A stretch of 64,000 bases of DNA, taken from Lama guanicoe. Lineage: Eukaryota. The number at the start of each line of letters is the position of its first letter. Position 1 is the stretch's first letter. The notes below the pieces were generated by a model. It was not told the origin of the DNA, searched no databases, and saw only the letters and a program-made list of their open reading frames with translations. Below are positions 1-64,000 of the stretch, piece by piece. The stretch covers positions 186,001 through 250,000 of the forward strand of contig MU053754.1 of NCBI GenBank assembly GCA_013239625.1, read 5' to 3'. Both the position numbers and the translations under genes were made by a program.

Positions 1-303
1 ATTTGCATCGCCATCTGTATACCATCTCACCTTAGCCCCCAAACAGAAAACTCACGTGACCAAGGTCTCTGGACCAAGTCCCAGGAGCACCCGTGTGGAG
101 ACACGCAACCCTGGTTGCGAGGGACTGATAAGTTCCTAGAGATGTGGCTGTGTATTTGCTATTAAAGTTTCAGTGTGAGACTAGTGCCTACTGTGTATTT
201 TATGGGTTCACTGCTTCCGCAGGTATCCTGTCTTTTTTTTTCCCCCCAAAGTTCCTTTGTTAAGATCCTTTTTTTTTGTTTATTAAATCCATTAATTTCA
301 CTC

Positions 304-503
304 TTTTTTTAATTGAAGTATAAAATATTTGATTTACAGTGTGTGTTAATTTCCGGTGCACAGCCAAGTGATTCAGTTGTACATATATATTATTTTTCAT
401 ATGCTTTTCCACTATGGTTTATTACAGGATATTGAATATAGGTCCCTATGCTGTACAGTAGGACCCTGTGGTTTATCTGTTTTATAGGTAGTGGTGTGTA
501 TCT
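304..503 (-). mobile_element. 5'-truncated L1 3' end (cetartiodactyl-type)
   Basis: T-tract then aattgaagta...gatttacagtgtgtgttaatttccggtgcacagc...gatattgaatataggtccctatgctgtacagtaggacc, the antisense L1 3'UTR motif repeated many times in this window. Confidence 0.9.
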
Positions 504-789
504 TTAAGATTCTGTTAGTAAGCTGAGATAACCCAAAAGCCTTACAAAAACTCTCCTGGTTCTCAAATATTATATGCCAGGTGACCGGGGTTCATAGAAT
601 TGGTGGCCCAAAGAGTAGCCATATCCTCCTTGACCAAGTTATGAAAATGAAAGAATCTCTTAAGACCGACAGAGCCCCTGGGAGGGGTGACAATCCCAGT
701 GTCGCCCCTCCTAGGTAAGCAAGGCGATTCAACAGACGGGTATTGGATGCTGCTGTAGTTTGGTTAGCAGTGGATGAAGGCGAACGTGG

Positions 790-1400
790 CAAGCATGAGG
801 GAGTGGGTCATCATCCGTGAGGTCATGGGTACTAGTTTATGAGGGTCTGTGGAGGTCATGGTAAGGAGCTTGAATTTTATTCTAAGTCAGCTGACAATCT
901 GCTATAGAAATAAGACGCATACGTTTAATCCATATCTCTCCGGCTCATATATATTTATCTCAGATACTTCTGTTGCATTCACAGAAGTGTAGAAGAAATG
1001 AAGGCAGAAGGAATAAAGCGAGAGATGCCCAGACAAGGAGATTGCTGGGTTATGATTCACTTGGAAGACCAGCATAAAAATTCATGGCAGAATCTATCAA
1101 TTTTGGGAAATATCAAGGACAGAGAGGCTAAGGAGGCAAGATGATGGAGTGTGAGGTTTTAATCTTAACCTTGATGGAAGGAAGCAAGATAGCAAGTGAA
1201 GTTAGAAATTTCCATGTTTTTTTCCCCCCTGTCTGCAAACATTTAACCAAAGGGGTTGGGCTTAGGCAGTGGAGAATGTGGGAGAAGGGACATGCTTGGG
1301 GATGAGGAGATGAATACAGGGGGTACTGGATGTTTTGGCAAAGATGAAGAGGTGAGAGCTGAGTACGAGGAGCCCTCAAGTTGTCTGTCTCAGTGTCCAG
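790..1400 (-). mobile_element. Degenerate L2 fragments
   Basis: ggtcatggtaaggagcttgaattttattctaag and later purine-rich segments resemble antisense L2; boundaries approximate. Confidence 0.5.
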
Positions 1401-1450
1401 GTGTGGGTCGTAGAAGCACCCCAAACTTCTGCTTTGATTTGCTTACATTT

Positions 1451-1995
1451 TGTGTCTGGTTTCTGCTGCCACCGTCATATAACAGATGACCACAAATCCA
1501 GCAGCCTCAGCTGATTATCCCATAGCTCTGAAGGTCAGAAGTCCCGCTGGGCTCGGCTGGTCTCACACATCTGAAGTCAAGGTGTTAGGCGGGCTTCCCT
1601 GTGGGCCCTGGGCGAGCTTCTGCTGCTCATCTCATGCAGGTTTTATTGGTAGAATTCATGTCCATGGGAGAGCAGGGCTGAGGTCCCTGGTACCTTATGG
1701 GCTTCCTATCAGGGGTCAGTGTCTTGTGCAGGGTACCTACACTCCTCGGCTCAAGCTCCGTCATCGTCAAAGCTAGCAGTGCCATACCAAATCCTTCCTG
1801 TACTTCGAATGTCTCTGACTTCCTCTTCTATCTCTGCTTGTAAGGACTTGCGTGACTGCATTGAACCTACCTGGATACTACCTTGATCAGCTCCCTATTT
1901 TAGTTAGGGTCGACTCATTAGTAATCTTAATTATTTCTTCAGAGTCCCTGTTGCCATATTCACAGGTTCAGGGGTGAAGGCACAGAAACTTCTTG
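1451..1995 (-). mobile_element. MaLR LTR (MLT1-type)
   Basis: tgtgtctggtttctgctgcc...aacagatgaccacaaa...catagctctgaaggtcagaagtcc...ctgaagtcaaggtgtt matches recalled antisense MLT1. Confidence 0.8.
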
Positions 1996-2019
1996 GGATT
2001 CTCAGTTCTCCAGATCACA

Positions 2020-2192
2020 GATTTCAGCTCTCATGTTGCCCTCACCTAGATGCATGACTTGGGGCAAGTGTTTGCATTCTTGCTCTTAAGTGTCTTCAAA
2101 TGTGAACTGGTGGCACTGCATCGTGGTGGGTATTTGAAGGATAAAAGAAATTAATAGCTGTAAAGCAGTTACAATAATGCTTGGCACGTGGA
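2020..2192 (+). mobile_element. MIR SINE
   Basis: tgcatgacttggggcaagtg...tgtaaagcagttacaataatgcttggcacgtg, MIR core and tail. Confidence 0.7.
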
Positions 2193-2214
2193 TGGCGGTA
2201 GTTATTTAAAAAAA

Positions 2215-2796
2215 ATTCTATTGAAATATAGTTGATTTACATTGTGTTAGTTTCAGGTATACAGCAAATTATTCACCTTTATGTATGTATATATATATGT
2301 GTGTGTGTATATATATATATTCTTTTTCAGGGTTTTTTCCATCATGGGTTATTACAAGATATTGAATATAATTCCCTGTGCTATACAGTAGGTCCTTATT
2401 TTTCACCTATTTTATATTTAGTAGTGTTTATCTGCTAATCCCAAACTCCTAATTTATCCCTCCCTCTCCTTCCCCTTTGGTAACCATAGTTTGTTTTCTA
2501 TATCTGAGAGTCTATTTCTGGTTTGTAGATAAGTTCATTTGTATCCTGTTTTTTGTTTGTTTGTTTTTTTTAGATTCCACATGTAAGTGATATCATATGG
2601 TTTTTGTCTGTGTCTGACTTACTTCACTTAGTATGATAATCTCAAGGTCCATCCATGTTGCTGCAAATGGCATTATTTCATTCTTTTTTATGGCTGTGTA
2701 GTATTCCATTATACAAATATACCATAACTTCTTTATCCAGTCATCTGTTGATGGGCGTTTAGGTTGCTCCCATGTCTTGGCTATTGTAAATAGTGC
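2215..2796 (-). mobile_element. L1 3' end (3'UTR plus ORF2 terminus)
   Basis: ttgaaatatagttgatttac...tttagattccacatgtaagtgatatcatatgg...gtccatccatgttgctgcaaatggc...ttggctattgtaaatagtgc. Confidence 0.95.
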
Positions 2797-5119
2797 AAAT
2801 GTTAGTTATGTTAGAAAACATAAAAGCAGCAAGCATCAGAATCTAGAGGTGAGTTGCTAATCAGAAAAAAATGGGAATCAAATGCTGAGGTCACTTGTTG
2901 GGTGGAGGGTCAGACTAGGTCATGGAAACAAAAACAAATTCCTTTTGCAGGGGAGATGAGCTGAGTTGATTGGCAGGCAAACAAGCAAATAGGATGATTT
3001 CAGGTAAAGTTGAATGTTAATGAAAAAAGTACAAGAAAGATGCTCCAGGGGGAATTTCCTATTCAAAACCTGCTAATTTTCTGATTTTCCTCCTTGGAAA
3101 AGGCTAAACCAGGTCTGAATTGGGGGTGGGGGAGTGATGGACATACAGCCACTCCCACGTCTTTTCTTATCGACCCGCATGCTTAGGATGCAGGCTTCAG
3201 CTGGAGTGAATTTGTGAGTGTGAGAAAACCGTCTGACAGCCACGTCTTGGCCCTGCCTTTCCATGGAAACTTATTCTCTAGGCATTTCTCAGTTTACAAA
3301 GGATCAGCCATAAATCCCACCAGTGAAGGGCTTCAGAGATGTGCTGTGAACCTAGGAGGGTAGAAGGAAAGAGATGTTTTCTCCCCTACCTGCCAAAGAG
3401 ACCTTCAGAATGTGTTGTGCATTAATCCAGACTGTTCATTCACTGTGCCTGAATTTTAACAGATATTTACATAATTTAACATAATTTTATGACATTGGTG
3501 GCTTGCAGTTCCTTCTCTCCCCACTTAAAATATATCTCCTTCATTCTGTCATGGGAAGAGCTTCCTCAAGGATATATGAATTTTTTAAATTTATCTACAG
3601 AGTCATTGAATGTCCTTAGAACAAGGAGGGTGAATACACTGCCCTTTTTTTTTGGTGCAAAGTATCAACTCTGCTTGTTCAGAACCCAAAAAAGAAGACA
3701 TCGTAGGGACGTGAAGTCAGGGAAGCCCACTTCAAGATCTTTCTTAAGCTTCAGAGAGGATTTAAAGTTTTCTATACTGTAGAACTACTAAAAATAAAAT
3801 AAGAAGGCATTTTTCTTAGAATTTTTTTCCTTTCATTTCTGTGACTCCCATTAGCTAAAGTGCTGAGAAAAAGATATTGGTTCTGTGTATGGAGAAAAAT
3901 GGAGGATAATTCAGTTACATAGGAAAATTGTCAAAGTTAAGAACCTCTTGGCCAAGGTATTAAGAGTTGAGCTTCACATTGAAATACATGTGTATTAAAA
4001 TATAAACTGAAATGTAGGGTATGTATGATGTGATATTCGTATGTTACAATGTATGATGATATATTAATATATTTTTAAAATATAGAGGTTTTGAAGGTTA
4101 CAAGTTACTATAGTGCTAAATATATTATTATTGTATAACGATGCATGTATAGAACATTATATTGCTTTTTGATGTAATGTGGTTTCTGTATGGTATACTT
4201 CGCATGCGTGCGGGTGCATTGGTGGATGTATGATTTAGGTACGTACACTGTGAACAACAGCAGTGCCTTGGAAGTAATCCAGGGTCTAAAAGGGTCATCC
4301 TTAAAGCCACTTCTGTACCACTTACGTACCTGTGTAACTTTCCAAGAAATGGACGTTGAGGACATTGATTTTTGTTTGTTTCATAACTCTAGGTTTGAAT
4401 TCTGAGTTGACAGCAAAGAGGAGAGTTACTGAGATCTTCCCTGAAGATGAGCTTAGTGTTAGACCTCGTATGTCTACGTGCCACGTCTTTTTACATTTTC
4501 CACACAGAATGCATATGTACCTAGAAGAAAGTCTGAAAATTGCCAACTTCCTTCTCTCTCTGAACTGCATGCTGGCAGTCATTTTCTGGTTATTCTGTTC
4601 TGATCATTCATTTGTGGAACTCCCAGGTAGACAGCCCAGGGTCGCACCGGGCAGCCTGGGACAGTCAGGCAGTGGGGCAGCTGTTGCCTGGGGTCCTGGC
4701 ATCCCGTGGGGAGGTGTGTTGGGCCGGCAGTGACTGGTGCTCTGGGGAAGGGGCACGGGGTACCCGAGGGAGGGTCGCAGTGTTTGTGGAGGCTCAGTGT
4801 GGGGCGCGCCCTCTTGAACTGGGTGCCGGCCTCCAGCGGACGCTGTGTGTCGTTGCTGGTCGCAGCGTGGCTCCTTGGTCTTGTGGGTGGGAAGTTACAC
4901 CCTTGCAGGGCCCTCCTGGTCCCAGGAAAGAGAAAACAAGCTCTGGCTCTGTCATCCTGTACACAGCCCATTTGTCTCTCCACTTTAACTTTCATAATAA
5001 AAGGACGTAAAGTCAGTATCTGCTATTACTGCCTTTAAAAATATTCGTCCACGCCATACCACGCCCCCCGACCCCCCATCCCGTAGCCTCCTTCATTGGG
5101 TTTATTCCTAAGTATTTTA

Positions 5120-5875
5120 TTTGGGATTTCGGGATTTGCAGGTACACACTACTGTACAGAAAACAGATAAACAACAGGGTCCTCCTGTAGAGCAGAGGGA
5201 ACTATATTCAATATCTTGTAATAACCTATAATGAAAAAGAATATATATATGTATAACTGAATCACTATGCTGTGTACCAGAAATGAACTCATCATATACT
5301 CAGACAAATAAACCCAGGCCAGACTGGCCCTAAACCAAGGGAAAAAAAAAAAAAAGAATCCTCATTCCCAGCAGTAATTACCTCCCAAGTTAGCTGCAAA
5401 AGTGGTGGACGTCCAGCCTGGCTTTCCCACTTGTGCAGAAACACTAGTTCCTAGTAAAATGCACTGACCAGACAGAGTTCTACTCATTTCACTTACGTTG
5501 AAAGTCAACATGTAAGTGAATAACCTTGATGCAAGAATTACACACCTTCATGCATCTGAGTATGAACGTTAAATTCACCTTCTCGTCCAGACTAGAATGT
5601 GGGCCCGCTCTGGAGACAGCCAGAGCAGTCTCTAAGTTTTCCCTTCATGGGACATGATGCCTTGTTTTCCCGTAATACACAGAACTATTTCTTTTTCCTT
5701 CCATGTTTACATCGTTCTGAGCTGGCTGTTGTCCTCTGTTTTGTTTTTTGGTTCCTCTGAGCCAAGGAAGTCAAAACTTGCTCCATCAGAAGTTCGGTTT
5801 CTCGTGCGGTATACCAGAAATAATCACGCACGGTAAACTGACTGTACTTCAATAAAAATAAAAATAAAAAAAACT
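5120..5875 (+). mobile_element. Sense L1 3' end split in two (5120-5288 and 5805-5875) by a ~520-bp insert
   Basis: aaacaacagggtcctcctgtagagcagagggaactatattcaatatc...tgctgtgtaccagaaatga; resumes as tgcggtataccagaaataa...gtaaactgactgtacttcaataaaaataaaataaaa. Confidence 0.8.
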
Positions 5876-5899
5876 GAAACAAACACAAGATAACAAACT

Positions 5900-6165
5900 T
5901 GCCACCAGCAGTAAGCAAGCCCTAGAGATCGAATGCACCGTGTCGTGAATATAGACAAAACTGTATGAGAAGCACCAAACTTGCTGAGAAATTGCAACTT
6001 GATTATTCTAACCACTGGAAAGAAGGGATTAATTTACGGAACATAATGGAGGTGCCAGTTATTGCTACAATGGCAATCAGATAATATACAAATGCATCAA
6101 ATTAACATGTTACAGACCCTACATTTATACAACGTTAAATGTTTAAAATACTTCAGTTAAAAATA
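5900..6165 (+). mobile_element. Older L1MA-type 3'UTR
   Basis: aaacttgctgagaaattgcaacttgattattctaacc...gcatcaaattaacatgttacagaccctacatttatacaacg followed by an A-rich tail. Confidence 0.6.
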
Positions 6166-6234
6166 GGTAAATAAATAAATGAAAGCAGCAAGAAAATAAA
6201 GATACTAAAAATATATATAGTTTTTTGACCCTGT

Positions 6235-6317
6235 CCTCACTCCCTCCTCCCCCCACTCCCTCCTCCCCCCACTCCCTCCTCCCCTTTCCTTTCCCCATCC
6301 ACCTCCCCTTCCTCTTC
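6235..6317. repeat. C/T-rich low-complexity tract
   Basis: cctcctcccccact-type repeats; almost purely pyrimidine on the + strand. Confidence 0.9.
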
Positions 6318-6429
6318 ATTATTAGTATCATCCTCATGCTACGGTTTCCTATTTACTCTTTGGTTCCCCGATCTAAAGCCATCCTCTCTGGAAAACATGT
6401 GGCAAATGCGATGTATTTGCCAGGGTGAC

Positions 6430-6805
6430 TGTGTCTTCGCAAGCTGGTCCTGCCGCCTCTTGGTCTTAAAAGGCTTCATCAAAGGCATCATCCTCATGGA
6501 GGGGAGGAGAGGGAGGGAAATGTGTGGCAGTAAGGGTCCTACTTATGCAGATAAGGGTCTCTTGGGTGGTCAGAATTGCCTCTGGGAGGAGACATCTTTC
6601 TGGCTTGGAGACATCTCTGCCAATGGGAAACTGCTGTGTAAGTGTAAGTTTCCTTTACGGAGAGGAGACTTGTATGTTCGATGAGCAGGCCGGTAGGGAA
6701 GGCGGAGAGCTTTCCGTGAGTCTGCTGTTCCTGATTGCCTTTAGCTCAGAAGAACTTGCACAGCAAACAGGCATGTTTTGGGGTGGCATGTTCTAGATCC
6801 CTTCG
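6430..6805 (-). mobile_element. ERV1-class LTR fragment (MER34/MER39-like)
   Basis: Ends ggcatgttttggggtggcatgttctagatcccttc, the reverse complement of the recalled tgaaggg...agaatatgccaccccaaaa LTR start; left boundary uncertain. Confidence 0.65.
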
Positions 6806-7441
6806 ACTCAAGCTATGGGGGTTTGTCTGTAGGAGAACTTAGGAGTTGCCTGATGGGAAATACAGCATTAGCTGAGAATCCGATGTGCCTCCTTCAATGT
6901 TGCCTCAAACACGTGTTGGTGGAGCCCCTGCTGTGAGAACACAGCTGCCTAGGCGGGAGGGATTGTCCAGCATTACAAACCCTTCCCCCCCTCCCCAGCG
7001 CTGACGTCACCATGTGTGTCCGGGGTAGTGGTCTTATTCACGGAGGTACCGATTTTCATCACAAAGGGCTACACTTTTTGTGTATCTGCCCTGCCCTGCG
7101 GTGGGTAACGATGCTCGCACAACACCTTTGCTTTCAAGCTCTCGTCTCTTTTCTTGGGAGCCTGGTCCTGCTTGAGAGTCTGTCTTGAATCTTCATGCTC
7201 CCCTCAGCTGTCTTTTTCCCTCTGCGGTTTTCTTAGCTGCAGATTTCTCTAGCTCCCTGGGATTAGTAAATACCTTAAAAGATAGTGCGTATAAAAGAGA
7301 AATGCAGCCTCTTTGTTTGAAAATGGGATGAACAGCGTCTGCTCGCAACTACCTCAGATGTAGCTATCAAAGCACACCACATTGTAATTTATTATGTTTA
7401 GATCGGAGGAGCCTTTGCGGGTGGCCAGGGACAGATGCCTC

Positions 7442-8036
7442 TGTCAAGCCAGCTTAATCAGAAAAGGAAATATCATTTTCCCTCTACCCTTCTGAGTGTA
7501 TTCTCAGCTGAGTCCCGTTGTCATGAAAGACAGCAAATAGTTCATTAACATGACTACCTCACGTGTACGTGGGAGATAACCAGTAAAAATGAGTAATTCA
7601 CTGATAAACACTAAGCCACCAGCTTAAATACTGTCTTCAACTAAAGGTAAAGAAGGAGAAATGTGTGTGTATGTGTGTGTGTGTGTCTGTGTGTGTGTGT
7701 CTGTGTGTGTCTGTGTGTGTGGTGGGGCAGGTATGGCGGGGTTACTGTGGAAACTACAGTAAACAAAGACAAGGTTCATTACGCAGATTTGACTTGGTGC
7801 CTTTTTCCCTGATAAGATTTCTTTGTGATGTAGGGATGTCCTCCTCCTGGCACAGAGAGGGAGACAGCCTGACAAAAGGAGATTTCCTTTATAAACTGTA
7901 AGCTTCCCTTTCAAAAGGGTAACTTCTTCTGTCCTCAGGGCTTCTCCCCTGTCTGCTGTTTCTCAAAATAACGAGCTCAAAAAAATCCAAATGCCAGATA
8001 AGAATATTTGGGGTGCACACAGTCTGGTACTTTACA
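7442..8036 (-). mobile_element. ERV1-class solo LTR (MER34-like) with an internal TG microsatellite
   Basis: tg...ca termini; cttctgagt, tacctcacgtgtacgtgggagata and aatatttggggtg motifs shared with the LTR at 25140. Confidence 0.7.
7662..7721. repeat. Imperfect (TG)n microsatellite
   Basis: Direct reading. Confidence 0.95.
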
Positions 8037-9022
8037 TCACTCTGCTTCTATACACAGAACTTCTCCGAAGGACGCGTACTAGACCTGCCGAGGTGCTGGA
8101 CCCCCTGTGGGACAGGTGAACGTGTCACAGGAATGAGCCATTGTGATTAGCCAGGGCCAGCTCTCAGGAGCGTCCTTTTGGATGGGAGACAGGTGGACAC
8201 CGGTAGCTGAGAGTCCTAACAGGGCTTGTGGACAGTGATGGGAAGTACGTGGGGACGTACACCTGCCGGTCCCACCGGAGCCGTTTAGATTAGAGGCAGG
8301 GCCATTGTTCTGCTGGAAGAGCATGCCACGTGCCCCTTCCTGTCCCCGCACCCAGAGCCAGTGCGTCATTGCAGTTCAGAGCCCTGGGCTCTGCAGGCAG
8401 AAAGCCGTCCTCTGTCGAGCACCTGTTCCAACTAATTCCACCTCCAACAGCCACAGTTTGCCCACATCAAGACATACCTCCAACACGCTCTGTCTCATTG
8501 TGCTTCCGTGAGGGCTGAGAGACAGGAATTGTAGGGTGACCAGGAGAAGGTCTGTTCATGTAATAGGAACTCATCGGTCAACGCACTGTTGATTACAGGA
8601 GAACCTTGAGGCGTGCACTAGCCATGATGATTGCTCTTGAGAAGCATCTGCTCGCCCAGATACTCACTCCAAGTTCTGAAGGGTTTTCAGTGGCTCGTGG
8701 GGATCTGGAGGTCACAGAAGCCAGCTGTCCTAGCACAGGTGAAGGCGGAGGAAGAAGTTGAGCCACCTGCTTCTCCTGGCATGGTCCAGTGGGCTCACCC
8801 CGAGCCCCCTTCTCATGTTTCGCATTCTTGATTCAGCGTCTCCTGCCACGCTGGTGAGCGGTCTTAAAACAGGATTTGGTACCTGTAGTCCCAAAAGTTC
8901 ATTGCCCTTGAACGTGCTTGTTTGTGATTTCAAGGAAATTTTTCATGGCCGTCATAGACCAGGGTGCTAGCCACATGATTTTGCCATCTTATACTGTTAC
9001 CCAAACCATTGGCATGCTTCTT

Positions 9023-9632
9023 TCTTTTTTTTTTTATTGAAATACACTCAGAATGTGTCAGTTTGTGGTGTACAATATAATGTTTCAGTCATACATATAC
9101 ATACATATACTCATTTTCATAGTAGGTCACTGCAAGATATTGAATATAGTTCCCTGTGCCCGACAGAAAAATTTGTTTTTAATCTATTTTTATACACAGT
9201 AGTATAGTATATTTGCAAATCTCGAACTCCCAATTCATCACTTCCCACCCCCTTTCCCCCCTGGGAATCACAGGATTATTTTTACTATGTCTGTGAGTCT
9301 GTTTCTGTTTTGTGGATTAGTTCATTAGTGTCTTCGTTTTTTTCCTTTTTTAGATTCCGCATATGAGTGATATCATACGGTACTTTTCTTTCTCCTTCTG
9401 GCTTACTCCACTTACAATGATGCTCTCCAGATACATCCATGTTGCTGCAAATGGCATTATTTTATTCTTTTTATGGCTGAGTAATATCCCACTTGTCTAT
9501 ATATACCACATCTTTAGTCATCTATTGATGGACATTTAGGCTGTTTCCACGTGTTGGCTATTGTAAATTGTGCTGCTATGAACATTGGGGTGCAGGTGTC
9601 TTATCGAATTGGAGTTTCCTCTGGATATATGC
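9023..9632 (-). mobile_element. L1 3' end with TSD
   Basis: Antisense L1 3'UTR/ORF2 end; flanks tggcatgcttctt (9010-9022) and tggcgtgtttctt (9633-9645). Confidence 0.95.
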
Positions 9633-9849
9633 TGGCGTGTTTCTTACTAGCCTTTGCCATCTTGAAGTGGCATTAAACCTGTAGGCCTGTGATGAAGAAA
9701 CCCCATCCTGGGTTCGCCATTTCCCTCACGCTGGAATAGTTCATTTCCTCACTGCAGAACGTGCACTGTGAACTCTGACAACTGTGTGGAGGCTGTCTGG
9801 AGCCTCAGAGGCAGTCATTTGCTTTCCTTCTTTTATCTGGGTAAAGGTT

Positions 9850-11240
9850 TTTTTTGTTGTTGTTAATTTGTTTTTTGTTTTGGGTTTTTTTTTTTTGTAG
9901 GAGAACACACAGAAAAGTGCACCATATGTGTCCAGATTGATGAATTTTCACCAAATGAACAGACTTGGCTCATGACCACCAAGATAAGAAGGTAGAACGT
10001 GACTGTCTTCCTGGAAGCTCCATTGACAGCCACTCTGAACCATGGTATCTGCCCCCCAACACGACCACCAAAGGTAACACCTTGCTGACTTCTGTCACAA
10101 TGGATCAGCTCTGCCTGTTGTGTGACTTTGTGGAAGTGGTCTTGGAGAGTAGCAACTCTTTGTGTGTCTGTCCGTGTGTGTGTGTGTGTGCCTGGCTGCA
10201 CTCACTCGACTTGGTGTTTATATAGGATTTCCATCCACGGTGTGTCTGGCTGTCAGTCATCCTTCTGCCCTGTGTTGTTGGATATCCGTTGCACTGTTCT
10301 TTGAATGTTTTATCTCTCCCTGCACTGAAATTGTTTTGCTGGAACACATCCCAAAGGATATGCTTTTATGAGGAGAAGTATATGTGCAGTAAACATGATG
10401 AGAACCTTGATTGCTGGGGGAAAGTTCTGATAGTGTTTAATAGTTTGGATATAAAACCGTGGTGCAGACACATTTCCCTTCAAAACTTTGAAGTCGTAGT
10501 CTGTGTTCACGTCCCCAAGGATGTGATGAGATGTGTTTTTAAGAAACAATATCTCCTTCTCTTTCTCTAAGCTTTTGGACTTTGGACTTTTCATCCTTCT
10601 CATTCTGGTCACTCACTCGTCAGAATGTGTTGGTGTGGCTGTTTTTTGTTTTGTTTTGTTTTGTTTTTTAAGCTGCTTTGTTCCCATTCAACCCCAAGTC
10701 ACGATCATCGCTTTCCAAATGGTGGACTTGTTCTCTGATTTAATTTATCGTCGCTCCCCCTAGTTTCTCAATTCCCTCCTCGGGAAATCCTATGAGCTTC
10801 TTAACGCTCCTTCCTTGATCTCGCCTCTGCGCCCCTTCAGTTTACTTTCTATTTCTTTGTAATTTTTGCTGTATGTTCTGGAATATTTACTCAGTTTTAT
10901 CCTGCGGATCATAAATTTGTTCTTTGGGCACGTTCATTCTGTAATGCGACTTTCTATGAACTATCTAGTAACTATCATTCATGTTCCATTTTTTAAAATA
11001 ACATGTCACTTTTCTACAAACATCCTTTGGAATCCCCCTGAAGGTACGAATCAGGCTCCTAGAGGACTTCCTTTATTTCTTCTGTTACTCCTGTTTTGTA
11101 TATTTTCACATTGTTCCTTACTGTCTTGATCATGACTTAGGCGTATTTTTATTCTGCTCATTCATTTGTTTTTCTACCAGCTGGTCTTTTTTGTTTAACT
11201 GTGTATATTACTGAATAAGAGACTGAGTTCGTGGTAGGGC
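9850..11240 (-). mobile_element. Old L1M fragments (3'UTR, then ORF1/HAL1-like sequence)
   Basis: acagaaaagtgcacc...gatgaattttcaccaaatgaac...accaccaagataagaa...aaggtaacac; T-rich degenerate L1-like sequence further right. Confidence 0.6.
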
Positions 11241-11276
11241 TACAGTGACTGCTTTCCCACTGTGTGGCTCTGTTTC

Positions 11277-11437
11277 GTTTTTTTTTTTTAAGTACAGTCA
11301 GTTACAATGTGTCAATTTCTGGTGTGCAACACAATGTCCCAGTCATGCGTATACATACATACTCTTTTTTATTAAAAGTTATTACAAGGTACTGAACATA
11401 GTTGCTTGTGCTATACAGAAGAAATTTTATTTTTGTA
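11277..11437 (-). mobile_element. Short L1 tail insertion with TSD
   Basis: aagtacagtcagttacaatgtgtcaatttctggtgt; flanks tggctctgtttc / tagctgtgtttc. Confidence 0.85.
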
Positions 11438-14400
11438 TAGCTGTGTTTCTAATGGACTTCTTTCATAAATGTGGAGATGCCAGGTTCTGTCAGCAGACAG
11501 ATTTTTCTAAAAGGGCAGGGGGGGTCACACAGGCACTCTTAGGATCCCAGCAAAAACAAAAGTAACATCGACTTCGTTCTGGGAGGGGAGGACCCCGTGC
11601 CTTGTGCTCCTTGGTAAGTCTTCCTTTCAGTTCACTTTCTGTGTCCACAGAGTGATCTCCAGTCACCTTGGTTTTCTTCTTCTTCTGTTCTTGCATCCAC
11701 AGCTGAATGAAGGGCTCCTCTGTGAAAATCTGTCACAATTTAGAAAGCGGGTCTGGGGCTTTGGCTGGGGACAGAAGCTGGCAGGCACTCCATGGCCACC
11801 TCGAGGTGTGGGGGGCTGTGTGGTAGACCTCCACACATAGGTCCCCGTGAATCCAGCTGCGTGATCTCTCTGGGTCCTACACACATCACTTGCTAAGGTT
11901 CAGTTGTCATTTATCTACCTGTGTAGTCTCCTTTCTGTTTAAAAATGTTCCGGGAAGTTGGCGATACCCTTCCATCTTTTTGATCCTACCGTGAAATTGG
12001 CATTTATCTTCTACAACGTGACTTATTTCAGTAGCCTTCCACGGGGAAGGTAGGCAAATGTGTGGCTGCTGTCCCTGGGCTGAACCAGAAATTCCATCCG
12101 TGAGTTAGTATCTGAATTCCAGACCGGCCACGTGGATAATATATATCGCTTCTGAAATCTCCCTTGCAGACTGTTCGTCCTTAACTAGATGATCAGAACT
12201 TACTTTATATCCCAGACTTGCATGGACTCTGTCGTGATTTTTACATTTTCCATTTAGTCAAAAAATATTTGTATTTGTTGGTGTCGAAACAAAAATAGGT
12301 CGATCACGTTGGAAAATGACCTTCTTTCTCAAGTTTGACCTTCATCCTGTTTTATGTTGAGTTGTATTTTAGAATCAGTCCTTCCACCTGTTGACCTTGA
12401 GGTGATACTTCCAAGTATTTCCAATAATCTTTTTCTCATTTGCTGCTTTTTACCCCATCTCACTTTTTTTTTTTTTTTTTGCTTTTTGCTTTTCTGTTTT
12501 ACCAGCCCAACTGTGTACACAGGCTATGAGTGATGATTATTTAGCAGCAGAAGATTGACCTCATCTTTATCAGGAAGCCTCAGTGTTGCATTCAGGCAGA
12601 TTCTGTTTCCAGTAATGAGGATACAGGAAACATCGCTCCCTTTGCAAGTTCTTACCCTTCCTCACGCTTAACGAAAAACGCGCTTCGTCGTATTTGGCTA
12701 TTTCTCACCGTTGGACTTCCTAGTTTTGCTAGGAAACGTTCAAACAGACCAAAGAGCAAGATTTTTCAATAAAAAGTCATTTTCCTGTTGCATTGATGAG
12801 GTTGTGTAATGCCCGGAGCAAGTTAATCTTTATAAAAAGGCTTTAAGACTACATCTTATTTTATACGATACGGCCCTTGTGAGAGCATTCCACCAAGAAT
12901 AGCAAACCTTAGACTCCGTTGCAGTGATGGTGGTTCATTACAAGTGGGGCTGTTTCAGTAAGAGAAGCACTTTACTGACTATTCCATTCTTGATGTAGAT
13001 TTTAAATCAGTTTGATGCGGGATCTCAGCCCTTGAAGAGTTGTTCACCAGTGGTTTTTCCACATCTGAAAGTAGCCTTTGCCAGTGAAGAGTGCTGGCAG
13101 AAAAGGCAGTTCACCCAAATTATGAGTTCCTTGAATTAGCTCAGTATACCTCGTCTAGCAAAGAAGAGAACGAATCTATCTTGCACTGAAATGAGAGCGT
13201 AATTTGGGTCAGATACTAACGAGTTAGGGTCCTACCTGATTCTGAGTTCAGCTGGGCGGTGAGCAGACATGGTGGTGAGACCCCCCTGAACAGAAATGAA
13301 ATGTTTTATGCTGTTGGGAGGGGAGCAATGAACCCATGAAAGCTCAAGGTGGAAGAAGGTTCCAAACCTGGTTGACTCATGTCTGCTGGAATTAATGGCG
13401 GTGCCTCTCTTACCTCCGAAAAGCTCATAGATTCTCCTATAAGTTGGATTCTCATTGAAAAGCCCCTATTCCTCCTTAGAGCCTCAGGCAAAACAGTTTC
13501 CTGCGCTTGAGTGCTTATTTGTAAAATCAGCGCATGCAAAATTCCAAGTGATTTTTTTTTTCCTCCCCCTTAAACTCTGAATTGAGGAAAATTTGACTAA
13601 TAGAAACACGTTTGCACAGCAAGGTGCTAGGCTCCAGGGACCCATTTAGGATCTGCTGTCCCTGTTTTAAGCAACTCCATAAATAATTAGTTAAAAATCA
13701 TGCTTTGTCAGTTTTTGAAATCAGTCATTCTATGTTATTCTAGTACACGGGCCAGTTTGTAGTCAAGGGTAGAATTGAACTTTTGGAATGTTACATGAAG
13801 TAATATTTTTTTGAACCTTAATGTTGAAAGGAGATTGCTGAAAGCACACTGTTACAAATCCAGTTGCTGGATGACCTGGAATTTATTACTCAACATTTAA
13901 TTGATATTTCGTGTCTGAATACATCTCTCCATGGAAGCAAATACTGAGAGTGCTGAAGAGTGTTAAACTTTCCAGAAACTACAGTTGTGTGGAAGAAAAA
14001 TGAAACAGCCCCCCCGCATTTTTCTGTTAATAAACATGTGACCTGTCAGTGCAACGAACAGCACAGTGTATTAAATGAGGAAAACTTATGTTTCCTGTAT
14101 TAGAAAGTGGTTTGTGCACATTCTCAGGAGAAGTTCAAAATGTTTTCCCTTTACATTCGGATAAGGAAAAAAACCACAAAGACTTCGCAGAAAAGTGCAC
14201 TGTAACCAAACCGTTCAGTTATTCACGCAAAGAAGAGATAACATATTGTCAGGATTGCTAAAGTCACTTGAACCGGTTGAGGAGGAATTTATTCAGGTGG
14301 CTTCAATGATGGAGCTACTTTTGGTCGGCAAACCTGTGTTAAAGGACTTGATAGAAAACTGTCGTTAATCCTTATGCCCCAGTCCCTGCAGGTGAAGCTT

Positions 14401-14751
14401 ACTGTGCGCGTTTTACAAATGGGAAGATGGATTTTCATGATGTAAAAGGTATTTGCTGGAGCTCTGGTAAGCCTGGGGGCTGCATCCAAGACCCCCCTCT
14501 CAGTATTAAGCACCCTTTGTCAGGAGAACAGGATTGCGGGGATGGAAGTGGGGATTTGTACCACACAGGACCCTGAAAGTGTGTGGAAGAATTTTAAATT
14601 TTTGCTGAAAAATGTAACCAATGCAGACACCCCTTCCTTCTTTGCCCAGAGGATTCTGGAAGGGAATTCATTGAACTGCCTTTATTTATCTTTTCTCAGT
14701 TTTCACAGTCGCCCTTCATACAGGCAGACATTCTTTCATTCACTTTTATTA

Positions 14752-14820
14752 TTCTTTTTTGTTTGCTTGTTTTTAAATTTTTTATTGACGTGTAGTTGAT
14801 TCACAACGTGGGTTGCAGGC
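14752..14820 (-). mobile_element. Very short L1 tail insertion
   Basis: tttattgacgtgtagttgattcacaacgtg; flanked by tcacttttatta / tcactttattta. Confidence 0.7.
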
Positions 14821-14934
14821 TCACTTTATTTATTTCGACAGATGCCATGATGTACCTACCAGGAGTTAGGGTGCTGCCCTTTCTTGTCCTGCACTGCAGC
14901 TGGAACAAACATTTGTTTTGATTTCTGTGCATTA

Positions 14935-15130
14935 ATTTTTAATTGAAGTACAGTCAGTTACAGTGTGTCAGTTTCTGGTGTACAGCACAGTGTCCCAGTC
15001 ATGCATATACACACATATAGTTGTTTTCATATTCTTTTTCACACACACCTATTGGTTTTTATATTCTTTTTCATGAAAGGTTATTATACGATACTGAGTA
15101 TCATTTCCTGTGTTATACAGAAGAAATTAA
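14935..15130 (-). mobile_element. Short L1 tail insertion with TSD
   Basis: aattgaagtacagtcagttacagtgtgtcagtttctggtgtacagcac; flanks gcattaatttttaa / gcatttatttttaa. Confidence 0.9.
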
Positions 15131-18100
15131 GCATTTATTTTTAAAAGGGATTTTTTTTTTTAAATGACAAGCTACCCATCCCTGGCCACAGTGGTTTCAC
15201 TTTTACCACATTTAGCTAATGTTAGTGTCTCAGTGCTTAAATCACATGCCCCATTGTTTACACTATTACGTTGGGTCAGTTTGTTCCTCCTGAGTGTGGA
15301 ATAGACCTTTGGTCTTTTCTTCACCTAACAAAGAATTACGCTCATTATATGCACTCTTCTACTGGCATCTTACCTGGTAATTATTTCAAAATTATTTTTT
15401 CAAAACACTGCCTTGAGTGTTTTGAGGATTCTGACTTCAGCCAGACAGTGTGGATTTGGAAAGCTAACACACGCAGCGGTGGTTTAGAAAAGGTATGTTC
15501 TGGTGAGGGGAAGGGGTAGAAATCAAATGAGGACACAGGTGATTTTTCTTTTCACATCGCAGACCCTTTGTGCTGGTTTCACGCGCCTTCTTGTCTTGCC
15601 GTCATCCATCGAGAGATCCTGGCTTGCAGTTTCATAAAGGAAAGAGGAGTTGATGGAGATGTATTTACACAGAGGTGGGGTCACTGCTCATTTGGGCTGC
15701 AGGATGTGGCCTGATTCCAGAGTTGCAGACCAGGGGTTGAAGGCAGTGCAGTCGCTGGGCTGGAAGCCAGGGCTCCGAGTCATTGTAATTGTAGATGAAA
15801 TAATAATTATTCGAGATCGTTTGCTAATCAGCAGATCCTTGGAAGTGGCTGCTGACTCTCGAGGTGATTAAGGTGAAATGCCGAATTTGCATGCATTTTA
15901 CACTTCCGCCATAGCTTGCAAGAGCCCCTCTCTAAAAATAGACTTTGCTTCTTTCAAGACGCGCACGAAATCAAGGACCCAGAAGGAGTAATTGCGGTGC
16001 ATCGATAATGCTTAAAACAAAAACACCACAGAATCTCCCTCCCATAGATAATTATCTACAGATGCTCTTGTGTTTAATTATATGACAGGCTCACCTTATG
16101 TTTTTAGATTATTAGCCATAGCGAATTAGTAGCTGCTCTTTGCCATCTTCGATAAATATTGAAGCTGGGACCTTTGCAAGCGCATTCGAGATGCTGCCCA
16201 GATGCTCTGTGACTCACTGGTCTCTGCCCATTTATTGAGTGGCCCAGCGTTGTCCATTTTTGTTCTTTTCTCCACCCCCCGGCTCTGGTATATCTGAAAA
16301 GCCGAACAGAAACATCAGTCAGCGGGGCAGAGACATGGGTGCAGAACACTGGGCTTCAGAGGTGACTTTGTATAGACACAAGTTCTGAGGGTGACCTCTA
16401 ATACCATCCCAGGGAGATTCTTGTAGCAATTGGAAGGCGTTTTATCAGATGGTTTCAGAGAAAGGACGAGATGTAGGGAAAATCCGTACAGCGGAATAGG
16501 AGCTTTGCTCTGCAATTTGCTACATCTGAGTGGTGCCCAGTGAACACCCGTGCACTTAAAACGCCAGGAGTTCTTTGTGTGGTGGTGTTTTGTCTGAGTT
16601 TTGATCCTCCTGCCTCATGTGATCCTAGAACACACCGCTGAAGGCTCTCTCCCTTGTAATGTGGTTTTCTTACCTATGGGCATCTGTAAGAAAGGGAACA
16701 GAAGATGAAGCAGTCTGGGTAGACACCTGTGATGTCGCTGTGCCATCCAGATCTCCCTGAGAAACTGTGAAGGCCCTTTGGTATCGTCTGTTCTAAGAGA
16801 CACGCCTTGGTCTGTCCAGGAATTACACCCGTGTGGGGTCTGGGTGCTTTGAAGAAGCAAAGCATTGTGCAGTTTCATTCTGAGGCCGTTGAAGCAAAGA
16901 GACACTCAAGCGCACGTTGGGAATTTGACCCCTCGGGAAGGAGAGGACAGACAGCGTTTCTGAAAATAAACGCTTTTTGAACATAAAACAGAAATTGCAC
17001 GAAAGCAATCTCCTGTGTTTGACAGCAATTTTGGTTTCTGTTCCAGCTGCTTCTGCAGATAAAATTACAGTGGAACTGGCTTTCGTATTTAACTGGTCTC
17101 CAGATACAGTCACCCCAAATCTCCACTATTGACTTTTGAAACACCGCTTACGGACCAGGTACCTGGAAAAACATGATTCTGTTGAATTTCTTTATAAAAA
17201 GAAAGGCCAGGAGGGCATTGAGTCTGTATCCATTTAGCCGACCATGCTACCGTTAACATTAAAGGTAGAACAGAGACAGGTCAACCTCTTACAAAAAGCC
17301 ATTGAGATTAGACATTTTTTGGTAAAATCTTTTGGTAAAGAAGCATATGAACTGGGGGAGTGGGGCGGTTATCCACTGATTCCTATATCCTGTTAGTCTG
17401 AGGGCGGTCCCCAGGGCGTTAACTTGCTGGCATGAGCCCCCTGTGGTCTTAAACTGTGCGGAGAACGGGGGGTGGGGGGGGCTGGCTAGACAGGATCGAA
17501 GGTGGGACGTGGAGCTGTCCCCTCCCGCAGTGCTGAAACCGGAGGGGAAGACAGAAATTCGGCATTGGGCTCCTGTGAGTGACAAGGCTCGTTCAGTTGT
17601 TACATTCTGTTGATGAGATAAACGTATTCTGTGCCTGAGAAGGCCAGAAAGGAGGGCATTAAGGCATGGTCTATTAAGGGAGTTTATTATCCGTTTTGTC
17701 AGTTGTGGTGCCTGAGAGTAAAATCTAAGACCTAAGGTTGGAAAAGTGAGCCTGTGGTGGGCTTGGGTTTCAATGTCGTACAGTCTGGACTTTGTACGTG
17801 AGGGAGGCTTGAAGTAGGGGACCGCTGTGTTTCCCAGTAAATAACACATTTTACTAATGAGAGAATGAGCCTTTTGGTAATCATTAAAATGGGGAATCAG
17901 CTTCAGCTACACCACTCTGCTGACAGAAGCCGGAGAAAGAGTAGAAACCATGGCACAGAGAAGACAGTGTCTGGAGCAAGAGGGATTCTGGTTTGGTGGG
18001 AGTTTGTGCTACGGCCGAATCCGATTACGGAGAGTGAGAATGGCGTCAACGAGAAAATTGAAATTCACAAGTTCTCGAGCTCCAAGGTGAAGCGAATCCG

Positions 18101-20225
18101 TTTTGACTGCGATGATTTTGTCCGTGACTTTGTGAAAAGAAAGTGCTGGCTTTTAGTTATTCACCAATAAAAAATGCATGAACCCTGCTCACTTCCTGGA
18201 TCAAAGGCATTTTCTACAAAGTCAGCCCTTTGGTCTTTGCAGGGTGATAGTACAGAGAACCTGTCCCCAGTGCCCTTGTCCAGCTCTCTCTGTACCACAG
18301 ACATTTGGACGATCTGTTGGTTGGAGTGACTGTGTCTTTAAAATCGCCTTTAGCACGTGTACGGGGTGAGACATGCAGGTCAGCTAGATGTGAGGGCTAC
18401 CAAGTTCTTTGTCATTCGTTGCCTGTCCAGGGAGATGAGACGATGACCAAGCTGTGTAATCTTGAAGGCACCTCCATCAGAAATGTGGGAATGGAACAAC
18501 ACAGTGTAACACACGTCCGTGGAATAGTGTGGAAGGGAAGCCAGCTTTCGAGATGACAGTCACTGCCCTGGAATACAATGCCTGTATCTTCTATGTTAGT
18601 GTCCTGACTTAAAAGACTCGACCGTCAGTTTCTTATTAGAGCTTAATTTGCCCTTTAAGTGATGTCCCCGTGTTATGTTTTTCATAAATACGTCAGCTTC
18701 TGTCTTTGTGGCTCTCAATCAAAAGCTTGACGTACTTTGCACTCGTTCTGTTAACATTTCATCTGTTTCTTTTCATTGTTTACGGACATAACCTGTTCCC
18801 TAAATCACACAAAGCATTCGGTAAGAAACCGCACCTTTGTCTTCCTGGAATGAACTCCACGTTACTTGGCCGCTGGACTCGTCTGAGGGTCGGTAAAGTG
18901 TGCCGTTCCCATTAACTGTCAATACTGTCTTCTGTATGGATTTCCACTTGAAGTGGTACTTTCTGCAGGGTGGGAATGCATCATGGCTCTTAACCTGAAC
19001 TCCCTTCTCGTTCACTTCTGATTTACAGAGTGTCGGTGGGATGCTCGGCTCTTCAGCACAGCTTACACGTGCTCCTTCAACATTTTCAAGATCCCTCCCT
19101 TGTGGCATAATGACTCGGTTTTGTGGTTATTCATGTCAGCCGGCCTGTGAAGGCTGTTAGGGGGGTTAACCCTATGGTATTTATTCCTGCATTTTTATCC
19201 TCCCATCCGTCTTTCCCTGAGCCCCCCATGCACAAATCCACCTACATACCCAGTGCATTTCCGAACTACGAGGAGACACTCGGTAAGCATTTGTCAAATG
19301 AACTGAGTAATGGCACCAAATACAGAATAATCCGTTTCCTCAGGCTGTTTGTAATCTGAGGTAAGAGTGGTGGACAATACCGTGTCCTGTTAGGGCCATA
19401 AGTATGCCTTTCCTCTTGGTTAGTGTGCACGGGCTGTGGAAAAGCTGTTGGCGGAAAAGGTCTATTTGCAAGAAAAATCCTGAGCTTGAAGAGAAATTCA
19501 TTGCCCGTCTGTTCATAGCATATATCTTCTTGTGATTTTCATGTTGAGTTTCCTGTGACCCCTATCAGAATGCTTCCTGCTTTGGGGAAAAAAAAAAAGC
19601 CATACATCCTTGATACATTGAGCTAATTCTCTGTGGTCCTCAGATGGTGTGTCCAGGCACTCTTCCAGGAGTGGACACAACTCTCCTGAAAGAACCAAAC
19701 GTAGAAATGAGCCAGTGACCTCACTCCGCCTTGGACCATTTAGCCTAGACCCCATTTCTGGATGGGAGTGATGCACCTGACTCAGACATCCCCTGTCTTC
19801 GAACTCTGTAGCATCTGCGGCTGATGGTCCACAAGTCAGCACTTTCATGGAGTCTTCTCCTCTTTACCAACCCCTTCTACCGAGAGCCTTGAATGATTCT
19901 TGAGTGTGCTCGGTGCCATGGATGGAGAGGGCTCAAGAGAGCCCTGCCTACGTGGCAGTGTTTTTACATAAACAGTCCTGGAGGGACAGCCTGCAGGGCG
20001 TGAATGATGAGATCTGGCAGAAGGCAGGGTTTCATTTGCATAATTATAAGCTGGAGACTGGCAGGGGAGGGGGGCGCTGAGCTAGCTCGGGGTTGCTTTG
20101 CCTGCTCCGTTTGGTGCTTAAAGCATCACCCACGTGAACTCGAGTTGAGTATCCCAGGGTTCAAAGTTTTAGAAAATAACTCCTAAGTATTGTTACGTCA
20201 GGAGTTAATATTAACATCCTAGTCT

Positions 20226-20421
20226 GGGGTTGTCAGACACAAACTACTACATGTAAAACATGAACAACAAGGTCCTACTGTACAGCACAGGGAACTATAT
20301 TCAGTATCTTGTAAAAACCTAGAATGAGAAGGATTACGTGTATGTATAACTGAATCACTGTGCTGTACACCAGAAACGAACACAGCCCTGTAAATGAGCT
20401 ATACTGCAGTTAAAAAAAAAA
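20226..20421 (+). mobile_element. Sense L1 3' end with poly(A)
   Basis: aacaacaaggtcctactgtacagcacagggaactatattcagtatc...actgcagttaaaaaaaaaa. Confidence 0.9.
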
Positions 20422-20505
20422 GCTCTAATACACTCAGGGCCGGGCTAGGAGGGAGTTCTGGGGACATCCAACTTTGGAATAAACATCAACCTCATATCCG
20501 TCACC

Positions 20506-20640
20506 TAGAGATTCTTAACTTGGCATCATGGATACGCTTCAGAGGGCCTAAGAATCCCCTATATATAAAATTACGTATTTGCATTTCTGCATTTAAAGGA
20601 GCCGTATACTTCGTCACATTCTCGAAGGCATTTGTTTTAA
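20506..20640. mobile_element. hAT-Charlie non-autonomous fragment (MER103C-like)
   Basis: agagattcttaacttggcatcatggatacgcttcagaggg...cttcgtcacattctcgaagg resembles the recalled consensus. Confidence 0.5.
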
Positions 20641-21583
20641 GCGTGCACAGAAGAAAGCACCCAGGGATGTTCCAAAGAGACCCGTTTCTTCTCTGGGCTG
20701 ATTCCACAGATAAAGAGAAAGCCACCACGGTTTGTTTAGTCTGGGCGGAGGGCCACCTGGAGCAGATCTGATCTCCAAGTTTGTTTAAAATCCAGCTTCT
20801 CCGTGGTTCATCTAAGCTTTGACACCGTAGGGATGCGCAAGGTTGGAACAGTTCCTCGAGGTCAATGTGTGCTCTGAAGTCAAGAGAGCGGGAACGTGCA
20901 GGGGGTGTAGGCCGGTGATGCATTTGTGCGGGGATGGCAAAACAGGGAACAGTCTTTTCAAAGCATTCGTTGCCACTGGCAAAAACCTGCCTGTTGTCCA
21001 AGCTGTCAGTTGGCTGCGCTGACCTGTGAGTCCACACGAGGGAGGCCGTGGAAGCTACTAACAGCTTTGCCTTCACTCTTTTCTGAACCTCTTCAACCTT
21101 CCCCTTCGAATTCATCATTAGAACTCGGTTCTAAGAGTTCTCCTGGAACCACCAGCCTCCCTGAAGACACTTGAGTGATGGAGTGGCTTGCACGCTGCCT
21201 GTTCATTCTGCTCTTTCCTGAGCCCGCCTTGATTCAGTTTCACCAGGCAAGCAGTTCGTCTGCCGCCACCTCCCCCAGATCGGTCATTGTGTGATAAATC
21301 GTGAGCGTGTCGTTCAAAAGAGCTTAACGCTGTTCGTTCTGGTCCTGATGCATTGCGGTGATGGTGCACTCCCTGGGTTGCTTTCTTGAGATGCTTCCTG
21401 GCCTGGAGGGACTGTGGCAAATTTTGCAGATGGGGACCAGGCATAAATCAAGACGACCTTCCAGACATCAGACGTGGGCTTTTAAAAATCTGTCAAATGA
21501 AAGAGCAGTTATGAGGCAATAATTTCACACCTCACATAGTCAAAAATATTAATGGGAACTGGGCAGTCCCAAGAGATTAAGTT

Positions 21584-23272
21584 GAGGGTTCTTACTGAGT
21601 GTCATTCATGGGCCCCTGGGAGTCCTCACACCTTCTTAGGGTGGTTGGCTAATCACGCTAAGGTAATATTTGCCTTTTCTTTGCTGCTTTTCTTGCTGGA
21701 TTTTGTACTTTTGGTGTAAAATCGCAGGAACCTCAGCACAGATCAATTCACTGATGCTAAAACTGGGCTAGTGGTGGTTTTTGTTCTTCCCTGCTTATGT
21801 AGGGAGCTCCCCACAAGCCTGTTCCACTTACGGATGGCCTCAGTGGAGTAAGAGACAGTCTTAATCCTCCGCCCTGGGGCATATATGTCTTCTGAACATT
21901 CTGTGTGACCAAAGGGGACGGGGTGTCAAGTCCTGACAGCCGAATCGCGTGGTTTTCCTGAGGGGAGGCACTTGGACCACGACTTGAGTTGTGGCCAGAC
22001 CGGACAGTCTTTTCTCCCACTGGATTCCACTTTGAGTTGACTGCTCAGTAAACGTCAGGCCTGAGGGTTTGGGAGACATGCTTTCGGAAATGACCAGACT
22101 GAGCTGGTCACTCCAGGGATCACAATTGACCGAAACTGTCTCCGGCGATGATGTTTGACAGCCTTCCAGGACCGACTTGACTCTTCTGAGAAGATTCCTG
22201 GTAACTTTAACAAATGAGATGTTGAATGTCACATGATAACAATGTGTGAATATCCTTTACAAGATCTGCATAGCATTCTGAAGCAGGATTTTGTAACTGA
22301 ATGATGCGTCATGTTACAGAATTGTGGAGGGTTAGAAGATCCACTTAAAATGCAAGACAGGCGCATGGATTTTAATAGAACAGGATAGGACAACATCGTT
22401 AATACTGACTGCAGATTCCAAATTTCAAGTCATCCTTAAGAAACTATTCATTTTCAGAGTTTGGGTGTAGTGTCAAAGAAGAGTGTCCACTGTACTCTGA
22501 AAAAAAAAGCTATTACAACACTCCGCTCTTTTCCGGCTACATATCTGTACAAGACTAGGTTTTATTCATAGCCTACAACCAAAACAACTTATGACAAAGG
22601 AATGAGTGCAGGAACACATATTGGGATCAAGGCGTCTGCTAGGAAGCCAGGTTAAAGAGATTGGCAGGAGCATGAAGCAGTCACTCCTGTTGCTTCTTCA
22701 TTTTGTTTTGTAAAATGTGTTCATTCCCCACAAATATGCTATTTGTGTCTCTTTTTTTAACATTTTTTATTGATTTATAATCATTTTACAATGTTGTGTC
22801 AAATTCCAGTGTTCAGCACAATTTTTCAGTTATTCATGGACATATACACACTCATTGTCACATTTTTTTCTCTGTGATTTATCATAACATTTCGTGTATA
22901 TTTCCCTGTGCTATACAGTGTAATCTTGTTTATTTATTCTACAATTTTGAAATCCCAGTCTATCCCTTCCCACCCTCCACCCCCCTGGTAACCACAAGTC
23001 TGTATTCTCTGTCCATGAGTCTTTAGATTCCACATATGAGCGATCTCATATGGTATTTTTCTTTCTCTTTCTGGCTTACTTCACTTAGAATGACATTCTC
23101 TAGGATGTGTCTTGACATATAGCATCACTGAGTAAATAGTACAGGAATGTCTCCGTTTTCATTTCCACTGTGATGACATCACAGGAGATCCACTCTCCCA
23201 AGCTCTCCGAGATCCTCAGTTGCCTGTAAGGATGTGAAGGATCCTGAGACACTAACGGTTTGAGATCTGATT
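21584..23272 (+). mobile_element. Charlie1a-like hAT DNA transposon remnant, interrupted by an L1
   Basis: cccctgggagtcc near the start; degenerate transposase-like attctgtgtgacc...gatccacttaaaatgcaagacag...aagctattacaacactcc...ctacatatctgt; end ggatcctgagacactaacggtttgaga. Confidence 0.8.
22751..23105 (-). mobile_element. Young camelid-type L1 3' end inserted in Charlie1
   Basis: ttttaacattttttattgatttataatcattttacaatgttgtgtcaaattccagtg, a distinct young 3'UTR; short flanking repeat tgtgtct at 22744-22750 and 23106-23112. Confidence 0.9.
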
Positions 23273-24994
23273 CTCTGATAGTGTTCTTGAAACAGAGGTG
23301 ATTCCGAAGCTCGGCTGGGGAGTTTGACACATACAGAGTCTTTGGCTCCACCTGAAAATTCTAATTCTGGGATGTGCTTTGGGCCAGGTGCCCTCACCCC
23401 GGCTATCGTCAGCGGAGTCACTGTGGGGCTGAGAGGTGTGACTAGCATGACAAGCTTTGCAAACACAGTTGAAAGTACAGACTGTGCCCTGCATTTTGTA
23501 TTTTTAAAAGCTCAGAGTAAATGCCAGTTGACGATTGCTACACCTCCTGGTTTTTGGAGGTACTAAATGTAAGTGGTTACAGTTGTTCTTTTGGGAAGCT
23601 GTAAGTGACCTTTCATTGTTCTTTCGTGGGTCTTGATTGCTAAGTTATCTGTTCAAGTGGGGAAATCAGTCTCTTGTGGTGTGATGTGTGTCTTCTGTGG
23701 CCTTGGCAGCATGTTGCTTGGATCTTATGCTCAGAATATAATTTTTTTTTGTCTCCGTTTAGTTTATTCCGCCAGGCATAAAACAGAAATGTTCTATTTA
23801 CCAAACTAGTTATGAGTAAACAAGAGCAGCTTGTTAAAAATCATCATTTCAATGAAAGAAAACACAGAGTAGCATTTAAAAGACATAATTTATTTATAAT
23901 TCTTGTGTGCAGAGATAATTGGGTCTTGGGGTGGATGTGGAAAGAAAGCGACTCTTTAAAGCTACGATGTAGAAATTCTCAAACATTTCTTGAACCCACA
24001 TTTGTATTTCTTACCATTCAGATCCACCTCCAGTTACGAGCAAACAAAGCAATTCCCGTTCTGGTGGTTTTCACAAACCAAACAGGAAGTGCAATTCCAG
24101 GTGATCACCTGTCGGAGGCTGATAGTAATGGGCGACTCCCAAAGTCTTCGTTTAAAATGCACCGTGTTTTCATGGTGACCCCCTTAGAGACCCTCCCCAC
24201 AGTCGTGTGTGCTGTTGTATCACAGAGGAGTCCTTCACTGAACAGCCACAGGGTGAAATGCTGATAAGATTCACAGGAACAATCTGCATCCACTTGTAAC
24301 CTGGAAGAATTTAATGGGATACGGTTCATTATGATGGGTCCAGAAAATCCATCCATCGTTGCCAGGTTAACTGGTCCATTTCGGATTCAGAGCGAGAGTT
24401 TCTCTGAGCGCCATGACTGCAGAGGACTGTCATACTGAAACTCTCTTCAGCTTTTTAGGACCATCCTAGTGAAAATCTCTCCCAGGGTTTAGGTTGTAGG
24501 TTCTGCCAATGGAGATGATTTTGACGGCTCATGAGGTTTAGGATTTCTTAGCTTGCCTGTCAGTGTATCTACACATGGGATTCCAGACCGGACTAACCCT
24601 AGTAGGAGATAGCTTACGGAATTGTTTTTTCTCGTTTACGGTAATGCTGGGTTTCACAAATCTGTTTTTATGTATCTTGTCATTGTTGGGACAGAAAACA
24701 TGCTTTGTGAAAATAATGGGTCACTTTTCATTAATTAACTGAGGAACATCTCCCTGACTCTTGGATTTGGGATATATTCAAATAATAATAATAATAATTC
24801 TAGAATACTAAATGATTTAATGGTTTGGGAGATATAGCCTTTGTCATTGAAATATGCAGAAACAAACAAAATAAAACAAAAATTACTCTGAACCATCCAA
24901 AGTATCACAGACCTTCCAAAATATTTAGAAATTCATTCAGAAATTCAAACTATTTAGAAATTCATTCATATTTACAATTCTCATGTAGAGATTG

Positions 24995-25121
24995 AAAATC
25001 CTCTCGAGGTGTAAACTGGGAGGAAACTGCGGACGAGGGTGCAGGGGTGGGGGAGGAAGGAGTCTGCCATCTCGAAAGCTCTCCAGGCGATCCTTACGTG
25101 TGCCGAAGTGTGAGAGCTCTG
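24995..25121. mobile_element. MER5A-like fragment
   Basis: gagtctgccatctcgaaagctctccaggcgatccttacgtgtgccgaagtgtgagagctctg resembles the MER5A end. Confidence 0.5.
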
Positions 25122-25139
25122 GTTTAAAATATCCGGGAC

Positions 25140-25693
25140 AGTAGGGTAAGGGAGGAAAAATAACTTCCCCTTCTGAGTTCTTGGCTGGCAGCCCTGTAAT
25201 GTAAGGCAGATCAACAAGAGAGATCTCAACAGGAGTTTGCTAACGCGTCTACCTCGTGTCTGTACGGGAGATGCCCTGGGGAAACGGGCAACTCCTGCAG
25301 GGGCTGAACACTCCAGCTTGTGCAGCATCTTCAGCAGAGAACAGACTTTGTGGGGCAGTGGCAGGAGGAAGGACAGCGGTGGTAGCCTTGAAGGCTGGAG
25401 GTCGAGGCTGGTTGGTAGCGTTTGTTACGTAGTCTTCCTCTGTCTTCTCTAGGCTCAGCGAGTCTCACGCTGTCTCTGGGTTAACCTTTGTTCCCCCAGA
25501 GAGAGCTGGAAATGTATGTCCTGCTTTTAGGCAAAGGGGCGCAGGACAGAGAGTTTTTCTTGTCTTCTTTTCAGTTGCCTTCAGATTAAATTAATCTGTT
25601 CGCCAAAGTGGCATTTTTTTTTATATTGAAGTATAGTTGATTTACAATGTTGTGTTAGTTTCTGGCGTACAGCACAGTGATTCAGTTATACAT

Positions 25694-25729
<36 letters not shown>

Positions 25730-25907
25730 TCTTTTTCCAGTTCTTTTCCATTATAGGCTATTACAAGCTATTGAATATAGTTCCCTGTGCTGTACAGTAG
25801 GGGCTTGTTGTTCATCTGTTTTATATATAGTCATGTGTATGTGTTAATCCTAAACTCCTAATTTACAAAGTGGCATGTTTGGGGCTGGCATACTCTGCCC
25901 CCCTTCA
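25140..25907 (-). mobile_element. ERV1-class solo LTR (MER34-like) interrupted by an L1
   Basis: cttctgagttcttggctg...tacctcgtgtctgtacgggagatg...; ends gtggcatgtttggggctggcatactctgccccccttca. Confidence 0.75.
25615..25865 (-). mobile_element. L1 tail with (TG)n, nested in the LTR, perfect 11-bp TSD
   Basis: caaagtggcat at 25604-25614 and 25866-25876. Confidence 0.95.
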
Positions 25908-25979
25908 ATAGAAAATACACAGGTTGTCTAAATTCATTTTATACATTAGTATAACATTAATTTAAAAATTGGATGGTAA

Positions 25980-27295
25980 AATTGAAAACAAAATAGAGTA
26001 GTGTTCTTTATGAACACAGATGAAAAATTCTTAAAATGTTGGCAGGTGTCACAGAGGTCTAGCCACACCCCCAGTAATGTAATCAAGTTGGTTTTATTTC
26101 ATGAATGAAAAAAGATTCAATTTCAGTTATTGTATCAATACAGTTAATGATAAAAAGAACTGAGAGAAAAATCTACGTAACTGTATCAGTGGATGTTATA
26201 TAGATATTTGATGAATGAAAGAGTTCTTACAAATAACAAATAATATTAAGTGAAACAGATATTGAAACAAACTGCTTAAATATGACATTATTTACTTAAA
26301 ATGATAATCGTCAGTCAAATAGATTCTGGAGAATTTCTCTCGCAGTTGGGTACGGAAGCATGACACCAGTTTTAATTGCTGTTGTTAAACATTCTCTGTT
26401 TAGTTTTAATAACCTGCAAAAGAAGACAATAAAGTTTACTTTAATGTTAGATCAAGAGACAAAATTGTCTCTATTTGCAGACTCTGTGGAGACTAGTGAA
26501 AACAAACGAGAATTAAGCAAGTCTTACCAGGGTAAATTAACAGTACAAGTTACACGCACAAATCAATAGATTTTTTTTTTTCCTCTGGAGTTGATAATAA
26601 TCCCTTAGGAAAATAATGAAAAAAATGTACCGACTCATAATTATGCTGAAATGATTAGTTTATAGACATAAATGTAATAAGAAAGACTTAGAATTTATAA
26701 GAATGTATAATTTATTTTTTCAGAAATCTGTAAAATCTTATTAAGTACAAAATACAAAACCTGACTATATGCAGAGATAATCCATCGTCCTGGGGTTGAA
26801 TACTTAATTTTATAAAAACACAAATACGTAAATTGAATGCATACCAGTAAAATCCCGACACACATAGGGGAGGGGAGGAAAAGGATTAAATAGTCTTCAC
26901 ATTCCAGTAATAGCCAAGGATATTGTGAAAAAATTTACCATAATGTTCCTGTTAATTAAAATAGACAATATTGGTGAAGAACTAGGTAAATACATTCATT
27001 AACTAGAAGAGATTACCGATACGTGTGTAAATACACATACATTCAATATATAACAAATAATACGTATTAAATACATGTGTAATCAATCCAACAGTTTATT
27101 TCAGCAGGAACAAACTGATTAACTTCTTTGATAAATGGTTCTGTCATCATTGTCTATATGGAATAAAAAATGAAAAAAAAAACCTTTCATTCCTATGTGC
27201 AACCGTATTTATAAGCAAATCCCAGATGAGTTTACCAATTAATGAAAAATATGCGCTGTTAGAAGAAAATTGAATAGACTGACTTACTGATCCTG
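25980..27295 (+). mobile_element. Old L1M ORF2 remnant
   Basis: A-rich degenerate ORF2: atgaacacagatgaaaaattcttaaaa, aaattgtctctatttgcagac, tcaatagattttt, gataaatggtt, aaatcccagatg. Confidence 0.75.
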
Positions 27296-28049
27296 GAGTC
27301 ACCTTATTACTGGCTTTTTATTTTTTTTAACAGTAATATGTTTTTCTTATTTTTGAGTTATTTTGTTTTGGGTCTTCTGGTGTTAATTGAAAATACCTTT
27401 ATTGCTACATTGGACAAGAAGAAACAACTCCCAAGCCTAAATTCTGTCGTCAACAAGCTGTGGATTATATTTTAAGAAGTTATAAATGCAAGGCGTTCAC
27501 ATGTAATTGAATACATACTCATTTAAGTACAAAAACAGGAGACAACACTTCAAGTCCGTTGATACACAGAAATCACAGTCAAAAGAACATTCAACTTTTC
27601 TTGCCATCTGGGAAGGTCCCAGCCATGTGATTTGTGCTGTTATCATGAAATAGTACAAAATAGAAAAGTGATATGTGAGGGATGGTAATAAAAGATTTGT
27701 GAGTCAGTGCAGAGGAGGAAAAAAAAAAGCAGCAGGAAACATAATTTGAAGCTTTACATAATTCAGAAAAGAGTTTGAATACCCACCCAAAACGCAGCAG
27801 ACAATAGATGTGTTGGCAGGGGAAAGGAACGTGAATAAAAGGATGTTTTTGTTTTTATTTTTTTAAACCAAGCTGGATTAGTGACAAGTAAATTAATGGC
27901 CTTGAAATAGGTCTCAGCAGTTCAGCAGAATTTCCTGAATCTCCAGAATGCAGGGCTGAGGTCTGCGGTGATACAGAGGCACACTGAACAGGCACCAGGT
28001 ATAAAGATGCGTATTTATTGGGTATTGGGGGAAGAACGTAGGACTTCAA

Positions 28050-29330
28050 GATGGATTATGGCATCCTTGAAGACTATGACAACCTCGTGGTCATATTACT
28101 TTCAGACTAGTAGGTCTTGGTCCTTGACAGTTTGCATTTGTAAGAGAGAGAGGAACGTCGTGAAGGAATTATGGAAACTTTTGCTTCAGCTCGTGAAGAA
28201 TACACCACTGTGGGAATTGCCTCCTCGTTGTAAACAATTGGAAAACTCGGAAGATGTGAAACCATGGTTTTCAGACTTTGGACAGTGGGCAACATGACTG
28301 TGATCCTTGCGATGAGGGCAGCTAACGAAGCAAGCAGTCAGTGGCCCTTGCAGCTTACTGTCCAAGCCAGTTTCTAGACCTTAGCTGAAGTAGGAGGAAG
28401 CTAAACTGGGCTCTGTGTGCTGAATCGAGGTCACAGGGACCTGAGTTCAGAGTGTGAGGAGGCTGAGGGTCCCTGGTTACACCAGGCAATGTTGTGGAGA
28501 GGAAGGGCCGGCACACAGAGGGAGCTCGGGAGACCTACGTCGGGGTCTCTGCCTCACTTTGGTGTCTACGCTGGGGGTAGAGAGCCAGCAGAACTCACCC
28601 AAGGATGGGAGCCGTTCACGTCCACACCAGCCAGCGTGGAGACACCTCATGGTACACAGAGCTTATCACCGTGAGCACCGACCAGAAAGCCAACGGGCGA
28701 GACAAAGCCTGGGAGAAAACATTCAGGAAACAAGGCTCTGACAAAGGACTGAGGCCCACAGTATACGAAGGGAACATGCTGCTCAGGGATAAAAAGACAC
28801 ACCGGGCGGCTTTTCCAAAGGACAGGGACTTGGACAGATGATTCTGTAGAAACACAAGTAAATGGCCAATAAACACACAAAAATCAGTTTAATCCCAACG
28901 GTATTTGTTAGGGGTCTGTGGGGAGATTCCAGTAGATACCAGACATGAACACTGAGCAGATTGACAACGTCCGATGCTCACAATGACGTGGGGCAACTGG
29001 AAAGTTGGTACGTATTTAGGGCAAGCGTGAAATGGCTGTGATTTTGGAAAGACTCCTGGACGTTGAGTCAAATACTAGATGACACAGTGACTTAGCCATC
29101 CCACTGCTCTTTACCCAAGATAATGAAGACTGATGTTCTGAAAGACTTGACAAGAAAATGAAGAGCAACTTAATGTATTTGAGGTTAAGAAAGAAGAAAA
29201 AAGGAGGAGGTGGTCCAAGTATTAATGGACAGAAGAAAGAACAAAGCACTCTTTTGCAGCCCTCGGCAGTGAAGATCATACAACAGTGATAATTCTATGG
29301 AAAATGTTGGAGGGAATGAAAGGGTCCTCA
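28050..29330 (+). mobile_element. Old L1M fragments (5'-region-like, then ORF2 end and 3'UTR)
   Basis: gacaaagcctgggagaaaacatt...ctgacaaaggactg...aaatggccaataaacaca...gatgacacagtgacttagccatcccactgct. Confidence 0.65.
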
Positions 29331-29659
29331 GCTAAGTGAGCATCCACCATAGGACCCGATTGTCTTGGAGCTCCAGAACAGACAAAGCCCTTATTTGTTG
29401 GAGGAAGTGCGAGCTCCGCGCGGCCTTGGTCTGGCAGGTGCGGAGCTGGACTGAAACTTGGCAGGAGGGGACCGCCTGGGAGGCCTGTGCTCGGGGTCCT
29501 GATGGGGTTTGGGCCCCGCACGTGTGCGCGCCTGTCTCCTCATCCCTGGCATCCTTGACACTGACGTATCTCGGGCATCGGACCATCCGATCGTCAGGCC
29601 ATCGGGGTGGTCTCCCCTGGCCTGGGGTGGTCACTGCTGGCTATCTGATCGCCAGGTTC

Positions 29660-31380
29660 TCGGGACAGACTCGGGTATCGACTGTGTCCCCTGGCCGGGC
29701 GCTCGCTGTCCTCTGGTCTCGATTGCGTCCCCTGGGCCCAGTCCCCTCCTGCTGGGGTCCCTCACTGACTCGGTTATCGACTCCTCTTCCTGGAGCAGCT
29801 TCACAGCGGCTTGTGCTCCCTGGAGTGACTGTGCCGTCAACTGTCTTCCCTGGACTGCGGGAATTACTTCCTGTCGCCTCTTCACTGACTGTTGACCTCG
29901 GACTGACACAGTCATTCATTATTTTCCCTGCTCTGATGGAACTGGTCCTCAGTGTTTTCCCTGGACTTTCTCCATCATTGACTTGTTTCCCTTGACTGAC
30001 TCGGTCGTTGACTTGTTTCCCTGGACTGACTTGGTCAACTCCTCATTACCCTGGACTACCTGAACTCTTTCTCTGGGCTGACTCAGTCGTCCACTCTCAA
30101 CCCTGGACTGAGTGATCAACTGTTTGCCTGGGATTGAGTTCTCATTGACTCGTTTCCCTAGACTGACTCGGTCATCAAAATGTTTACCTTCACTGACTTG
30201 GTCAACAATTAATTACCCTGGGCTACCTGAACTTGTTTCTTTTCTCTAGACTGACTCAGTCGTCCACTCTTTTCCCTGGACTGAGTGATCAACTGTTTCT
30301 CCTGGATTGACTTCTCATTAATTGTTTAGACTGGCGTGAGTGAGTCATTGACTCGTTTCCCTGGAGCAACTCGGTCATCAACTATTTTGCCTGGACCGAC
30401 TTGGTCATCGACTCGTTTCCCTGGAGCAACTCGGTCATCAACTATTTTGCCTGGACCGACTTGGTCATCGACTCGTTTCCCTGGAGTGACTTGGTCATCA
30501 ACTATTTTGCCTGGGTTGACTGGGTCGGTCACCAACTCGTTTCCCTGGACTGACTCGGTCATTGACTCGTTTCCCTGGGGCGACTCTGTCATCAACTATT
30601 TTGCCTGGACTGACTCAGTCGGTCATCGACTTGTTTCCCTGGAGCAACTCGGTCATCGACTTGTTTCCCTGGGGTAACTCGGTCATCGACTTGTTTACCT
30701 AGGCTGACTCGGTCATTGACTCGTTTCCCTGGACTGACTCGGTCATCAACTACATTGCCTGGACTGACTCAGTCGGTCATCGACTCGTTTCCCTGGAGTG
30801 ACTCGGTCATCACCTATTTTGCCTGGGTTGACTGGGTCGGTCATCAACTCGTTTCCCTGGACTGACTCAGTCGGTCATCGACTTGTTTCCCTGGAGCAAC
30901 TCGGTCATCGACTTGTTTCCCTGGGGTAACTCGGTCGTCGACTTGTTTACCTAGACTGACTCGGTCATTGACTAGTTTCCCTGGAGTAACTCGGTCATCA
31001 ACTCGTTTCCCTTGAGTGACTCGTTCATCAACTACTTTGCCTGGACTGACTCAGTCGGTCATCAACTCGTTTCCCTGGACTGACTCGGTCAACAACTCAT
31101 TACCCTGGACTACCTGAACTCGTTTCCCTGGGCCGACTAGTCCTTGACTGTTTTCCTTGGAGTGACTGGATCTTCATCTGTTTCTCCACAGACTGAGGGA
31201 ATCACTCATTGCCTGCCATCTCATCCTCAACTGTTTACCTTGGAGTGATTTGTTCATAGGCTGTTTTCCCTCAGCTTAGGAGATTCTGTCCTCTCCATCA
31301 TCAGCTGTTTTCCCTGTACTGACTCGGTCATCGACTATTTACGTCTCGAGTGACTGTCATCGACTGCTTTTCCTGGACTG
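29660..31380. repeat. 30-bp CpG-containing minisatellite, consensus ~CCTGGACTGACTCGGTCATCGACTCGTTTC; homogeneous core ~30340-31100
   Basis: 30361-30420 and 30421-30480 are identical 60-mers (a dimer of 30-bp variants); 34-bp variant units; degenerate flanks. Confidence 0.95.
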
Positions 31381-31395
31381 CGGCAGATGACGCGT

Positions 31396-31457
31396 CGCCA
31401 TCTTGGTTCCAGTTCTTAAAAGTGCGGTTCTTGGAAATTAAAAGTATATATTTGCAT
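31396..31457 (-). promoter_or_regulatory. Motif cluster: octamer (ATTTGCAT 31450-31457), TATATA (31445-31450) and YY1-type CAAGATGGCG (minus strand, 31405-31396)
   Basis: Motifs read directly; function is inferred only. Confidence 0.3.
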
Positions 31458-31888
31458 ATTCATGCGTGTGGAAGCACACCGGTGTACCTGAGTGTCCCTC
31501 GAGGAGAGCCACGCCTCTGTGCGTCCCAGTGGAGAGTGTGGGAGGGTCTCTCCATGCGTTAAACTCCCCGCGTGACAGGTGAGGCCTGGGCCCGAGCATC
31601 TTTCGTGTTTTCCTCAGTTTTTCGGTCAGTTTACTTGGATTTGTTCTCCGGGAAGGGTTTCCCTTTGCTTTCCTCAGACTTATTAAGAATTTAGTGTTAA
31701 GAATGTGGGCCCTCTCTTTGTTATGTTGCAAATATTTATCTTCACTTCGCCTGAATTCTTGTGACTTTATGGCTTTTTGTTTGTTTTTTTGGTTCTGGAA
31801 ATATGTATATTTTAAATTATAGAGACAAATTTATCAATCTTTGCGTCTGGATTTTGAATGACCTTTAGAAAACAGTACCGCACACCAA

Positions 31889-32305
31889 GTTTCTGGGAGA
31901 ATTAATTTACTTTCCCCCCAGAAGGTGTGTGTGGTTTCTGGGAGAATTAATTCACTTTCCCCCCAGAAGGTGTGTGTGGTTTCTGGGAGAATTAATTCAC
32001 TTTCCTCGAGAAGATGTGTGTGGTTTCTGGGAGAATTAATTCACTTTTCTTCAGAAGGTGTGTGTTGTTTCTGGGAGAATTAATTCACTTTTCCCCAGGT
32101 GTGTGTAGTTTGCGGGAGAATTAATTCTCTTTCCCCTCAGAAGGTGTGTTGTTTCTGGGGGGATTCGTTCACACCCCCTCCCCACCACCGCCCCCCAGAA
32201 GGTGTGTGTGGTTTCTGGGAGGATTAATTCGCTTTCCCCCAGAAGGCGGGTGTTGTTTCTGGGGGAAAGCGCGTCAACCAGATTCCCTTTCCCGCAGAAG
32301 GTGTG
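31889..32305. repeat. ~45-bp minisatellite, ~9 units (GTTTCTGGGAGAATTAATTCACTTTCCCCCAGAAGGTGTGTGTG)
   Basis: Unit starts at 31889, 31934, 31979, 32023, 32067, 32108, 32151, 32211 and 32255. Confidence 0.95.
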
Positions 32306-32690
32306 CGTCGTGTGGGCGCAGCGGCGAGCGCGCGCACGTGCGTTCGGACGCCGGCTTCAGGGGAAGCCGGTCCGTGCGCAGGAGTGAGACGCGCCTCCCG
32401 GCGCCGTTTTCCTCGTGGTGCCCGGGTGCCCGGCCTTCGCCGGGGTCGGGGAGGGGGGCGCGCTCCCCAGGGCTGCGGCCCCGTGTCCCTGTGTGTTTCC
32501 AGGCCCGCAGGCCTGTCCCCGGCCCCGGCGTGTGTCCAGGGCCCGCCGCGCGGCTCCGCGCAGCCGCGGTGTCCCGTGTGTGGAATCTGGGAGGACGGCG
32601 CCCGCTCGAGCGTCTGTGGCCGCCTCGGGGCCGGTTCTTCGCGCGAACCTCCCCGTCCGTTCATTTGACTCCCTGCGTCGGCTAAGACTT
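32265..32690. promoter_or_regulatory. Orphan CpG island
   Basis: Very GC- and CpG-dense ~420 bp between AT-rich flanks; E-box CACGTG at 32335-32340, a GC-box-like ggggagggggcg and GCGC runs. Confidence 0.7.
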
Positions 32691-33189
32691 TTCTTGTTAC
32701 TGCCGTAACGTTAATTTTATGTCACCCAGAATTGACAGCTTTATGATTTCAAGTCGTCCTATTCAAGGATTTTTTTTTCCATTTCTTCAATCTACTTTTC
32801 TTTCCGTTTTCTTTTTTTTTCCCCTTTTAATTTTTTTATTATAGATTTATTTGGCGTATTTTGTCTTAATTTGATTCCTGGGTATGTTAACTTCTTTGGT
32901 GCTATTGTATAGAGAGTTTTCCGTAATATTTACTACAGATGTTTATTTGGGGTGTATATTAATGCTTTCTGAGTGTTAATTTTTATGGTTAATTTACTCA
33001 ATTATTTTGTCGTTTGAATTAATGACATCATTGATTTTCTAAGGTTTTCCAGGTATCAGCTGCACAATTTGAATGTTTATTTTTCTAATTCTTATATCTC
33101 TAATTGGTTTATTTTGTCTCCTTCAATTAGCAAACATTTCCAGCATAATGTTGAATGTTTTGGGTCTTTTCTGTCATTTTCTTCTAACT

Positions 33190-33290
33190 CTTTTTTTTTT
33201 TTCAATTGAAATATCGTGCATTTTCAATATTGTGTTAGTTTCTGCTGTACAGCAATGTGATACGGATGTGTATATATGCACATGTTTCAG
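33190..33290 (-). mobile_element. Short L1 tail
   Basis: T-tract then caattgaaatatcg...tgtgttagtttctgctgtacagcaatgtga. Confidence 0.8.
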
Positions 33291-33419
33291 ATGGTATTAG
33301 GCCCTTTTTGCTTAGTCTTAGACTGGCACATGCCTGGATATTCTGTAAAACGGCAGTACATTTGATTTAAGAGATCAGGGGTCTTCATCTTTTTAAATGA
33401 CTCTTTTACATCAGTTGGA

Positions 33420-35010
33420 TTTTTTTCCTTGAAATACAGTTGATTTACAGTGTCATGTTAGCTTCAAATGTACAGCAAAGTGATTCAGTTATACGTGTGT
33501 ATGTCTATATATTCTTTTTCATATTCTCTTTTATTATAGGTTATTACAAAAAAATGAATGTAGTTCTCTGTGCTGTACAGACAGACCTTGTTGTTTATCT
33601 ATTATATATATATATATGTTAGTTAGTATCTGCTAATTTATCCCTTCCCACACCCTTGCCCCATTGGTAACCATAAGTTTGTTTTTTATGTCAGTGAGTC
33701 TGTTTCTGGATTGTAAATAAGTTCATTTGTGTTTTTTTTGTAAGATCCCACATATAAGTGATATCATATGGTATTTTTCTTTCTCTTTCTGGCTTACTTC
33801 ACTTAGAACGACCATCTCCAGGTCCATCCATGTTGCTGCAAATGACATGATTTTATTCCTTTTTATGGCTGAGTAGTATTCCACTCTATAAATATACCAC
33901 AACTTTATCCAGTCCTCTGTTGACGGACATTTAGGTTGTTTCCATGTCTTGGCTATTGTAAATAGTGCTGCTATGAACAGTGGGATGCAGGTGTCATTTT
34001 GAAGTAGGGTGAACATTGGGGTGAGTGTATCTTAGCTTACTTCACTTAGAACGACCATCTCCAGGTCCATCCATGTTGCTGCAAATGACATGATTTTATT
34101 CCTTTTTATGGCTGAGTAGTATTCCACTCTATAAATATACCACAACTTTATCCAGTCCTCTGTTGACGGACATTTAGGTTGTTTCCATGTCTTGGCTATT
34201 GTAAATAGTGCTGCTATGAACAGTGGGATGCAGGTGTCATTTTGAAGTAGGGTGAACATTGGGGTGAGTGTATCTTTTTCAATTAAGGTTCCTTCTGGAT
34301 ATATGCCCAGGAGTGGGATTCCTGAGTCATAGGGTAAGTCTATTTTTAGTCTTTTGTGGAATCTCCATACTGTTTTCCACAGTGGCTGCACCAAACTGCA
34401 TTCCCACCAGCAGTGGAGGAGGGTTCCCTTTTCTCCACAGCTTCTCCGTCATTTGTCGTATGTGGAGTTTTGAATGATGGCCATTCTGACTGGTGTGAGG
34501 TGATACCTCATTGTGGTTTTGATTTGCATTTCTCTGATAATTAGTGATACTGATCATTTTCTCATGTGCCTACTGATCATTTGTATTTCTTCCTTGGAGA
34601 ATTGCTTGTTCAGGTCTTCTGTCCACTTTTTTATTGGGTTGTTAGGTTTTTTTGTTACTGAGTTGTGTGAGCTATTTATATGTTCCGGACATTAAGCCCT
34701 CGTCACTTGCATTGTTTGCAGTTATTTTCTCCCATTCCATAGGTTGTCTTTTCATTTTATTTGTGTTTTCCTTTGCTGTGCAAAAGCTTGTAAGTTTAAT
34801 TAGGCCCCATTTGTTTATTTTTGCTTTTATTTCTATTGCCTGGGTAGGCTGACCTCAGAGAACATTGCTGTGATTTAAATCAGAGAATGTTTTGCCTGTG
34901 TTGTGGTCTAGATTTATGATGTCTTAAATTTAAGTCTTTAAACCATTTTGAGTTTATGTTTGTGTATGGTGTGAGGGAGTGTTCTAACTCCACTGATTTA
35001 CATACGGCTA
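33420..35010 (-). mobile_element. Truncated L1 (3'UTR plus ORF2 C-terminal region), frameshifted, with an internal 243-bp tandem duplication
   Basis: ORFs 33723-34016 and 34032-34394 translate to the L1 ORF2 C-terminus ([10 protein letters not shown]...PYD..IPLLGIYP...AALFTIAKTWKQPKCPS...WYIY..EYYSAIK). Confidence 0.95.
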
Positions 35011-35320
35011 TTCCCTATTGGCATTTTTTTATGACTCCCGCTTGATTGTGGCATCTTTTCATTGTTATGTTAGATTCTGTTTGATAATATTTTGTTTAGT
35101 ATTGAAACATCAACATTCATAGTTGACATTAGTCTGAAATACCGTTTCATTATTGACCAGAGTACTTTTTAGTTACAATGGACAGTCTTTCTTTATGAAA
35201 GCACACATTTGGAAATAAGATAGTTTTCGGTTGTGTGTAATCTTGACATATTAAAATAATCTGTGACACTCTTAGAAGTGTATTCAGCTTTATCCTGGTA
35301 TTGTAGCGATTTGACAGCTA

Positions 35321-35541
35321 CAGGTGACCTTGAACAGCGTGGATTTGAACTCCCAGGACTCACTCGCACATGGATTCTTTTCACTAAACACGTGCTAAGC
35401 ACTACGGGCAGGATCCACGGCTGGTGACTCCACAGATGGTGAGAGCACAGAGCAGGAGGCCCCTGTGCCGTTACCCCTGGATCTTCTTCGCCTGTTTCGG
35501 GGGAGGGCACCCCTGACCCTCACAGCATTCCAGAGTCTCTT
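35321..35541. mobile_element. Tigger2/MER28-like Tc-mariner MITE
   Basis: ta|caggtgaccttgaacagcgtggatttgaactc...atggattcttttca...cccctgaccc resembles the recalled Tigger2a ends. Confidence 0.7.
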
Positions 35542-36299
35542 TTAGCAGTTGGACATTTTACATTCTTATTCTTTAGTCCATAAATTCATTTTTGTATTTC
35601 ATCCTTGCCAGAGAATTTTAACCGCAACAGACAGACTTTTTGGAAACATTTTGATTGTATGTGTGTTTCCCTTTCATCGGAGATGTTTATGAGCTGAAAA
35701 CTAAATTTCCCTAATTCCCAAGACAACTGTGACTCAGGTGTTAATGCTGCCCTCCGGATTGAGCTGTCATTGCGTTTTTGTTAATGATCATTTATCAAAA
35801 CGGAATCACACAGCACATTTGTATGACATAAGTTTTCACGGGGGACATTTGGGGACAGTCGGGCAACAGGAAGTTGTACATAGATTCCAGTGTTCTCTTG
35901 GCCCCCACCCTCCCAAGTGGACCTTACCAGTTGGGCGACAATAGTTCTGTGCATCCTGGAACCAGCAAGTCACTGGACCCAGAACCGCCACCCCGGTTAC
36001 TTACGCTGGAGCAGGTCACCGCTGCCCGGTCAGGGACACCAACGTCAGAAGTGAGAGACTTCGTGGTCCTTTTCCTGAAGCCTGGATTAGAGACTGCTCA
36101 CCCTTGCCTGAAACACTGTTTAAGCTCTGAGTAACATGTTCACCCCACACCCCATTCATGCATTTTTTAAAAATATAGTTGCATGAAAGTGGGTTTTATT
36201 GTCTATCATGAATCACTATTGTAGCCATAGTATCTCATACTGAAGTGCAGATTTAGGATGGAATTTAAAATGTGCATATGTGCCTTATTTGTGCGTCTG

Positions 36300-36610
36300 T
36301 GTGTGCAGGAATAAAGATCTGAAACATTAGAATATAGAACTGAAATGATGGGAAATGATGTTTTAGATGATTGTTACCACTCTCAGTAAAAAGATGCTTT
36401 AAAGCCAATATGATAAATCGAGACAAAGGACAACACGTAACATACACAACAGAGGCAGGTGATTCACCAGGAAAAGATTCCAGACTCTGAGCTTGTAAGT
36501 AACTGACAATATTGCTCAAAACAAGAAAATAAAAACTGCAAGGAAATGTTGACAGAAACAAAGGAAACACAGAAAGAAACAAGGACGGTGGAATTTGAGT
36601 CTTGCACGTG
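36300..36610 (+). mobile_element. Old L1M ORF2 endonuclease-region remnant
   Basis: gagacaaaggaca...gattcaccaggaaaagatt...gttgacagaaacaaaggaaacacag. Confidence 0.55.
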
Positions 36611-36829
36611 TTCTCTGTAGGAATGTGTTTTCTGTTGTTTGTCCTTGTGGGAACTTGCGGGGACAGAAGATGGCCGTGACCCTAGACCCTGAAGACGGAG
36701 TCTGTGTCTTTAATCTGTACGCTGGGAGGGGTGGAGGCCCCTCGCCGGCTGAGTCCAAATCAGGCTGGAACGGAAAAGGGGAAGTTTCTCCTAAGGTGCT
36801 GGCTGTCTCCCTCCTGTGGCTCTAGGTTC

Positions 36830-37500
36830 TGAGAAGCCCGGGTAGAGGCTCGGGGGCGTCCGGGCGACTCCAGGGAGGCTTCACAGGGCCGCCTGGACTG
36901 TCCGCCCCCAGCAGGGTCACCTTGAGGGCCCGGGGCGGGAGCGTGTCAGGGTCCTTTCTGCAGGGCTCCCGGAGACCCACGCACAGGGGTCTGCCGTGTA
37001 GATCAGCCAGAGCCGGGGCCGCCGCCGCCTGGAGGGACCCGGTGGGGCGCCCTCTGCGGAGCAGTCCCCGCAGGGAGCTATCAGGTGTGACACTGATGTC
37101 ACAGGCGGGGCGAGACTGGACCAGCCTGAGCAGCAGCAGCGGCGGGACCCCTGGCCCAGGGCTTCGGGAGGGTGCCGAGGGCGAAGTGATGAGGGCCGTG
37201 TGTGCACGTGGCTCGTCGTGGGCAGGGCGTGTGGTCTTGAGTGAGGCAGGGAGGCCCTGATGCAAAGACAAAGGGCTGAGGCGGGGGACGCGGTGGCAGG
37301 GACGTGGGGATGTCACACACTAGCGTAAACCCAGAGGGGGCTTTGCGAGGGGAGGGCCTGACCGCAAGCCCCACTGACACGTGAGTCCAACAGCTTCTCT
37401 GGAACCAAGGACAGTGTGAGCGGGAACGTGAACATGGGTTTGTGGGCACGCACAGGATGTCTGTCGTTGCAGGGAGCTGCAGGAGGCAGCAGTGGGGCTC
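36830..37500. other. GC/CpG-rich patch (CpG-island-like)
   Basis: Abrupt GC-rich ~670 bp with many CpGs between AT-rich flanks. Confidence 0.6.
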
Positions 37501-37515
37501 TGCAACCCAGACATG

Positions 37516-37693
37516 AACAAAAATAAAAAACATTATTCTCTACTGTTAAAAAAAGAATTAAAGCAGAGCATCCATGATGAATAGAATGTTGAAATTTGAA
37601 ATAAAGACAACATCAGTATTACTGATTTCCTTTTGCCGTAAGCTCCAGTCTGGCCAGGCGCCATGCATTACCCGCCCTGTAGTTATAATTTTG
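37516..37693 (-). repeat. Inverted partial copy of the MER96B-like element at 39291-39470
   Basis: Reverse complement aligns at high identity (roughly 85-90% by eye) to 39291-39470. Confidence 0.85.
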
Positions 37694-39145
37694 AGGCTCT
37701 ATTCTTTATGGACCCTGGCCCAGGGGTAAATTTGGAGCCAAGGACACCCTTCTAGCCTGGAGCCAACCTTCCAAGTCAGCTCAGAATATTCATCCTATTT
37801 TACCAAATAGAACATGGGGAAATGCATTATTAAAACACATAGAACTTACGAGGTGTTCCACCTCAAGTGTTTACCGAGTTAATGAGAGTAAAAGGGTTTG
37901 ATGAACGTCAAATGCACAACTTTGGCTTACTACGTATTTTCCAGCGACAAAGTCTCAGTAGTTCAGCATTTGAATGTTACATGATTCATGAGATTTGGGT
38001 TTTTTTTCCCTTCTCATCTACAATATGTGACTCTCATTTTCTCATCCTGACAATCACGCCCAGAAAGTCAATCTGCTGTTTTTATATTCCTTTCGACTGC
38101 CAAGAAGAGAAAAAAAAAATTTTACCTTCTGTTAAAAAGCTGTGAAATTCTCACACACAGTGGGTTTTTCAAATTACAATTCCATACAGTTCCTAAGAGA
38201 ATGATTTGTGCATTAACCAGGAGGAAAGGAAACAGAAATATTGTAATGCATGGCTTTTTATTTCACATTCTGGGGGTTCTCAATTTAAAAATAAATAGGA
38301 ATGTTTAAAAGATCATATACTAATGTTACAGTAAACACCTTAACGCTTTATATTAAAACTGAGATATGTTGGCTATAAAAGCACTTAAACCCTTTAATTC
38401 ACAAAGTGCTTGAAAATTGGAGCATCCAGGCCCGCACGTGTGAAACAGCAGTTATGCCTTAAAGACTCTAAACGCTGTAAGATTTAGAGACGGAGTTAAT
38501 GTAAGCTGCAGGCACGATCGTTGGGGGGGGAGTGGTTTTAGTGGCAGCAGTGATGGTCTGGGGGTCCACTCATACACACACAGACACAGGAAACCAAGGG
38601 CACGTCCCAGCCTGTTCAGGAGTGTGCGTCTCGGTCAGCTTTGGGTTAGACAGTTTGCAAATTGCAGCATTTTCAAAATTCACAAAAACCACTGCAAAGT
38701 GAAATTTCTGCTCAACTCCAGTTGCCATGTTTTGGAAGATTATTAAACATTAACATAGGTTCCCAGAAGACTGGATTCTGCTTCTTCAAGTGCATTATTC
38801 TCAGATGAGAATTTCTCCTATCTGAGCGTGTAAACTGCTTCCTCAGCCGACCTCGGGCATGCAGCCTGCTTTGGCAAGTCCTACTTTAATGGATTATTCA
38901 AGGCAGATCCTTGTAAAAAATACTTACTCAGGTTTTAACTTAGTTAATGATGATTTAAACTCCAAGACTCTCTGCGGGAAAAAATACACCATTAAGGTAT
39001 ACTGTGACACATTCCATGTTTATGCTGTTTTCTTTTTCAAGAAGGAGTATTTTCTTGGAGTATTGAATTTCTTTCTAAATGTACTGGAAAATTTTGGAGG
39101 AATTACTGTTGCTTGTGACAGGATATTCGTCACGGGGGTTGGGGA

Positions 39146-39655
39146 CAGGGCTGGATTAGGATGAGGCAAAGGAAGTGAACACTTCTTAAGAGGGCATTTG
39201 TCTCATGCAAAGTTTAAGTTCGTAATCAAGGCAACTGTTTTAATGCATTTTCAAATGAAAATTCATGTAGAACACCCATAAAAAAAACATCGAAATTATA
39301 AATACAGGATGGATAATGTGTGATGTGTGGCCAAACTGGAGCTTAAAGCAAAAGGAAAATCAGTGATACTGATGTTGTCTTTATCTCAAATTTCAATATT
39401 CTATTCATCACGGATGCTTTGCTTTAATTCTTTTTTGAGTAATAGTAGAGAATTTTTTTTTATTTTTGTTATCTATCATTTCGGTAGAGAACTGGGTTTA
39501 AATTTTTTTTTTAAACTGGAGTATACTTCTCATTCATTCTTATTTTAAAAACTATTTCATTAAATATTTATCTCAATGACTGAGTTTTTTATGCACTTTA
39601 AATTTTATGCCCAAGCGTGGGCCTCACCATCCTTACCCTCTTCCCCCAGCCCATG
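39146..39655 (+). mobile_element. MER96B-like hAT element with a ~100-bp internal insertion
   Basis: cagggctggattaggatgaggc...ctggagcttaaagcaaaaggaaaatcagtgatactgat...tttaaattttatgcccaagcgtgggcctcacc matches the recalled MER96B. Confidence 0.8.
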
Positions 39656-40024
39656 TTTGGGGGAGGGCTGGTGTCCCCTCTCCTCGCCCCTTTTGGATGC
39701 TACTTCTGTACTGAGTGGGACTCGCGGAGTGATAAGCATTCCTGGTGCCATATGCGGTGACCCAGTTTGGCAAGGAAACATCCGTGGTGTTTGCATGTTC
39801 ACAAGCCGATTTGGAATTGCGGTTCTGAAATACCCCGTTGCCCTTGTGAGATTTCTTATGATTAGGGGGACCAAAGGGGGCAACAAGATAACAGGGCCCT
39901 CTTGGCTGTGGGATGATAGGTGGAGAGAAGAGGCCCCTGGGGTCTTGGAGGACCTCTGATCAGTCTTACTTGATAGCAGTGTTTCAAGCATTTACTCTGA
40001 GAATAAAAGTGATTTTATTAGCTC

Positions 40025-40470
40025 CTATTTACTCATTCCACATACAAATGTCAAACAGCATGTGCCAGACACTGTTCTTGGTGATAAATGTGATAGGAAA
40101 ATTGCATAGACATAGGAAAAATTCCCTGCAGTATGTGTGTGCACGCTTAAGTAGGTACACGTTTGTGCACACTTGTGCACACGTACGTGTGCTTACCTGC
40201 GGCCAGGCCCCATGGGTGTAATGGCTGAGATTACAAAGGGGAGAAAGGGACAGATCTGCTTCCTGTCCTCTGGAAGCTTGGTCTAGTTGGGAGAGGACGG
40301 TTGGGCAGTTCTTCCAGGCAGTGGGAACTTCATGTGCAAAGGCCCTGGGGCAGCACCTGGGGGTGGGTGGGGCAGCAGTTAGGGATTTCTATCTTTATCC
40401 TAAAAGGATGAGAAGTTACTAAAGGCTCTTACAAATGGAAGAGGGTCATGACATATTAGTGGTTTTAATT
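40025..40470 (-). mobile_element. L2 3' fragments
   Basis: atgtgccagacactgttct, ttccaggcagtgggaacttcatgtgcaaaggccctgggg, ctttatcctaaaaggatgagaag. Confidence 0.7.
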
Positions 40471-42391
40471 ATGGACAAGATAGGGGTGGATCTGGGGTAA
40501 TGGGTCCAGGAACAGAGGACTTGGTCCGTAAAGCTAGGAGGTGTGGACCATGGATGTAAACTATAGGGGTGTGTGTGTGTGTGTGTGTGTTTCCTTTAAT
40601 CTTAGCTTTTGAGTGAAGAAATACAAGAAATGGAAACAAGTCGACTGTGAGTCTTGCTATAATAATTTGGAACCAGATGAAGGACGTCTGGGTGATTTTT
40701 TTGTTATGTCTAAGCCCTAGATTCTGATGTGAACAGCAACGTTCCCGTGGGGTAGAGGTGGGGGGTCTTGGGAGAAAGTATCTCAAGTGTGCATGAGAAA
40801 ATTCAGGAAGGTCTTCTGGTCCAAACTGGAGAAAATCTAGTTTTACGTAATGGTGGTTGATTTGGTGTGTAATCTGTAATCCCTGCCACTAAAGGCTGTT
40901 ACACGTTTATAATTTAGAGGTTTTCTGGTCCTTCCCAATGGTATTTGTTGTTTTGGTAGCTGCTAAACTGCTCAACCAAGGAGGAAAATGGCAGGAAATT
41001 TTTCAAACTATGGAAGTTCTGGAATTAAGTAAGAATTTCAAAATGCAGCTACATCTGCATAATGATTACCTCATGGCCCATTCCTCCAGCAAAGGCAGCC
41101 TACGAGAATGTGGGAAAACCACGCTGAAATCTGACCTGTAGGAAGAAGCAAACTGTCTCTGTCTTTATGTGACTGCGGATCAGACAGGTCTGGGGGCTCA
41201 GAGCCAACAACCTCCAGGGCTCCCAGGACTGCAGGCTTTGAGCAGACCCCAGCGAGGCTTAGAAATAATCAAGGAAGCTATTGCCCCCTTGCCAACGGGC
41301 CGTGTTTGTTTCTTATTAGCAATGCATGAAATTGATCGGCCCTGCAGCCGGCTGCCAATACGTCAGATAAAATAGATCTCTCCCACGGTGTACATCACAG
41401 TGAGTGACAACTGTAAGCCAGTCTTTAAAAAATGATTTCGGAGGACAGACTTGGCTTCCATACAGCTTGCAAATGGTCTCCTAACACAGGCAAGAAATTA
41501 ATTACTTGCCGATGGAATTCCCAGGGTGCCCGATATTGTGTGCATTAATTCTTTCAGTAGTGCCATGAATGATGTCTTCAGAAAAGAAAATAGGTTCCCT
41601 GATAAATTGTGCCCAGTCCCCCTCGCCCTCCAGATGCCACACAGACACAAAACATTGCGTTATTTTCAACGGCTCTTTTGCTCACGTCTGCCTAAGTCTG
41701 TGGGCTTTTTTTTTTTAAATTATTATTATAATCTTCAATTCCAGCTAGGACCTAGAAGAAAGAATGTACCCGTCCAAGATCAAAGGCATGTAGTGTCAGC
41801 AGCACTGTTTATTTAAAATGTAAATGCATTAGTGATTTACTCGCTGTAAGACACACTTTGGCGTGACGCTCTTGCAGGCTGCGTGCTTGGGAAGGATATA
41901 CGTAATTTGGTTCCCTGAGGAGAAATCTGGCACTGTCATCTGAAAAAAAAATAGTATCTAATCTTGTATTGTCAGTGTGTCTTCTGATTTTTTTTTAAAG
42001 AGTTCAGTCTTTCTAAAAAAAAATCATAAAAATGAAATTAGGCACTTGTTGAACGTGGGAGAGCATTTTTGCAGGAGGAAATTGTGTGAATTAGATGCAG
42101 GCAGATGGTAAGACACAGAGGCTGCTGGCCCTCTCCATCGCTGGGGAAGGAGTCGTGGCAAGGTGATGGGGCAGTGGACACAGGCGTGCCCTGCACCGCC
42201 CTTAGCCAGAGAAGCCAAAGGGTGAACCTGACTCTCCTCCTCAGTTTGAAGGAAAGGTCTTTCTTGGAGGGATATTGTAATGACTTTAACATAAAAAAGA
42301 AAAAAAAAACCCTATTCATTCTTTCTGTTTTTAGATACAACAGACTAATACTAAGATGAAGGATTTTTTTCTCGGACTTTATATCTAGACA

Positions 42392-42694
42392 ACAGATTTT
42401 TCAAATGCAAGAGGGCAGTCTTGCCCCCTCTTGGGGACCCTTGGCGATACCTGGAGACGTTTTTGGTTGATGGATTTGGCAGGAGGAGGAGCTGGGTGCT
42501 ACTGGCATCTAGTCGTCGGAGGCCAGGGATGTTGCCAAAACATCGTACCTGCCACGGGGCACCGCTCCCAATCCCCCAAGCAGAGCAAAGAAATAGGCAG
42601 CCCAAACCTGCTCTGCTTTGGTTAAATAAAAAATAAACGCACAGGACTAGTGACGGCTGGAGACTAGTCAGCGCTGCCGAGGGGGAGAAACCCT
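42392..42694 (+). mobile_element. MER20-like hAT element
   Basis: ttggcgatacctggagacgtttttggttg...gtgctactggcatctagt...ggaggccagggatgttgc; end tgccgagggggagaaaccctg. Confidence 0.85.
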
Positions 42695-44059
42695 GATCAG
42701 AGCAGAGTTTCATCGGCCACGTAGTCCCAGTTTAGAGCAACCATGGTCTAGGGCAGATGGGGGAAGATTTCAGGCTTTCTTAAGATTTGCTTACAGAAAA
42801 TCCTTCTTGGCTTCTACTGACTGCATGCTTTATAAATATACGTGAAAACAAAGAATTTTGCATCTACAATTTTGGAAAAAAGAAGTACCGTATATAACCA
42901 AAACGAACTGTTTTCATTTGAACACTCACCTCTATATTTTCCCTAAAGAAAGAAACTGCTTTCTCCTCCTCCGCTTCCTCCTCCTTTTTTTCTCATTTCT
43001 TGGCTCTCTTTGTCGTTGGAAAGCTTTGGTCACCCCCATTAAGTTTATTAATACTCCCAATGCAAACGTCTTAAATTCCTCTCTGTCTTGTAAAGTCTTT
43101 TTAAGTTTCAGAGCATAGCTTAATTGCCTGCACTGCAATTAAGATTTCAGCTATCAATCTAGCGGTTTTCTCTCAAGGGCGAGTACCAAACACCGAGTCC
43201 ACAGAATTCCCGGGGGTACGTAATTTACCCAAGGATACAAATGAGAATCGTCCTCACAATCATCCCAGACAGTCATTTTTCTTCGAAAGTTCCCCGGGAA
43301 AACACAGCATTGTTCATCTTTAAATCTGCAGCCTTAAAGTTAATGGCCGTGAGTGATTGATTGTTAGCAATATTAATACCTGTGTGCTGGTTGTGGCTGC
43401 TTAAAATCTTTGAGGCATCGTCTCTTCCCTTTATACATCCTCCCATTGTCAGTTGACTTTGCCCCACAGACTGTAACAAGCGACCGATATAGTGAACACC
43501 CATTTCTAGCCTCGTGTGGTTAAGGTGCAGGCGTGGTGTTCTGTTGACTGTGGCAGCGTGGTTCACGAGTTGCTTACTGATGGAGCAATGTAGCTGCTCC
43601 TTTATCAAACCAGTTCCTCACCGTGGTTCTAGGAGATTGTCTTGGAAATGTATCTTCAGGTCTCCTTTTGCATCCCTTCCAAAGACTGTGTGCTCTCTCT
43701 CTCCCCACAAATAGATCCTTCTCTAAGTAAATTCTCTAAAACGGATAGTGTCACCTGCAGCCAACTGTTGTGAACACCCCAAGCTGCCATGACATGAACA
43801 GTAGCACTGACAGCAGCAGTAAGGTCTGTCGAATGCTTTGTGAAGAAGCAAATACCACGTCTTCCCTCTTCTCTGTTAAACCTTCTGTTTGGGCATATGA
43901 ACTGTCCATTGTAGGAATCAGACAATTTTTTGAGAGGAGGCGCCTGGCAGGTCTGACACCGATGGCAGGAACTCTCCAGTCTGCTACAAGCTCCACCACT
44001 CCCTGTCGCCTTACACTCCTTTCTATCACCTGCTTGAACACTGTAGGCAGCCTTAAGAA

Positions 44060-44175
44060 TTTGCACCTCTTAAATATTCTGGTCCAATACCGCTTTTTTA
44101 TTTTCAGAGGAAGGACAAAATTCCAGAGGGGGCAAATGCGTTGCTTGAAGTCTCAGAGTTTGCTGGTGGCATGAA
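44060..44175 (-). mobile_element. MIR fragment
   Basis: ttttattttcagaggaagga...cagagggggcaaatgcgttgcttgaagtctcagag. Confidence 0.5.
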
Positions 44176-45249
44176 TGCATACACTTTCTACTGTTCTGTG
44201 TAGGCGTTATTGACTGGCAGAATGCAAATCTAAAGATAGCTTTGTGTACGTGTGGGCAGGACAGGTTTTTCTTAACTCCAGATGTGCTCATAATGGAGCA
44301 GTTCATTGAAGCAGATGAGTATTTTATGTTCTTTTTCAACACTGACAAATTAAGACATCGTTTTCTAGGAAGATATTTTCTAAAATCTGCGTGTTTGGAG
44401 GAACATTTGTCTTTGATTGTCTATGTGTTTTTATTATCCCTCCTACCATTTCCTCTCTCACCAGCAAAGCAAGAGTTTAGTCAGTATTCTGTCCACATCC
44501 CACTTGTCAGCCATACATGGAACCACCAAGCAAGTGGTTTCCTAAGATGCAAAGGACATATTTCCATTAGGAGATGAGCATCCCACAGAATAAGCCAAGA
44601 GGCCAGTGAGGAATGAGGTGCTGAGGATTTACAAGTCAGATCTGCATCAGCCTCTTGTAAGTTGGAAGCTTCTCAGCTTTGTTCTGCTTCCCGGCACCAG
44701 CAGCCTCTCTCTACTTGGAAAGACTTCCGTTTTGTTTTGTTTTGTCTTAATTAGGATGTGAATTTGGCCTCCGTGAGCAGTGCTCCCACTTGGTAAATTC
44801 CGTAGTGCTTCCGTGCTCGTTTGTTTCTTGTGCTCTGCCCACAGGAGGAGCCGAGTGTCCTCCTTGGCCCCGCTGTGGGCCTCCTTTGCCTGGGCAGGGT
44901 CCCCAGGGCCGAGGAGGCACCTTCCTAGCTTGCCGCACGTGCTAGTGGAGTAAACCTGCAGGGCGAAGCACTTTTACCCTCAGTGTTTCTGGAATGCAGG
45001 TGCCCGCGTGACTTAGGAGACCTTAAATTTTTCAGAGGAATTACTTGATGGGGAGATTCATTCTTCACAAGAAACCTGCTTTGAGATGAGCTAGGCTGGA
45101 ATATTACTTTGAATAACCAATTTTCTTTTCGTATATACCCCTTGACATAAGGCTTGAAAATATGGTTTGTGTACAGGTCTTTGTGTCTGCCAGCCTTCAC
45201 TGAATAGGGCATCTCCTCAGTGCGAGGGCGGGACCACACCTGGGGGATG

Positions 45250-45930
45250 CTGAGATGAGTTGGGACCCTTCTAGACAGTGGTGCCAGGACTTGGAGCCTG
45301 AGAAGAAGTCTTCTTTGAGCTGAGCAGGGGGAAGGCATTCCAGAAACAAGGAGTGCCTGTGAGCGGGCAAAGAGGCATAAGCAGACATTCTGTTTAGACA
45401 GGTAGCAGCTGCAAGGGAGTGGTTGATGAAGCACTGGGCACAGATGGGAACCCAAGAGGAGGTGAGGAGAGAGGAAAGGCGGGGAGACGTGATGCAAGGC
45501 GCTGGTGAACCATGCTGAGAGCTTGCCTTTTACAAAGTAGGAAATGCAGGGTCATTGAGGGGTCTTGTGCAGAGCAGTGCATGCTAGCGTTTGTGTTTTA
45601 AAAAGATACAAACATAGGCATGTGAGCATCTTATACTGAATAGAATGGAGAAGGCCTGAATGTCCCTCATGAGAGATGCAGCGGAGTTTGGACGTTTCCA
45701 ATGGGTCCATCTTGAGAGAGAAAGAAGATAAGTCAGCTGGGTCTGCACTAGGGGAAAGCAAATGAGTTTCGTGTTGGACATAGTGAACTTGGGATTCCTA
45801 TGGGGTAGAGGGGAGAAGATGCCAGGAATTAGAGAGATGATTGAAACGTTTTGGGATTCTCATGGTAATTATAGCCCTGAAATTCGATGCCATCTGTAAG
45901 GAATGTTTAGTAGGAAAAAAGAATGGATAG
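45250..45930 (-). mobile_element. L2 fragment
   Basis: tttgagctgagc...gaaggcattccag...gtgttttaaaaagat...atgagtttcgtgttggacatagtgaactt. Confidence 0.75.
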
Positions 45931-46069
45931 GAGAAATCGTAATTTTCACAGGGGTACATCTTTATGATAATAGATCAGTAATAGTTGTTGTTGTTTTTTC
46001 AATAAAATCTGGGAACGTGGCATTACCTGCATGGTTGTAATTTGCATGAAGTGGGAGGGTGTTGTCTCT

Positions 46070-46170
46070 TTCTGCCTCATTTTGTCTATTGCTACATCTC
46101 TAGCTTGTGGAATGATTGCCCCTCATATAAGCAATACTTTTTAAAAATGCTTATTGAATAAATGAATGAA
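46070..46170 (+). mobile_element. L2 3' end
   Basis: Ends aaatgcttattgaataaatgaatgaa. Confidence 0.55.
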
Positions 46171-47044
46171 CAGAAGATTTTCTTCCATCATCAGCAAAGG
46201 GGGGGCTTTCATTAAAAGTAAATTTTCTAGATAATGCGTGTTGAATTTCCAAGGTGATCTTGCCAGCAAACTACAGAAGTTCAACCTTTTTGCAAAATGT
46301 TTATGTTCTAGACTATCTCCTGCGGTATTTAAGACTTGCTTCTACTCAGCCCGGCGCCTTCAAGGCACCATGGCAGTCGCAGGCTCTTCTCGTTTGTAAG
46401 TGTGCTTTCTTATTAAGCTTTACATATACGTGAGCTTCTTGTTTCTTCCCTTTCCTGTCATGCTTAGCCAAACCTGTGCGACTTGGCGAAATGCTAACTG
46501 GAGAAATGAGATTATCGGCATCATTAATCAGAGACTTCATACACATTCCCCTGTTGGTGGTCTGTGGGTTGGGTCAGAGTTATGCCCCCCTTTTAGAGAA
46601 AGTCTTGCAAAGCCGGTATTTCTTTCCATGTCTCCCCAAAATTTCACAACCTGTAGCACATTGCAGATGGCTGAGGTGCCAGAAGATGGGGCCGCTGGGA
46701 AGGTGGGAATGTTACTGGAGGAAGAAACATTAGTACATGGAGATGTTTTCCCATCCCAGTTGGTGTATTCCTTCCTCTCTAGGAACATCTCAGGGGCTCA
46801 CCTTCTGTTGCCATCTCATCTTTTAAGTGAGTCTCAAAAAACTTCTGTAGTTGAACACTGCATACTTTGAATATGTATTTTTGACTCCTCATGCAAAAAT
46901 ATGAAAATACGCAGAATCTGGGAGACACAATGTCATCAGCTTCCGAGGGAGAAGAACCATTTACTGCCTGCTCTTTGGGATTTAGTTTGAAGCACATCAC
47001 TCATTACTCAGTACTTCACAGTTTATATAAGCCTTTTTTAAAAT

Positions 47045-47149
47045 ACATTTCTCTTGAAGCAGAGTCAGTTTACAGCGTTGTGTCCATTTCTGGTGCACAG
47101 CACAATGGTTCAGTCATACATGAACATACGTATGTTCATTTTCATATTC
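47045..47149 (-). mobile_element. Short L1 tail insertion
   Basis: ttgaagcagagtcagtttacagcgttgtgtccatttctggtgcacagcac; flanks ataagccttttttaaaat / ataaaacctttttaaaat. Confidence 0.85.
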
Positions 47150-49417
47150 ATAAAACCTTTTTAAAATTAGTTTTTATGTTCTGTTTACAACCTCTTGTAA
47201 AGAAATGTGGGGCAGACATCGCTACCCGCACTTGACAAGCAAGCACGTGGAACCGGTTGAAAACCAGCTGTGTTTGTCCTAATCAGTGACCCTAATATCC
47301 CACATTGCTGTGCTCTGAGATGATCCAGGGTGATGAGTGGAGATCTGAGAGCAAAATAAACACAGAGAGCAAATTCCCTTTCCTCATCTCCTTTAGAATC
47401 CCATAGTTAGACCCTCCGCTCAGGGAATAATTCAGAGGACAAATCTACTCCTGAACTCTTCCTCCAGTATTTATTCTGCACTGAAATCTCTTCAGCATGC
47501 AGTTGATACATCGAAGAATGTAAAGCTTGTCTCTCTGGTAGGTGGGGAGGTGGCGGGCTGTGAGCCCACCTGATCATTTCTCCCCTGCACTTTCTGACTC
47601 TCCTACATTCTTGCTCCTCTACCCACCCTAGAAACACAGTCAGAAATTCACTCTCTCATAAAGGAGTTTCCGTGTGTCCTTGGAAATGCCTAAAGTGAGG
47701 GTAAGTTGTAGTAAATCACGTCGTCTTTCTGAAATACAAAAAGAACTTGAGTTCGTCAGTCAGAACAAAACTGCTTGCTTTGGAACCCACTGTGAAGGGG
47801 GAGGAAACATTAACATTCAAAAATGATCTGCACGTTAGGAATTCACAACTGAGCTAAACAGAGCGCCGTCATCAATGACTGCTTACTCTGTCTCTGAGAG
47901 TCACACTCTTTTTTTTGTCTAGTATCTTTAATTCTGCAGGGACAGTTTAGTAAGTTCTGTAAGAGGTTATTCAAGACGCTGAAGCTAGTTAACAGTATGA
48001 GAGCAGGAGTGAACTATCAAACAAGAACCCTGAACATGGGATCCCATCCTGTGGAGACGGCTGAGCTTCTTTATCCCTCATTATCGTCCTTAACACTCTT
48101 ACTGTAGACAGTCTACCTGATTTTGTTTTAATCTGGTGTCAAATTTCATGTCTCTGTCATGTCCGAGGTTTCTCAGCTTCGGTCCGAGCTGGTGGGGGAA
48201 GGATGGGATTGTCCTTCCGAGAGATGGCCTTGTTTCTGAGACGCTGAGCAAACACGGCGCTGGAAGCTGGCATTGCTCTGGTCTGCTGGGTTCAAGGGAG
48301 ACAGAGGAATTGTCCCTTTCAGACATGTTAAAGCCAGCAAAATGCTGCAGCAGCATAAATGAAGGGTGCATCTCCTGTTGATGTCTTAGGTTGCACGGGG
48401 TGATTGATGAGGTCCAGTGTGTTTTGAAGCTGCCTTGTTGCAAGATCACGTCCCCTGATCTTGCTCTGCCCCCTCCCCTCCCGTGCGTTCACAGTAGACC
48501 CAGAGACATGTCCTGGTTGTTTTGGAAGTCTTCCTCTCCCCTCCCCCTCCTCCCATCAAAGAGCCTGGTACCAAGCAGGTACTCAGGAACCGAAGAATGA
48601 CATGAAAATGTGGCTTTCTCTCCAACATTCAATGTAAAATAGCATTGATCTTAGGATTACCCCCGTTCTTTTGGGGCCTCAGAAGATTCATCAAGGCAGG
48701 CAACCTAAAACATAGAACATATGTTTCATACGTTGCAACAAGACAGCAACATACTGAGTGTGTAATAAACTACACGGGTGTTCATTAGAGTGTGGTGTGT
48801 CATGGTCAGAACCAGAAAGTAGCCAACGCCTTACGACCCAGGAATGGTTAACAACCACATGATGGAATGCGGTCGTCTTTAGGAGGCACAATGCGGAAGA
48901 CTAGAAACCGCACGGCCAAGTGTTCACACTCCTAATCACGGGGAAAAGTGGTTAAAAATGCGGCGTGGACTTCCACACAGACACGGATGCTCGCACGTAC
49001 AGACATACGTACTGGCACCCACAGACACGACAAGGAGGAGCCAGCTGTGAGTTTATCTCGCTAGGAGGCGTTTCTGCACCTGCTTTTAAAATTCCTCTTA
49101 GTAGTGATGCTTAAAATACATACGATAAAGTGCAGACCTTTTAGTTGTCCATTTCAGTGAGCTTTGTCTCATGAAGACTGTGCGTGACATCCACCCAGAT
49201 GAAGAAACGATCTCGCCCGCGTTCCTTTCTTGCCCAAATCCCCGGGTAGCCCCTGTTGTAACTTCTCTCCCGTAGCTTAAGTCCGAAGTGTTTGTTCTTC
49301 TACTTTTGATGTTATCACAGTTGCCTTTTTATATGTTGAAAGGTTCTGTAATGCCTGTGTGTCTTACAGAAATTCTATAGTTACAATTATGCCATTAGAA
49401 TGAGAAAAGAAAATGAG

Positions 49418-49488
49418 AGAAGGAAGGAGAGGTGAGGAAGGGAGGGAGGGAAGGAAGGAAGGAAGGAAGGATGGATGGATGGATTGAT
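49418..49488. repeat. (GGAA)n(GGAT)n simple repeat
   Basis: Direct reading. Confidence 0.9.
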
Positions 49489-51509
49489 TCTTAAATCCTC
49501 CACTCCGTTCAGTTCTGTGTCTTAGCTATCTCCTCTGAAGGATCTTTGGGAGGATAAACTATTTTGATTCCTTTTGAAGAATAACTTGGAACAAAGTCAC
49601 AGCGGCATCATATCCTGCAAGAGAATTCTTGTACACCTCTTCCCTGCGTAAAACGAGGTCCTGCTAGTGCCTGACACAACATCTATTTCTTGGCTCTGCC
49701 ACAGCAGGCGAGAGCATTAAATGCTTTCCTCCTTTGTTGGCTTATTTACTGAGAAAATCTTTGTGACCAGCTCCCTGCTCCGTCCCCTTAAGTTCTTCAG
49801 GGTCACCGAAACACTAGTAAATACCAACAGTTTGTGATCTTGTGAGTACGCACAGGGCAGGCTTTCTCAGTTATGGCTGGAGGTAGGGTCCGAAATGGAA
49901 GCGGTTTGGGAAGAGGCTATATTTTCCCTTACTTGGAAGTGTGAACTGTCAAGACAGCTATTAACAGAAAAGGTGGGCGTGGCTGAGGTTTAAGCAGTTG
50001 CCTGATGTATTGCTGTGATTTTGAACAGCCTGCGTGTAAGTGGATATCCCAAATTCATTCATTTCCATTAAATTAAAACGTGGTCCTGCTAAGTTAAGTT
50101 AAATTATGCGTGATCTTGCAAACATACCCCACTGGGTTCCTTTCAGTCAGCACCCAGTTAACCCTCTGGCTGGAGCACGTGTGTGGAATTCCGTTTCCCG
50201 AGACTCTCCGGTTCAGCAGTGTCTGCCTGCAGTGCTAACCCGAGTCGTGGATGTCAGTCTCCAGGGGGCGGATCCTGGCTTTACATCTAGCTTCCTGGGT
50301 CTGGATGGACAGGAGCAGTGAGCAGAGGAAGGCAGGGTTTAGGGCTCCATCAAGTGACAATTATTTCAGATGTTGAAACATTGCTTTTTAGATTCCTGGA
50401 GATGCAAACCAAACGGTCACTTGACCCAAGCGCGTCCCCTCTTTGGTCACGTTCTCATCTTTCTGATTAAGGAGCAGAGCAGTGCCAGGGCAGACTCGTT
50501 GTATCAGCCTTTTCTTTAGATGCTCCTTTTCATTGTATTTCATGTTTTCTCCCCCACAGGGCTTCTGTAGCACTTTATTAGAATTAATTTCTCTGCAAAT
50601 GCTGTCAGTGAACTTCAGGCATGCCCCCAGATCCCGCTTTACTTACTGAGTTGCACGTTGCTGCTTTGGGTGCATAGAGGTCACGGGTTCCCTGGGGATC
50701 CGGGTTCCTCCAGGGGCAGCCTCTCTCCAATGACGGACGGTGCATAAATAGAAGTAGCTCAGCTCCCTTGACCCTGTTGCGGGCACCTCCCGTTTTCAAA
50801 GTTCTTCTATAGGATTCAGTCCGAACGAAAGTATCACTTTTTCATCGCAAGGGCTTCTTCTGGGGAACCCAGGCTACAGGAGCCTCCCAGTTGACCTTTT
50901 GTCTATTAACGAGAAGAAATGGAGAATTCTCGTTGCCGGCTATCCCAGAGGAGAGATTAAAAATGCTGACATTTTAAAAACTCAGTGCTGCAAATGCAAG
51001 AATTTTTATGAACCGGATACTTCTTAGAAGTAAGTCTTTTGTTCATATTCCTTGGTGTGACCATTTGAACAAGGACAGCACCTGTATATTGTAAGGCTGC
51101 TTTTGGTGGGGGCCTGGTAATGCACAGTCAGGGAACTGGTCTTAAAAGTACCCTTTACTGATGACGCTTGGTCTGGAGAGCAGACAAGGGAAGACTCGTT
51201 CGTGAGTGGCATGGGAGGCGGTAGGGGCACTGGAGATTAGGGAGGACTGAGGGTGTAGCCTGAGGGTTCTTTGGAAGGCACCACGGCGAGACTCCTTCGC
51301 TCGGAGTCTCCAGCACTTAGCCTTACGTCTGGCATATGCAAGTTGATGGAGCCTCAGCCCTTAATCAGACTGAGTGGAACCGAAGACTCAAATGAGCGTG
51401 GTTTATCCGTGGATTTGTGACATACCCGGCAGACAGAAGATGGATATTCAACATCAGAGACAAATTCTCACATGCTGAAGATGGCGGTGGGGGTGGGGGT
51501 GACATACGG

Positions 51510-51702
51510 ACCTGAGCTCTTTACTCACGGTAGCCACTAGCCACATGTGGCTATTTACATTTAAATTAACTAAAAATAAGTTAAAGTTATAAGCAAGTTC
51601 TGTGATTGCACTGGCCGTCTTTCACCTGCTCAGCAGCCACATGCCGTCAGTAGCTGGGTCTAGAATATCTCCTCATGTCAGAATGCCCTCTGGGACAGAG
51701 CT
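51510..51702. mobile_element. MER3/MER33-like hAT-Charlie MITE
   Basis: ggtagccactagccacatgtggctatttacatttaaattaa...tgctcagcagccacatg...ggacagagctg. Confidence 0.85.
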
Positions 51703-52109
51703 GATGTGGTGTTGCAGCGTTTAAAATCCTGGGGGTCCTTCTCTGTTCTGAGTGGCTTCCAAGCCAAGGATCCATAAATTCAATTGCTTCTTGGCTCTCT
51801 TTTTAAATGTCTTTATTTATTTTTTTAAATGTGGAATAGTTCAACAATGCAGAAAATTCATTTAAAGCTGCAGGGTCTCCTTCTGTCTCCTTGGCTCTCC
51901 CACACCCTGGCCCCCAGCAGAATGCAGAATGGAGTTGCCCCGGAAACCTTTTATTCCTTCATAAAGCACTGTGTTTTTAAAGCTTTTCCTATTTGACACT
52001 GGGGGAAAATCATGGAATGTTAATTTTAAAAAATAACAAACATAAATGCGTTAGAGAAGTTTGCTAAATCTCAGTTTCATTCATCTTCAGTGAAAAACCT
52101 GCCTCTTCA

Positions 52110-52301
52110 CCCTGCTGTATTTCCCTCCACAGTGTTGATCGTGCTCTAATGCACTGTGCAACCTGCTTATTTATCATGTTCTGTGACTTCCTTTCCTGAC
52201 CAGAACCCAGCTCCACGAGGGTAAGGGTTTTGTCCTTTTTGGTCACCGCTGTTTAGTCAACAAGCAGGAAAGCCTTTGGCACGTGGACGGACTGGATGAA
52301 T
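52110..52301 (+). mobile_element. L2 3' end
   Basis: agctccacgagggtaagggttttgtcctttttggtcaccgctg...ggcacgtgg. Confidence 0.7.
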
Positions 52302-53188
52302 ATTTTCTGAGTGGAGGAATCGAATCCCACTGGCGTTTCCTGGTGGCTGTTTGGCTTTCATTACACATTTTGATTGGCTGGGGAGCTCTCCTTTTAACCT
52401 CTGTCATTCCACGTTCACCACTTATTTCTGAGGGTGGACGGCATTATCTGCTCTCCGGTCTTGGGCAATAGCTCGTCAATATAAAGTGAGAGGAGAGAGG
52501 TGTGTGTGCGTGTGCATGCATGTGTGTGTGTGTACCGGGGGGTCAGGAGAGCTGGAGAAAACCACTGAACGCACAATACGTTGAATGAGGGAGGGGTCCT
52601 GCAGGTATGTGAGTTTTAAGAAGCATGTTCAATAAAGTGGTAGATAATTTAGGCTGAAAGGCACTTATGTTTTCATAATGCAGATCACTAGAAGCAAGAA
52701 GTAAAACTGGGCAAAAATCTTGCCTGAGTGAAATTCATAGAAGTCAGAGCATTTCTCCTGAATAAGGCACTTTGTCAGTATCTGCTCACTGACTGAAATG
52801 TGCCTGGTGAGAGCTTTCCATGAGGATCAAAGGGAGTTGGCAAAAGGCAGTAACAGTGGGGACATCGAACATGGGTGCTGCTAGTGATTAAGGTTTTCCG
52901 GCTGATAGAGAGATTGAAATTCAATGTTCTTTGCAGGACATTATGGGATATTTTAATCCCATGGGAGTATTTAAGAGAAATTCTGTCATCAGAAAATATA
53001 CTGTGTTCTCTATGCAGTGTCAGACCTCAGCTGCGGGCACACTTATCTATAAGGGGCTGGTCCTGAATTTTTCCAAGGCTATTTACTTGCTTCTGTTAGA
53101 ATGATTTGTCTTTTATGAGCAGACTTGCAGTAGCAGATTCCTGTGACTTGAGAAAAGCTTTTGGGAGAAACTCTTAGAATGGACTTTG

Positions 53189-53848
53189 TTTTTTTTTTTT
53201 TAATTGAAGCATAGTTGATTTACAGTATTGTGTCAGTTTCAGGTGTACAGCAAAGTGATTCGGTTATACATACATATATCTCTATTCTTTAATCATCTTT
53301 TTTTGTTTGTCTTAATGGAGGTACTGGGGATTGAACTGAGGACCTGGTGCATGCTAAGCATGCACTCTATCACTGAGCTACACCCCCACCTCTCATATAT
53401 CTCTATTCTTTTTCAGAGTCTTTTCCATTATAGTTTACTGTAAGATATTGAGTATAGTTCCCTGTGCTGTACAGTAAATCCTTGTTGCTTATCTATTTTA
53501 TATATAGTAATTTGTATTTGTTAATCCCAAACTCCTAATTTTTCACTCCCCCATTTTCCTTTCCCCTTTGGTAACCTTGTAAGTTTGTCTTCTATGTCTG
53601 TGAGCCTGTTTCTGTTTGGTACATAGATTCATTTGCATTATTTTTTAGATTCCACATATGAGTGATATCATATGATATTTGTCTTTCTCTTTCTGACTTA
53701 CTTCACTTAGCATGATAATCTCAAGGTCCATCCATGTTGCTGCAAAGGCAATGTTTTATTCTTTTTTATGGCCGAGTAGTATTCCGTCGTGTGTATATGT
53801 ACCATGTCTTCCTAACCCAGTCGTCTGTTGATGGGCACTTAGGTTGTC
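53189..53848 (-). mobile_element. L1 3' end interrupted by a SINE
   Basis: Standard antisense L1 3'UTR through ctgttgatgggcacttaggttg. Confidence 0.95.
53291..53393 (-). mobile_element. tRNA-Ala-derived SINE (Vic-1-like, camelid) with perfect 18-bp TSD
   Basis: Reverse complement ggggtgtagctcagtgatagagtgcatgcttagcatgcaccaggtcctcagttcaatccccagtacctcca plus an A-rich tail; TSD catatatctctattcttt at 53273-53290 and 53394-53411. Confidence 0.9.
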
Positions 53849-56449
53849 TTGGAGTGCTCACATTTCAACCCTGGATGTCTGCTTTGCCTCCCTTCCTCCT
53901 GTGACCTGGGGAAGGACATCATTTTCCATTGTGGCCACACATTCTGTTACTTCAGTTTCAGACTGGGCAGATCTGTAGGAGGGGGACTGCCTGCCATGGA
54001 GATGCAATCAGAACAGAAGGCCAGCCCTTAAACAGAGTCTGCCCTGGGGTCTCGTGGTCTCACATGGACATTTCTGAATACCAGGTAGCTATGTTTTTGA
54101 ACTTAGGAGATAGGCAAGCGCTGTGCTTCTGAGTCCTAGGGATACAGGAGAGAGAAGGCACAGTGCCCTCTGGGGTATGAAAGGGAAGGATGCGTGGTGA
54201 GCAAGCAAGTAAATCCAGCGTCGTGTTGGGCTCCGTGCCCCTTCAAGGCAGACTCCGTGGGGACAGTCTCAGTTAAAAACAGCAGAGTGGAGTGGACCAT
54301 CACCGCGTCTAGTAGCAGTGACTCCCATCAGCCTCCAGGGATGCTTGAGTGTTGCTCTGAACATTCTCCGGTTGAGACTTCTCCCAGCCAGCTCCGGCGC
54401 TGCTCTGGGCTCTGGGTGGCTGCACAAACAGATCCCTTTGTGCTTTGCTTTGTCGGTTAGGCTATTGGTGGGGTATCCAAACGAGGTGAAGGAATGAGGT
54501 GAGGCTGTGAACCAGCGTGCTCTTTCCCTATGAGACCACACCAGCTGGTGCAGGGGGCTCCCTGTTTCCGGATTCTGGCACCTGCTCCCTCAGACCCAGG
54601 ATGGGGATGGCTTCGGCTTTGCCTAAACTCACGGTGCTTCCCCGCGGCCCCATGCATTCCCTTACCCGTCAGAAGCCGGTGTCCTGCACAGTCGTGAGTA
54701 GTTCTTCACTGCGTCTCAATGACTTGTCTCGGAGGATGCTGTCTTCTGCTGGATGCAGTCTCAAATTTATCAATAACGTGCACGGAGCAGAAAACTCTCA
54801 TAGAACGTTCTGTTACCCATTGCACTGTTCCCCTCACCTTTGCACATATATGCCCTCCTGCCCTCTTTTATCCTCTTCTTCCTTTCTTCGCTCTGTGTTT
54901 TTAGAATAAAGTAGCCAAAAGGTGACACTAGAGAATGCAGAGTATTTCGGTTCCTTCAGTATACAAATGGCATTTCCACATTTAAAAGGATTTATCAGAG
55001 ACAAAGTGTTCTCTCAGTAAACCATTTTTATTTCAGCCCCCTCAAGTTCATGATAATCAAATTATTCCAGTCATTTGCACATTGAAAAAAGAAATAAGCT
55101 ATAGGTTTAATCCGTCTAGGCTGAAAAATGTTTTCTTTTGTTTCAACTCAAATACTTAGTGGGAGGAATAAGGAAGCCTGCAGTCCAGTGATTAAATAAA
55201 TGGGAAAACAGCAGGAATGCAACTTCTCCCCCGACTGCTCCGTGAAATAGTGTATTTTAAGTCTTGTTTCCCACCGACTTGTGAATTGTGTATTAGTCCT
55301 GCTTAAACTCACCGCATCAGGCTTAAATTAAAAATAGTTCCAATTCTCCAGCTCTTGATGGAATGTGAGCTTAAAACCCGACTTCTGCTCACTTTTACTA
55401 ACAAAAACTTTTGTGCCGCTGTAGGCATTTTATTTTGCAGGCGTGTATTAAGTGAACCTCTTGTATACCCCTGCTGGACCACATCCCTCTCCTGTCCTCC
55501 CCCAGAGATGTGCCCTGTCTAGACCAGTTGTTTGCCACCCTTACTCACGTCTTCATTCTTTTAGAAGAGACGTGCATTCTGAGCTGATTCTTGTTTCACG
55601 TATTTAAAAAGTTATGAGCAGAGAGGTGTACCGTGTCTTTTTCTGCAGCTCAGGCATGGAATTTTGTCCTTAAGGCAGTGGGGAGTCCCTGTCGAGATTT
55701 CAGCAGGCAAAGTGATTTATCAGGCTGCGTTTCCTGAGGACGCCGTGAAATACGTTAGCCTAGTGTGAAGATGAGATGATGGAGATGAGCAGACGTTGAG
55801 GAATCTCCTCAGAGTCTTGCTTTAAGAGACTGAGACTGGGAAGGGAACCAGCTCCAAGGCTTTTGTGGGGTCTCCAGGGGAAGGGCAGGCTTGAGGAGAA
55901 GAGCAGACGGAAGAGCTGTCTGAGGCTCAGTGTCCTGGATGTCTTCATTCACCGCTGCTTGGTTCTGGCTTAGAGCCGGGGAGTCCCATTCCTCTGCATG
56001 TGTCTGAGTTACTCAGCGAGAATCTGCCCTGGGCGGGCGAGGGCTGGTGGAAGGGGCCCTGTGCATCCTTGAAGCCATGTACGTCAGGAACAGATCCTGG
56101 AATCGGGAGGTTTTGTCCTTCCATCTAGGCCGTCCTGATACTGGAGCCAGTCTGTGTTGGAATACCTGCCAGATGAGGCACTCTGCTCCCTTTGCTGTTC
56201 GGAAGCCCACTGTCTGTGGCTTGCATCCTCTCCGGGGTTGGGCTGTCTGCTGTGAAGGGGCTGATGTTTTTGCCACGAGGTTTCCTAGCTCAGAGTTCAC
56301 GGTTGCCAGCACTCAGCAAGGTCAGCCAGATGTACTTCCCCCTGCAGAGCTTCCTTGGTTAGGAGCCCCTGCTCAGAAATTGTAAAAGAATCTTGATGGT
56401 GTTTCAGTTGTGACACCACCACCATCAAAAAAGATCCCTCTGACAAATA

Positions 56450-57770
56450 TGAGGATGGAAGAATCATTAAAAATACATGTGGTTACATAAACCGGAGTAC
56501 ATCCTGACAGTGAAATACAGAGCACTGGCAAAAAGAATGACAAAGTGCTTTCTTTGTGCGCCGATATATAAGAGCTCCAGAAAGCTGTTAAGTAAAAAAA
56601 GTGAGGAACAAGAAAGTTTATATAGCATGCTACTTTTTGTTTAAGAAGGCGGAGTAATAATACATATTTATACTTAAATAAAGAAGCATTAGGAGGATAC
56701 GGAAGGGGTAGCCAGGAATGGAGGAGACAGCTAAGTAGGCAGAAGACGATGATGTATGTGTTTTAGTATAATTTTTCTTTTGAACCATATACGTTCTTAC
56801 CTGTTAGAATACATTTCAACAAATAAGATCGACTTAATTTTGTTTTTAAGATTTACTTGAGCTGCTGTGTAATTGATATTAATTTCCTGTGGTTGATAAT
56901 TATGATGTGGTTATGTAAAATTTTACCATTAGGGAGTGTAGGGCGAGAGCAATAAGAAAACTATTATTTTTGCAACTTTTCAGTAAGCCTAACATTAGTT
57001 CAAAATAAAAAGCTTTTTTTTTTTAAAGAGATGATACACAAGCAGCTGGTAAGCACATGAAAATGTGTTCAGCACCACTGGTTCTGTGAGAAACGCAAAT
57101 TAAAAGCACAGCGAGACACTATTTATATACCAAATAGAATGGCTAAAATTATAAAAAAAATGACAACAATTTTATGGGAGAAACCAACTCTTATGTCCAA
57201 CAACATTGGCATAATGTTGGTCAGGTTCTTCTCAAATGAAATATGCGTCTATCTTTTGACCCAGAAAGCCTCCTCTTAGGTGCTTATCCGTGAAAGGTGA
57301 TGGTGCCACACCGGCTTTAGCTGCAGTTGCCCCAGAGTGGAAACAAGCCAGATGTGCAACAGAGAATGGGCGTATGCTTCCTTATGCATCTAAGGGGAAA
57401 AGAAATACCAGAACAGTGGGTGTCTCTAGTTGGAGGACTGACTGGGGAGAGACGAGAGCTTTCAGAAGAGGTGGAGACGTTCTATATGGGGTCGGTGCTC
57501 TGGATTTTGGAGGTGTGTCTGTTGCTCAAAATGGCACACTTAATTTTTGTGTATTTCAACGTATGCGCATTTTCTCTCAGAGAAAGGACTGCAAAAATGA
57601 TAACTACTTGGGAGTTGGGGATGGACAGAAATACAGGTAACAGACAGCAAAATACTGATAATGGTTCAAGGGGGGAGCTAGATTGTTGGGGTTCACGACA
57701 TTGTTCTCTTTACTTTTTTATGTATTCTGTATTTTCTACGGTGAAAGTTAAAAATAATTTGAAAAAGGAA
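56450..57770 (+). mobile_element. Cluster of old L1MC/L1ME 3' fragments
   Basis: tgttaagtaaaaaaagtgagg...tatagcatgctac; ttaatttcctgtggttgataatt...tttttgcaactttt; taagcacatgaaaatgtgttcagcacc...agaatggctaaaatt...tttgacccag. Confidence 0.75.
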
Positions 57771-60009
57771 AAGAAACACAAGTTTTTCTTTGAAGGGAAG
57801 CAGTAGTTTGGAGCAATAACTGGAGTTTTTGGGTTTTTTCCCCCCGTCTTAATAAGATGGGAGTTTTATGATGTGTTTTATGCTGACAGGAGTAATAGCG
57901 TTCTGGGGGCTGAGGAGAGCATTTGGCAACACAAGATGTCCCCTGATGACGCTGAAAATTAAAAGAACATCTCAAAATGTGCAGCAAAAAGATCACAATA
58001 ACAGAACGTCAAGAGCATTGAATCGCACGCTCATGGAAAATGCTAAGGACATCTAAAACGCATTTCGGAGGTAGCTTTCGGGTAGGAAGACCCAGCAGAT
58101 CCAAGCCCGTTGCCCAGAGCAGATGGTGTGTCAACGGATGTAAAGGGAGACGGGGACCACTTGAAATACTGGCTTTCCTTTGCCTTTCCTACACAAGAAA
58201 ATGGTATTCAAGCTTTAAAGGTTAAAGCAAACAGAGTTGGGAGGGATGTAAGCCTTTGATAAGTGAGGGAACAGCTTTATAAAACAAATTCAAACTCAGG
58301 GACAAAGGCCATTAGCTAGTTTAGTCCTTGAGTAATCATGGTTCACAGGAGAATGTGGAAAAGTAGGAGATGGGTAAATGTTGACCCAGTTTTTTCCTCT
58401 CTCTTTTGAGGTGAGAATGGCATTCTGGAAATTGCAGACTGGTAAGGCAGACAGTAACCCTTACTGCTCTGGAAGAGGCCCTCTAACAGATGTCTTGAGA
58501 GCCCATGATAAACGAAACCGTGATTTCTGAAGCTCCCTGGGTTGGTTTGCTCAGAGCCAGACCCTGCGCTGGTAGGTTTAGGAAATTCTGTGGGTATAAC
58601 TTGTCTAGTCTCGTCAACGTGAAACTTGACGATTTCCCTCTTGCTCTTCTGGAGGAGAAGACGCGTGTGTCAGTGAATGGGGGTGAAACCGGAGAGCTCT
58701 GCCCCTGTTCGTCTACAGGCATTTGAAGCGTGCTGGTGACTTCACCGCCCACTGCAAGGCTGCGTGTCTGCTTCTCACGTGGAAGACAAGATCCTGAGCC
58801 TAGTGTGTGCAAAAGACGTATTTCTGTCTGCGTCCGTGCCTGCATCCACGTACCCATCCATACCTCTGAGGGGCCATCTACCTGCCAACATAACGTAACA
58901 GTAACCCGCCGTCTTTTTCTTACTCATTAAACATGAGCCATTTGCTGTGCTCAGGGAGTGGAGTGGCCCCATTATTTGCATGCTCTGTTTAAGGCTATTG
59001 GAAACACTTTTTACTCTGGCTCTTGCAAATAATCTAAGATTGTATCAGCAACACCTTCCAGTCTTATTAAAAGGAGAGCAAAACTCAGCAAGTGCTTGGC
59101 AATTCATCGTCTTGCAAAGTATCTGGGAGGTTTGAAGTTCAGTTATTTGCAGGGAGGGGCAGAGGAGGAAAAGGGGGCTGGAGACGGGACAGAATTAACA
59201 GGGGTAACTTGGGGTTGCTACTAGGATTAGAATTTAAATGATAGCTTGTGCTTTGCTTTCTTGGCTGTCCCCAAAGTGAAATTCTAAATCATTATTAGAT
59301 ACTTGTAGGTATTTGTCTTCAGAGCCACATGTCTTTTACTAAAAGTATTTGTGATGGGTTTTAAAAACATTGGTTAATGAAGGTGCTATTTTAAAGGGCT
59401 ATGGTACTGTATGGAGAAAAGAGATGCAGTGAAATGAAATCCTCTGTTCCCATAGTGTCACGCTTCAGATTCGCACTGCTGTGTGCACATGGCCCCTTAA
59501 CTCATGATCACCCATCAGTTAGAAAACGGGAGATTCCTGACGGCACGTCCAACCCTCGGCACCGTTAGTGAGCGTTCCCGACGGCTCTGCAGATGTGAGA
59601 TCGGAGCAGGTTGCTGAGGAAATACTGACATACCCGTAGCCTTCTCGTATTTTTTTTCATTAACATTGTGCTCCAGTTTTAAGAACCGTCTCCCTTTCGT
59701 CATTAAACATTTAGTGAGGAAAATCAATTCTGGTTGTAAGACATCTTCCCTCTTCCTGCTCAGCTCCCTTCTGACTTGCACTGATTAGTTTTGGGTGTGT
59801 GGTAGTACAGCCTTAAAGAAGAGACAATAACTTAGCACATAATTAGACAGCGTTCTCTAAAGTTCTCCTTGTTTGTGCCAACTGTCATCTGTTGGGGAGA
59901 AGGGATGGTGTCTTGAACTGGTTTGATAATCTCAGTCTGAAATACACTTGTGACTGAGCCGACTCCACTGGACAGCTGATGCTAACTAACTACCTCAGTC
60001 GTTGATGTG

Positions 60010-60170
60010 CTGAGGGAGAGAGCGTGATACTAGGGTCAGAAAGTCCGGGCATTCACCAGTTCTGGGACCCTCAGGAGGTCACTGTCTTCTGCCAGCTTCC
60101 GGTTTCTTCCTCTTCGGAGGTGGGAGAATGATGATCACTGTGCAGGACTGGTGCAAGGACTGGCCAAGGT
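60010..60170 (+). mobile_element. Degenerate MIR
   Basis: tagggtcagaaagtccggg...gttctgggaccctcaggaggtcact...gcttccggtttcttcctct. Confidence 0.5.
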
Positions 60171-60285
60171 GAGGCCTGGGCCAGCTCCGCGGAACGTTAT
60201 ACAGAGGGACTTCTTAGCCTCCCTTCATGTTTCATGTCTCCTTTCCTTCGCATGTGCTTTACTTTTCAAATACCTTGCGGCAGTT

Positions 60286-60557
60286 ACATCCTTAAGACAT
60301 TTAGTCCATCGCTTTTGGTCCTTGGTAGTTGGTTATATTTGGTCCTGAACAAAACGTCCATGGAGATAATTGGTCCACAGCAAAAGATCTTTGATGTTTG
60401 GTTCTGTCTAGAACTGTTTGGCATGGACCAAAGCTCCAGAGATGCTCATGGGTGTTTTGGACAGGACCAAATATCTAGGATGTTTCGGCGTGGACCAAAT
60501 GTCATACGGACTGAATGTCTTAATGGATGTTTGGGACAGGACCAAATGCCTGCTAAC
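60286..60557. repeat. Imperfect foldback (inverted) repeat made of ~30-bp ttggtcc/ggaccaa subunits
   Basis: 60335-60362 vs reverse complement of 60447-60474 match 24/28; 60286-60307 vs reverse complement of 60508-60530 differ by 1 mismatch and 1 indel. Confidence 0.8.
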
Positions 60558-61282
60558 ATCTAAGTAAGTTTCTTTTCTCTGGCTGCTCTGAGGACAAAAA
60601 TTTTCTTAGTTTGCTTTCTAGGCAGTCTTTCAGAATTCAAATCCTGACTGCGTAATTGGAAAATGTATGCTCCTTTTGACCTAGCGTGTGTAATTCGGTG
60701 TTCTTAAGTATCAGAAAAGCAAGTTAACGCCAGATGCTTCAAAGACATGGAACTCAACAGTTTGATTCTCATTTGCTGAGTCGGGTTCAGGTGGAAAGTC
60801 CCAGGAAGCAGAAATAATGAGGAGAGTTAGGATACTAGAAAAATAAAAATAAAGAGTGAATACCGAAATGTAAATGTAGGGAAGTTAACAGAGAAAACGT
60901 GTTTTTTAAATGGCAGTATCAGTATTAGAAGTAACAACTCCACAGACTTCTTGCCTAAGATCTCTGGGCGTCCTGCAATCAAATTCTTATAAAATTTCAC
61001 TTTCACACCTTTATTAGCAGGTTTATTACCTGAATAAAGTATAAATTGAAATTTTTCTTAACCGTAAGCAGAGGATGAAATACTTTCTAAAAATGAGATA
61101 GTCTTATTTGTTTCGTGGCTTTAACCAATGACAGAAATAATGATTTCTGGGCCTTGGTGTTTACTTCTGACACACTCTAGCAGGCTTGAGACCATGAGTG
61201 ACTTTATGTGTACTAAGCTAGGAAACTGCCACGGCCTCCCGTCAAGCCTGTTGGAGTTGCTGATTAGAATTGCTGAATTTCC

Positions 61283-62303
61283 TTTTTTTTTCCTTTATTG
61301 AAGTACAGTTGATTTACAGTGTGGTGTTAGTTTCTGGTGTACAGCATGCTGATTCAGTTTTATATATATACAAAGTATATATATACATGTACAGTATATA
61401 TATACTTTTTAATATTCTTTTCCATTACAGTTTATTATAAGATATTGAAGGTAGTTCCCTGTTTTGTACAGCAGGTCATTTTGTTTCTTTGTTTTATATA
61501 TAGTGGTGTGTATCTGCTAATCCAAAACTCCTCATTTATCCTTCCCCTTTGGCGACTACAAGTTTATGTTCTGTCTTTGAGTCTATTTCTGGTTTGTAAA
61601 TAAGTTCTTTTGTCTCTCTCTCTGTTTGTTTGTTGTTGTTTTTTTTTTTTTTTTTAGATTCCACCTGTAAGTGATAACATATGATTTTTGTCTTTTTCTG
61701 TCTGACTTAACTTCATTTAGTATGATCATCTCTAGGTCCATCCATGTTGCTGCAAATGGCATTATTTCATTTTCTTTTATGGCTGAGTAGTATTCCATTG
61801 TATAAATACACCACATCTTTTTTATCTAGTCTTCTGTTGATGGACGTTTAGGTTGTTTCCATGTCTTGGCTATTGCAAGTACTGCTGCTATGAACATTGG
61901 GGTATATGTATGTTTTTAAATTGAGTTTTCTCTGGATATATGCCCAGGAGTGGGATTGCTGGATCATAGGGTAAGTCTGTTTTTAGTTTTTTAAGGAATC
62001 TTCTTACTGTTTTCCATAATGGCTGCACCAAATTACATTCCATCAGCAGTGCAGGAGGGTTCACTTTTCTCCACATCCTCTCTAGCATTTACCATTTGTG
62101 GACTTTTTATTGATGGCCATTCTGAGCAGTGTGAGGTGATATCTGATTGTAGTTTTGAATTGCATTTCTCTGATAATTAGCAATGTTGAGCATTTTTTCA
62201 TGTGACTATCGGCCATCTGTCTGTCTTCACGGGAGAAATGTCTGTTTAGGTCTTCTGCCCATTTTTGGATTGGGTTGTTTGTATTTTGTCTTGAGTTGTA
62301 TGA
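61283..62303 (-). mobile_element. Truncated L1 (3'UTR plus ORF2 C-terminus)
   Basis: ORFs 61583-61816 and 61888-62088 give the L1 ORF2 end (QPLWKTV...PYDPAIPLLGIYP; YTMEYYSAIK.NEIMPFAATWMDLE); flanks ctgaatttc / ctgagtttc. Confidence 0.95.
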
Positions 62304-62387
62304 TCTGAGTTTCTAAGTTTAGAGAAAATCTGTTGCATAACCTTTGTACCCTTGGATACTGAACTGTGAATCATTAGACAGTGTTCC

Positions 62388-62775
62388 TGTGATAGTTGGT
62401 AGTATGTATCGACTTGAGGGGAGCACGAGGTGCCTAGATATTTGATCAAACGTTATTCTAGGTGTTTCTGTGAGGGTGTCCTGGATGAGATGAACATTTA
62501 AATTGGTGTACTGAATAAAGCAGGGTGCCCTCCTTGTTGTGGTGGGCCTCGTCCAGTCAGTTGAAGGCCTGAGTAGAAAAAAGCCTGACTTTCCCCGGAA
62601 TAAGAGGATTTCGTGCTTGACAGTGTTCAGACTGGTACATCAACTCTTCTTGGTTCTACAGCAGCTTCTGCTTTGCATCTGAGCTGCGAGATCAGCTCTG
62701 CAGATTTTGGATTTCCAGTCTGCATAATCATCAGGCAATTGCATACATATATGTCTCTAGAGAACCCTATTTAGT
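62388..62775 (+). mobile_element. ERVL LTR (MLT2-type)
   Basis: tgtgatagtt...tcgacttga...caaacgttattctaggtgtttctgtgagggtgt...gtgggcctcgtccagtcagttgaaggcctgagtagaaaa...ctagagaaccct. Confidence 0.9.
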
Positions 62776-63303
62776 CTCTGGAGCCACCCTGTCAACTTAC
62801 ACAGACATCATAAAAATGGGCTGAAGCCGTTTCCGAAAGCCCTCAGACCAGTGGTCGGGACGGCAGCATTCTATTGGTTTAAGACCTCGTTTGGAATGAA
62901 GTGGCAGAATTCAGACTTCCTGCCTATGAACAAAGATTATTTCATTGCTTATCTTCCCTTTGTGCTCATATCCTTTCATTTAAATCAACAAACTGAAGCT
63001 CATACACAACAGCCATGATAGACAGGTTCTGATCAGAAAAGGTTCTTGCATAATCACATTGAGTTGTGTGAAGAAAAATGACTCTTTGGGGCACTTGGAG
63101 AGAGAGTCTGACCTGGAAATGTATGGGAATCACGGTCAGAAACATACCATTATTTGAGAAGCTGCTGAGTTCTGAAGTTACACTTTCATAATGGGAACAG
63201 AACAGAGCCTTTCTGTTTATTTTTGTGTTCAGTCAGAGCCCCATCAGTGCCAAGCAAGGCACAGATGGACAGACTCCAGGAGAGATATCAGAGCTTCTGT
63301 ATT

Positions 63304-63616
63304 CGGGGTCGGAGAACTTCTTCTCCAAGGAGCCAGTGAACGTTAGGCTTTGCTGGCCAGTGTTTGTCCCAGAGGATTGAGCCTCTCCCATTTGAGTGGG
63401 AAAGTTACCACAGACATTTCATGCACAGTGACGTGGCTGTGCTTCAATAACTCTGTATTTATGGACCCTCAGATTTGAGTTTTATATATGTTTCACATGT
63501 GACAAGATCGTCTTTTGCTTTGGGGGGAAAACTGTAAAAATGTAAGGACCATCCCTAGTGTGTAGACTGTGCGTAGTCTGGGTTTGGCTCATGGGGGTGC
63601 CGTTTTCCAAGCCCTG
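63304..63616 (+). mobile_element. MER58B-like hAT-Charlie element
   Basis: ggggtcggagaacttctt...gtggctgtgcttcaataact...tttatggac...atttgagttttatata...aaaaatgtaaggaccatcc...ttccaagccctg. Confidence 0.85.
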
Positions 63617-64000
63617 TTCTATAGAATCAGCTTCAGTAGAGCTTTCAATGTGCCTGTGTACACCAAGGGAAGGAAAAACGCCTTTGCACCCCCAGACCAA
63701 ATACTACAGAAAGCACTTAATTAAATGAACATCCCTACTAACCTTTACCCACATCTGCATTTATCTAATTAATGTGGCATAACAGTAACTAAAAAACAGT
63801 GGAAGGAGCCTTATTGTATGTGTATATGTATTAATGTCTATGTATATTTAAATGAGTATCAGTATTTCAGTCTTCCTCCTCTCTGAAAGGCGCCAATCGA
63901 AGTCAGTTATTCTACAAAACACCGTAGTTCTGGCCAGACCTCATCGTGAGAAATGTTACAAAAATGATCTTGGAAGTTTTTCAGGGGATTTTTCCTCCTG

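What the first reader, a model, noticed from the sequence alone, without database searches (positions are those of the whole stretch)
29500..33180. One old antisense L1M apparently remodelled in place into two minisatellites and a CpG island
L1 antisense landmarks appear in the expected order across the region. cttgacactgacgtatctcgggcatcggaccat (~29554) resembles L1 cttaacaatatatcttggagatctttccat. The 30-bp unit core ggtcatcgacttgtttcc resembles L1 ggacatttaggttgtttcc. ggactgcggcagatgacgc (~31375) resembles ggctattacaaataatgc, with the substitutions all AT-to-GC. Clear L1 runs from 31408, then come the 45-bp array and the CpG island, and L1 resumes at ~32700. Inference: a long-lived recombination hotspot (gBGC plus repeat expansion) built a tandem-repeat/CpG-island module, the architecture of some DMRs and orphan promoters, out of dead LINE DNA. 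The L1 comparison is from memory.
Basis: partly seen in the sequence, partly recalled or inferred. Interest (0 to 1): 0.75.

Follow-up and report, generated by a model that had tools for sequence, protein, structure and literature searches.

The report
CpG island built from dead L1
Part of an old, AT-rich LINE-1 repeat in a camelid genome appears to have been rewritten, mostly by A/T-to-G/C changes, into a CpG island beside two minisatellites, which is the expected footprint of long-lasting recombination-driven GC bias and a clear example of a known process.

Summary
Partly confirmed. An old antisense L1 ORF2 is firm at 32727-33242 (E 2e-35) and moderate at 31684-31960 (E 1e-5), in colinear order. 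The 390-nt island between them (GC 0.74, CpG o/e 1.08) fits the missing L1 segment moderately: 0-2 of 300 shuffles, 0 of 31 wrong L1 segments and 2 of 24 other sequences reach its score, but 36 of 120 dinucleotide shuffles did with an earlier profile. The best evidence needs no L1 reference: the three 44-bp units beside the island carry 15 A/T-to-G/C against 1 reverse change, the six farther units 1 against 11. The left half is not supported. The 30-bp unit and the 31375 and 29554 landmarks do not map to their claimed L1 sites, and 29400-29600 fits the 3' end of a neighbouring sense L1 better. There are two GC peaks with AT-rich L1 between them, not one. Best reading: long-lived, PRDM9-independent recombination with GC-biased gene conversion (0.6). 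Recombination, methylation and promoter activity were not testable. The process is published, and this scan noted it before on other DNA.

The parts
26247..27271 (+). Old sense-strand L1 ORF2 fragment (neighbour; AT-rich control, GC 0.30)
   Evidence: own-profile nhmmer columns 58-1149, E 7.8e-26; composition
28678..29330 (+). Old sense-strand L1, ORF2 3' part, tail-to-tail with the antisense element; mildly GC-shifted (GC 0.44)
   Evidence: nhmmer 28678-29115, E 6.2e-14; pair-HMM z 15.7, 0 of 60; 62 W>S of 207, 33 S>W of 108
29330..29600 (+).
   Evidence: 29400-29600 against the old sense L1 tail at 57330-57620: z 2.8, 1 of 300; three other trims 9, 20 and 27 of 300; antisense references z below 0. 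29568 also matches an array half-unit. Weak.
29380..29860 (.). GC peak A (0.58-0.72 in 60-nt steps); CpG o/e 0.62 over 29330-29800
29660..31380 (.). 30-bp minisatellite (30- and 34-nt variant units, homogeneous core about 30360-31110, decayed edges); origin not established
   Evidence: no preferential fit to the expected L1 site
31400..31690 (-). Probable antisense L1 ORF2 3' part with deletions; small GC bump at 31480-31600
   Evidence: 1 of 150 shuffles; 31514-31548 has its best ungapped site at column 1621, in order (piece chosen after viewing alignments)
31684..31890 (-). Antisense L1 ORF2, AT-rich, not GC-shifted (12 W>S, 14 S>W)
31889..32312 (.). 44-bp minisatellite, nine units, lying in register within the L1; units 7-9 are GC-shifted
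   Evidence: also present in the more distant relative X17
32150..32700 (.). CpG island (GC peak C, up to 0.85); 32310-32700 fits L1 ORF2 columns about 690-1110 after heavy A/T-to-G/C change
32727..33242 (-). Antisense L1 ORF2 (about aa 640-825), AT-rich, ordinary decay (35 W>S of 224, 28 S>W of 76 over 32640-33160)

Best explanation
An old L1 inserted antisense here and decayed. A stretch of about 550 nt inside it then experienced repeated meiotic recombination for a very long time. GC-biased gene conversion fixed G/C at A/T sites on both strands and turned ORF2 DNA of GC about 0.36 into a CpG island of GC 0.74. Once CpG-rich and unmethylated in the germline, the island would keep attracting PRDM9-independent recombination, which explains the duration. 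The 44-bp minisatellite expanded in place at the island's edge, and its three inner units were caught by the same bias. A second, weaker peak formed 2.5 kb away at the junction with a sense L1, next to the 30-bp array. Shown: the flanking L1, the arrays, the island, the local W>S excess in the 44-bp units. Probable: L1 origin of the island (about 0.8). Inferred: recombination, hypomethylation, the feedback loop, and arrays as by-products of the same recombination.
For: Colinear flanks: 452 nt of window (array collapsed) against 505 profile columns. Island in the expected gap: 12.4-18.4 bits over shuffles, 0-2 of 300; 0 of 31 wrong L1 segments reach it. A simulation that GC-converts this element's own flank gives 13-21 bits (4 runs). 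Free of anchors, column 700 is the best of 38 windows. T/A ratio 2.4 in the island against 2.0 in the profile and 0.97 in the other island. 44-bp units 7-9: 15 W>S, 1 S>W; units 1-6: 1 and 11 (Fisher 6e-6). Both A and T fall by about 60% against the profile, so the change is strand-symmetric. Required mean B of 4-10 over the whole branch under my assumed rates, against a human hotspot median of 2.67 and lifespans of at most about 1 Myr (PMC4510005). Published precedent: PMC4350167, PMC11170920, bioRxiv 2023.11.17.567540.
Against: Island-to-L1 support is moderate and was reached after several profiles, cut points and parameter sets: z 0.7-3.0, 1.9-2.2, 3.2-3.8. 36 of 120 dinucleotide shuffles matched the best score with the second profile (not repeated with the last). 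2 of 24 other window sequences reach the same gain, and 6 of 40 wrong segments did on raw score. A simpler unanchored model put the island at columns 1400-1744. The 110:11 W>S count in the island is reproduced by shuffles, so it rests on the homology. The right edge is very sharp (GC 0.68 to 0.27 within about 120 nt). No difference was seen in 32192-32700 against run X16, so present activity is not shown. The GC bias at the 30-bp array edges is not clear (6:3, 14:11, 15:30, 11:18). No recombination or methylation data.
Confidence: 0.6

Rival explanations
1. Same L1 origin and same gBGC, but from a succession of short-lived PRDM9 hotspots or a generally high regional (for example subtelomeric) recombination rate, not a stable island-directed hotspot.
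For: The whole window is CpG-rich (o/e 0.45); old AT-rich L1 has o/e 0.56-0.62 against 0.09-0.16 in young L1. Several GC peaks lie in the window.
Against: The shift is confined to about 550 nt with unshifted L1 on both sides. A mean B of 4-10 for the whole branch is hard to reach with hotspots that move within about 1 Myr (PMC4510005).
Confidence: 0.15
2. The island is a GC-rich piece of other origin that replaced or inserted into the L1 and then seeded local gBGC in the neighbouring array units.
For: Alignment support is moderate; the right edge is abrupt.
Against: It would have to match the missing L1 length within about 10% and keep the antisense T-over-A skew. The fit improved as the L1 profile improved (10.7 to 13.5 bits at the same setting). 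It is not made of 44-bp units (42-53 of 150 shuffles).
Confidence: 0.12
3. The L1 segment was exapted, and selection built and keeps a regulatory CpG island (enhancer, orphan promoter or germline DMR).
For: No difference in 32192-32700 against 3 in 32700-33185 in run X16 (one contig, too few to test). Orphan islands track enhancer activity (PMC11170920).
Against: Selection does not predict hundreds of one-way changes, nor the same bias in repeat units. No exon candidate or RNA family of note nearby (crude exon scan). RNA-library contigs touched only the flank and the array at depth 2-4 (X19).
Confidence: 0.1
4. Loss of methylation or a local mutational bias alone made the island.
For: TpG+CpA o/e is about 1.0 in the island, as expected without CpG decay.
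Against: Protection from CpG decay cannot raise GC from about 0.36 to 0.74. A third of the aligned W>S changes are transversions and both strands are affected, unlike editing (established knowledge).
Confidence: 0.03

Closest known systems
New CpG islands generated by gBGC at PRDM9-independent hotspots (dog, PMC4350167; many placental mammals, bioRxiv 2023.11.17.567540)
   Same: Narrow W>S peak, CpG o/e near 1, away from genes, strength that needs a long-lived hotspot.
   Different: Here the substrate is an identifiable dead L1 and the species is a camelid (the words camel, alpaca and vicugna do not occur in the main text of the bioRxiv paper). Those papers measured recombination or methylation; I could not.
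Orphan CpG islands overlapping phastBias gBGC tracts (PMC11170920)
   Same: [quoted passage not shown]
   Different: No chromatin data here; the TE route they discuss is a CpG-rich element brought in, whereas here AT-rich L1 ORF2 was rewritten in place.
TE-derived minisatellites (PMC3389668) and GC-rich minisatellites as by-products of local meiotic recombination (PMC2599865 introduction)
   Same: Tandem array expanded inside a TE and lying at the edge of a putative hotspot.
   Different: Shown by position for the 44-bp array only; the 30-bp unit's source is not established.
Mouse pseudoautosomal region (bioRxiv 2022.03.26.485930)
   Same: High recombination accompanied by GC gain and a minisatellite of about 30 bp and about 50% GC.
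   Different: Chromosome-scale and gene-bearing there; two sub-kilobase peaks here. No sequence comparison with mo-2 was made.

Membership tests
Decayed L1 (ORF2) copy | Colinear homology of the AT-rich flanks to L1 ORF2 | tested here: met
Decayed L1 (ORF2) copy | Island 32310-32700 homologous to the intervening ORF2 segment | tested here: inconclusive
   Leans yes: 0-2 of 300, 0 of 31, 2 of 24; 36 of 120 dinucleotide shuffles
Decayed L1 (ORF2) copy | One antisense element continuing left through the 30-bp array to 29550 | tested here: not met
   my profile has no old-type 3' UTR, so a weak true signal could be missed
L1M subfamily | Assignment to a Dfam/Repbase subfamily | not testable with these tools
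CpG island (500 nt, GC 0.55, o/e 0.65; thresholds recalled) | Length, GC and CpG o/e | tested here: met
   551 nt, 0.693, 1.00. Peak A fails (471 nt, o/e 0.62)
gBGC tract | Local excess of weak-to-strong substitutions | tested here: met
   44-bp units 7-9, 15:1 against 1:11; polarity assumes the AT-rich units are ancestral, as the L1 register suggests
gBGC tract | Fixation bias (derived-allele skew) and measured recombination | not testable with these tools
   Only contigs of 4 runs; 8 unpolarised differences listed in the flank
PRDM9-independent hotspot | Germline hypomethylation and DSB peak on the island | not testable with these tools
   No methylation or DMC1 data
TE-derived minisatellite | 44-bp unit derives from the L1 site it interrupts | tested here: inconclusive
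   In register by position; by sequence the expected site ranks 5th without GC bias and is outside the top 8 with it
TE-derived minisatellite | 30-bp unit derives from the claimed L1 motif | tested here: not met
   position would fit by length, sequence does not score
Orphan promoter / germline DMR | Transcription start, active chromatin or allele-specific methylation | not testable with these tools
   Contigs cannot show starts; the island was not covered in X17 or X19

The most novel reading that the evidence does not exclude
A CpG island was born from scratch inside methylated, AT-rich L1 ORF2 by a self-reinforcing loop (recombination, G/C gain, loss of methylation, more recombination). The same recombination also spawned both minisatellites, and the graded units of the 44-bp array record the island spreading outward. 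The product is now an unmethylated regulatory element in camelids.
Probability: 0.2. Interest if true: 0.6.

Novelty: new member of a known kind. Interest (0 to 1): 0.33.

Why it matters
PRDM9-independent hotspots are expected to avoid transposable elements because these are usually methylated (PMC13186367). A strong gBGC footprint inside a dead L1 is therefore a useful case for asking which comes first, hypomethylation or recombination. The L1 gives the ancestral sequence and the 44-bp units give an internal clock. It also warns that repeat annotation will miss L1 that has been GC-rewritten. The process itself is published, and one locus without methylation or recombination data does not settle the order of events.

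Tried and rejected
No whole genome was available, so no orthologue or paralogue search. A GC-neutral local alignment with modern L1s saw only the AT-rich flank. Per-subregion tests of the island were individually weak (1-11 of 30-40 shuffles in most). BLAST of 31380-33180 against five host-contaminated genomes gave only short hits. Plasmid searches gave nothing relevant. The idea that the island is further decayed 44-bp units was rejected. The other GC peaks (36700-37330, 4560-4900, 25050-25400) show no L1 ORF2 signal (z at most 0.8). Ungapped landmark tests on four island pieces: 1 of 4 (32490-32520) had its best site at the expected column (pieces chosen after viewing alignments, so not independent). 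Scanning 29330-29550 and 29545-29800 against about 2500 windows of fetched loci gave no interpretable best hit. Laid contigs: X13, X17 and X19 do not cover the island, which proves nothing because a filter drops records. Of the listed flank differences, 3 of 3 (X16) and 4 of 5 (X17) have G/C in the window and A/T in the run; unpolarised and too few to use. The low-share runs X17-X20 are not evidence of expression. Literature: no paper held 4 of the 5 terms ancient repeat / gBGC / CpG island / weak-to-strong / L1M; none of the 4 listed for camelid + PRDM9 + recombination addresses camelid hotspots by title or abstract start. Most subscription papers are outside the library.

Full report
Setting. 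The window is mammalian and camelid-like: a young L1 at 34032-34448 has Camelus proteins among its closest named hits, and earlier notes on this genome call it alpaca-type (unchecked). No whole genome was held. A crude exon scan gave 9 weak candidates and Rfam one tRNA-like hit, so I have no gene context.

What is in the sequence. A 30-bp array is called at 29956-31111, and its decayed edges reach 29660-31380 (0 of 200 shuffles for each of four edge pieces). A 44-bp array has nine units at 31889-32312. The island 32150-32700 has GC 0.693 and CpG o/e 1.00. In 60-nt steps GC shows peak A at 29380-29860 (up to 0.72), a bump at 31480-31600, a trough of 0.20-0.47 at 31600-32140 and peak C at 32140-32680 (up to 0.85). 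One contig of run X16 spans 32192-33185 with 3 differences, all right of 32700, so the island is not an assembly error. Run X17, more distant (8 differences and 5 gap letters over about 410 nt of flank), also holds the 44-bp array, so the array predates that split.

Reference. With no Dfam, I built an L1 ORF2-to-3' profile of 2374 columns from L1 DNA found as host contamination in public collections, then added older copies. I used only part of the fetched loci, chosen to limit near-identical rodent copies. The copies are mostly younger than the element under test, and the profile has no old-type 3' UTR. That limits power, most of all on the left.

L1 flanks. tblastn places ORF2 aa 657-825 at 32727-33209, minus strand (E 1e-4). 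The profile gives 32727-33242 = columns 120-662 (E 1.9e-35) and 31684-31960 = columns 1089-1380 (E 1.1e-5) (composition correction off, which also yields AT-rich hits near E 1e-3 elsewhere). The order is colinear. With the array collapsed, 452 nt face 505 columns. 31400-31700 is weaker: 1 of 150 shuffles overall, 27 of 150 for 31590-31700. Two old sense-strand L1 pieces lie to the left (26247-27271 and 28678-29115), so the locus is two elements tail to tail.

Is the island L1? With a pair-HMM that allows W>S bias, the island placed between its anchors beats 30-nt-window shuffles by 18.4, 13.5 and 12.4 bits at three settings (0, 2 and 1 of 300). None of 31 wrong L1 segments exceeds 6.0 bits, but 2 of 24 other window sequences reach 13.5 and 14.1. 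Converting this element's own right flank to the same GC in silico gives 13-21 bits (4 runs, second profile), so the signal is about what a true homologue should leave. Unanchored, column 700 is the best of 38 windows, though a simpler model preferred columns 1400-1744. The best of 2012 single-copy windows is the oldest-looking copy at the expected place, by 0.2 bits (mapping). T/A is 2.4, as in antisense L1 (2.0), against 0.97 in the other island. Against this: earlier profiles gave z 0.7-3.0 and 1.9-2.2, 36 of 120 dinucleotide shuffles matched the best score, 6 of 40 wrong segments matched on raw score, and several settings were tried. I put L1 origin at about 0.8.

Direction of change. Aligned island columns give 110 W>S of 164 and 11 S>W of 75, against 32 of 216 and 26 of 64 in the right flank. 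Shuffles of the island give the same excess, so this count depends on the homology. The independent evidence is inside the 44-bp array. Against the consensus of units 1-6, units 7-9 carry 15 W>S and 1 S>W, while units 1-6 carry 1 and 11 (Fisher 6e-6; units 7-8 alone 10:1, p 0.014). The consensus was built from units 1-6, units share history, and polarity assumes the AT-rich form is ancestral, so the p-values are optimistic. The bias postdates the array's birth and points at the island.

The left half. None of the three landmarks has its claimed site among its five best positions. Gapped tests rank the expected windows 11th-119th of 230, and the anchored 31372-31399 piece scores below shuffles (141 of 150). 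By length alone the 31375 landmark and the array do sit about where that L1 motif would fall (31514-31548 = columns 1621-1655), so the idea is unproven, not excluded. 29400-29600 fits the tail of an old sense L1 at 57330-57620 (1 of 300; other trims 9-27 of 300) and not antisense references; 29568 matches an array half-unit. The 30-bp edges show no consistent W>S excess.

Mechanism. A two-state model with an assumed 2:1 AT mutation bias needs a mean B of 4.2-9.5 over a neutral branch of 0.35-0.15 to lift GC from 0.36 to 0.737. Human hotspots have median B 2.67 and last at most 0.7-1.3 Myr (PMC4510005, passages). That favours a stable, island-type hotspot; this step is inference. The sharp right edge and the lack of differences in X16 do not add support. 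Minisatellites as by-products of local recombination is a published idea (PMC2599865, passages of the introduction), not tested here.

Prior knowledge. PMC4350167 (passages): gBGC likely generated many new islands in dog, mostly away from genes. bioRxiv 2023.11.17.567540 (passages and section 8): PRDM9-independent hotspots are active in 39 of 52 mammals; its species figure and supplements were not visible and may include camelids. PMC11170920 (passages): many orphan islands overlap gBGC tracts; supplement not read. PMC3389668 (passages): at least 23% of human minisatellites derive from TEs. bioRxiv 2022.03.26.485930 (passages), PMC5698624 (passages) and PMC13186367 (passages) give context. Searches. 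I found no paper on this locus or on an island rewritten from L1 ORF2 in those searches. This scan has two earlier notes of islands built on old L1 in other DNA, which are AI notes and not support.

Verdict. A real, fairly clean example of a known process on the right half; an over-extended L1 reading on the left half; function untested. Interest 0.33, new member of a known kind.

Noticed in passing
window 33792-34276: Perfect 243-bp tandem duplicate (100% identical) inside the young L1; either very recent or an assembly artefact.
   Followed up: no
window-wide; 26250-27270, 32720-33160 against 33600-35000, 61500-62320, 2400-2800: Old AT-rich L1 has CpG o/e 0.56-0.62, young L1 0.09-0.16, the window 0.45. 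Old DNA here is less CpG-depleted than young insertions, which suggests a region-wide GC-restoring force.
   Followed up: partly
window 36700-37330: Another GC peak (0.67, CpG o/e 0.61) with no L1 ORF2 signal and no T/A skew; origin unknown.
   Followed up: partly
window 29975-30319 and 30360-31110: The 30-bp array has higher-order structure: a 167-bp duplicate, alternating unit pairs and recurring 34-nt variant units.
   Followed up: no
window 37516-37711 and 39276-39470: Inverted pair of about 200 nt at 83.5% identity.
   Followed up: no
window 53316-53387: tRNA-like match (33.4 bits) between L1 3' pieces; probably a SINE head (inference).
   Followed up: no
G003; L014: An archaeal MAG carries 59 L1 ORF2 matches and a contig in the viral collection carries a near-intact mammalian L1 ORF2: host contamination in both collections.
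   Followed up: no

Follow-up and report, generated by a model that had tools for sequence, protein, structure and literature searches.

How does a dense CpG island come to lie within the AT-rich remains of a LINE-1 (L1) open reading frame? The question is raised by positions 32305-32690 of a 64,000-nucleotide stretch of the Lama guanicoe contig MU053754.1 (positions 186,001 to 250,000; hereafter the window). An earlier note on this DNA had proposed that the segment is a CpG island born in place from antisense L1 ORF2. The features that enter the argument are the following, with columns referring to the L1 profile described below.

29350 to 31720, no strand: CpG-rich block, candidate promoter or first exon, with a tandem array, motif-like words and a donor word
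31640 to 31926, minus strand: left flank, assigned to the same old L1 ORF2 as the right flank, columns 1475-1203; weak but colinear match
31889 to 32310, no strand: ~44-bp tandem repeat of nine units, the unit aligning to the same L1, columns ~1247-1203
32300 to 32495, no strand: left half of the island, candidate L1 (columns 998-1204) by length; no base-level signal
32305 to 32690, no strand: CpG island core, 75% GC, 59 CpG, o/e 1.09; identical in the public runs X2 and X4
32496 to 32690, minus strand: right half of the island, GC-rewritten L1 ORF2 in the register of the right flank, columns 782-997
32691 to 33200, minus strand: right flank, AT-rich old L1 ORF2 with ordinary decay (reverse-transcriptase region, residues ~653-819)

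The presence of a CpG island at this position was confirmed. Computed on the window sequence, 32305-32690 (386 bp) has a GC content of 0.749, 59 CpG and a CpG o/e of 1.09, compared with 44% GC and an o/e of 0.45 for the window as a whole, and it is the densest CpG peak of the window. By sequence it qualifies as a CpG island (length from 200 bp, GC >50%, CpG o/e >0.6), and it is among the three places in the window that pass the strict rule, which asks for GC 55% and o/e 0.65 over 500 bp. The right edge is sharp, with GC falling from 0.63 to 0.33 between adjacent 100-bp bins. The o/e of 1.09 gives no more than indirect support to a germline-unmethylated state of the island. Another GC-rich stretch that passes the strict rule, at 36830-37478, has a lower o/e (~0.6) and matches neither the L1 profile nor Pfam.

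The locus was also found in public sequencing runs: 16 runs from three organisms contain 85% or more of the words sampled from 31200-33190. The 24 runs surveyed included no outgroup species, and no methylome or chromatin run was identified. The contigs of two of these runs, X2 and X4, both span the island and show no difference from the window over its letters, which excludes an assembly artefact. In the flank, too, the window and the two runs are separated by no more than 1-2 bases, so that the invariance of the island is uninformative on selection. Run X4, which contains 88% of the words of 31200-33190, holds 244 million letters of contigs, yet its depth over 32192-33189 is ~180, compared with 8 in run X2; its library may have been enriched or sorted, or made from RNA.

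The L1 reference was assembled from DNA loci fetched with ORF2 proteins as guide; among the named ORF2 matches of highest identity to a young L1 of the window, two are from Camelus. Of 93 loci, 70 yielded segments of at least 350 bases, and the 25 that were left after removal of near-duplicates were made into a profile of 1,799 columns. The panel consists mostly of younger L1 families and therefore has less power on an old copy. During this collection, several public bacterial assemblies proved to contain small contigs of mammalian L1 (L001-L004, L085-L093), as host or reagent contamination.

Both flanks gave a significant colinear match to L1 ORF2. On the right, the minus strand of 32724-33200 corresponds to ORF2 residues ~653-819 in a protein HMM search (E 2.6e-5) and to profile columns 280-731 in nhmmer (E 2e-4), with 69% identity at conserved columns. 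On the left, 31640-31926 aligned to columns 1475-1203 as a weak, unanchored match that 0-2 of 60 shuffles reached in each of 12 settings; its identity to the profile is 58%, without GC bias. The assertion that ordinary L1 lies on both sides is thus borne out as antisense ORF2 in these two intervals. On the alignment evidence, the two flanks belong to a single old copy of L1 ORF2, in antisense, that is colinear across the island. In the stretch between them, with column 731 at 32728 and column 1204 at 32300, 428 window bases stand for 473 profile columns, so that the island replaces L1 sequence and adds none. Self-alignment of the window, in which kinship with younger L1 copies was sought, gave nothing for the island or the flanks. 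Elsewhere in the window, an exact 243-bp tandem duplication (33792-34276, 100% identity) lies in the 3' end of a young L1 and is either a recent duplication or an assembly artefact.

Whether the island itself descends from L1 depends on which half is considered. Aligned alone against the profile, locally and unanchored, the whole island was not significant. Anchored on the right flank, it scored -0.9 bits, compared with -14.0±3.5 for shuffles. None of 500 dinucleotide shuffles and none of 54 rotations attained the score of the island, and among 200 block shuffles 1-2 did; in the same anchored test, z did not exceed 1.4 for any of 22 GC-rich stretches elsewhere in the window. With flank-tuned parameters the one-anchor test weakened to 7/250, and with two anchors 0-1 of 150 shuffles did as well in four settings. 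Shuffling the halves separately placed the signal in the right one (32496-32690), where the score was reached by 0 of 60 shuffles in all four parameter sets, as against 20-32 of 60 for 32300-32495. When slid along the profile, the right half scored best at its colinear start, with none of 146 other starts equal and the same result in all eight half-panels, whereas 43-44 of 146 other starts served the left half as well. By the sliding test, the base-level L1 signal is confined to ~32460-32690; base-level homology was thereby found for the right half and not for the left.

The nature of this signal deserves comment, since raw identity is 43% for the whole island (shuffles 40±3%) and 47% for the right half (shuffles 46±3%), and the transition share of the best alignment was no higher than in shuffles. 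The real sequence separates from its shuffles by fewer gapped positions (21 compared with ~50) and by conserved columns (1/200). The colinear register described in the earlier note was reproduced by the best alignment. Four words within the island had been offered there as L1 matches; those at 32494 (first of 1771 diagonals) and 32585 (third of 1776) fell at their colinear place, but those at 32374 and 32635 ranked 14th and 78th, each being the best of 13 local diagonals, which is chance level. Among the remaining A/T letters, the T share is 0.70 in both island halves and 0.69 in the flank, as expected from the antisense L1 skew; it is also 0.67 in the neighboring CpG-rich block, so that the skew lends weak support to an L1 origin. 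An internal duplication of the island halves was considered and rejected, with 245 of 300 shuffles scoring higher. Taken by its alignments, at least half of the island is L1 sequence rewritten by A/T-to-G/C changes. Birth in place from AT-rich L1 is supported for 32496-32690, by both shuffles and sliding, and by the length match between the flanks; the left half carries no signal.

It could be argued that the entire island is a GC-rich insertion, such as the 5' end of a retrocopy or a copied promoter, and that its likeness to L1 is fortuitous. The non-significant unanchored test, the raw identity equal to that of shuffles and the sharp right edge all agree with such an origin. The right half, however, prefers its colinear place over 146 others in 8/8 half-panels, and, given the flank spacing, an insertion would fit only together with a matched deletion. 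Moreover, two frames of the island, 32125-32682 on the plus strand and 32227-32721 on the minus strand, have no protein relative (for the latter, none among longer proteins), and neither a poly(A) nor a target duplication was noticed in the sequence. We consider an insertion of the whole island very unlikely.

Between the left flank and the island lies the ~44-bp tandem repeat, which is absent from the earlier note, and it raises the question whether the island, or its left part, is built from further units. One 18/20 match to the unit, at 32576-32595, suggests that this repeat, degenerate and GC-rewritten, might extend over the whole island. The island shows no periodicity, however (best lag identity 0.389, shuffles 0.380±0.012), its best local score is 28 against a shuffle mean of 26.8, and its fit as a whole to the unit was equaled by 13-18 of 200 shuffles, which is below the L1 fit. 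With no periodicity and with the right half landing on its colinear L1 position, a tandem extension is largely refuted and is extremely improbable as an origin of the whole island. The unit itself is a near-palindrome, and about six copies carry a splice-donor-like word on the plus strand.

A composite origin was taken more seriously, in which the right half is rewritten L1 and the left half is other DNA, either further tandem units or a small GC-rich insertion that replaced L1; this DNA may have started both the loss of methylation and the GC drive that followed. The lack of L1 signal in 32300-32495 argues for it, as do simulated L1 descendants with this GC bias, which kept their signal in 39-40 of 40 cases and fell as low as the real left half in 0-1 of 40 per setting. 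The simulation overstates power, however, because at this end of ORF2 even the left flank, which is free of bias, is matched poorly by the panel (58% identity). The interval 32311-32400 fits the 44-bp unit (8-11 of 200 shuffles as good) and may be one or two further GC-rewritten units, but 32400-32495 does not fit it (76-97 of 200), and a composite would require that the added DNA be balanced by a deletion of nearly equal length. All in all, a composite island is unlikely.

The direction of change was examined for the right half, where homology can be granted. It had been stated that mismatches between the island and L1 are mostly A/T to G/C; this is true, but by itself uninformative, as a shuffled island gives the same identity. 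Aligning DNA of 75% GC to an L1 of 38% GC forces an excess of A/T-to-G/C mismatches through composition, and the substitution counts are therefore meaningful only once homology is granted. Given homology, and measured against the L1 profile, 65 of 104 A/T sites of the right half have changed to G/C and 7 of 54 G/C sites to A/T, compared, for the right flank, with 34 of 235 and 40 of 94. On the same condition, A/T-to-G/C change amounts to 62% in the right half and 14% in the flank, the reverse change to 13% and 43%, and after correction for multiple hits the A/T-to-G/C value is 0.97 compared with 0.15, a roughly six-fold rise. Equilibrium GC is 0.83-0.87 at the peak and 0.25 in the flank. Conditional on homology, the locus thus shows what is expected of a GC-biased gene conversion (gBGC) tract, with A/T-to-G/C change raised and the reverse lowered.

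The bias may taper on both sides, with a gradient of ~150 bp on the left and a short shoulder on the right, where A/T-to-G/C change is 13/47 in 32691-32775. Within the tandem repeat, A/T-to-G/C changes number 17 and reverse changes 4 in the three units nearest the island, compared with 1 and 11 in the six far units; these counts are referenced to the majority of the far six units and are biased by that choice. The sign of the trend is independent of an outside reference, as the GC of the units rises toward the island in the nearest three. In a separate old L1 fragment on the plus strand (28684-29051), the changes are balanced (A/T-to-G/C 55/180, reverse 30/107; weak alignment), and the fragment is more GC-shifted than the flanks of the island.

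Loss of methylation lowers CpG decay and cannot raise the fixation of A/T-to-G/C changes. The several-fold rise in A/T-to-G/C fixation goes beyond methylation loss and calls for a fixation bias, and the known bias of this kind is GC-biased gene conversion. The ~six-fold rate is an average over the whole age of the repeat, which would be hard to fit with a short-lived PRDM9 hotspot and would fit a stable unmethylated site. We conclude that the L1 copy was probably rewritten in place by GC-biased gene conversion that acted over a long time at a spot unmethylated in the germline. An old L1 would have inserted in antisense and decayed normally, as seen in both flanks, after which ~400 bp of ORF2 would have been rewritten toward G/C, as seen in 32496-32690 and as assigned by length for the left half. 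The spot would have lost germline methylation, perhaps as the edge of the neighboring promoter-like block, and meiotic breaks would have been placed there, making it a long-lived PRDM9-independent hotspot. Mismatch repair would then have favored G/C, and the missing methylation would have preserved the new CpGs, so that the growing island kept itself unmethylated. We infer the steps after the rewriting from the pattern published for dog and placental mammals.

The possible seed of the unmethylated state is the CpG-rich block at 29.3-31.7 kb, ~850 bp from the island and separated from it by AT-rich L1. It contains a 30-bp tandem array (30148-31111, 31.6 copies, with higher-order periods of 154 and 167), CRE-, YY1- and octamer-like words at 31388-31457, and a strong splice-donor word at 31579. 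One array frame was searched and had no protein match, and no copy of the block was found elsewhere in the window. Judged by these elements, the block 29350-31720 looks like a promoter or a repeat-rich first exon of a non-coding RNA. With such a promoter-like block ~850 bp away, the label "orphan" that had been given to the island is doubtful.

The nearby block also favors selection for a promoter or enhancer, rather than conversion bias, as the force that fixed the G/C changes of a rewritten L1. The island is invariant among the window and two runs, and the available text of Kocher et al. (PMC11170920) links orphan islands to enhancer marks. Against selection, ~60% of the A/T sites changed in one direction, the bias reaches into the tandem units, and the flank, too, differs by only 1-2 bases, so that the invariance is uninformative. 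The E-box, GC-box and NRF1-like motifs that had been reported for the island did not withstand comparison with shuffles. The E-box at 32335 (shuffle P 0.06), the GGGGAGGGG word at 32448 (P 0.03) and TGCGCA at 32375 (P 0.09) are at chance level with 13 patterns tried, which leaves no motif significant, and neither a GGGCGG box nor a full NRF1 palindrome occurs within the island. Selection as the source of the changes is, therefore, highly improbable, and the island can be explained without a function.

Conversion at an unmethylated spot, the reading preferred here, has precedents. In dog, the available text of Berglund et al. (PMC4350167) reports a four-fold A/T-to-G/C excess in islands and many new non-genic islands. 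Those islands, as described there, resemble the present one in lying away from known exons, in retaining CpGs and in their A/T-to-G/C excess (four-fold there, ~six-fold here). The dog result, in the same text, is genome-wide, outgroup-polarized and from a lineage without PRDM9, whereas here one camelid locus is polarized against an L1 profile; the starting material also differs from that described for the dog islands, being the AT-rich ORF of a repeat. According to the available parts of Joseph et al. (PMC11161765), PRDM9-independent hotspots are active in 39 of 52 mammals, many of them with intact PRDM9. These default hotspots share with the locus a narrow equilibrium-GC peak at a CpG-rich mammalian site, but there they are defined by mouse or dog hotspot maps and sperm methylomes, and here the peak is read from the sequence. 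No camelid result was found in the available text of PMC4350167 or PMC11161765, including four text supplement files of the latter, whose datasets may name further species.

The available text of Kocher et al. names gBGC as one source of orphan CpG islands (PMC11170920), and that of a second study describes new sperm-hypomethylated regions as often arising beside or extending existing ones and as evolving faster (PMC5793779). As far as these texts go, the turnover of orphan islands and the birth of sperm-hypomethylated regions are alike to the present case in the gain of a small island. In contrast to a CpG-rich transposon promoter, the island here is rewritten ORF2. A literature search that covered few subscription papers found no study on long-lived default hotspots in camelids and nothing on de novo islands arising from LINE-1 by conversion with feedback. 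The process is already published, and the locus adds an example, not a mechanism. A far-reaching version would hold that a self-reinforcing PRDM9-independent camelid hotspot built a working regulatory island from AT-rich ORF2 without a CpG-rich seed, that its spread is datable by the GC gradient of the tandem repeat, and that the locus is a traceable case of a promoter or enhancer born by recombination alone; we think this quite unlikely.

Repeat copies have a known starting sequence, and such loci show how far conversion bias rewrites DNA, here across ~60% of A/T sites and nearly past recognition. The locus suggests that some "unique" CpG islands may be unrecognized old repeats and that default hotspots of long standing may be active in camelids.

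The coding and transcriptional setting of the island was surveyed as well. Pfam at its curated cut-off had no match for any of 229 open frames of at least 70 aa, out of a total of 240 from which the L1 and tandem frames already recognized were set aside; the window looks intergenic or intronic, though it may hold short exons. A scan with Rfam and for tRNA genes returned nothing at the island locus. Of the four runs compared over the locus, two, X17 and X18, are RNA or presumed RNA; holding small shares of the words, they gave only short, low-depth contigs of the flanks and none on the island, from which neither expression nor silence follows. Elsewhere in the window, a tRNA-like match at 53316-53387 lies just above the Rfam cut-off, was not called by ARAGORN and is probably the head of a tRNA-derived SINE.
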